A stretch of 64,000 nucleotides of DNA from the NCBI GenBank assembly GCA_950097015.1, contig CATNEN010000025.1, positions 1,612,001 to 1,676,000 on the forward strand, written 5' to 3'. Origin of the DNA: Macrostomum hystrix (lineage: Eukaryota > Animalia > Platyhelminthes). The notes beneath the pieces were generated by a model, which saw only the letters and a program-made list of their open reading frames with translations, had not been told where the DNA came from and searched no databases. The position numbers were made by a program, and so were the translations under genes. Shown one piece after another: positions 1-64,000 of the stretch (position 1 is its first letter; every line of letters starts with the position of its first letter).

Positions 1-145
1 GAGATCAGGAGCAATGACCAACTAATAGACTGGGAGATCAGGAGTAATGACCAACTAGACTGGGAGATCAGGAGCAATGACCAACTAATAGACTGGGAGA
101 TCAGGAGTAATGACCAACTAGACTGGGAGATCAGGTGTAATGACC
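1..145. repeat. Minisatellite, about 28-32 bp unit (GACTGGGAGATCAGGAG[C/T]AATGACCAACTA), in a ZSWIM8 intron
   Basis: Directly visible tandem units, truncated by the window edge. Confidence 0.85.
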
Positions 146-183
146 AAGAAGCCAATGAAACCAGTCGTTATACGATAACTCAC

Positions 184-3100
184 AGCTTGTGCAGGCGGCT
201 GGTGAGTTTAACAATCTCAGACTGAGTAGAGTGAGAGGCAGGCGAACTCTGCGAGTAGGCTGTGACTTGCCGGATGATCTGTTCCAAGACGTCAGGCATG
301 TGGATGCAGCCCAGCACTAGGGTGCAATAATCCACTACGGCTTTGTAATCAAGCCGAACTGCCACAGACAATGCCCATTGTACTTCGCCACCGTACTGAT
401 TATTGGGCCCGAATCTGGAATTGTCGCGACTGCTGCTGTTAAACAGCTGGGCATCGTTGCGGCTTGTTGGCGACTGGTAGAACGCCTTCATGGCTCTCAG
501 GGCGCAGTTGAAAGCGTTCTCCAGGTATTGGCGCGACTTTGTAGACGCCTGAGTAGCCTGCTGCTGCTGCTGTTGCTGCTGCCTAGCCGCATGCGCTGCT
601 AGCTGCTGTTGCTGCTGCTGCTGCTGCGGTTGCTGCTGGATAGCCAGTCGAGCGGCCATGTGATGATGATGATGATGCGCAGGCGGAGGTACAAATGTAC
701 CAATTAGGCCCTGCGGAATCTGAGCCGGATTCCACAGATTGGGATGAGGCCCGCCAACCTGCGACTGGGCTGCCGCGCCCGGCGGAGGCGTATTGGCAAA
801 AAAGTGCGCCTGCGGCGGAGGCCTGGCTGGCGAATAGAACGGAGCAGAGTGCGGCGGCGGCGGAGGCGGCATGTGGTGGCTGAAAGGCCCGGCCTGGTAG
901 AGGCTGGGATGATGAGGCGGATACATCGGACCTGGCGGCGGCATAGCGGCGTATTGGGCGGCAACCGACTGCGGCGTCACTGGCGGCGGTGGCTGCTGCT
1001 GAGGCGGAACCGGCGGCGGCTGCGACTGCCAGTAGGCGGCGGATGTCATCACTGAGGGATCGGCCGACTGCGGCTGCGGCGGCTGCGGAATTGCTGGCTG
1101 CGGCGGCATCCGAGCAGCCGCTGCTGAAGCTGAACGCTGCTGATGCAGAGTCTGCTGAGCAGTGCTCGCTGGCAGTGAAGATTCGTACAACTCGTACCAC
1201 TGCTTGGCCACCTATGTTTCGGATTCAATGGCAGAAGCTAGAAACGAAACCTAATCCAGGGGAACTAAATTAAGTGTCTTTTGAAGCTGGTTTATAATAT
1301 GGGATTCGAACTCCAGACTGAAACCGGTATAGTTAAATATAGAATTAATGATTAAAAAGGATGACAGCTAACCTGAAACAGAACCGTAGGGTGGACACCG
1401 CCGGCCATCTTCTTAGCCGATGCGTCGACAGCGTACAGGCCCTTCTCGAGCACCTCCAGGCTCTGATCTTTGCACTGGTCTAGGCAGCGGCGAATCTCTT
1501 GCGGATTGAGCGTGTGCGCCTCGTGCAGGCAGTCCAGGCACAGCTGGGCGGCCACAGCGCAGATGCCCTGGTCACGATTGCGGGCCACCTTGTCCGCTGG
1601 AATTCGGGTGAGAGTGGCCGACTTATATGAGAGCTGCCTGTAGTCGAGGAGAAGAACATGGAAGGGGGGAGAACATGGAAGGGGAGAAGAACTGGGAACT
1701 GGGAAGAACAGGAGCTGGGAAGACCAGAAGCTGGGAAGAACAGGGAACTGGAAAAAATAGGAGCTGGGAAGACCAGGGAGCTGGGAACAACAGGGAACTG
1801 GAAAAAATAGGAGCTGGGAAGACCAGGGAGCTGGGAACAACAGGAGCTGGGAACAACAGGAGCTGGGAAGAACAGGAGCTGGGAAGAACAGGAGCTGGGA
1901 AGAACAGGAGCTGGGAAGAACAGGAGCTGGGAAGAACAGGAGCTGGGAAGAACAGGAGCTGGGAAGAACAGGAGCTGGGAAGAACAGGAGCTGGGAAGAA
2001 CAGGAGCTGGGAAGAACAGGAGCTGGGAAGAACAGGAGCTGGGAAGAACAGGAGCTGGGAAGAACAGGAGCTGGGAAGAACAGGAGCTGGGAAGACCAGG
2101 GAGCTGAGAACAACAGGAGCTGGGAAGAACAGGAGCTGGGAAGAACAGGAGCTGGGAAGAACAGGAGCTAAGAAGAACACAGGAGCTGGGAAGAACAGGA
2201 GCTGGGAAGAACAGGAGCTGGGAAAAACAGGAGCTGGGAAGAACAGGAGCTAAGAAGAACACAGGAGCTGGGAAGAACAGGAGCTGGGAAGAACAGGAGC
2301 TGGGAAGAACAGGAGCTGGGAAAAATAGGGAACTGGGAAGAACAGGAGCTAAGAAGAACACAGGAGCTGGGAAGAACAGGAGCTGGGAAGAACAGGAGCT
2401 GGGAAAAACAGGAGCTGGGAACAACAGGAGCTGGGAACAACAGGAGCTGGGAAGAACAGGAGCTGGGAAGAACAGGAGCTGGGAAGAACAGGAGCTAAGA
2501 AGAACACAGGAGCTGGGAAGAACAGGAGCTGGGAAGAACAGGAGCTGGGAAGAACAGGAGCTGGGAAGAACAGGAGCTGGGAAGAACAGGAGCTGGGAAA
2601 AATAGGGAACTGGGAAGAACAGGAGCTGGGAAGAACAGGGAAGTGGGGAAGAACAGTGAAGTGGGGAAGAACAGGGTAACCGAAATGCGAGAAAAGGGGA
2701 AAATCTAACGAGTGGGGTGGAAATAAAGAATCGACAGTAGGAAAATGGGATGAACAGACTAATTGTAGCACGAGAAGAATACTTAAAAGTAAAATCGTAT
2801 AAACCAAAAATAGAAAGCAGAGAAGCAAATACTCACCAATAACGGCCACCTCAGGCGGGGTGAGGTGCTGGCGCCAAGTGACAAGCAGAATGGACAGGGC
2901 AGCAGTGCCAACCTCAGTAACCACATTCTGTATCCAGCTAACATGCGAAGAATAAGTTCTAATCTGCCAGGAGTTATTCACGCAATTGTACAGTCCCAGG
3001 GCGTACAGGCCAACCTGGAACGCGGCCAGCTGTAGGTAGCGATGCGGTCCATTATTGCCGCCAGTCGGGTCCTGTTGAAACACTGGAACAGACGCGGCGC

Positions 3101-6100
3101 TGCCGCCAGCTTTGTGCTGTAGAGCCTTGGCCAGCTCAAACATATGATGCGCCAGGGCCTCTGTTGGCTTGTTGGGCTCCGGCGGCGGACCTGCGCTAGC
3201 TGCGGCCACAGCGGCTGCCGCGGCAGCTGCCGCAGCTGCGGCGGCGGCAGAGCTGGATGACGGAGTAGCCGAAGATGATGCCAGTTTGCCGATTGCGTAG
3301 GGGGAAGATTGCTTCGACTGTTGCGACTGCTGTTGTTGCTGCTGCTGCTGCGGCTGCTGCAGTCTGAATTGCAGGAAAAAGTTTAGCTGTTTTAAACATG
3401 CTATTTAAGCGATCAATACAAACACTGTCTAACAATTGAACTACCAAAAAGGGGGATTTTTCCAAGGACAATGACAATTTTTGTGCTGCACCCGAACGGA
3501 GCAACGCAAGCACATAAAACTCAAGAACACGGGCCAAATTTTTGTTGCGCATCTTCTGAAACACGAATCAAGTCACCATCTCCATCTTCGGTGGTCACCT
3601 ACCTTTATCTAGACGGATTTGCTGGACCTTCAAGGGCTACAACAGGTGGAAATAGGCCACTATGGACACCCTGCCGCGAAATTTTTCCAATTCACTGAAC
3701 AAGCCTAAATATTAGGCGCAACTCAACCACAGGACACCATCGCCTAGTCTGTCAACCAATCAGTCACCACCACGCATTGCACGACAAGACCCCAAACCTT
3801 CTCCTCGCGCCTGCACCCTAAATGAATGTGGCCTCGCCTTGGAATCGAGCTTAGGAATATTCGTGCGAGAGGCAAACGCGTTAGACTCATCACCCCCTAA
3901 GACAGTCTTACCTGTGATTTGGTACACGACCTGCGTGACCATTGCCAGATTGCTGTTGCGCCTGCGTTAGTCTCTGCTGCTGCGGCTGCTGCTGCGGCTG
4001 CTGCTGCGGCTGCTGGCGCAAGGACAGACTTTCAGAGTCCGAGCTTTGACAGTCAGAATCAACACGCTGCATTGGCTGCTGCTGCTGCTGCTGCCAACCC
4101 GCTGTGTATCGCCGATGCATAGTTGGACTATTGTCCGAGGACGTGGTCTCCGGAGCCGAACTGTCCAGGGTGCATCGGCCTCGAGGTGGTACTGTGGTTT
4201 TTAGGCGCATGCAGCGCAGCTTTGTGTCCATCTGTGGGTTCGGGTTGGTAATGAATTTATAATATCAACAGCTCATTTTCTAGGCCCTCAGTCCATGATC
4301 TTCCGTGCTAATACGCAACGCCAATCCGCAAAGGTTGAGCGAAAACGCACTAAGCAGAACACTCATCCCTCAGTGATAATGCGATAAACCCAGCCACTAA
4401 TCCCTCAGTGATAATGCGATAAACCCAGCCACTAATCTCTCAGTGATAATGCGATAAACCCAGCCACTAATCCCTCAGTGATAATGCGATAAACCCAGCC
4501 ACTAATCCCTCAGTGATAATGCGATAAACCCAGCCACTAATCCCTCAGTGATAATGCGATAAACCCAGCCACTAATCTCTCAGTGATAATGCGATAAACC
4601 CAACCACTAATCCCTCAGTGATAATATGATAAACCCAGCCACTAATCCCTCAGTGATAATGCGATAAACCCAGCCACTAATCCCTCAGTGATAATGCGAT
4701 AAACCCAGCCACTAATCCCTCAGTGATAATGCGATAAACCTAATCACTAATCCCTCAGTGATAATGCGATAAACCCAACCACTAATCCCTCAGTGATAAT
4801 GCGATAAACCCAGCCACTAATCTGTCAGTGATAATATGATAAACCCAGCCACTAATCTCTCAGTGATAATGCGATAAACCCAGCCACTAATCCCTCAGTG
4901 ATAATATGATAAACCCAGCCACTAATCCCTCAGTGATAATGCGATAAACCCAGCCACTAATCCCTCAGTGATAATGCGATAAACCCAGCCACTAATCCCT
5001 CAGTGATAATGCGATAAACCCAGCCACTAATCCCTCAGTGATAATGCGATAAACCCAACCACTAATCCCTCAGTGATAATGCGATAAACCCAGCCACTAA
5101 TCTGTCAGTGATAATATGATAAACCCAGTCACTAATCTGTCAGTGATAATCTGATAAACCCAGCCACTAATCTGTCAGTGATAATCCGATAACCACAGTC
5201 ACTAATCTGTCAGTGATAATCCGATAAACACAGTCATTAATCTGTCAGTGATAATCCGATAAACACAGTCATTAATCTGTCAGTGATAATCCGATAAACA
5301 CAGTCATTAATCTGTCAGTGATAATCCGATTAACCCATTCACTAATCCCTCATTGATAATCCGATAAACCGAGTCACTAATCTGTCAGTGATAATCCGAT
5401 AAACACAGTCACTAATCCCTCATTGATAATCCGATAAACCGAGTCACTAATCTGTCAGTGATAATCCGATAAACACAGTCACTAATCTGTCAGTGATAAT
5501 CCGATAAACATAGTCATTAATCTGTCAGTGATAATCCGATAAACACAGTCATTAATCTGTCAGTGATAATCCGATAAACACAGTCACTAATCTGTCAGTG
5601 ATAATCCGATAAACACAGTCACTAATCTGTCAGTGATAATCCGATTAACCCATTCACTAATCCCTATTTGATAATCCGATAAACCGAGTCACTAATTGCT
5701 CAGTGACAATCCGATAAACCCAATCATTAATGTCAGTTATAATCCGATAATACCAGTCGCTAATCTCTTAGTGATAATCCGATAAAACCAACCATTAACC
5801 TGTCATTGATAAACTGCTAATCCGTCAGTGTTAATCCCAAAGCACTAATACCAGACGCCTCACTTCTCATCTAATTTCCACATCCGTTATCCCTCAGAGC
5901 TGATCCACGACTCATTCACTGAGCATTTGTCAAAGATGCTTACCTCAGAGTCATCATCCAGCGCACTACTACTGTCAGCTCCCTCATCTGGCAGTTGGCC
6001 ATTGTTGCTATTGGCTCCGTTGCTAAGCGACCGTTGATAGGAGGACACGGCGGAGGCGCCACACGATGTTGCACCAGCGGTGTTAGCTGACGAATCGATG

Positions 6101-6199
6101 GCAACTGAAGTGTCCATTGTAGAAGACGACGCTGAAGCCGCAGCAGCCGCGGCCGCAGCAGCTGCAGCAGCGGCAGCCGCAGCCGCCGCCGCAGCGGCT

Positions 6200-6231
<32 letters not shown>

Positions 6232-9200
6232 TTGCTGCAACTGGTACTGCAAGAGTTGCTGCTGTTGCAATTGCTGCTGCTGCTGTTGGTCCTTGTCAGC
6301 CCAGGCCAGCAGCTGGGAATGGGTGAGGCTCAGGCACAGGTTAAGCGGTGGAGCGCGGAAATTCGGATTAACCGATCGGTCCAGCAGGCGGTCAAGAACG
6401 TCAGACAGGCGCGCCAAGTCGTCCTTATAGGCGCAGATCAGCAGAGTGGCCAAGTCGTTCTTCTGCCGGCGCTGGCCTTCAACTAGAAGCGGATGCTCGT
6501 GCTCGGAGACGCGCGGACGCATCGACAGGGCGGCTAGGGCGGTGCGAAAGCCCAATTTTTCGTCATCCGAATTGCCCGTACGCAGTAACTCGAAGATGTA
6601 CTGGGCCAGCACAATGGGCAGCGTGGTGCGCGGCTCCGGCTTGATCACACCAGTGGATAGGTCGATGATTGTGCGAGCCTTTGTGCGCAAAGTCTCCCTG
6701 GGAATCGGATGAGGAAGCGTATGAATGGGATTTTAGAATTTATAATTGATTGTTAACGCGTTTGCCTCTCGCGTCAAAGTCCCGAAGTTAGATTCCGCGG
6801 CGAGGCACCTTTTTTCGGGATGACGCGGAGAGAAGGCTTGGTGGCTTGTCGTGCAATTTACGAAAAGAGGGCCAACCTCTAAGGCACAGTGAGAGTGTAC
6901 ACTGCCTGACGATGAGAAAGTCAGAGCAGATGTACACACCTGTGTGAGCGTGTGCCTGCGTACAGTATCTGTGTGCGTGTGTGCTCAGGAGTCAGCTGAA
7001 TGGGCAGAATTGCCTCCTCGCTGGCTGCGGGTCTAGTGTCACCATACGATGTGCTAATGCCCGCAGCCCTCCTGCAAATGTTATTATTATTAACACATAA
7101 TTCTCTATTATTCAACAATTGACAGTATACCAGACCTCTTGGTACAAAAAATCTACCTGGAGGCGGTGTGACTCTTTGAAGACTTCAACACCTGATAGAG
7201 TTCGTGCTCCTGATTGAGCAGCTTAACTTCCAGAGCTCGAATTCTAGACGGCGCCCGCGATAGCGACAGTACATGAACGCATAGGCGAAATCTGAGACCG
7301 TCTGGCTCGTCAGGCAGTAGACTGCTCAAGAAGATGGCTTGAGCTATCATGGTCGAGTACATCTGAGCCACATCTGTGTGAACCTGCTGATCGGCTTGGT
7401 AAAGCAGATTCTGCTGTTGCTGCTGTTGCTGCTTCTTGGCTTTACCACCGCCTTTGCCCTGCTTCTGGGACTTTCCGCCGGCTCCGCCGCCAGCGCCGCC
7501 TCCACTGCCGCCGGCGCCATCGAATCGCACTAGGAGTGCAGCGGTGCTAGCACGCAGTACTCGATCATATTCAGCGGCTACAGTGTCCGATAGTAGCTTG
7601 TTAGCCAGGCAGCGGGCTAACTGGGCAGCCTCCCTAGCGTAGCCGTGAGCGTGCAAAGCTTCGCAACGGTTGAATAGCAGATTGTGCTGTATGAGTAGCT
7701 CGGCAGAGTAGGGCCTGGATGGCGCTGAGGTTGCGGCTGAGCTCATGCCCGCCGCACGTGGACGGCCTACAGTTGTAGAGGCCGGCATTGCGAATTGTTG
7801 TTGACTAGCCGAGCAAGAGGCGGACAACGAATCGTCAGACTGTTGGACTGCTGAATCGGCTGGATTAAATGGGGCGGCGGCCACTGGGTTAAAACAGGAA
7901 AATGAAATAAGGATTGATTTATTATGCATTGAGCTGTCTAAACGTTTGCCTCTCGCACCAAGATCTCTGAGCTCGATTGCGCGGCAAGGCAGCATTCATT
8001 TGGGGAGCAGCCGCGGAGAGAAGGCTTGAGGGGCTTGTCGTGCAATTTACGCCCTTGAGGGCCATCCTCAGCGCACAGTGAGAGTGTACACTGTCTGACG
8101 ATGAGAAAGTCAGGGCAGATGTACACACCTGTGTGAGTTTGTGCTCAGGAGTCAGAGAAATGGGCAGAATTGACTCCACTCTGGCTGCGGGTCTGTTGAC
8201 ACTAAATAATGTGCTGGTGCCCACAGCCGTCCTGCAGTTCCTAAAAAAGAATATTCTAACGATCCTTTAGTATACTTTATTAAATAAAGAATTCTAAAAA
8301 TACTTCATAGTAACTATTCTTTTAAAAGAATAAGGTTTTAAAGGAAATTTGTGCCTACCAGGCATAATTTACAATAGCCTATTTACCTATGTCACGCATG
8401 TCGCTAAATCCTTCGCTAGATGACGACCTCTGCTCAGGCAGTTGCTGCTGCTGCTGCTGTTGCTGGTGTTGCAGAACATGCTGCTGCTGCTGCTGCTGCT
8501 TCCTAGACTTGTGCCTAGTCCGTTTACCTCCGCCGCAAGCAGGGTGACTGCCAGCAATGGCCGAGGAGTTTGTAAAAACGCCACTTGCAGAAGCAACAGC
8601 AGCGGCAGCCACCGCCGCTGCGGCAGCCACAGCCGCAGGACCGCCGGCGGATAGTGTCGAAGACAAGGTTGGTAAGTCGAAGTTGTCCCAGGACACTTGG
8701 CAGGCGTCGATTGCAGCCTTGAAGCCTGGGAACATGTCGAGATCGCGCGGTCTAACGCTAGACGATGCCGCTGAAATGAAAGGTTGAGTATTGAATGCTG
8801 ACACGCGGTGAACATGAAAGTTCAGAAGGGGACCCTGAAGGTCAGAATGAACGCTCACACAGGTGTCTAAATCTGCCCTGACTTTCTTATCGTCAGTTAG
8901 TGGGCACTCTTACTGTGCCTTGGAGGTTGGCCCTTAATACGAGAAGTATTACTACTAGTAGTAGAAAGTCCACGGGGGAGCTATGGGATGGGATGGGATC
9001 AGTAGGATCTATGGCATTGGGGATCAGTAGGAGCTATGGGATGGGATGGGATCAGTAGGATCTATGGCATTGGTGATCAGTAGGAGCTATGGGATGGGAT
9101 GGGATCAGTAGGATCTATGGCATTGAAGATCAGTAGGAGCTATGGGATGGGATGGGATCAGTAGGATCTATGGCATTGAAGATCAGTAGGAGCTATGGGA

Positions 9201-12200
9201 TGGGATGGGATCAGTAGGATCTATGGCATTGGGGATCAGTGGGGTATATCAAAGACCCACATTTTTTACATCTCCCTAAATATTCAACCTATCGCAATAA
9301 AAATTCAGAACATGGGCTAAAATTTTCCGCTTTATCTGATAAAACAACTTCCAGAATCACACAACATCGACATCTTCAAGATATTCAACGACTTTCGTCG
9401 GGTTGTCGGGCTTTCTACTGTTAGGGTATAAATTGCACACCAATTAATGCTGCCTCGCTGCGGAATCGAGCTCAAAAGGACCGCTCTGCCACTCTCTATT
9501 GAAGACGCAATTCGACACAATGTAGAGTGGACATAATAAAGTGGACATTATTAGACGCAAAAGAACTGTTTGGCCTCACCATTTGAGGCTGAGCGGGCCC
9601 GCTGTACAAAGGCCAGCACTTCGTCGTGATAGTGGCGCAGCTGCTGCTCCAGGTTGGTGCGCTGTCGCCGCGACAGCCTTGGATCCATGGCGGCCAGACG
9701 CCATACGTTGACTAACTCGTCGCAGAATGAAGCGACAGCAAATTGTACATGCGGCGCACTCAGACTAGCAGCCGGGAATCGCACAGTCTGGTTGTAGGCG
9801 GTGAACAGCTTCGTGACAAACCAGGCCAAGACGGCCGGCTCACAGCGGAGGACCTCCTCCGTGACGCCGGTTAGAAGGGTGTGCGCGTTGCTGTCACGGC
9901 GGCGAAGCAGTTCGCGGCCAATCTGTAGGAGATTCCAGACACCCTCGGGTTCTCGACTGCGCAACGGTTTCAGCAGGTTCAGATAGTCCTGCACCGGCGC
10001 CGGCTGGTTGCTGTTGAGATAGTGCGGATCGCTCAGCACAACTGGCTGGGGTGAGCAGAACTTTCTAAGAATGTTGCTCACATTCTCCTGCAGGCGAGCT
10101 ACGTCAACGTACCTGTGTGTTGAGTATTTTCGAGGCGATAAAGGGATAATAAAATCGGAATATGAACAGCGGAAAAAACTGATCGAAAATATGGGATTGT
10201 GACTCTGTGAGTAAACCAATCAAAACGCACAAAAAAGTGTCAGCCAATCAAAGCACTCAGAGGGGTAGAATTTTAGTCAATCGAAAAACACAGTTGGAAG
10301 ATTTCAGGCAATCAAAATACAGGCATGGAGTTACAGCCAATCAAAATAGGCACCCCTACACTTTGGGAGTTCCCTAATCAGCAGGCCAAACCGCAGCTCC
10401 CAGTCACACTCACCATCTGCTTATGTCTGTCAGTGAGGCACCAGCAGTTGGATCAGGCGCACCAGGCGAGTCGCGAATCTCGTTAAACTCTGCAGATTTA
10501 GACAGCAGATTATCCAACAACTGCTGGGCTGTTGGCAGTATATCGGTCGGATTTAGCGAAGACAGTAGAAACTGGGCAAATTTTCTGAGCTGCATTGGCT
10601 GCAGAGTGTTCAGGGTCTCGCTAATTGGTGCATTCATTGGCACCGAGTCGGCATTCTTTACCCGATGCAGGCAAACAGCGACCACATGCTGGCACCAGAC
10701 TTTATTAGTGGAGCCACATGAACAGGAACACTTGACAATGCGGCAGCGATCAAAGGATAGAGCCACTTTGCACTGCGTAGCAGGCATCGAACAGTTATTA
10801 ACACCTGGACATTTGGCCACCTTGGCCAAGATTTGAAAGCCAATCTGGATGCAATCAGTGACAGCATTCTGTTTGAATAGCTCTTCACCCTGTGTGAACT
10901 CTTCATTTGAGCCTGTTGCTAAGCAGCAGTATAGTCTGATGTCATCTTCGCTGTCAGGGAATGAATAGAATGAAATTTTTAATTGCAGCTCCTCTGGCAC
11001 TGGGGGCTGGTGAGTTTCAACTAGTTCGAATGGCAACTTCTGAGCAATTACTTTAGTGCAGAGGCTGGTCAGCTTGGAAACATTGCGATCTGTGTTGGGA
11101 TTGGGTTAGGGTGAAAGAAATATGCATTTAGGATTTCCTTTTAAATATATATCTGTTTTACTATATATTTAAAAAAACATCAAATCAGTTATTAAAATGG
11201 ATTAATATAATAATCTATATAAGCATGCAGATGCAGACACCTTAATAGTCACTAACAAAAGTAGCTTATCTAGAACAATTTTTGAGTGAACGTTGTAGCT
11301 CAAATGTAAGTCAGATTATTAAAAGAGTCTACATACATTTTTCAGCTTTTTTATTCATTGGCCAGGCTTAAAATGTATCTTAATTGAGAATCATACATTA
11401 ATCAAAATAACAAAGACAAGAGAGCAAGTTGAATAAAAGTAAACAGTAAAAACTTAAAATTAAATAAGAAAACTAATTATAATTATATAACTGCCCATCA
11501 AGATTTGAAACTTCAAATGTCTAGTACACATAGAAAACTAAAATTTAAAATAACAGACCTTCTACCTGTTCAGATTTTTTCCCTTCAAAACTCCAGTTTA
11601 GTTCATAAGAATCATAGAAAGTTTGTGGTCTTTACCACTCACTAACTACTCTATAATAAATATAATGCATAATATTTTAATTACTTAATTTTTAGTTCCT
11701 GAGGTCAAGAAATTTTCATGCAAATAAAATTAGATTTTAAAATGTTTATTATTAATAACTATCTATTTTTAGCTTACCTCTTCAGAACCCAGCAGTAGCT
11801 AGCCTTGCTGGGTCTATCTAATGCAATATATTAGTTGCTTGGCATGATTCCAGCGGAATAACTTATTGGCTATATCTTGGCCTAATTAATTTAACATTAA
11901 AATATTCTCAACTGTCGAGTTAGAAATTCAAGGTATTAAAAATTAGGTAGTTGTTATTTGTCCGGTTAACCGGACAAATAGCCATTTGGTTATTCGTCTG
12001 ACATGAATATATTTAAATTGAATATATGCATCATCAAACCTACCTTCGCATCTAGTTCCATGACGATCGCCTTGCCACTTACTACTAGTCTTTCTCCACC
12101 CTCGCCAATTAAAAGGTACAAAACTGCTTTCACTGTTATACGAGCATACAGAATCATCATCAAATCTGTCACTATCCTCAAAATCCAGGTCCACATCCCT

Positions 12201-12218
12201 GGAATTATTGGATGTCAT
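184..12218 (-). CDS. ZSWIM8: ZSWIM8 / EBAX-1 / Dora-like SWIM zinc-finger cullin-RING ligase substrate adaptor; spliced, 3' end runs off the window
   Basis: Exons read by hand with GT-AG junctions and consistent phases: 12218-12044, 11089-10414, 10112-9580, 8770-8387, 7883-7157, 6697-5944, 4231-3912, 3363-2837, 1596-1373, 1211-184 (about 1782 codons so far). Family motifs recognised: N-terminal FEDSDRFDDDSVCS..NWRGWRK, PVPEELQLKISFYSFPDSEDDIRLYCCLA, SWIM finger CSCSC..WCQH, GAPDPTAG, LRSREPEGVWNLL, RTYSSHVSWI, HLTPPEVA. Confidence 0.93.
1650..2670. repeat. 16-bp minisatellite (GGAGCTGGGAAGAACA)n in the ZSWIM8 intron between exons 8 and 9
   Basis: Dozens of near-identical units; source of the spurious ORFs at 1352-2440. 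Confidence 0.95.
3577..3765. repeat. Dispersed repeat family 3, copy 1 (about 190 bp)
   Basis: Closely matches 20562-20786 (shared blocks GACCTTCAAGGGCTACAACAGGTGGAA and AAGCCTAAATATTAGGCGCA..CTAGTCTGTCAACCAATCAGTC). Confidence 0.8.
3776..3897 (-). mobile_element. SINE family 1, 5' head fragment
   Basis: Reverse complement matches the first ~120 bp of the full copy at 53431. Confidence 0.75.
4365..5830. repeat. 35-bp minisatellite (TAATCCCTCAGTGATAATGCGATAAACCCAGCCAC)n
   Basis: About 40 tandem units in a ZSWIM8 intron; the unit variant changes around 5100. Confidence 0.95.
6752..7092 (+). mobile_element. SINE family 1 copy (lacks the extreme 5' end)
   Basis: Colinear with 53431-53793; ends in a (TTA)n tail; lies in a ZSWIM8 intron. 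Confidence 0.85.
7941..8237 (+). mobile_element. SINE family 1 copy
   Basis: Colinear with the 53431 copy, with a small internal deletion; intronic. Confidence 0.8.
8851..8935 (-). mobile_element. SINE family 1 internal fragment
   Basis: Reverse complement of the GGCCAACCTCCAAGGCACAGT..GACGATAAGAAAGTCAGGGCAGAT block. Confidence 0.7.
8970..9243. repeat. Composite minisatellite (alternating GATCAGTAGGAGCTATGGGATGGGATGG and GATCAGTAGGATCTATGGCATTG subunits)
   Basis: Visible higher-order tandem repeat in a ZSWIM8 intron. Confidence 0.85.
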
Positions 12219-12517
12219 TCCAGGCAATAGGTCGCTTTCTTTTAGTTAGGATGCTTTAATGACAAAACAGCTGATGGAATGTAATACAGTTTGCAGCACA
12301 AAGACGGAAATTCTAAAAATAAAATGTTTATAGTAGAAAAAAATTAAGAGTTTTCTTATTTAGCAAAAAAGAAAAAGAGAACTTTCAGCCACTTTCGAAG
12401 CAAAACTTTTTAAGTTTGGTTGATTATCATTGCTACTTTTTAAGTACCGTAGCCACTGCGACTTAAAAATTTGTTTATTTTATCTAACCGAACGCGATAT
12501 TAATATCTATAATATCT

Positions 12518-12778
12518 TGTAGCCGTCTTAAAGGCTACAACTAAGAAAGGCAGATGTTTGCAGTGGAACGTAAGATAGGACGTTATGCCTTAGCGGTCGC
12601 GCCCCGCTAAGACTTTTGGGCTTGAGTGACTGTATTTATGTGTCAGTATTAACCATAGACAAGAGGATATTATATGCGCTCTATATTAGGGGCTTTGCTC
12701 TAAAGTCGAAGTAACAAGTATGTAAGTTAACGGTGCTGAAGCTTAATATCGCTTGAAACTAGAACTGCTGCTGCTACA
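12518..12778 (-). repeat. 3' LTR
   Basis: 261-bp direct repeat of 16860-17120, preceded on the minus strand by the polypurine tract. Confidence 0.95.
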
Positions 12779-12782
12779 AATA

Positions 12783-12792
12783 CCCCCCTCCC
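12783..12792 (-). promoter_or_regulatory. Polypurine tract (GGGAGGGGGG)
   Basis: Purine run ending 4 nt before the 3' LTR on the element strand. Confidence 0.85.
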
Positions 12793-12911
12793 AAAGGCAG
12801 GTAAGGGGATAACTCATGAAGCATATAGGATCATAAGCAATGTCAAGCAAACACACCTGCGCGCGATAGGGAGCAAACGTCAGTGTCAATGGGGTACAAT
12901 TTACGCATAGT

Positions 12912-15900
12912 TCAAGTGAAAGTGACGCGGCGGGGTCTCAACCGTGAACGTATAGAGTCCTCCGCATCGGTGGTGATGGGCGGCATTTCGCACTGTGGGC
13001 TCGGCAGCCGTGCTGGCTTCACGCGGTCGATGGTCACGTTCGTTGGCGTCCCCCGGATGTCGAGGGTGAATGTAATTGGTGACCTGTGCAGTACGCGAAA
13101 CGGACCCTGGTAAGGTGCTTCTAGCGGCTTCCGTACGCGGTCGAGACGGAGCCAGGCGTGGCTGCAGTCTTCCAGGTTGCCCGGAAGGTGTGTCGGCGTT
13201 TGTCGTGTGCGCGGCAAACGGTAGGGGTAGAAAAGGTTGTGGAAGCGATCGGATAGTTGGTGCAGGCTTGAATCGTCTGTTACTACTGGAGGCACGATTG
13301 GTTGCTCGCCGGTCACTCCGGAAAACGGGCAGTGTCCAGCGTCGTCCGGCTGAATCCGCAGTCCGAGTAGCACAATTGGCAGTTGTTCAAGCCAACAGCG
13401 TCCTCGAGCCCGAAGGGCAGCCTTCAGCGAGCGGTGTGCTCGCTCGACCAGGCCGTTGGATCGGGGGTTGTACGCTGAGGTTCTGATGTGATGGATGCCG
13501 AACAGCTTGGTAAGTTCTGCCATGAGCTCGGCGCGGAACTGGGCACCCTGGTCCGTGATGAGCGTCAGAGGTGGACCGAAGCGAGACACCCAGGCGCTGA
13601 GGAATCCACGGGCGACGGACGCGGCGGAGATGTCGATCAGCGGGACGGCCTCCAACCAACGCGTGTAGGCGTCGATGATTGTAAGTAGGTAGCGTGATAG
13701 TTGTCGACCATCAGCTTCCGGGGGCGTTAATGGCCCGACGATATCCATGTGTACCGTTGTGAATCGCTGAGAGGGTGTTGGTAGCTGATCTAGTGGTCGG
13801 CGCACATGCTGAGTGACTTTGTTGGCTTGGCACTGCTGGCATTCTTCTGCCCAACGGCGCACGTCGCGCGACATCTCGGACCAAAAGTAGCGGTGGCTGA
13901 TCAATCGGCAGCTAGCCTTGACACCAGGATGGGCTAATGAATGAATCGATGTAAAGATGTGCTTTCGCAACTCCGGTGGCACGACTGGCCGCGGATTGGG
14001 GTAGGATGTCTCACAGAGTAGTTGGCAGTCAGTCAGTCCGATGTCAAAGAGCTTGAAAGCGTCGGACTCCGGTGTCGGCGTTGAATCCAACTGTTGTGCG
14101 CGTGCAATTGCCGGTAGGTCAATGCTGGGTAACGCATGCGTGGTTTCGTCTGTCGGGACTATCTCCTGTGCGGCGGCGACCAGCGCCTCGGATGTTGAGC
14201 TGTTTTCGCGGTCTTTTGAGGGCCGTGACAGTGCGTCGGCGACGACGTTGGTTTTTGCCGGCAATGTGAACAATGTCCGTGACGATCTCGGAGATTGCCG
14301 ACATTTGGCGCTGCTGTCTGTCGGAGAAGCGTTCCTTGTTGCTTGCGAAGGCGCCGATAATTGGCTTGTGGTCGCAGAACACCGTCACCGTCTGGCCTTA
14401 AAGCAGGTGTTTCCAAGCTTTGATGGCGGCGAAGATAGCGAGTAGCTCCCGATCGAAGGTGCTGTACGCAGCTTCGGTGTCGGAGAGCTTCCTTGAGAGA
14501 AAGGCGAGAGGCGTAGAGTCACCGTCTACTACTTGGTGCAGGCAGGCTCCGAGGGCCATAAAGCTGGCGTCTGTCGTTACTGTGAAGTTGGCTCGCGGGT
14601 GAGGAAAGGCGAGTGTGACGGAGTCGGCGAGTGCGTCTTGCAGCGAACGCCATGCCAGGTCATGCTCTGGGAGCCAATCGAAGGTGTTGTGCAGAAGTCG
14701 TCGCAGCGGGAGCAGTAGTTGCGCGTAGTGCGGAATGTGGCGCTGATAAAAGCCGAACATGCCGAGGTAGCGCTGTAGCTCCTTGCTGTCCTTGGGCGTC
14801 GGGAGGGCTCGCAGGGCGCTCACTCGCTCAGGCAGTGGTCGGATCCCGTCTCCGGAAATCTGATGACCTAAGAACTCAATGGTGTCCTGGTAGAATTGAC
14901 ATTTGTGAGGGCTCACTCGCAGGCCGGTATCGCTCAGGCGTTGAAGTACGGCATGCAGATGTGCGTCGTGGTCCTCACGGCCGGCGCTGTGGATCAGAAT
15001 GTCATCGATGTAGGTGACGACGAATGGCATGTCGCGGAAAATGGAGTCGACAAATCGTTGAAAAGTGCTAGCTGCGTTGCGCAGGCCGAACGGCATGCGT
15101 AGATACTCAAACGAGCCGAATGGCGTGCAGACTGTAGTTTTCTCGATGTCCTCCTCGGCAATGGGCACGAAGTGGTAGGCCTTGACCAGGTCAAGCTTGC
15201 TGAACACTCGTGCGTTGTGGAGTCGATGATGAAAATGACCGATGTGTGGTATCGGGTAGCGATCTGGCTTGGTCACTGCATTGAGTGCGCGGTAGTCTCC
15301 GCAGGGGCGCCACGAGCCGTCCTTCTTCTTCACCATGTGGAGAGGGGACGCCCATGGGCTGGCGGCGGGTCGCACGATGCCGAGACGGAGAAGCTGGTCG
15401 AACTCCGCCTTTGCTGCGTCGAACTTGGCTGGAGGGAGTGGGCGGGGGCGGCAGAAAAGCGGCTTGCTGTCGGTGATGATCTGGTGACTGACTGTGCTTG
15501 ACGAAGGAGCAGACGAATAGTCTGGGGCTTCTGCTAGTTGTGGGAAAGCGTCGAGAGGTGTTGCTAGCACTGACGATGTAGCTAGTACGCGCGGTGCTAC
15601 TTCCGCTGCTGCATGGAGAGAGGCATTGAGCTCCGTAGTCGGGTCATGCACCCGCTTGTTGCGCATGTCGATCAGGAGACCGAACTTAGCTAGGAAGTCG
15701 GCTCCCAAAATCGGCGGTGTGTTAGTGACAATGAAGTTCGCAGAAAAGAGGCGGCGTAGATCCGGGACAGCGAGGGATAGCGAGCACTGGCCAAGAGTGT
15801 GGAATTCGCGACCATCAACGCTGCGTAGGCGGACTTGCGTGGGAGCCAGCAGGTGTCGAGGAGCGAGGTCCAACGGTAGTAGGGAGCGCTCGGCGCCGGT

Positions 15901-16092
15901 GTCCACAACGAAACGAACAGTTTTTCCGAACAACTTGCAGGGTAGTAACAGCGAAGAGGCCTCGTTGAGGTCATGGCTCGGCCCTGGCGCATGACCTACA
16001 TGTTTGTTGGGCTGACGGCGCGCGACTGGGCCGGCGTAGCCTGGCGGCTGTTGAGCACACGCTGCGGCTTGGATTCGGGCCACTGGCACCAT
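12912..16092 (-). pseudogene. pol: Retrotransposon pol (aspartic protease, RT, RNase H, integrase), interrupted by one stop codon and one frameshift in this sequence
   Basis: Protease VVDTGAERS; [12 protein letters not shown] and YIDD; RNase H TDAS..DRELLAI; integrase HSLAH..CQQC, D-D-E (HMDIVG, ITDQG, VERAH) and GPF motif. In-frame TAA at 14398-14400 where LL-E-GQ is expected; one extra base in the T-run 14252-14256 shifts HIAGK/TNVVADALSR. Confidence 0.92.
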
Positions 16093-16820
16093 GGTCGGCA
16101 GGTGCGAGCGTCTGCGCCGTAGTAGATGTGGGCGTTGCAGACCTTCTGTCTCTGTTGTCGAGGGCGTCGCTGCGGTCGAGCCTCTCGAGCACTTCCTTGG
16201 GGAGAGGCGGTGGGTGTCGCTGTGGCTCGCGCGATGGTGTGGAAAGGTGTCAGGGGACCGGCGACTGCCAGCATGCTGTCGGCGATCTTGGCAAAATTGT
16301 CGAGCGCTTCAGACTCATGGCCGACGAGCGCTGAACGGATGTTGCCGGGTAGGGCGGAAAGCAGGCGAGATTTTACGATCGAGTCGTCTACCTGTAGTCC
16401 AACCTCTGTGAAGCGACGCCGGATGTCCGTAACCAGCTGCGTGGGGCGGCGATCACCGAGCTCGACAGCTGCGAGCGCTTCTTCGATGCGCTGGTGGCGG
16501 TTGGCGCGAAGCATTTCCGTCACGGCCGCCTTCAGCGCTTCGTAGTTGTCTTCAACGTCCACCATGTCACAGGCGACATCTTCTGGCAGCGCGGCCAGGG
16601 CGTGGTGGAACTTTGTCGTCGAGCAGGTAACGCGTGCTAAGATGAATTGGGATTCCAGCTGGCGGAACCATACGTCTGGCGCTTTTCGGTAGAAGGGAGC
16701 CGGGCGGACCGTGCCACGGTTGCCGGGCTCTTGGACAGTAGGTGTAGTGCTGGCTACGTCGGCGGAAGCAGAAGGGCCGTGGTTAGCCTCGTTTCGTCGT
16801 TGGTTTCGTTTGTTGGGCAT
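15996..16820 (-). CDS. gag: Retrotransposon Gag (274 aa)
   Basis: ATG 25 nt after the PBS; [17 protein letters not shown]-terminal motif typical of this gypsy-type Gag; C-terminal [18 protein letters not shown] Cys/His motif; overlaps pol. Confidence 0.88.
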
Positions 16821-16844
16821 CGCGGTATTGCAGCCTTGTCACAC

Positions 16845-16856
16845 GCTCTGCTACCA
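16845..16856 (-). promoter_or_regulatory. Primer binding site TGGTAGCAGAGC, complementary to the 3' end of animal initiator tRNA-Met
   Basis: Begins 3 nt inside the 5' LTR; animal tRNAiMet ends in ..CTCTGCTACCA. Confidence 0.88.
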
Positions 16857-16859
16857 ATT

Positions 16860-17120
16860 TGTAGCCGTCTTAAAGGCTACAACTAAGAAAGGCAGATGTT
16901 TGCAGTGGAACGTAAGATAGGACGTTATGCCTTAGCGGTCGCGCCCCGCTAAGACTTTTGGGCTTGAGTGACTGTATTTATGTGTCAGTATTAACCATAG
17001 ACAAGAGGATATTATATGCGCTCTATATTAGGGGCTTTGCTCTAAAGTCGAAGTAACAAGTATGTAAGTTAACGGTGCTGAAGCTTAATATCGCTTGAAA
17101 CTAGAACTGCTGCTGCTACA
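16860..17120 (-). repeat. 5' LTR
   Basis: 261-bp direct repeat of 12518-12778, followed on the element strand by the PBS. Confidence 0.95.
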
Positions 17121-18091
17121 ATCTATTATACTGCAAATCTGAACAACTTCTGAATATGGTCGCATGCATGCAAGATTAATTCTTCAGGCTGCATAATTTA
17201 ACTTTAGGTTAAATTTAGAATCAAGAGATTAAGGCGGCAAGAGCTCTAGTTCAGTTTTTATTCGAGATCTACCGAAGTAATTGTTGACACCATTGAGAGA
17301 AATCAGAAATCGACCAAATGGACCCACTAGGAAAGAGGATTGAAATGAGTTTCAATCAGAGTTTGATATACGAATCCATAACCCTGGAATTACTGATGCG
17401 AATTAAAAACACAAATTTTTATGTATAGCATGCATGGCCATGGGAACAATGTGAGAACTCGGTTTGCCTTGTCAAAAGCAGCTAGATAATTAAGGGCATC
17501 TCATGGCAGTTTCCTCATTGTTATCGAATGGAAAATGCGAGATAAGCTAGAGTTATGTTTTATTAGATAAGATTTTTCAGTGTTTTCGTCCTTTAGATCA
17601 TGAACATATTCTAATGCATGATTATAAGCATCCTATTCTGTTAGTTTATATATTGTATACTTATTGTAACTTTAATGTAATGTGCTATTTGAGATATATT
17701 TTTATGTTGTAATGCAAACCATAAACAAAATATAAAATATAACGATTCGACGCCGTGCATTTTTTCTTTTTTGTAAAGTCTTTCAATATTAATAACTAGC
17801 GTGCAGCTCGCACGTCCTTGCCAGCATGCATGTTGGACTTAACTGGCTAATTTCTAGAATGCACAGCACAGTGTAAATAAAGTTACAATATCAAACACGA
17901 CATGGAAAGGGAGGTGACCAGATATAATTTATCATTGAGTATAAAATAACCACTCTGCAACACAAGCACAAGGACCATTAACAGTTATTACTTCAGTAGT
18001 CCTTGCAAGCTATAACTGAAATTAAGCAAAGCTACCTGCACTCAAAACGTGTTTCTAATACAAGCGTACGTTGTCCATAAAGGCGGAAATA

Positions 18092-20116
18092 ATGTTTATG
18101 CAAGTTTGCATTGTTATTCTGGCGTTGCTACCAACAATGGCTCATTGCCTGCCCAATCCGGTGAGTAATTTCCTGACTTTTTTCTTCTGAAAAACTTTGG
18201 ACATAATAAGATCGATCGAGCTTATCATTCATAATAGTAGTAATTATTAAAATTATACTAGCTAATAATTAAATGAGTATTTTTAATATACATGCCCAAA
18301 TTCGGCCAGATGTGCAGCCGACAGTAGCTATTGCGTGGCGCATCTAAAAGGCTGCGTATAGCTGTTCAGTCCATGGACTGGGGGACGCCGCACCCACCCT
18401 CAATTACCCCAGCTGATGCTTGTACCCATTTAACACCTGGGGTCTACAACAACTGAGGCTACAACTTTCCTAATTGGCCAATATTCAGGTGAGAGGCGAC
18501 CAACTGGGCGACTGCATTCTGCGTGACACCAACTGCCCTGCCAACGGCTCCATGGACTACACCCGGTTCGTACCGCTGGTCCTAGTGCTACAGGAGCTGA
18601 AGACTCCGGACAGGTGCAGCTGCGATCTGAACACGGAGACCTGTCTAAGAGCGTGCCTGTACCCCTACCTGCTGAAAGCATACGCCTTGAGTGCTGTTGC
18701 CCTATCGGGCAAGACTAAGAAGGAGGCCGTTCGCGTGAGTAATTATTGTCAATAATTACCCTGTTAGAGCGTAAACTTTGTAGGAAACTTCAACAGAGCC
18801 TTAATACTGATACTCCTAATACTGTGGGCACTGGCACATCATTTGGTGATAGTGTGGACCCGCAGCTAGCGAGGAGCCAATTTTTTCCATTTCCCTGACT
18901 CCTGAGCACATACGCACACAGGAGTGTACATCTGTCCTGACTTTCTTATCGTCAGGCAGTGTGCACTCTCACTGTGCCATTGATGTTGGCCCCGCAAGGG
19001 CTTTGCACAAGAAGCCCCCAAACCTCTGCTACTGCGCCCCAAAGAAATACTGTCTCGCCGCGAAATCGAGCTCAGAGACCTTAGTGCGAGAGTCAAACGC
19101 TCTGCCACTCACCCTAAATTTGTTATTACGAGTAAAACGTTTTACTGGCATGACAAGTACTTAGATCGTATACGATTGATTATATTGTTACATGTATAAA
19201 CATAAGCTGCCTTGAGATTATCAAGATTATCGCAAAGCTGCTGCTGTGAGATTATTGCTGACTCCTGAGATTTATATGCTAAATGAGATTATGGCTAAGC
19301 ACCTGTTATGCTATGAGATTGTTATGAGATTAAGAAAGGTGCTTCGAGCGTATTAGATTATTGTAATAACACAACTGCAAATTTGCTATGTGATTACGTC
19401 AAAAGCTGCATTCAGACCGTCGAATTGCATGAGCTGAGATCATTTTATATTGAGAATGTTTTCCAGCTTTTGGGAAATCGACAGATTAGGGGGGAGTCTG
19501 TTTGAAGGATCAATTTGCCAATTTTGCGATCTAGGGGACATCAAGGACCTCTAAATGTAAGATGCTTCTTATGCAAGTCCTTGTGGATAGTTCACCAGGT
19601 TTGGAGGAATCGTCGAATTTTAGGGGGTATTGTTAAGTAGTTTGCCAACAATGGAGGCATAAAATAAACAATTTTTCTAACTGAGGCATAACTTGGTTGT
19701 TGGTTATTACGCGGCCGATTAATACACAGCGATCTTAAGAAATATCTAAGAATTAGATAGAATCGTTTGTGGTTCCCGAAGGGGCAACATTTACTAGTCC
19801 ACTATACAAAAAATTATATGTTGCGATCTTCTATCTATCTTGGGAAGGTTCTAAAGGTACATGCCCTTATCTTTCTGTACAGAATGTGATTCGTGAGACC
19901 ATAGCGACAGCAGAACCGCAATTAAAGCCGTGTCTAGTGGAGAATCGCAACTGCGAAAGCCTTGGCATTCCTACTGACAAGAAGTCCATGTCAGAGGCTG
20001 TGACTAGCTTCATCAAGTTATACGAATTGGAACCCGAGTGTCTGTGCGATCTGGACGTTGAAGCCTGCGCCAGGCGCTGTGTGTACTCTGTCATGAAGAA
20101 GAACTATCAGCTTTGA
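18092..20116 (+). CDS. Unrecognised small secreted protein (182 aa) with two 6-cysteine repeats
   Basis: Three phase-0 exons: 18092-18160 (MFMQVCIVILALLPTMAHCLPNP, signal-peptide-like, donor GTGAGT), 18489-18734 (donor GTGAGT), 19883-20116 (acceptor CTTTCTGTACAG, stop TGA). Exons 2 and 3 share C-x6-C-x26/28-C-x-C-D-L-x2-E-x-C-x-R-x-C-x-Y-x4-K-x-Y-x-L. Confidence 0.8.
18305..18472 (-). mobile_element. SINE family 2 (CORE-like) headless fragment in intron 1 of the secreted-protein gene
   Basis: Homologous to 38580-38727; minus strand reads GCCTCAGT..ACCCCAGGTGTTAAATGGGTAC. Confidence 0.65.
18817..19114 (-). mobile_element. SINE family 1 copy in intron 2 of the secreted-protein gene
   Basis: Reverse complement is colinear with the 53431 copy, more diverged. 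Confidence 0.8.
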
Positions 20117-20561
20117 GGACTTTATTCCCAGATTCTCGTGTTGGTTGTTAATTTATTTAATTGTCGGTCAATATAACACTATATCGTCACCACGTGGAAC
20201 AGGCTGATGCAGATAAAATACGCGATCCAGTCAGCAATGAATTGTTGTGTTATTCGTTTCTCTTCCACTAATTTCAATCCACTGACGACTAAACTCAAGG
20301 TTTTTTTGATGCTTTAATTTATTTTAAAGATTAATTTATGTATTAATTTGTAAATTCATGACACACTTTGTTGGCAAATTTCCAGCTGGCATCAGACCCA
20401 ATTTGGGCAGGTGTAATCAATTATAATTGATTATTATCCTTACACCTTTGCGTGAGTACTTTGTGTGAACTACTAAGGCGGAGGTATAAGTCAAACTAAG
20501 TCGCTAAGTCACTAACTACTAAGTCAAAATGTATCAGCATGTCACCCGAATGTGCCTGCAT

Positions 20562-20786
20562 CATCTCCATCGTCGGTGGTCACCTACCTTTATTTAGTAG
20601 GTGACCACCGACGTCACCTAGGCACATTTATTGCTAGGCTAGTCTAGACCTTCAAGGGCTACAACAGGTGGAACTGGGCCACTATGGACACCCTGACGCG
20701 AATTTCTCTGATTTCACAGATCAAGCCTAAATATTAGGCGCAGCTCAACCACAGGACACCATAGCCTAGTCTGTCAACCAATCAGT
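20562..20786. repeat. Dispersed repeat family 3, copy 2, with a perfect 17-bp inverted repeat
   Basis: Matches 3577-3765; arms at 20571-20587 and 20597-20613. Confidence 0.8.
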
Positions 20787-21524
20787 CCCACCCAACGCTG
20801 TTAGCATTCAGGCGCTGCCAAAAAATTTTCTAGAGGGAATCCCCTTGGTATAAAAACGGGCGGCAAAATGGCTTGGTAGTACTACTGTTAAAATAAACTC
20901 AAGATAGAAAATCTTTCATGTAACAAAATCATGTAATGAGTGAATGTCACACAAGTCGCACCTTGCTATCCAATAAAGTACAGTTGGTTTTGAATTCGTG
21001 CCGAGAGGATATATTTATTTTACATAGCACATCAGGAAAGATATGTGCGAGTAATGTGGCAAGTTAATATATAATCTTATACTCAATTTCTTTTCGTCTA
21101 ATAAATAATGCAAGTAAAAAATAAGGTATCAGTAAAGCACGTGTAAAGTACAGTATAACCATTTCTGGCTGCAAATAGCTCAATGAATGTCCCTGCAAAT
21201 TGAAAAACTTAGGAGCGCTATTAAGACTACTGTCGTTTTTTAACTCAGTAGTCACTTGACTGTAGCTAGTAATGTAAATAATGCAATATTTAATTAACTT
21301 TCCGGCAATTTTTAGGAAGCGGAAGAACTTGTTAATTGAACAGACTATTGGCATAATTCTAAAGGTGAGCATGAGAAAAAACAACACAGATAACAGACGC
21401 TACAGGCACACTTCATAGAATTGTAAGACCGGTGATGCTCAAGGTGCGCACTTTAAATTATGGACAATTTTAAGGCCGGCATTGGAAGAGAGTGAAAAAA
21501 CATTAGGCGAGGACAGGGGATTCG

Positions 21525-34130: not shown

Positions 34131-35889
34131 GTATGTCATGAAGGATTTAAATGTAAGATTTAAATTTAAATTGAATCAAGTAATCCATTTAGGCACATAC
34201 TCGTAATTGAATAGCCAGACAACAGTCAAGTCATTTGAACTATAGACTGAACTGGATAGTGAGAACGAAAGTCGTGGCAGAATTAGTAGAGCAAACAAAA
34301 AGGAACCATCTGGAAATTTTTGACTAAATCAATATGCACTAGTGTACGAATCTATAAAGACTTTTAAGATAATGTAACCTGTTTGTTATCTTAGCAAACA
34401 ATCGGTCATTAAACAGAATGACTCAAAATTACACACATGCTTGTACTAATATAGACAGCTGGGATTGTTGAGTCTTGGATTGATAGAGACGTTGCGACTG
34501 AGATAATTAGGTTGAGAAAAAAGGGATTGAAAAAAATAAATTTATATACGAGCGTAGATAACGGAGCTGTAGGCAGATCTCTAATCTAATAATAAAAATA
34601 TTTTATTTCGGTACCAGTTTCTGTTCCAATGTCTCGCGCTTATTTGTTTCTGTGCCCTGAAACAAACAATGTACAGCAAGCTTTTTACTTTCTCCGTCAT
34701 TTTTTTCTATTCAAAGTTCACATCACATCGTGTCTACTCAAAGTAGAGAGTTCTGTATGTCAGTAAAATTTCTCCAAAAGAAATCAAAACAAAGACTTAT
34801 AGATTTCAGTAGCATATAAATATTTACTACGATTGATTGAAACTATTATATTTTATGTCTAATTATATGAAATTGTAATGTCTGTTTGCTTTCATTTACA
34901 ACATCCTGAAATTTGACACAGAAATGTGCAGGAAGAGAGAATTAAATTAATTGCAGAACTGGGCATGCACCCATCATAAAATTGCTAAAAATAGAATTTG
35001 TGAATGAAATATGAAATTTGAGTGGTAGACTAAGTTCAAGTACTGTGTGTTGCTGCTACAAGGTTGTATAGTATTATTGCGAGCAGTCGTAACTACAATA
35101 TATTATTATCTCAAAATTATAACAATTTTAATTTGGTCACTGAAAATACAATCAGAATCTATGCAATTCATTCCAAATTAGCCAATTAGATTATAATAGT
35201 TAAACCTCAGTCCTGTTTGATGAAGTGAATAAAGCGATCCTGATCCATATTTTTGTGTTAACAGTAATAGATTTCCTTCTACTTCAGTGTGGACTGTGGA
35301 TCCATAACATTGCTATATAGAAGTTTTTGTCAATAAAACTGGATTGAAAAGGATTCATATAAACTACAGAAAAATTGACAATGAAATGTTTTGCCTTTTT
35401 TTAAGATTCAAGGCATTTTTTTCTAAATAAGAAAAGTAAAAAAATGTTCTAAAACTTTGATTGAAACAAACAGCATTTCAGCATGTACTTCGAATTAAAT
35501 TGAAAATTTATTTCAAAAGTGTTTATAATAAGACATCATTTATTCCAGATTTCAAGCCAGATTTCTGATATTTGAGAAAGAATGTGTTCCACTAATATTT
35601 GCATAAAGTAGTGTAACTCTCACACTGCTAATTAAGTTGAGTATTTATAATGTACAAAAGTCTTTGTCCTTATGTACAAATAAATTTTTTTTTAAAAACA
35701 TTGCATGCTAGAGCAACTTTACTTGTAGTTCATTGCCATTTACTTTAAAACACATGCATCAGCTAGAGATTTTCTTTAGCATTACCAGCTAGGTGTCACT
35801 TTCAAATCAGATAGTTTAAATGTTGTCATTCAAACATTTGTCATTCAAACCTGCAGTCACTGCAGAGGCCTTAAACACATCCAATAATG

Positions 35890-36650
35890 TAGCCTGACCC
35901 TCACCTGACCCCTATACCAGTTCAGTGAAGCCTGACACCCTCACACCTGTCAGTGAAGCCTGACACCCTGACACCTCTCAGTGAAGCCTGACACCCACAC
36001 ACCGATCAGTGAGGCCTGACCCTCCATCTACCGGTTAGTGAGGCCTGACCCTCAACCGGTCGGTGAGGCCTGACCCTCCATACCTCCATACACAGGTCAG
36101 TGAGGCCTGACCCTCCATACACAGGTCAGTGAGGCCTGACCCTCCATCAACCGGTCGGTGAGGCCTGACCCTCCATACCTCCATACACAGGTCAGTGAGG
36201 CCTGACCCTCCATACACAGGTCAGTGAGGCCTGACCCTCCATCAACCGGTCGGTGAGGCCTGACCCTCCATCCACCGGTTAATGAGGCCTGCCCCTCCAT
36301 CAACCGGTTAGTGAGGCCTGACCCTCCATACACAGGTCAGTGAGGCATGACCCTCCATCTACCGGTCAGTGAGGCCTGACCCACCATCCACCGCGGTCAG
36401 TGAGGCCTGACCCACCATCCACCGCGGTTAGTGAGGCCTGACCCTCCATCCACCGCGGTTAGTGAGGCCTGACCCTCCATCCACCGCGGTTAGTGAGGCC
36501 TGACCCTCCATCCACCGCGGTTAGTGAGGCCTGACCCTCAGTGAGGCCTGACCCTCCATCCACCGCGGTTAGTGAGGCCTGACCCTCCATCCACCGCGGT
36601 TAGTGAGGCCTGACCCTCCATCCACCGGTCAGTTTGGCCTGACAGAATCC
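35890..36650. repeat. Variable about 29-31 bp minisatellite (GTGAGGCCTGACCCTCCATCCACCGCGGTTA)n
   Basis: Tandem units with several interleaved variants. Confidence 0.9.
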
Positions 36651-38321
36651 GGGAACTGACACCCTGACAACCAAGGCGTCACACTACATGAGGTCTAGGC
36701 TAAACAAAGCTTGACTATTTTTGTATAAATTAATTTTTCAGGAGCGGACCACCCAAGCCTTTTTACGTTTTGCTTTTTGTATCTCTCGAAACTAGATCGT
36801 ATTTATCTGCATTTATCAGGATAGTCAAGTTTATAAATATCTGACTGATTCGTATTGTATCTACTGCCTCTTTTCTTCTCTCCCTGTATACAATTCACGA
36901 GCATATAATATATATTTGAATAGCGTACCCAACACAGCCCGAATTAGGATTACATTTTTATAGAAGTCTAACACTTGAGTGGACTATATTATGCAGGAAA
37001 CAACAATAAACTGAAATGTCGAAATGATGCAGCGTTGGGTCATCTATCACATGATTCACATCATACACTGTAACACTCGTATAATGCATTGAATATTGGG
37101 GAATCAACATTTGACACTTGGGATGTGGTTTTAGATGTCGATTGTTACATAACACGTGACCTTGAATGTGTTAAATGAATAGTGAAAGTGTATATTGCAT
37201 GATTTGGATAACACCGCGGCAGACCCGAATTATAGATATTTTTTGCCAATCATTTTGTAGCGCATTGTATACAGAACACAAACTTGGACAGGTCTTCTGT
37301 CTTCTGTCATATTACATGGTTTTCCACATTGTAGTTTGAGGATTGCAAAGGACTGGGGCTGTCAAGTTTCTAGTATGAATGCTGTAGCCTGTAAGTGTAG
37401 CTTTAAGTGTATATTTCTAAACAGACATCTAGCAGTCTACACACACAACGAAATCAGGGAGCCAAAACCTATATAGCAAAGCCCTGCGCGTACCGCGTCT
37501 TTCAAAGTTTCCATCGTGTGTGGTTGCGACGTATAAACGGTATATAATGAAGGTGCTAATTAACTGTACACAAAAAATATCCATTTAGATTTCATAATTT
37601 AGAAAAATAAATATGACACAAAATGTTGGCATGGGATAGCCAACAAATTGAAAAAAAACGTTTAACAATGAAAACGTTGGATTTCCTATTTCAACTTGCA
37701 ACTTGAAAGCATAAACGAGGAATGGCATAGGAACTAAAAGAAAATCACGCTTCAAGGGGGGTGTGGACTCAAACAATAATTCCAATATAGCTTCACAACC
37801 TCTCTTTGGCAAACAGCCAAATGCCCAGTGTCACCTGTCAATAGCCCAGGCCCTATTATGGAGAGAATCGGGAAAAACGGTCTCCGACATTTGAGACCCC
37901 ACGCACACACGCATGCATGCATTCACAATGTGTGCAATGGGTTACGCTTGAGTTTATATCGCTTTGATGGGCGAATATCGAAGTTACATTAAGGTTTGGT
38001 TTCCATGCGGGCATTGTGGTGCAATTGGGTTGCGATTTTGCTTTGGATAAGACTCACAATAAGACAAGCTGAACATTGTTGTTGATTCGGCTTCTAATTG
38101 TGTCTGTTGTGTCCTAATGGTTTTACTGTTTATTGTTGAAGTACAATGCTCCTCGATTATTAATTTTATTTTAACTCGGGGAACGATTCTATTTCCTTAA
38201 AATCATAGAATCATAATAACGATCTCTGTAATATTAGAAAACTTTCATTTCAATTTAGAAATTCAATAGAAATTGCACCTCCACCCGATCACCCAGTTAA
38301 GCCATAGGTATAGCCGCAGCT

Positions 38322-38579
38322 ATATAATACAATAGTAATAATTTGGTGACACTAGACCCGCAGCCAGCGAGGAGGCAATTCTGCCCATTTCGCTGACTCC
38401 TGGGCACACACGCACGCAGATACTGTACGCAGGCACACGCTCACACAGGTGTGTACATCTGCCCTGACTTTCTCATCGTCAGGCAGTGAACACTTCACAG
38501 TGCTTTGGAGGTTGGCCCTCAAGGGCGTAAATTGCACGACAAGCCCCCAATCCTTCTCTCCGCGGCTGCCACCGACCAC
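38322..38579 (-). mobile_element. SINE family 1 copy with internal deletion, flanked by an 11-bp target duplication
   Basis: TAGCCGCAGCT at 38311-38321 and 38580-38590; the head GGTCGGTGGCAG is fused to CCGCGGAGAG, removing the B box. Confidence 0.85.
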
Positions 38580-38826
38580 TAGCCGCAGCTTTTGCGTGCC
38601 GCTTTCAACGGCTGTGTACAGCTGTTCAGTCCGTGGACTGGAAGATCACCCACTCACCCAACTTTCTGCCCCAATTGATGCTGACATCCATTTTACAGCT
38701 GGGTGGACTGAGGCAATAGGGAGTTAAAAAAATTCTTTCACAAGGAAACAAAAACTCTCTTTTGGGCTGAGATTCGAACTCCCGACCCTCGGTCAGAACT
38801 CCAAAGCTCTACCCAACGGGCCACAA
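38580..38826 (-). mobile_element. SINE family 2: tRNA-derived head plus CORE-like segment
   Basis: Minus strand: TGGCCCGTTGG (A box), GGAGTTCGAATCT (B box), then TTAACTCCCTATTGCCTCAGTCCACCCAGCTGTAAAATGG, resembling the 3' half of the MIR/CORE consensus as I recall it. Confidence 0.7.
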
Positions 38827-40129
38827 GCTGACATATCCGTGTACTTTAACATCAAATTATACAGGCTAGAATTCGAAGTCCCACAACTCAGAAGTCCACA
38901 GTACAAGTATTCTTGGTCATGGAGTGAGTGTTCTCAAAATTAATTTTCTGAGTCGAAAACGATTCCCAGTTATCCCGACCTATTCCTATAAAGCTTTTGA
39001 TTTCCACTTGTCGAAATCCTATAACTGGTCTGTAGTTGTTTAATAGTATCGTTCACCATTATTCGTATCTCATTTGTTTACAAAAATAGCGATAAGAAAA
39101 CACAAACACGCGCAGTGATTCAGTGCCCCCGAACTCAACACAATGTGCGAACTTTAGAAACTAGAAAAAGAGAACAGAAAACACAGCTGGGGCCTACCTG
39201 AGCCAAAACTCTGCCGACTGACTGTCCAAGTGGGCACCCGGGATGAGTCACCGTCTGCCAGTTCTCCCCCTAGATTACTTCTTCCTATTTTTGCTTCTCC
39301 AATTCTTCAGACCTCTTCAGTGTGATCCCCCACAGTCGCGCTATTAAACAGCTGTTCAATGTGAACAGTTTAATTGCTTTTGGCTTTGTGAAGGGAGATA
39401 CAACGTGATACAACGTGAAGGGAGTTTTTTTATGAATGCAAACAGAATAGTTGATGAAAAGTGCACACCTTCAATTTAGCGTAAACAGCTGACTAAGGGG
39501 ACTTATAAACTATTAGTATTAGCTTAGGGAACAAAGACCATTTTTACGAGCTATAGGGCAAAAATCGTTTCTGTGCAATGCCAATTTGGCATCCAGTGGT
39601 GAAGCTGCACAATTGTGACTGACTGGCCAACATTGTGCTCCATTTGAAATCCTCATATTCAGTCAGGTCGCGAGCTTTGCAAATTCAAACGATACATTAT
39701 ACAGGCCTATCTTAGCAGGGGTTTAGGTGGGCTTGTAAAACTATTCTTTGGAATTTCTTACGCTAAATAAAAGCTGTATGAATGCGTTTCTCTATAGCAT
39801 CTGCCAGCCTCCCTAGGCGCGGTGATAATTATAGGGACTTTGGGATCTGGGCCAGACACACGGGCAGCCCCAGCCAGCCTGCATCTTTGCCTCCAAAACT
39901 TTTATACGATCCTCATTCATTGCTTCATCAACCAGTTTCAATTGGGCTGGTGACAATGGCCTGTGAGGGCTGTGATTCGGTGAGGAATACGAAAAAGGCA
40001 TATAATGCGATTTATCATCTGCTGTGCATCTGCCCATTCATTTTGGTATTCTGGTTATCCCAGATATTCTGGGATATTCTTGTTATCCTTACCGTTGATA
40101 GGTCAGTTATACTGTTGACTAACAAACTG

Positions 40130-40928
40130 GGACACCTGAGAGTGTAATGACTGACCCACTGAAACACCTGAGAGTGTAATGACTGACCCACTGAAACACA
40201 TGAGAGTGTAATGACTGACCCACTGAAACACCTGAGAGTGTAATGACTGACCCACTGAAACACCTGAGAGTGTAATCACTGACCCACTGATACACATGAG
40301 AGTGTAATGACTGACCCACTGAAACACCTGAGAGTGTAATGACTGACCCACTGAAACACCTGAGAGTGTAATGACTGACCCACTGAAACACCTGAGAGTG
40401 TAATGACTGACCCACTGAAACACCTGAGAGTGTAATGACTGACCCACTGAAACACCTGAGAGTGTAATGACTGACCCACTGAAACACCTGAGAGTGTAAT
40501 GACTGACCCACTGAAACACCTGAGAGTGTAATGACTGACCCACTGAAACACCTGAGAGTGTAATGACTGACCCACTGAAACACCTGAGAGTGTAATGACT
40601 GACCCACTGAAACACCTGAGAGTGTAATGACTGACCCACTGAAACACCTGAGAGTGTAATGACTGACCCACTGAAACACCTGAGAGTGTAATGACTGACC
40701 CACTGAAACACCTGAGAGTGTAATGACTGACCCACTGAAACACCTGAGAGTGTAATGACTGACCCACTGAAACACCTGAGAGTGTAATGACTGACCCACT
40801 GAAACACCTGAGAGTGTAATGACTGACCCACTGAAACACCTGAGAGTGTAATGACTGACCCACTGAAACACCTGAGAGTGTAATGACTGACCCACTGAAA
40901 CACCTGAGAGTGTAATGACTGACCCACT
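40130..40928. repeat. 32-bp minisatellite (GAGAGTGTAATGACTGACCCACTGAAACACCT)n
   Basis: About 25 nearly identical units. Confidence 0.95.
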
Positions 40929-41884
40929 AAGGACATATAAGAAAATGTTACTTTCTGAATACTTGAATCTCGAATCAGAATTATTTGATGGTCTCGTTGA
41001 CTCATCCGCATGTACTCAAAATGCATTATTTCTATAGTTTTATTCAGGAAATGTATTAATACTGACGCAACATATTTTACAATCGTATTTCTTTCTTTCA
41101 ACCAAAAATGTCGCTAATTGAAGCATTTATTTATAGTCCTCACGAAACTAAAATGTCACGATGTCAACATCAATAATATTTTTGTATGAAGATAATAAGG
41201 TGAGAACTAAATTTTGCAACTTAAATTTGCAAAAAACACAAATTTCCTTGCGCATAGAAACTGTCAATCATGATTTTTGATGCAACAATTGTGAACGAAT
41301 GAAAACATCGAATACACGAATCTGACAATAACCTCACCTTGTGCTTATAGCCCTTAGCGAGGCAGACCTTAACACCCCCTGTGGCTCTGCTTGGATGTAT
41401 ATGTTGGAACTGATAAAAATAATTGTACCATTGTTGCAATTAGGGCCTTGATTGTATATTATTCATTTGGTGTTAACTGAAGCTAAGCTAGAAAAAAATT
41501 GCCCCAATCACTAGCTAAGATCAGTCGGTTAAATGATGGATAATCATCATGGACTGATGGGGAAACCTTGATTATATAGGGGCTATGACGACCCGGAGAT
41601 TCGACATTATTGAGAAAGTGGGTATTGCAGGGTTTTGAAAATGCGCGCGGAAGCGTGTGACAGGAGGCCTTGAGTTCTGCTCAAGCTTATATCTAGAAAC
41701 TAACTCAGTCTTGAATGTCAACTTTTTATAATAGTCTGGGTCGAATACTTTGCAGTGCGTGTAAAAAATGTGACTATGATTTACAGAACTAAATATTTTC
41801 GCCACGAAGGTTAAAGACATCCCTATGAGCTTCAATAAAAATGTAATCTGAATTTACCTATGAATCCAAGAGTCCAAGAAATGC

Positions 41885-44100
41885 TTGGGATTACTCTGGG
41901 ATTTGCTTGGGATTACTCTCGGATTTGCTTCCCATCACTATGGGATTTGCTTTCCATCACTATGGGATTTGCTTGGGATTACTCTTGGATTTGCTTCCCA
42001 TCACTATGGGATTTGCTTGGGATTACTCTTGGATTTGCTTCCCATCACTATGGGATTTGCTTTCCATCACTATGGGATTTGCTTTCCATCACTCTGGGAT
42101 TTGCTTTCCATCACTATGGGATTTGCTTTCCATCACTATGGGATTTGCTTTCCATCACTATGGGATTTGCTTCCTATCACTATGGGATTATTTGCTTTCC
42201 ATCACTATGGGATTTGCTTGGGATTACTCTTGGATTTGCTTCCCATCACTATGGGATTTGCTTTCCATCACTATGGGATTTGCTTTCCATCACTCTGGGA
42301 ATTGCTTTCCATCACTATGGGATTTGCTTTCCATCACTATGGGATTTGCTTTCCATCACTATGGGATTTGCTTCCTATCACTATGGGATTATTTGCTTTC
42401 CATCACTATGGGATTATTTGCTTTCCATCACTCTGGGATTTGCTTTCCATCACTATGGGATTATTTGCTTTCCATCACTATGGGATTTGCTTTCCATCAC
42501 TCTGGGATTTGCTTTCCATCACTATGGGATTATTTGCTTTCCATCACTATGGGATTTGCTTCCTATCACTATGGGATTTGCTTTCCATCACTATGGGATT
42601 TGCTTTCCATCACTATGGGATTTGCTTTCCATCACTCTGGGATTTGCTTCCTATCACTATGGGATTATTTGCTTTCCATCACTATGGGATTATTTGCTTT
42701 CCATCACTATGGGATTTGCTTTCCATCACTATGGGATTTGCTTTCCATCACTATGGGATTTGCTTTCCATCACTCTGGAATTTGCTTCCTATCACTATGG
42801 GATTTGCTTTCCATCACTATGGGATTTGCTTTCCATCACTCTGGGATTTGCTTTCCATCACTATGGGATTTGCTTTCCATCACTATGGGATTATTTGCTT
42901 TCCATCACTATGGGATTTGCTTCCTATCACTATGGGATTTGCTTTCCATCACTATGGGATTTGCTTTCCATCACTATTGGATTTGCTTTCCATCACTCTG
43001 GGATTTGCTTCCTATCACTATGGGATTATTTGCTTTCCATCACTATGGGATTTGCTTTCCATCACTATGGGATTTGTTTTCCATCACTATGGGATTTGCT
43101 TTCCATCACTATGGGATTTGCTTTCCATCACTCTGGGATTTGCTTCCTATCACTATGGGATTATTTGCTTTCCATCACTATGGGATTTGCTTTCCATCAC
43201 TATGGGATTTGCTTTCCATCACTATGGGATTATTTGCTTTCCATCACTCTGGGATTTGCTTTCCATCACTATGGGATTATTTGCTTTCCATCACTCTGGG
43301 ATTTGCTTTCCATCACTATGGGATTATTTGCTTTCCATCACTCTGGGATTTGCTTTCCATCACTATGGGATTATTTGCTTTCCATCACTATGGGATTTGC
43401 TTTCCATCACTCTGGGATTTGCTTCCTATCACTATGGGATTATTTGCTTTCCATCACTATGGGATTTGCTTTCCATCACTATGGGATTATTTGCTTTCCA
43501 TCACTATGGGATTTGCTTTCCATCACTATGGGATTATTTGCTTTCCATCACTATGGGATTTGCTTTCCATCACTATGGGATTATTTGCTTTCCATCACTC
43601 TGGGATTTGCTTTCCATCACTATGGGATTATTTGCTTTCCATCACTATGGGATTTGCTTTCCATCACTATGGGATTATTTGCTTTCCATCACTCTGGGAT
43701 TTGCTTTCCATCACTATGGGATTATTTGCTTTCCATCACTCTGGGATTTGCTTTCCATCACTATGGGATTATTTGCTTTCCATCACTATGGGATTTGCTT
43801 TCCATCACTCTGGGATTTGCTTTCCATCACTATGGGATTTGCTTTCCATTACTCTGGGATTTGCTTCCTATCACTATGGGATTATTTGCTTTCCATCACT
43901 CTGGGATTTGCTTTCCATCACTCTGGGATTTGCTTCCCATCACTATGGGATTTGCTTTCCATCACTCTGGGATTTGCTTTCCATCACTCTGGGATTTGCT
44001 TTCCATCACTCTGGGATTTTCTTATGGATCTCTCTGAGATTTTCTTGTGGATCACTCTGAGATTTTCTTGTGGATCACTCTGGGATTTCTCGGAGATCAC
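41885..44100. repeat. 22/25-bp minisatellite (GGGATT[ATT]TGCTTTCCATCACTAT)n
   Basis: 2.2-kb array; source of three overlapping ORFs of more than 700 aa. Confidence 0.95.
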
Positions 44101-44849
44101 TCTATGGGAAAATTTATTATTTTTAGTTCATCTATATTACTTTAAAATTATTCCTGTTTCACTTTCCTACTAATGAAATGACCGCAGTGACTCGACGGCA
44201 TTTTGTAAACATCATTTTGGTGAAGCTCGGAACACCTGAAATCAAAATAAATAAATTCTTGACTGGCTGGCAAAATCGATTGCGTGTCCACAATCGAAAT
44301 GATTGCCTCACCCTCACACCTGGATAGGATGCAATGGCCCTGCTGGCTTGACGTCTAGCGTGCATCGTTTTGACAGCTGGCCCTGCCCGCACAGGCTGAA
44401 CAAAACCCATCCGAACAATGCACAGTTGACTCAGACAAGACTCAACTCAAGCAGGATCTAGATTAGCCTACTACAATACCAATAGATATCTAATCAAGCC
44501 GCCAACTAAATCGTTTGGGCCGCGCAGCAATGTATTAGTCTTTTGGTTCAGCGAAGCGGCACTTTTCTCGGTATTGGGGATAACGTCAGAGCTTAAGATT
44601 TCACCATAGTCTATTCAAATGAATTCTCAAGCCAGGTGAAAAGAAACCCTTGAGGCTATGAGCTCTAGAGTTATTCGGCTTCTTCTCATTGCAACGCCCC
44701 ACAGCTGGTGACCCGCACCCTGCCCGCCTCCTCAACACCCGGATAGAAATCGTAACCCCGTTCTAGGCGTTCACTCAATAGCTATATATTGTGATATTCT
44801 GTCTGTTGTCTAGGGAGAAAAGCATCCCAGGTAAAAAGGATACAAATCC

Positions 44850-45070
44850 CCCTGGGATAAAAATCCTTGGGATAAAAACCCGGGATAAAAACCCCCGGGA
44901 TAAAAATCCCCGGGATAAAAATCCTTGGGATAAAAATCCTTGGGATAAAAATCCTTGGGATAAAAATCCTTGGGATAAAAATCCTTGGGATAAAAATCCT
45001 TGGGATAAAAATCCTTGGGATAAAAATCCTTGGGATAAAAATCCTTGGGATAAAAATCCTTGGGATAAAA
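44850..45070. repeat. 15-bp minisatellite (GGGATAAAAATCCTT)n
   Basis: Visible tandem units. Confidence 0.92.
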
Positions 45071-46219
45071 ATGCGAAGCATAAAAATCCCAAGGAAAAAA
45101 TCAGTGCACATTGCTAGTTATCATCCGAACTCATTAAACAATATTTTATATCACGCAGTTATGTTCTATCAGTTAAGCTTTTATTAATCACCCCAAAAAA
45201 TGGAATCTTAACCAAGATTTTAACCAAGCCTTCTGTTACTAAAAAGCTGGTCCATTGTGTTAGTTTTAGAATCTATCGAGGCTAAGAGATCTCATAGCTA
45301 TATTGCGGGTGGGGCCTGGCCTGGCCGGGTGTCCTAGAAAGCGAGGGAAACGAGGGAGTGTGAGGGGGGTTTCCCCATTATTCGCTCGCGTGCCACGAGT
45401 GATAGAAGCGAAGTGGGCTCTGTTGTGTGCCATTGTGGGGGTGGTGAGTGGGTAGGCCTTTGGTATCGGTGCCCGGGCCAAATGGCATTTAGAAATGCGT
45501 TGTGCGGGCGGGCTGTGGAGGCATTTCTTCCCTCTTTCCCCCCTTCTGTCCGCTTCTTGATTATTCATAGCTTCGATAGCTAGGGGCCTTATCAACTATA
45601 ATATAACTGATACATAATACTATAGTTTAAAGCGTATTAACAATGAATATGACTTTGTGGTGGGTAGCTAGACGTAGGACAGAAGAAGGACGGCTATTCA
45701 GTATTCAGTTCTGGTCGAGCTACAGGAAGAAAGCAGGAGACGACAAGAAATTTCCAACAGCACCCCAATCGTGCCGCTCCAGCAGACACAAAGACCTCGA
45801 CTGGGACCCGAGCACAAAGACCCGAGAAACGCCTTCAAAACACTTGCATACTGGTGGACCTGCAGCCGGACGGACACGGGCCAAATAGATGGTTAAAATA
45901 GATGGAGAATGGACAGACAAGAAATATGACTAGGTTTTCAAAGAATGGGCCTGATTATGCAATCAAAACCAAACCAACGGATGTCATTCTATATAGCATC
46001 GGTGGGTCCAAGGGGGGGCCAGGCAAGCACCTTCTTTGACGGTGAATGTACAGGCGCAGGACCAAAGCCTCAACAACTATGATTAAAGGATTCTACGAGT
46101 ATGTAAAATGTGCGGACATGAGGGACAGGACGAAGGATGATACGTTTGTTAGAATGGGCTTTAAAAACACTTTAGCAAAGCGAAATGAAAAATGATGAAA
46201 AAATAGACTTGTATCCAGT

Positions 46220-46735
46220 AGAGATTAGAGAGAATGGTCAGAAGAGAGAGAGACAGAGAGATGAGGCAAGAGACAGGAGAGACAGGAGAGAGGAGAGACA
46301 GGAGAGAGGAGAGAGAAGAGACAGGAGAGAGGAGAGAGATGAGACAAGAGAGAGAAGAGACAGGAGAGAGGAGAGACAGGAGAGAGGAGAGACAGGAGAG
46401 AAAAGAGAGAAAAGACAAGAGAGAGAAGAGACAGGAGAGAGAAGAGACAAGAGAGAGGAGAGAGAAAAGACAAGAGAGAGAAGAGAGATGAGACAAGAGA
46501 GAGAAGAGACAGGAGAGAGGAGAGACAGGAGAGAGGAGAGAGAAAAGACAAGAGAGAGAAGAGACAGGAGAGAGAAGAGACAAGAGAGAGGAGAGAGAAA
46601 AGACAAGAGAGAAAAGAGAGATGAGACAGGAGAGAGAAGAGAGATGATGCAAGATAGCGAGAGAGAAGAGACAGGGAGACAAAGAGTAGAGAGGCGAGAC
46701 AGGAGAGAGGAGACAGGAGATACAGAGTAGAGAAG
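46220..46735. repeat. Purine-rich (GA/GACA) low-complexity repeat
   Basis: Degenerate GAGAGGAGAGACAG units. Confidence 0.85.
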
Positions 46736-47699
46736 AGGCAGGGAAGAGTGGAGACTGAGGAGAATCGCATTTGTCATCACAATGTATCATGAAACTAGTC
46801 ATGTCAGAGAGTCATGTAGAAGCAATTAAAATTGTGTTGAAATGCAAAACAGCAGCAACATGTGATGCAACATTTCTGCATGTCAATGCTTTTGAAATCG
46901 CGGCCTATGATGCATAAAATTACTGAAAATGAGCCAAATTTGCATGCAGCACAAGCTGCATAATTTTGTATATCTTCATGGAACAAAGACTTCTCAGAAG
47001 CTATGACTACCGCTTCAGTTTGTAAACTCAAAAGGTCTTTGTCAGGAGTCGCGGGACAAAGCCAAGCATTTATTTTTAGCGTACATCTACCATCTGCACA
47101 TTCGTATCTGTACGCTGAAGACAGGGAAGCCTTGGTGAGGGCTCATAGCAACAAAAACTCCAGCCAGTCATATCTTTCCATCCAGTTTATGCATTTGGCC
47201 GGATAAACACACAAAGCATATGTATATCCTTTACTGAACCGGACGGAAGTAAGGGCACTGCATGAAAAATATTAGAGGAAGTAAAAAATAGCGGAAGTGT
47301 AAACTGTAAACTGTTCGAGCTAATTATTCGATTATAACTCATAATAAGACTTTCTGACTGATAATGTAAATCTAGCTCTTCAAATATAAATTCTCGATTC
47401 CTTAAGGACCTCCTTGTAAGCTGAATGTTTGAGTGGCGAATCGCACTGCAGTCCAAGAAACTTATCCTTATCGAATAAGCGAATCGAATCGAATTGAGTT
47501 GAAGATTGAAATAATAACATTGGAATCTAAATGCAAGGTGCCCTGGCACAGGAAATCTCAGGCGATAATTGATTAAAAGGCAGGAGAAATTATTGGCGCA
47601 CCGATCATCGTTGACAGTATCTTATTGTGCGATCTGAAGGCATCATTATATATGTTGGTTAATTGTGAGCTGCGTGAACTGATACAGACAGAGTAGCCA

Positions 47700-50600
47700 T
47701 TGGAGCGGTAGAGTAGAGTATGGGGAGAGGAGCGAGTAGACATTGGAGCGGTAGAATAGAGATTGTGCGGAGAGGAGAGGGTCAACATCGTAGCGGTAGA
47801 GTAGAGTGTGGGGAGAGGAGAGAGTAGACATTGGAGCGTAGAAGAGAGAGTGTGGGGAGAGGAGAGAGTAGACATTGGAGCCGTAGGATAGAGAGTGTGG
47901 GGAGAGGAGAGAGTAGACATTGGAGCGGTAGAATAGAGATTGTGCGGAGAGGAGAGGGTCAACATCGTAGCGGTAGAGTAGAGTGTGGGGAGAGGAGAGA
48001 GTAGACATTGGAGCGTAGAAGAGAGAGTGTGGGGAGAGGAGAGAGTAGACATTGGAGCCGTAGGATAGAGAGTGTGGGGAGAGGAGAGAGTAGACATTGG
48101 AGCCATAGGATAGAGAGTGTGGGGAGAGGAGAGAGTAGACATTGGAGCCGTAGGATAGAGAGTGTGGGAGAGGAGAGAGTAGACATTGGAGCCGTAGAAT
48201 AGAGAGTGTGGGGAGAGGAGAGAGTAGACATTGGAGCGGTAGAATAGAGAGTGTGGGGAGAGGAGAGAGTAGACATTGGAGCCGTAGAATACAGAGTGTG
48301 GGGAGAGGAGAGAGTAGACATTGGAGCGGTAGAATAGAGAGTGTGGGGAGAGGAGACAGTAGACATTGAAGCCGTAGAATAGAGAGTGTGGGGAGAGGAG
48401 AGAGTAGACATTGGAGCGGTAGAATAGAGAGTGTGGGGAGAGGAGAGAGTAGACATTGGAGCGGTAGAATAGAGAGTGTGGGGAGAGGAGAGAGTAGACA
48501 TTGAAGCCGTATAATAGAGAGTGTGGGGAGAGGAGAGAGTAGACATTGGAGCCGTAGAATAGAGAGTGTGGGGAGAGGAGAGAGTAGACATTAGAGCGGT
48601 AGAATAGAGAGTGTGGGGAGAGGAGAGAGTAGACATTGAAGCCGTATAATAGAGAGTGTGGGGAGAGGAGAGAGTAGACATTGGAGCCGTAGAATAGAGA
48701 GTGTGGGGAGAGGAGAGAGTAGACATCGGAGCCGTAGAATAGAGAGTGTGGGGAGAGGAGAGAGTAGACATTGGAGCGGTAGAATAGAGAGTGTGGGGAG
48801 AGGAGAGAGTAGACATTGGAGCCGTAGGATAGAGAGTGTGGGGAGAGGAGAGAGTAGACATTGGAGCCGTAGAATAGAGAGTGTGGGGAGAGGAGAGAGT
48901 AGACATTGGAGCGGTAGAATAGAGAGTGTGGGGAGAGGAGAGAGTAGACATTGGAGCGGTAGAATAGAGAGTGTGGGGAGAGGAGAGAGTAGACATTGGA
49001 GCCGTAGAATAGAGGTGTGGGGAGAGCAGAGAGTAGACATTGGAGCCGTAGAATAGAGGTGTGGGGAGAGCAGAGAGTAGACATTGGAGCCGTAGGATAG
49101 AGAGTGTGGGGAGAGGAGAGAGTAGACATTGGAGCCGTAGGATAGAGAGTGTGGGGAGAGGAGAGAGTAGACATTGGAGCCGTAGAATAGAGAGTGTGGG
49201 GAGAGGAGAGAGTAGACATTGGAGCCGTAGAATAGAGAGTGTGGGGAGAGGAGAGAGTAGACATTGGAGCCGTAGAATAGAGAGTGTGGGGAGAGGAGAG
49301 AGTAGACATTGGAGCGGTAGAATAGAGAGTGTGGGGAGAGGAGAGAGTAGACATTGGAGCCGTAGAATAGAGAGTGTGGGGAGAGGAGAGAGTAGACATT
49401 GGAGCCGTAGAATAGAGAGTGTGGGGAGAGGAGAGAGTAGACATCGGAGCCGTAGAATAGAGAGTGTGGGGAGAGGAGAGAGTAGACATTGGAGCCGTAG
49501 AATAGAGAGTGTGGGGAGAGGAGAGAGTAGACATTGGAGCGGTAGAATAGAGAGTGTGGGGAGAGGAGAGAGTAGACATTGGAGCCGTAGAATAGAGAGT
49601 GTGGGGAGAGGAGAGAGTAGACATTGGAGCGGTAGAATAGAGAGTGTGGGGAGAGGAGAGAGTAGACATTGGAGCCGTAGAATAGAGAGTGTGGGGAGAG
49701 GAGAGAGTAGACATCGGAGCCGTAGAATAGAGAGTGTGGGGAGAGGAGAGAGTAGACATTGGAGCCGTAGAATAGAGAGTGTGGGGAGAGGAGAGAGTAG
49801 ACATTGGAGCCGTAGGATAGAGAGTGTGGGGAGAGGAGAGAGTAGACATTGGAGCCGTAGAATAGAGAGTGTGGGGAGAGGAGAGAGTAGACATTGGAGC
49901 CGGTAGAATAGAGAGTGTGGGGAGAGGAGAGAGTAGACATTGGAGCGGTAGAATAGAGAGTGTGGGGAGAGGAGAGAGTAGACATTGGAGCCGTAGAATA
50001 GAGAGTGTGGGGAGAGGCAGAGAGTAGACATTGGAGCCGTAGAATAGAGGTGTGGGGAGAGCAGAGAGTAGACATTGGAGCCGTAGGATAGAGAGTGTGG
50101 GGAGAGGAGAGAGTAGACATTGGAGCCGTAGGATAGAGAGTGTGGGGAGAGGAGAGAGTAGACATTGGAGCCGTAGAATAGAGAGTGTGGGGAGAGGAGA
50201 GAGTAGACATTGGAGCCGTAGAATAGAGAGTGTGGGGAGAGGAGAGAGTAGACATTGGAGCCGTAGAATAGAGAGTGTGGGGAGAGGAGAGAGTAGACAT
50301 TGGAGCCGGTAGAATAGAGAGTGTGGGGAGAGGAGAGAGTAGACATTGGAGCCGTAGAATAGAGAGTGTGGGGAGAGGAGAGAGTAGACATTGGAGCCGT
50401 AGAATAGAGAGTGTGGGGAGAGGAGAGAGTAGACATTGGAGCCGTAGAATAGAGAGTGTGGGGAGAGGAGAGAGTAGACATTGGAGCCGTAGAATAGAGA
50501 GTGTGGGGAGAGGAGAGAGTAGACATTGGAGCCGTAGAATAGAGAGTGTGGGGAGAGGAGAGAGTAGACATTGGAGCCGTAGAATAGAGAGTGTGGGGAG

Positions 50601-52875
50601 AGGAGAGAGTAGACATTGGAGCCGTAGAATAGAGAGTGTGGGGAGAGGAGAGAGTAGACATTGGAGCCGTAGAATAGAGAGTGTGGGGAGAGGAGAGAGT
50701 AGACATTGGAGCCGTAGAATAGAGAGTGTGGGGAGAGGAGAGAGTAGACATTGGAGCGGTAGAATAGAGAGTGTGGGGAGAGGAGAGAGTAGACATTGGA
50801 GCGGTAGAATAGAGAGTGTGGGGAGAGGAGAGAGTAGACATTGGAGCGGTAGAATAGAGAGTGTGGGGAGAGGAGAGAGTAGACATTGGAGCCGTAGAAT
50901 AGAGGTGTGGGGAGAGGAGAGAGTAAACATTGGAGCGGTGGAATAGAGAGTGTGGGGAGAGGAGAGAGTAGACATTGAAGCCGTAGAATAGAGAGTGTGG
51001 GGAGAGGAGAGAGTAGACATTGGAGCGTAGAATAGAGAGTGTGGGGAGAGGAGAGAGTAGACATTGAAGCCGTATAATAGAGAGTGTGGGGAGAGGAGAG
51101 AGTAGACATTGGAGCCGTAGAATAGAGAGTGTGGGGAGAGGAGAGAGTAGACATCGGAGCCGTAGAATAGAGAGTGTGGGGAGAGGAGAGAGTAGACATT
51201 GGAGCCGTAGAATAGAGAGTGTGGGGAGAGGAGAGAGTAGACATTGGAGCGGTAGAATAGAGAGTGTGGGGAGAGGAGAGAGTAGACATTGAAGCCGTAT
51301 AATAGAGAGTGTGGGGAGAGGAGAGAGTAGACATTGGAGCCGTAGGATAGAGAGTGTGGGGAGAGGAGAGAGTAGACATTGGAGCGGTAGAATAGAGAGT
51401 GTGGGGAGAGGAGAGAGTAGACATTGGAGCGGTAGAATAGAGAGTGTGGGGAGAGGAGAGAGTAGACATTGGAGCGGTAGAATAGAGAGTGTGGGGAGAG
51501 GAGAGAGTAGACATTGGAAGCCGTATAATAGAGAGTGTGGGGAGAGGAGAGAGTAGACATTGGAGCCGTAGAATAGAGAGTGTGGGGAGAGGAGAGAGTA
51601 GACATCGGAGCCGTAGAATAGAGAGTGTGGGGAGAGGAGAGAGTAGACATTGGAGCGGTAGAATAGAGAGTGTGGGGAGAGGAGAGAGTAGACATTGGAG
51701 CCGTAGAATAGAGGTGTGGGGAGAGCAGAGAGTAGACATTGGAGCCGTAGAATAGAGGTGTGGGGAGAGCAGAGAGTAGACATTGGAGCCGTAGGATAGA
51801 GAGTGTGGGGAGAGGAGAGAGTAGACATTGGAGCCGTAGAATAGAGGTGTGGGGAGAGCAGAGAGTAGACATTGGAGCCGTAGAATAGAGGTGTGGGGAG
51901 AGCAGAGAGTAGACATTGGAGCCGTAGGATAGAGAGTGTGGGGAGAGGAGAGAGTAGACATTGGAGCCGTAGGATAGAGAGTGTGGGGAGAGGAGAGAGT
52001 AGACATTGGAGCCGTAGAATAGAGAGTGTGGGGAGAGGAGAGAGTAGACATTGGAGCCGTAGAATAGAGAGTGTGGGGAGAGGAGAGAGTAGACATTGGA
52101 GCCGTAGAATAGAGAGTGTGGGGAGAGGAGAGAGTAGACATTGGAGCGGTAGAATAGAGAGTGTGGGGAGAGGAGAGAGTAGACATTGGAGCCGTAGAAT
52201 AGAGAGTGTGGGGAGAGGAGAGAGTAGACATTGGAGCCGTAGAATAGAGAGTGTGGGGAGAGGAGAGAGTAGACATCGGAGCCGTAGAATAGAGAGTGTG
52301 GGGAGAGGAGAGAGTAGACATTGGAGCCGTAGAATAGAGAGTGTGGGGAGAGGAGAGAGTAGACATTGGAGCCGTAGGATAGAGAGTGTGGGGAGAGGAG
52401 AGAGTAGACATTGGAGCCGTAGAATAGAGAGTGTGGGGAGAGGAGAGAGTAGACATTGGAGCGGTAGAATAGAGAGTGTGGGGAGAGGAGAGAGTAGACA
52501 TTGGAGCGGTAGAATAGAGAGTGTGGGGAGAGGAGAGAGTAGACATTGGAGCCGTAGAATAGAGGTGTGGGGAGAGGAGAGAGTAGACATTGGAGCGGTG
52601 GAATAGAGAGTGTGGGGAGAGGAGAGAGTAGACATTGAAGCCGTATAATAGAGAGTGTGGGGAGAGGAGAGAGTAGACATTGGAGCCGTAGGATAGAGAG
52701 TGTGGGGAGAGGAGAGAGTAGACATTGGAGCCGTAGAATAGAGAGTGTGGGGAGAGGAGAGAGTAGACATTGAAGCCGTAGAATAGAGAGTGTGGGGAGA
52801 GGAGAGAGTAGACATCGGAGCCGTAGGATAGAGAGTGTGGGGAGAGGAGAGAGTAGACATGGGAGCGGTAGAGTA
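47700..52875. repeat. 45-bp satellite (GAGAGTGTGGGGAGAGGAGAGAGTAGACATTGGAGCCGTAGAATA)n
   Basis: 5.2-kb array of roughly 115 units; source of the 1093-1785 aa ORFs. Confidence 0.97.
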
Positions 52876-53430
52876 GAGTGTTGAATGAGTAGACTAGTAC
52901 TAATGAATACCTGCTTATAGCTAAGCCCACCCGTCGTCTCGCAAATTAGTAATAAGTTTTATTTATTTAAATAATTTCGACCTCTGTAGAGAGCACGGTG
53001 TCTATATAGAATAGGCTAGAATAGAAACCTTATTGCCAGTACTGAACAGCTGTTAATCGCCCAGGGGTATTCCAATAACCTACTGAGCAACCGAGACCGG
53101 CATTAACGTTCCAATAGCTTGTGCCATTATTGCCTAATAAGACGGCGCTTTCAGATATCGCCTTCGGGTAGCATAACGGTAAATTAAAATTGAAAACAGA
53201 GAATCCTTAGGGCTTGAAAATAGCAATCTATTATTTATATTTATTAGCACCAATTGCACAATGGGATAAAGGACAATGGTTGTATTGGCTAGTATTGCAT
53301 CACCAGCGCATTTTTTGAGGTGCAAAAACTTATTTTTTCTATTTTCTAAACAAAAATAGCTGCACAATCTTAATCCTGTGAGAATTTTTAAAATCACACT
53401 TTCTAAAGTTTTAATCTATAATGCAACAGT

Positions 53431-53793
53431 GGGGGGTCGGTGGCAGAGCGGTTAACGCGTTTGCCTCTCGCACCAAGGTCCCCAAGTTCGATTCCACGGC
53501 GAGGCCACATTTATTTGGGGCGCAGCCGCGGAGAGAAGGCTTGGGGGCTTGTCGTGCAATTTACGCCCTTGAGGGCCAACCTCCAAGGCACAGTGAAGTG
53601 TAAACTGCCTGACGATGAGAAAGTCACATCAGATGTACACACCTGTGTGAGCGTGTTCCTGCGTACAGTATCTGTGTGCGTGTGTGCTCAGGAGTCAGCG
53701 AAATGGACAGAATTGCCTCCTCACTGGCTGCTGGTCTAGTGTCACCAAATGATGTGCCACTGCCCGCGGCCCTCTTGCAATTGTTATTATTAT
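53431..53793 (+). mobile_element. SINE family 1, most complete copy (about 360 bp)
   Basis: Head GGGGTCGGTGGCAGAGCGG (A box) and GTTCGATTCC (B box), about 270-bp body, (TTA)n tail. Confidence 0.88.
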
Positions 53794-54869
53794 CATCCCA
53801 GACTTGAAAAGTATTCTCAGCAATGTCGTACTAATGTCTCACTGACTCAATCTCACTGTCTCAATCTCACTATCTAAATCTTTAAGCATTTTTGTTTGCA
53901 AGAATCGAATGTCTTGGATTGCAGACTATAAAAGCAAATGTGTATGAATGTGTCTGCACAGATCCCAGCATAGATTCCGTGTATCTAACTTACTTAGTGT
54001 TTCTTGTCAGCCTAACTAGGTCAATGCCTGGCTGTGTATTGTTGCCTGATTCTGTTGCAATTCGCAACACTCGAAGCTGGCAAGGGGGCCAGACCTGGCC
54101 TGTATTACGGGACAGCACGAGACCGAAGGATAAAGTCCGTGAATCATCGGGTTCTGGAATGAAATTAGAGAGACTTCTACAGAACTTCTACCATAGCTTG
54201 AAATGGTTTCGTTTTACTTTTTAAATGAAATTTATCCTTAGATACGAAAGATTGCACAATAGTGCATGATAGTGTAGCTTATAGTGGCCGTCATGTAACC
54301 CACAATTTTCTGTCTAAAAATAAGAGGCATCGGTCACTCAGCAACCCAATTTGGCAATCTGATATATTCTAGATGTAGTTTTGTCTGTTGCATCATGGCT
54401 CCATGCCTCGCTACTGTTCAAACTCACTACCCAAGGCATAATTACGCTCGTATATACTTTTTTCGTGCGTCAATTATTGCATAAATTATCCGGCCCACCA
54501 CCACCAAGAGTTTAGTTGCGCCACGGGCTGTCAAAATGTGAAAATTCGAGAGAGAAAAAAACAATAATAAAAACACAGCTGTTAGGTCGTGGGAGCGAAA
54601 GAGTAGAAGTTTGATAAGTTCCATGTGCTTGCTTGCTGAACTGACTCTTAAGGTGAAATTTCAGCTAGTCTGCTGTTTATATCAACTTGGACCGACTGAC
54701 TAATGGACTGCCTTAAAATAGATTCGTTCTAGAAATTCTACTTTGTTCTCTTCTCTGCACGCTAATTCATATTTTCAGTATACGAGACCCACTTTTCGGC
54801 TTCAGAAAAAAACATCGAATTTTCCATTCTATCCAATTTGCCAACTCTCTCCTTTCCCTTTCTCATCTT

Positions 54870-56712
54870 CTTCAATGTCTCTCCTCCCTCTTACACTTCT
54901 CCCCTTCAAGGCCTACTCTCTCCTACACTTCTTCCCTTCAGTGTCTCCTCTCTCCTACACTTCTTCCCTTCAGTGTCTCCTCTCTCCTACACTTCTTACC
55001 TTCAGTGTCTCCTCTCTCCTACACTTCTTCCCTTCAGTGTCTCCTCTCTCCTACACTTCTTCCCTTCAGTGTCTCCTCTCTCCTACACTTCTTACCTTCA
55101 GTGTCTCCTCTCTCCTACACTTCTTCCCTTCAGTGTCTCCTCTCTCCTACACTTCTTCCCTTCAGTGTCTCCTCTCTCCTACACTTCTTCCCTTCAGTGT
55201 CTCCTCTCTCCTACACTTCTTACCTTCAGTGTCTCCTCCCTCCTACACTTCTCCCCTTCAGTGTCTCCTCTCTCCTACACTTCTTCCCTTCAGTGTCTCC
55301 TCTCTCCTACACTTCTTCCCTTCAGTGTCTCCTCTCTCCTACACTTCTTCCCTTCAGTGTCTCCTCTCTCCTACACTTCTTCCCTTCAGTGTCTCCTCTC
55401 TCCTACACTTCTTCCCTTCAGTGTCTCCTCTCTCCTACACTTCTTCCCTTCAGTGTCTCCTCTCTCCTACACTTCTTCCCTTCAGTGTCTCCTCTCTCCT
55501 ACACTTCTCCCCTTCAGTGTCTCCTCTCTCCTACACTTCTTCCCTTCAGTGTCTCCTCTCTCCTACACTTCTTCCCTTCAGTGTCTCCTCTCTCCTACAC
55601 TTCTTACCTTCAGTGTCTCCTCCCTCCTACACTTCTCCCCTTCAGTGTCTCCTCTCTCCTACACTTCTTCCCTTCAGTGTCTCCTCTCTCCTACACTTCT
55701 TCCCTTCAGTGTCTCCTCTCTCCTACACTTCTTACCTTCAGTGTCTCCTCTCTCCTACACTTCTCCCCTTCAGTGTCTCCTCTCTCCTACACTTCTTCCC
55801 TTCAGTGTCTCCTCTCTCCTACACTTCTTCCCTTCAGTGTCTCCTCTCTCCTACACTTCTTCCCTTCAGTGTCTCCTCTCTCCTACACTTCTTACCTTCA
55901 GTGTCTCCTCTCTCCTACACTTCTTCCCTTCAGTGTCTCCTCTCTCCTACACTTCTTCCCTTCAGTGTCTCCTCTCTCCTACACTTCTTCCCTTCAGTGT
56001 CTCCTCTCTCCTACACTTCTTACCTTCAGTGTCTCCTCTCTCCTACACTTCTTCCCTTCACAGTCTCCTCTCTCAGTCTCCCCTTCACAGCCTCCTCTCT
56101 CAGTCTCCCCTTCAGAGCCTCCTCTCTCAGTCTCCCCTTCAGAGTCTCCTCTCTCAGTCTCCCCTTCAGAGTCTCCTCTCTCAGTCTCCCCTTCAGAGTC
56201 TCCTCTCTCAGTCTCCCCTTCAGAGCCTCCTCTCTCAGTCTCCCCTTCACAGCCTCCTCTCTCAGTCTCCCCTTCAGAGCCTCCTCTCTCAGTCTCCCCT
56301 TCAGAGTCTCCTCTCTCAGTCTCCCCTTCAGAGTCTCCTCTCTCAGTCTCCCCTTCAGAGTCTCCTCTCTCAGTCTCCCCTTCAGAGTCTCCTCTCTCAG
56401 TCTCCCCTTCAGAGTCTCCTCTCTCAGTCTCCCCTTCACAGCCTCCTCTCTCAGTCTCCCCTTCAGAGCCTCCTCTCTCAGTCTCCCCTTCAGAGTCTCC
56501 TCTCTCAGTCTCCCCTTCAGAGTCTCCTCTCTCAGTCTCCCCTTCACAGCCTCCTCTCTCAGTCTCCCCTTCAGAGCCTCCTCTCTCAGTCTCCCCTTCA
56601 GAGTCTCCTCTCTCAGTCTCCCCTTCAGAGTCTCCTCTCTCAGTCTCCCCTTCAGAGTCTCCTCTCTCAGTCTCCCCTTCAGAGTCTCCTCCCTCAGTCT
56701 CCCCTTCAGAGT
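54870..56712. repeat. Two fused pyrimidine-rich minisatellites: 32-bp unit (to about 56060), then 27-bp unit
   Basis: CAGTGTCTCCTCTCTCCTACACTTCTTCCCTT, then CAGAGTCTCCTCTCTCAGTCTCCCCTT. Confidence 0.95.
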
Positions 56713-57517
56713 CAACAACTATAGCTTTTAACCAACTCAACCAAAGTGTTACAAAGAGTCAGTCAGAAATGGGTCTCCGATAAAGCCTTATCTTCATTTC
56801 AACCGTTTCTCCAAGGTTTCATCATAACCCCTATAGTAAGTAAAGAAATCGAAGCCTTCAGGCCTACCACATGGGGGCACCACTATTGGGGGCAGCCACA
56901 GAATTGGGCCTATTCCAATAGCCGCCCCCCCCCTAGTCAGTTCAGCTGGCTGTGCGTTGGCCATGAATAATTCTGCGTGTTCGATGGTCCCAATCACCAA
57001 CCTCTCTCCATTCAGTCTTCCGCGGCCCAGTGAATGAGGGCCGGTCGGAGGTTGGGTTCCCTTGTCCTCGAATGTTCCTGGGCCCCGGTATCGGGTTGTG
57101 CTTGCTTGAAGGATTCAAAGGCTTTGGGGGGCCTCCGGTGAGAGATAGGGGAGCCAAGCAGTCCCATTGGCCAGGGCCGGAGGGAGGTGCCCCTTGGGGC
57201 CTCCGTGTGCCGCCCCCAACTCCGCCTCCCGGGCCGCCAACCACCCCCACACGGGCTCAACCTCACCTCCGCTAACCTCCTTATAACCTCGCCTTGAACC
57301 CACAACGAATTTCTATCTGTCCTCCAGCCCCCTCAAGCATTGTAGGCAACTGCAGCAGGTGCGGGTTAATCACAATTATAAGGCCTACTACAATACTTTC
57401 TATTAAACAGTAAACCCAATAGTCGACCTAGGATTTCCCCAGTTGAGAAGCGCATTAGACATCAGCTATAACTTTTCAAAAGGCTCATTGTGCTTAAATT
57501 TCAAGGTCGAATCGAAC

Positions 57518-59437
57518 ATGCCAGCCAATCAAATTCACGAGTCCGTTGTTGTTGACGACGACAATGCGATCTGGGCTTCGCCAGTCACCAGCCTGACTCA
57601 GAGGATGTCGGGCGCTGGCCTGACTCCAGACACCGTTGTTGGCGCCTCCACCACCGGCTCCGTTGTTGCTCCGGGTGCAGCGGCGGAGGCAGCGGCTTTG
57701 ACTGCCAGCGCATTCAAGCCGGCACTCATTAGTGACAATGTCCGATTTGGAATTGACGACAGCAACGACTCCCTGCTGCTGTTCACCGGCGGAACCGGGG
57801 CCGCCGCAGCCACCGCGGCCACGCCTGTCGCGACATCAGTCGGCGCTTTCAACGGCCAGCGTTATCGCCCGACCCTGCAGCAGCAGTTAAGCACCGAGGA
57901 CGATGACGAGGAAGAGGAAGTCGGCTGGGTTCTGCGCCGGCCGGCTCGGCTGAGCCGCTTCGACAAGGATGAGGAAGAGGACGAAGTCTTTGGTGGCGAT
58001 GGCACGCCGATTCGGTCGAGAGTGGCGCCAACTTTCAGCTCCTCGCCGTCGGAGCCTACACTCCGACGCCGGCTCTGGTCGCCGAGCGTCGCCGCTGGCC
58101 CAGTCGATGGCAAGTCTACGGCAGCTTCAGGAGCTCACCAGCATCGCCTGGCTTCCGTTCCACTGACGGGCTTCTCGTCTAGTCCTACTTCAATGTTGGC
58201 GCCACCGCGTCCGCCAGCGCCGCCACCTTCGAACAGTCAGCAGCAGCCTAATCGAAGGCGGAGTTTTAAGCGGCCCTCGCCTACAACCGCAGCGGCTGCC
58301 ACTAAGCCGCCCATCGTCCAGCAGCCGGTGCCGCAGACACCGCAGACGGCAACCCCGAAGAGGCGGCGGATGACACGGACTCCCCTTGGCGACTCTACGA
58401 ACGCGAGGATGACCGCGAATGTCACGGAGGAGCAGCAGCAGCAGTCCAAGAAGCCGCTTCTCCACCGATGCACAAGCGAGCTGAGCACCTTGACCACAAA
58501 GACCTGCACCGTACTCGACTCTGTCAAGGTTGACAATGCCATCCATTCGATCGATTCGCTGAACCTCATTGGCAACTCGGAGCAGCAGCACTCGCTGCCG
58601 ACTGTCAAGGAGCGCGATTTCGGCATTCGCTACGTGACCAGCGCCACCGTCAGCGGGCTGGTGAACGGCGAGTACGCCGATCGGGTGCCCAGCTACGACA
58701 TCATCGACTGTCGCTACCCCTACGAGTTCGAAGGTGGACACATTCGCGGCGCCCTCAACATCTATAAGCAGGTGAGCCGGGCTTAAAAAAACGCATTTTA
58801 CTCGCTGATTATCCTACTCATAGTAGAGAAAATGGAAAAATACTCCAAAAAGCAGGTTAACGTTTTGTCGTTCGCTACCTTTCCCAGGATGACCTCATCG
58901 CCAAGATCATGGATCCGGCCATCGCCGCGGCATCCTCCGGCGCCGACGGTCAGGCGTTGCAGCACCAGCGAGTGTTGATCTTCCACTGCGAGTTCAGCAG
59001 CGAGCGAGCGCCAAAGCTGGCCAGCTTCCTGCGTCAGAAGGACCGCGAGCGCAACGCCGAGAACTATCCATTCCTGCACTTTCCGGAGGTCTACGTACTC
59101 AAGGGCGGCTACAAGAACTTCTACAATGCGCACAAGGTAAAACTTGTGATAAAATGAGCCACCTAAGTAGCTATAGCACTACTAGTGAACAGTAGCTAGT
59201 TATGCTCTGTAGCTGCATAGCGTCTAGTTTCCTAGAAAGCGCTTCATCTGTCCGGTCATTTTACAATCCGTCAATCAGGAGGATTGTCATCCCGTGAATT
59301 ATCGTCGCATGGCCGACCCCGCCTTCCGGACGGAGCTGGCCGCCTTTCAACGCGACCGTCTCGACTGGGAGCGGCGGAGCAGCCACACTCGCCACTCTCG
59401 GCTGCAGCGCCTGGCCTCCTGCCAGCAGCTGCACTGA
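57518..59437 (+). CDS. cdc25: Cdc25/String M-phase inducer phosphatase (about 553 aa)
   Basis: Exons 57518-58771, 58888-59136, 59279-59437 (all phase 0). Rhodanese-fold motifs IIDCRYPYEFEGGHIRGALN, catalytic HCEFSSER (HCX5R), LHFPEVYVLKGGYKNF, and C-terminal C.P..Y..M. The start is taken at the first ATG; the ORF track's 57443 start is a TTG. Confidence 0.94.
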
Positions 59438-60572
59438 CTACTCGCTGCTGACCGCCAGTCAGTAGGCTGTGGTGTGCATTCTTCGGAGTGGACTTGACAA
59501 AAATCATTTTACAGTTATTTTACAGTTATTATCCACAAGGTCCCAAAAGTATCTATTTTATACTGAGCCCCATAATCCTTTCATCGTCGCTTTTATAATC
59601 TTATTTTTATGTCCATTTCTTTCCATTTTACCCTTACCCGACTTCCGCATACACAATTGCTCACACGTATTTATAATTGGTTATGAGCCCTACTTGCTAA
59701 CTGGATGCCGTTTGACATTATTTTTATACTCTGCTAGAAACTAAGACCTTCACAATGTCTATCAAGATTTGGGATCAGAACACCATGAGACAAGATCGAT
59801 AGCTAATAGATTAATTAGCTAGAAATTGTCCGACTTTAAGCACAATAACTGCCTAATATGTGTTGCTTCTATGTTTATGTTAATGATTGACAGATTTGAC
59901 ACTGCACCAGTAATAATGGTTTATCATTGAAGCTGCACTTGAATCGATAGTTCATATTTAAATTGTCGATTTCCCTTGTAAGTTAATTGTTTTATTGTGT
60001 CTCCACCTGTACATTTACCCAGCCTTCATGTGTGAGTCCCTATGCTGTTTTTTAAGACAGAAAAAAAGAACACGAAAATGCTAAATTTTCTGTAAATAAT
60101 TATATTTTCTATATCTTCACCTGTAAATAATCATGAATAGTAATATTTTAATTCGTTGAACAAATTTGCTTCATTTTGTACCGATGAAGGTATTTTCATG
60201 AGCTGCTAGTACACTGACAAATGATAATTACAAAATCCTAAGCGACCTAATCCTAAGTATTTATGTAACGCGGCTGATTAAAAAAACGACCACTATAAAG
60301 CTAACGAGCTCATGGGAAATGTACTTAACTGATTTACAATCTGTATTTTACCTTACAGACATTTTAGCAGAGTTGCACTAAAAACGTTTTCCCAAGCTTA
60401 TGCTGGTTGTTAATCATAAATTATATCCAGCACTGAGTTTATGGGTAGCTGGCTTCGTTGAAGTTTATTAGAAAGTTAAATAAAAATATATTTATTGTTT
60501 GTTTACATTGGAAATGTATTGGCATCATAGGCAGAAGTAGGTGATATTGTTTGTGAAATCTACAATACGCTG

Positions 60573-60683
60573 GGAGGTTGGCCCGCAAGATCGCAAACTT
60601 GCACGACAAGCCCCCAAGCCTTCTCTCCGCGACTGCGCCCCAAATGAATGTGGCCTCGCCACGGAATCGAGCTCAGGGACCGA
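60573..60683 (-). mobile_element. SINE family 1 fragment
   Basis: Reverse complement matches the B-box-to-GGCCAACCTCC region. Confidence 0.75.
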
Positions 60684-60838
60684 CGAAGAAAACTGACGAA
60701 GAAATTTTTTCAGTACATTTTTATCTTTAATTAGACTCTACACCCGTGAAAATTAAGCAGAGCTATGATAGAAATTCCGGGGAAGTTTTTTGGGACACTC
60801 TTGAAGCAGTGACACTCTTGTCAATCAATGATCTGATG

Positions 60839-61397
60839 CAGGGGTCGGCAACCTCCGGCCCGCGGGCCAGATGCGGCCCTCGAAGCTCCCAAATCCGGCC
60901 CTTTAGCTCCTCCTAACACCTACTCTACAGTACACCCTATCTCATCTCTCCCCTATCTCATCTCTCCCCTGTCTTATCTTTCTCCTGTCTTATCTCTCTC
61001 CTGTCTCATCTCTCCCCTGTCTTATCTCTCCCTGTCTTATCTCTCCCTGTCTTATCTCTCTCCTGTCTTATCTCTATCCTGTCTCATCTCTCTCCTGTCT
61101 CATCTCTCCCATGTCTCACCTCTCCCTGTCTTATCTCTCCCCTGTCTCATCTCTCCCCATTTTCATCTGTCCCCTTTTTCATCTCTCCCCTGTCTCATCT
61201 CTCTTGCGTCTTATCTCCCCCGTCTCATCTCTCACCTGTCTGATCTCTCCTGTGTCTCATCCACAGATACTATAAAAACTATAATAACAGTTATTATAGT
61301 ATCTGTGGTCTCATCTCTCCCCTTTCTTCATGCGGCCCGCCGTCGTCTTTAAGATTCTCTCTTTAGCCCGCGTGGTATATAAGGTTGCCGACCCCTG
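60839..61397. mobile_element. Non-autonomous hAT (Charlie-like) MITE
   Basis: Perfect 16-bp TIRs CAGGGGTCGGCAACCT / AGGTTGCCGACCCCTG; subterminal GCGGCCC motifs; 8-bp flanks ATCTGATG and ATCTATTG (6/8 match, consistent with a decayed target duplication). Confidence 0.85.
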
Positions 61398-61414
61398 ATC
61401 TATTGTGTCCATGG

Positions 61415-61545
61415 AAAGAAGGCTTGGCGGATGTCAGGATGAGAAAGGCAGGGCAGATGTACACACCTGCGTACGGTATCTGTGTGAGTGTGTGCTCAGG
61501 AGTCAGCGGAATGAGAGGAACTGATCATAGATGTGCCAGTGCATG
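61415..61545 (+). mobile_element. SINE family 1, deleted fragment
   Basis: Contains the AGAAGGCTTGG, GGGCAGATGTACACACCTG and GTGTGCTCAGGAGTCAGCG blocks. Confidence 0.65.
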
Positions 61546-61984
61546 TAGCCTCGCCAGAAACGGGCGACAATTTGGAACACGAAAAAGATGTCGTGTCAAT
61601 AAAAATGGCAAAAGTTTGCACAATTCCGCTGCGGTCACGAATGCTTGAGCCGCACCTCAACTAACCATGGTGCTTGAGTTTACCGCGCTGTCAATTTGAA
61701 AGTACTTCAGACCCGATATTGAAATCGCGCTAGACCGCACGTTTGCTAGCGGGACACTGACTAGCCATGCACTGCGGGGGGGCTTGGCTAGCAGACCTCG
61801 TGCCAATTATCACCCGGATGCTGACCTGAGTCAATACGGGCCCACTACACCTGTCTAGTGAGAGGCATTTTTCCCACTTCGTGGTCATATACGGAATTGG
61901 ACTTGATTTAGGCGAGCCAAAGTCAGAACTTATTCATATCCTATACCTTGCATTTCAAGGTACTTGCACTGGGATACTTTTGTG

Positions 61985-62245
61985 TACACCACAGACTCCC
62001 TGAGCACACACAGACCTGTACACCACTGACTCCCTGAGCACACACAGACCTGTACACCGCTGACTCCCTGAGCACACACAGACCTGTACACCACTGACTC
62101 CCTGAACATAAACAGACCTGTACACCACTGACTCCCTGAACATAAACAGACCTGTACACCACTGACTCCCTGAACATAAACAGACCTGTACACCACTGAC
62201 TCCCTGAACATAAACAGACATGTACACCACTGACTTCCTGAGCAG
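61985..62245. repeat. 34-bp minisatellite (ACACCACTGACTCCCTGAACATAAACAGACCTGT)n
   Basis: About 7-8 units. Confidence 0.9.
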
Positions 62246-62679
62246 TTTCGGTCGCAGACAATTTTATAGACCTGGAAAAAAATCTAAGACACCACGGACT
62301 ACCAGCCTAATCTCTTGAGCTCATATGCTAGATTCTACTCATTCTGCGCCTCTTCTCTATCCGCATCGATTTCCCACTTGTTTTGATCCACTGGACTCGA
62401 AAATCTCCCCCCGTGTCGAGTTAAGTCGTCCCAGTGAGCAGTTGAACCATCATGGCAACTGGGGAGAGGGCTCAGTGCCTGACATACGCAAGGCGTGAAG
62501 TGGAGTGTGAGAGATAGGCTTGAGTGCGGATTGCTCAAAATTCCAGTTCACACACGGAGTCATGCTTGGCACACACTCGAAAATCCGCGTATTCGCTGGG
62601 GAATTTACTTTCCAAATCCCTATTATTAGCTTCATCGTTGTCAATCAACCTGACAATTTCTCATGCAGCTCACTCAGTG

Positions 62680-64000
62680 TGAGTGAGTGAGAGAATGTGT
62701 GAGTGAGTGAGAGAATGTGTGAGTGAGTGAGAGAATGTGTGAGTGAGTGAGAGAAAGTGTGAGTGAGTGAGAGAATGTGTGAGTGAGTGAGAGAATGTAT
62801 GAGTGAGTGAGAGAATGTGTGAGTGAGTGAGAGAAAGTGTGAGTGAGTGAGAGAATGTGTGAGTGAGTGAGAGAAAGTGTGAGTGAGTGAGAGAATGTGT
62901 GAGTGAGTGAGAGAAAGTGTGAGTGAGTGAGAGAAAGTGTGAGTGAGTGAGAGAAAGTGTGAGTGAGTGAGAGAATGTGTAAGTGAGTGAGAGAAAGTGT
63001 GAGTGAGTGAGAGAAAGTGTGAGTGAGTGAGAGAATGTGTGAGTGAGTGAGAGAAAGTGTGAGTGAGTGAGAGAATGTGTGAGTGAGTGAGAGAATGGGT
63101 GAGTGAGTGAGAGAATGTGTGAGTGAGTGAGAGAAAGTGTGAGTGAGTGAGAGAATGTGTGAGTGAGTGAGAGAAAGTGTGAGTGAGTGAGAGAATGTGT
63201 GAGTGAGTGAGAGAAAGTGTGAGTGAGTGAGAGAATGTGTGAGTGAGTGAGAGAAAGTGTGAGTGAGTGAGAGAATGTGTGAGTGAGTGAGAGAATGTGT
63301 GAGTGAGTGAGAGAATGTGTGAGTGAGTGAGAGAAAGTGTGAGTGAGTGAGAGAATGTGTGAGTGAGTGAGAGAATGTATGAGTGAGTGAGAGAATGTGT
63401 GAGTGAGTGAGAGAAAGTGTGAGTGAGTGAGAGAATGTGTGAGTGAGTGAGAGAATGGGTGAGTGAGTGAGAGAATGTGTGAGTGAGTGAGAGAAAGTGT
63501 GAGTGAGTGAGAGAATGTGTGAGTGAGTGAGAGAAAGTGTGAGTGAGTGAGAGAATGTGTGAGTGAGTGAGAGAAAGTGTGAGTGAGTGAGAGAATGTGT
63601 AAGTGAGTGAGAGAAAGTGTGAGTGAGTGAGAGAATGTGTGAGTGAGTGAGAGAATGTGTGAGTGAGTGATAGAATGTGTGAGTGAGTGAGAGAATGTGT
63701 GAATGAGTGAGAGAATGTGTGAATGAGTGAGAGAATATGTGAGTGAGTGAGAGAATATGTGAGTGAGTGAGAGAATGTGTGAGTGAGTGAGAGAATATGT
63801 GAGTGAGTGAGAGAATGTGTGAGTGAGTGAGAGAAAGTGTGAGTGAGTGAGAGAATGTGTGAGTGAGTGAGAGAATGTGTGAGTGAGTGATAGAATGTGT
63901 GAGTGAGTGAGAGAATGGGTGAATGAGTGAGAGAATGTGTGAATGAGTGAGAGAATATGTGAGTGAGTGAGAGAATGTGTGAGTGAGTGAGAGAATGTGT
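62680..64000. repeat. 20-bp minisatellite (GAGTGAGTGAGAGAATGTGT)n, runs off the window
   Basis: More than 60 units. Confidence 0.96.

Follow-up and report, generated by a model that had tools for sequence, protein, structure and literature searches.

The window, a stretch of 64,000 nucleotides of the Macrostomum hystrix genome, very probably holds a real gene at contig C25:1630092-1632116, and the sequence-only reading that had pieced it together from unconnected open reading frames proves essentially right. The gene probably encodes a secreted protein of 182 amino acids, in which a cleavable signal peptide is combined with two anciently duplicated modules of about 65 residues belonging to a multigene family so far found only in Macrostomum. 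The domain family is undescribed, with neither a Pfam model nor a structural relative. The gene is not a wholly unknown sequence, since GenBank and UniProt contain relatives from Macrostomum lignano. An RNA-based annotation of the M. hystrix genome has moreover been published, so that the earlier description of the gene as hidden is unproven.

The predicted product is the sum of three coding exons (23 + 82 + 77 codons; Table 1), and the translation and splice sites agree with the earlier proposal of a 182-aa protein whose exons are joined across GT-AG, phase 0 introns. The GTGAGT donors lie at 18161 and 18735 and the AG acceptors at 18487-8 and 19881-2, both introns ending in a pyrimidine-rich CAG, and all exon junctions are in phase 0. 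An in-frame TAA at 18056 is found 5' of the exon 1 ATG, and in the exon 1 peptide A-H-C precedes the likely point of signal cleavage. The assignment of a signal peptide to this exon is borne out by equivalent mini-exons in the paralogues and in an M. lignano gene. The Cys codons of module 1 span 18513-18656 in exon 2 and those of module 2 span 19931-20080 in exon 3, and there is no competing long open reading frame at the locus on either strand. Splicing at the window locus itself is predicted by homology, and the gene model is backed by paralogues that share its plan, by the processed retrocopy of one of them and by an M. lignano gene model derived from transcripts.

Table 1. The six-cysteine gene and other features of the 64,000-nucleotide window (window positions).
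Feature	Position	Strand	Remarks
ORF with ZSWIM4-8 C-terminal domain	180-1211	-	Pfam
LTR retrotransposon	12912-16820	-	just upstream of the gene; integrase (Integrase_H2C2, rve), reverse transcriptase/RNase H/aspartyl protease, DUF7041 gag-like
Candidate TATA box TATAAAA	17940-17946	+	~150 nt 5' of ATG; weak, sequence only
Exon 1, coding part	18092-18160	+	23 codons, ATG, hydrophobic core, signal peptide
Intron 1	18161-18488	+	328 nt, GTGAGT...CAG, phase 0
Exon 2	18489-18734	+	82 codons; module 1, then linker with GKTKK
Intron 2	18735-19882	+	1148 nt, GTGAGT...CAG, phase 0
Exon 3, coding part	19883-20116	+	77 codons + TGA; module 2
ORF with HTH_psq domain	41860-44037	+	Pfam
Very long open frame (up to 1785 aa)	47573-52930	-	GC skew 0.75; no Pfam match

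Exons 2 and 3 each encode one copy of a six-cysteine module, with the spacing C-x6-C-x26-C-x-C-x6-C-x3-C in the former and C-x6-C-x28-C-x-C-x6-C-x3-C in the latter. When the two exon products are compared directly by BLASTP they are 33% identical with an E value of 7e-9, which is far beyond chance and establishes real homology, and a profile built from 17 modules scores the window modules at E 1.2e-21 and 2.8e-20. These matches, together with the paralogues of the same plan, uphold the claim that the gene contains two homologous exon-encoded modules. Mean column identity in the alignment of the 17 modules (A1) is only 35%. Invariant in all 17 are the six Cys and one Arg, which is located between Cys5 and Cys6 (C-x-R-x-C), and both window modules retain all seven of these positions. 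The family is defined by this alignment, and its members are recognised by the pattern C-x5-7-C ... C-x1-3-C-x4-7-C-x3-C with an Arg between Cys5 and Cys6, which is present in both window modules, and by a short signal exon with one module per phase-0 exon, which is the architecture of the window gene.

AlphaFold2, when run on the module alignment, predicts that the module is formed of three helices (residues 3-12, 24-36 and 50-68). The mean pLDDT of the single-module model is 75.9, representing moderate confidence from shallow alignments, and a two-module M. lignano protein taken as a proxy yields an all-helical model with a pLDDT of 78.3, again of moderate confidence and from a shallow alignment. 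Module 2 of one M. lignano relative, PAA82461.1, is without both Cys4 and Cys5, and because the two are lost together this suggests that they pair as a disulfide. The window protein contains an N-G-S sequon and has no membrane anchor. Its charge is near neutral (about +2 for exon 2 and about -2 for exon 3), making a cationic antimicrobial peptide unlikely. An R-G-D tripeptide at 18492-18500, near the predicted mature N-terminus, is probably a chance occurrence, since it is not conserved in the paralogues or in the M. lignano relatives.

Search queries were single exons or natural relatives. Six-frame searches with each window exon against its own genome (220,453,370 bases in 42 contigs) recovered about 25 related modules, and the 17-module profile finds 31 at E<=0.01, so that there are at least 31 modules at about 16 loci, the ten contigs involved being C1, C2, C5, C7, C8, C25, C31, C34, C35 and C38. 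Amino-acid identity among the paralogues ranges from 33 to 55%, a divergence at which synonymous sites would be saturated, and window exon 3 is 55% identical to module 2 of a C38 paralogue. Signal-peptide mini-exons with phase-0 GTRAG donors were found 5' of seven paralogues, and the mini-exons of the paralogues and of the M. lignano gene encode 14-22 aa.

Paralogues with other numbers of modules, named earlier as something to look for, exist within the M. hystrix genome, where they carry one, two or at least five modules with one per phase-0 exon. Single-module genes are found on C7, on C8 and as a pair at C38:3119xxxx, and the two-module genes are the window gene and those on C35, C38, C31 and C5. 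Tandem arrays of nearly identical units are located at C34:3420514-3422150 (at least 5 units) and C35:1340416-1341322 (at least 3 units). The unit of the C34 array measures 356 bp and is formed of a 91-codon phase-0 exon and an 83-nt GTGAGT...AG intron, with each exon encoding one module and a KR site. The two arrays may represent polyprotein precursor genes of the same family. In both species the single-module proteins end in tails such as KR-x2-G-K-K, G-K-R-x2-G-R-R or runs of Arg. The suggestion that symmetric phase-0 exons had been duplicated is borne out by the exon-module units of the arrays and by the paralogues of the same plan.

Evidence for splicing within the family is provided by a processed retrocopy on C2, which aligns with L002, the three-exon paralogue on C35, over three blocks of 87%, 97.6% and 96.6% identity, and from which both introns are absent, exactly at the GT/AG boundaries. 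Such exact intron loss points to an mRNA intermediate and hence to a parent C35 mRNA that was spliced as predicted. A TGA within the signal peptide marks the retrocopy as a pseudogene. It is contained in C2:2615837-2619037 (L003), at reverse-complement coordinates of about 1352-2060, and no poly(A) tail is visible. An inverted repeat of about 15 bases (TGACGGCGTCTGTTA ... TAACAGACGCCGTCA) flanks the copy, and some of this repeat is parent 5' UTR sequence. The two-module ORF that occurs naturally in the retrocopy gave no match in a word-index search of proteins.

Outside M. hystrix, an exhaustive profile search of 1.84 billion representative proteins returned only 11 matches at E<=0.001. Eight of the 11 are from M. 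lignano, of which two are two-module proteins, five are single-module proteins of 108-128 aa and one is a 792-aa model that fuses the module to a tubulin-tyrosine-ligase gene and whose cluster also contains a 137-aa single-module protein. A further match, P0005, is a mis-framed ENA tandem array with repeated CRCD module fragments and is probably derived from a Macrostomum genome. The remaining two were rejected as spurious: P0010 is a Sel1/dynamin protein, and in the giant protein P0011 the match extends over no more than the N-terminal third of the profile. At this search sensitivity, and given the flatworm data in the library, the family has so far been seen only in Macrostomum. GenBank labels the M. 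lignano relatives that it holds "hypothetical protein", and the relatives are partly filed under misleading automatic saposin or WAP names.

The two-module M. lignano proteins, PAA82461.1 (BOX15_Mlig029205g3, 193 aa) and A0A1I8G7C1 (174 aa), score E 2.6e-29 and 2.8e-27 respectively with the profile and share with the window gene a signal peptide and the order of the two six-Cys modules. Window exons 2 and 3 are collinear with modules 1 and 2 of A0A1I8G7C1, to which they are 41% and 33% identical. Both proteins differ from the window gene in being only 33-41% identical to its modules and are thus probably not one-to-one orthologues of it. In the PAA82461.1 gene (L041:3001-3740) an exon of 22 codons encodes the signal peptide, and modules 1 and 2 follow, each on an exon of its own. 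Its introns are in phase 0 and equal in position to those of the window gene, and in both genes exon 3 opens with an Asn codon. The M. lignano GenBank models were built from RNA-seq transcript assemblies (PMC5730564).

In a maximum-likelihood tree of 28 modules from M. hystrix and M. lignano, the module-2 copies of both species cluster together (support 89/81) and the module-1 copies cluster separately from them (89/80), with the modules of the C5 gene as the exception. Separate module-1 and module-2 clades that run across species indicate that the internal duplication predates both the split between M. hystrix and M. lignano and the later gene duplications. An origin by exon duplication, as had been proposed, is supported with the qualification that the duplication is old, the module clades including M. 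lignano. The nearest relatives of the window gene in the tree are the C38 and C1 paralogues. The single-module orthologue pairs, with branches of 0.07-0.22, are much better conserved than the two-module genes, for which the branches are 0.25-1.16.

The module has been compared with known families and folds at several levels. Pfam searches at E<=10 with the window exons, the 17 modules and eight M. lignano proteins gave only isolated noise (Tsg_N 0.045, GP88 0.067, DUF7545 0.17 and RhoGAP 0.049). A profile search of all PDB sequences gave no match, and no usable match was obtained from the ESM Atlas, either by features or by shape. The earlier view that the module belongs to no recognised family thus withstands Pfam, PDB, Atlas and fold searches as well as a direct test against saposins, which was negative. 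The statement that it is not an insect OBP, Kazal, Kunitz, ShK or defensin domain is likewise sustained, as no Pfam match at E<=10 rises beyond noise. The IL-17 and CHH/ITP Pfam models also give no match at E<=10, and the predicted all-helical fold differs from those of Kazal, Kunitz, defensin and IL-17. WAP, the label that UniRef assigns automatically to single-module relatives in M. lignano, was rejected because the modules have six Cys and not eight; P0004 and P0015 have no Pfam match at E<=10.

With regard to function, a single module would be the working unit of the family, as suggested by the KR in each array linker and the basic tails of the single-module relatives. The module would act extracellularly as a stable helical binding or ligand domain, locked by three predicted disulfides, and would have more in common with secreted signals or carriers than with enzymes. 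In the one-module and many-module relatives it would probably be released by dibasic cleavage. KR and G-K-K-type tails are typical of processing by convertases and carboxypeptidases in the regulated secretory pathway. The window protein has no clear dibasic processing site beyond a KTKK in its linker and a KK close to its C-terminus, and hence it may act as an uncut two-module protein. If the module does act extracellularly, a hormone- or pheromone-like signalling ligand is the most favoured single role, though less probable than not, a gland or matrix secretory product is somewhat unlikely, and a carrier of hydrophobic ligands is less likely again, to the same degree as the other roles taken together. 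The proposal in full is that the family has an undescribed disulfide-locked three-helix fold used for flatworm-specific secreted signalling ligands, in which dibasic cuts free the modules and exon duplication sets dose and diversity; taken whole, this is speculative and must be rated unlikely.

Secreted helical peptides of 40-75 aa with three disulfides are known from Euplotes pheromones, Aplysia attractin and crustacean CHH/ITP. By analogy, CHH-type precursors end in G-K-K-type tails that resemble those of some single-module relatives here. In the nematode polyprotein allergens or antigens (ABA-1), tandem helical units are found within one precursor with basic cleavage sites between them. The C34 and C35 array paralogues can be likened to such precursors in that their tandem units appear to be split by basic sites, although the ABA-1 units exceed the modules in size and lack a six-Cys framework, and the window gene has two modules with no clear cleavage site. 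No relation in sequence or fold between the module and the nematode polyprotein allergens was detected.

The main alternative to a signalling ligand is a gland product, reproductive or otherwise (seminal-fluid, shell, cement or adhesive), which would not be a signal and would evolve fast under sexual selection. This rather doubtful reading draws on the taxon restriction and expansion of the family, on the long branches of its two-module members and on the report that Macrostomum reproduction-related genes are fast-evolving and escape homology detection (PMC10468722). However, the single-module orthologue pairs are well conserved (0.07-0.22), which is atypical for rapidly evolving seminal proteins, and the 12 gene ids of the family in M. 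lignano are all missing from the accessible part of the supplementary text of the same paper, including its complete table of in situ-tested tail-region transcripts. None was found either in the accessible parts of the supplements of PMC5816591, PMC10468722 and PMC7336406 considered together, which is weak evidence of absence, or in the main texts of the papers searched. It is more improbable still that the locus holds no working gene but an unexpressed relic or ORFs brought together by chance. Against this, no stop codon interrupts any of the three exons, their splice sites are strong and their phases agree, and all seven invariant residues are kept in both modules, in contrast to the true retro-pseudogene of the family with its stop codon in the signal peptide; what favours it are the repeat insertions in both introns, the fact that no canonical polyadenylation signal (AATAAA) was found 3' of the stop codon and the lack of a close M. 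lignano orthologue among the relatives found (best 41% identity).

A divergent saposin-like, lipid-interacting protein is highly improbable. The idea arises from the UniRef entry A0A1I8GAE8, which is named 'Saposin B-type domain-containing protein', and from a module that is helical with six Cys and hydrophobic helices. Saposin-like proteins (SAPLIP) resemble the module in being small, secreted and helical with six Cys, and in being often repeated within a precursor, but they differ in Cys spacing and in having four or five helices instead of the three predicted here. Nor does the module spacing agree with that of the saposin domains encoded in this genome. No match to SapB_1 (PF05184) or SapB_2 (PF03489) was found at E<=10 among 25 family sequences, and a six-frame search with SapB_1 found 12 true domains, on C39 and C33 only, with none at the family loci. 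Moreover, hhalign gave a probability of 0.13% for A1 against a saposin-domain profile (A3), and no saposin structure is among the fold matches listed.

Lineage-restricted secreted Cys-rich proteins are common, and the gene alone is therefore unsurprising. The family is nonetheless a clean case of a domain without a Pfam entry, a solved relative or a fold match, and its one-exon-one-module structure is unusually clear, the number of copies varying between 1 and at least 5 within a single genome. Defining the family would clear about a dozen "hypothetical proteins" from the M. lignano annotation. Macrostomum serves as a model in studies of regeneration, bioadhesion and sexual conflict, and transgenesis and RNAi exist for it, so that the family is directly testable there.

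Both introns of the window gene contain dispersed repeats, which explain their greater length compared with the paralogue introns. The repeat in intron 1 (~160 bp, at about 18287-18441) has more than 2,500 first-look candidate places in the genome, and 39 others that were scored are 83-88% identical. That in intron 2 (~280 bp, at about 18822-19100) likewise has more than 2,500 such places, with 76-82% identity for the full-length copies that were scored. The intron repeats are SINE- or MITE-like. Elsewhere in the window, the very long open frame on the reverse strand may represent low-complexity repeat sequence or encode a secreted protein of repetitive sequence, and the ZSWIM4-8 and HTH_psq ORFs are neighbouring genes or transposase remnants unrelated to the six-Cys gene. 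A near-perfect palindrome, formed by an inverted repeat around GGTGGTCACCTAC, is located at 20563-20612, about 450 nt 3' of the stop codon, where a scan for bacterial-type terminators also detected it, and may be the end of a MITE or a hairpin.
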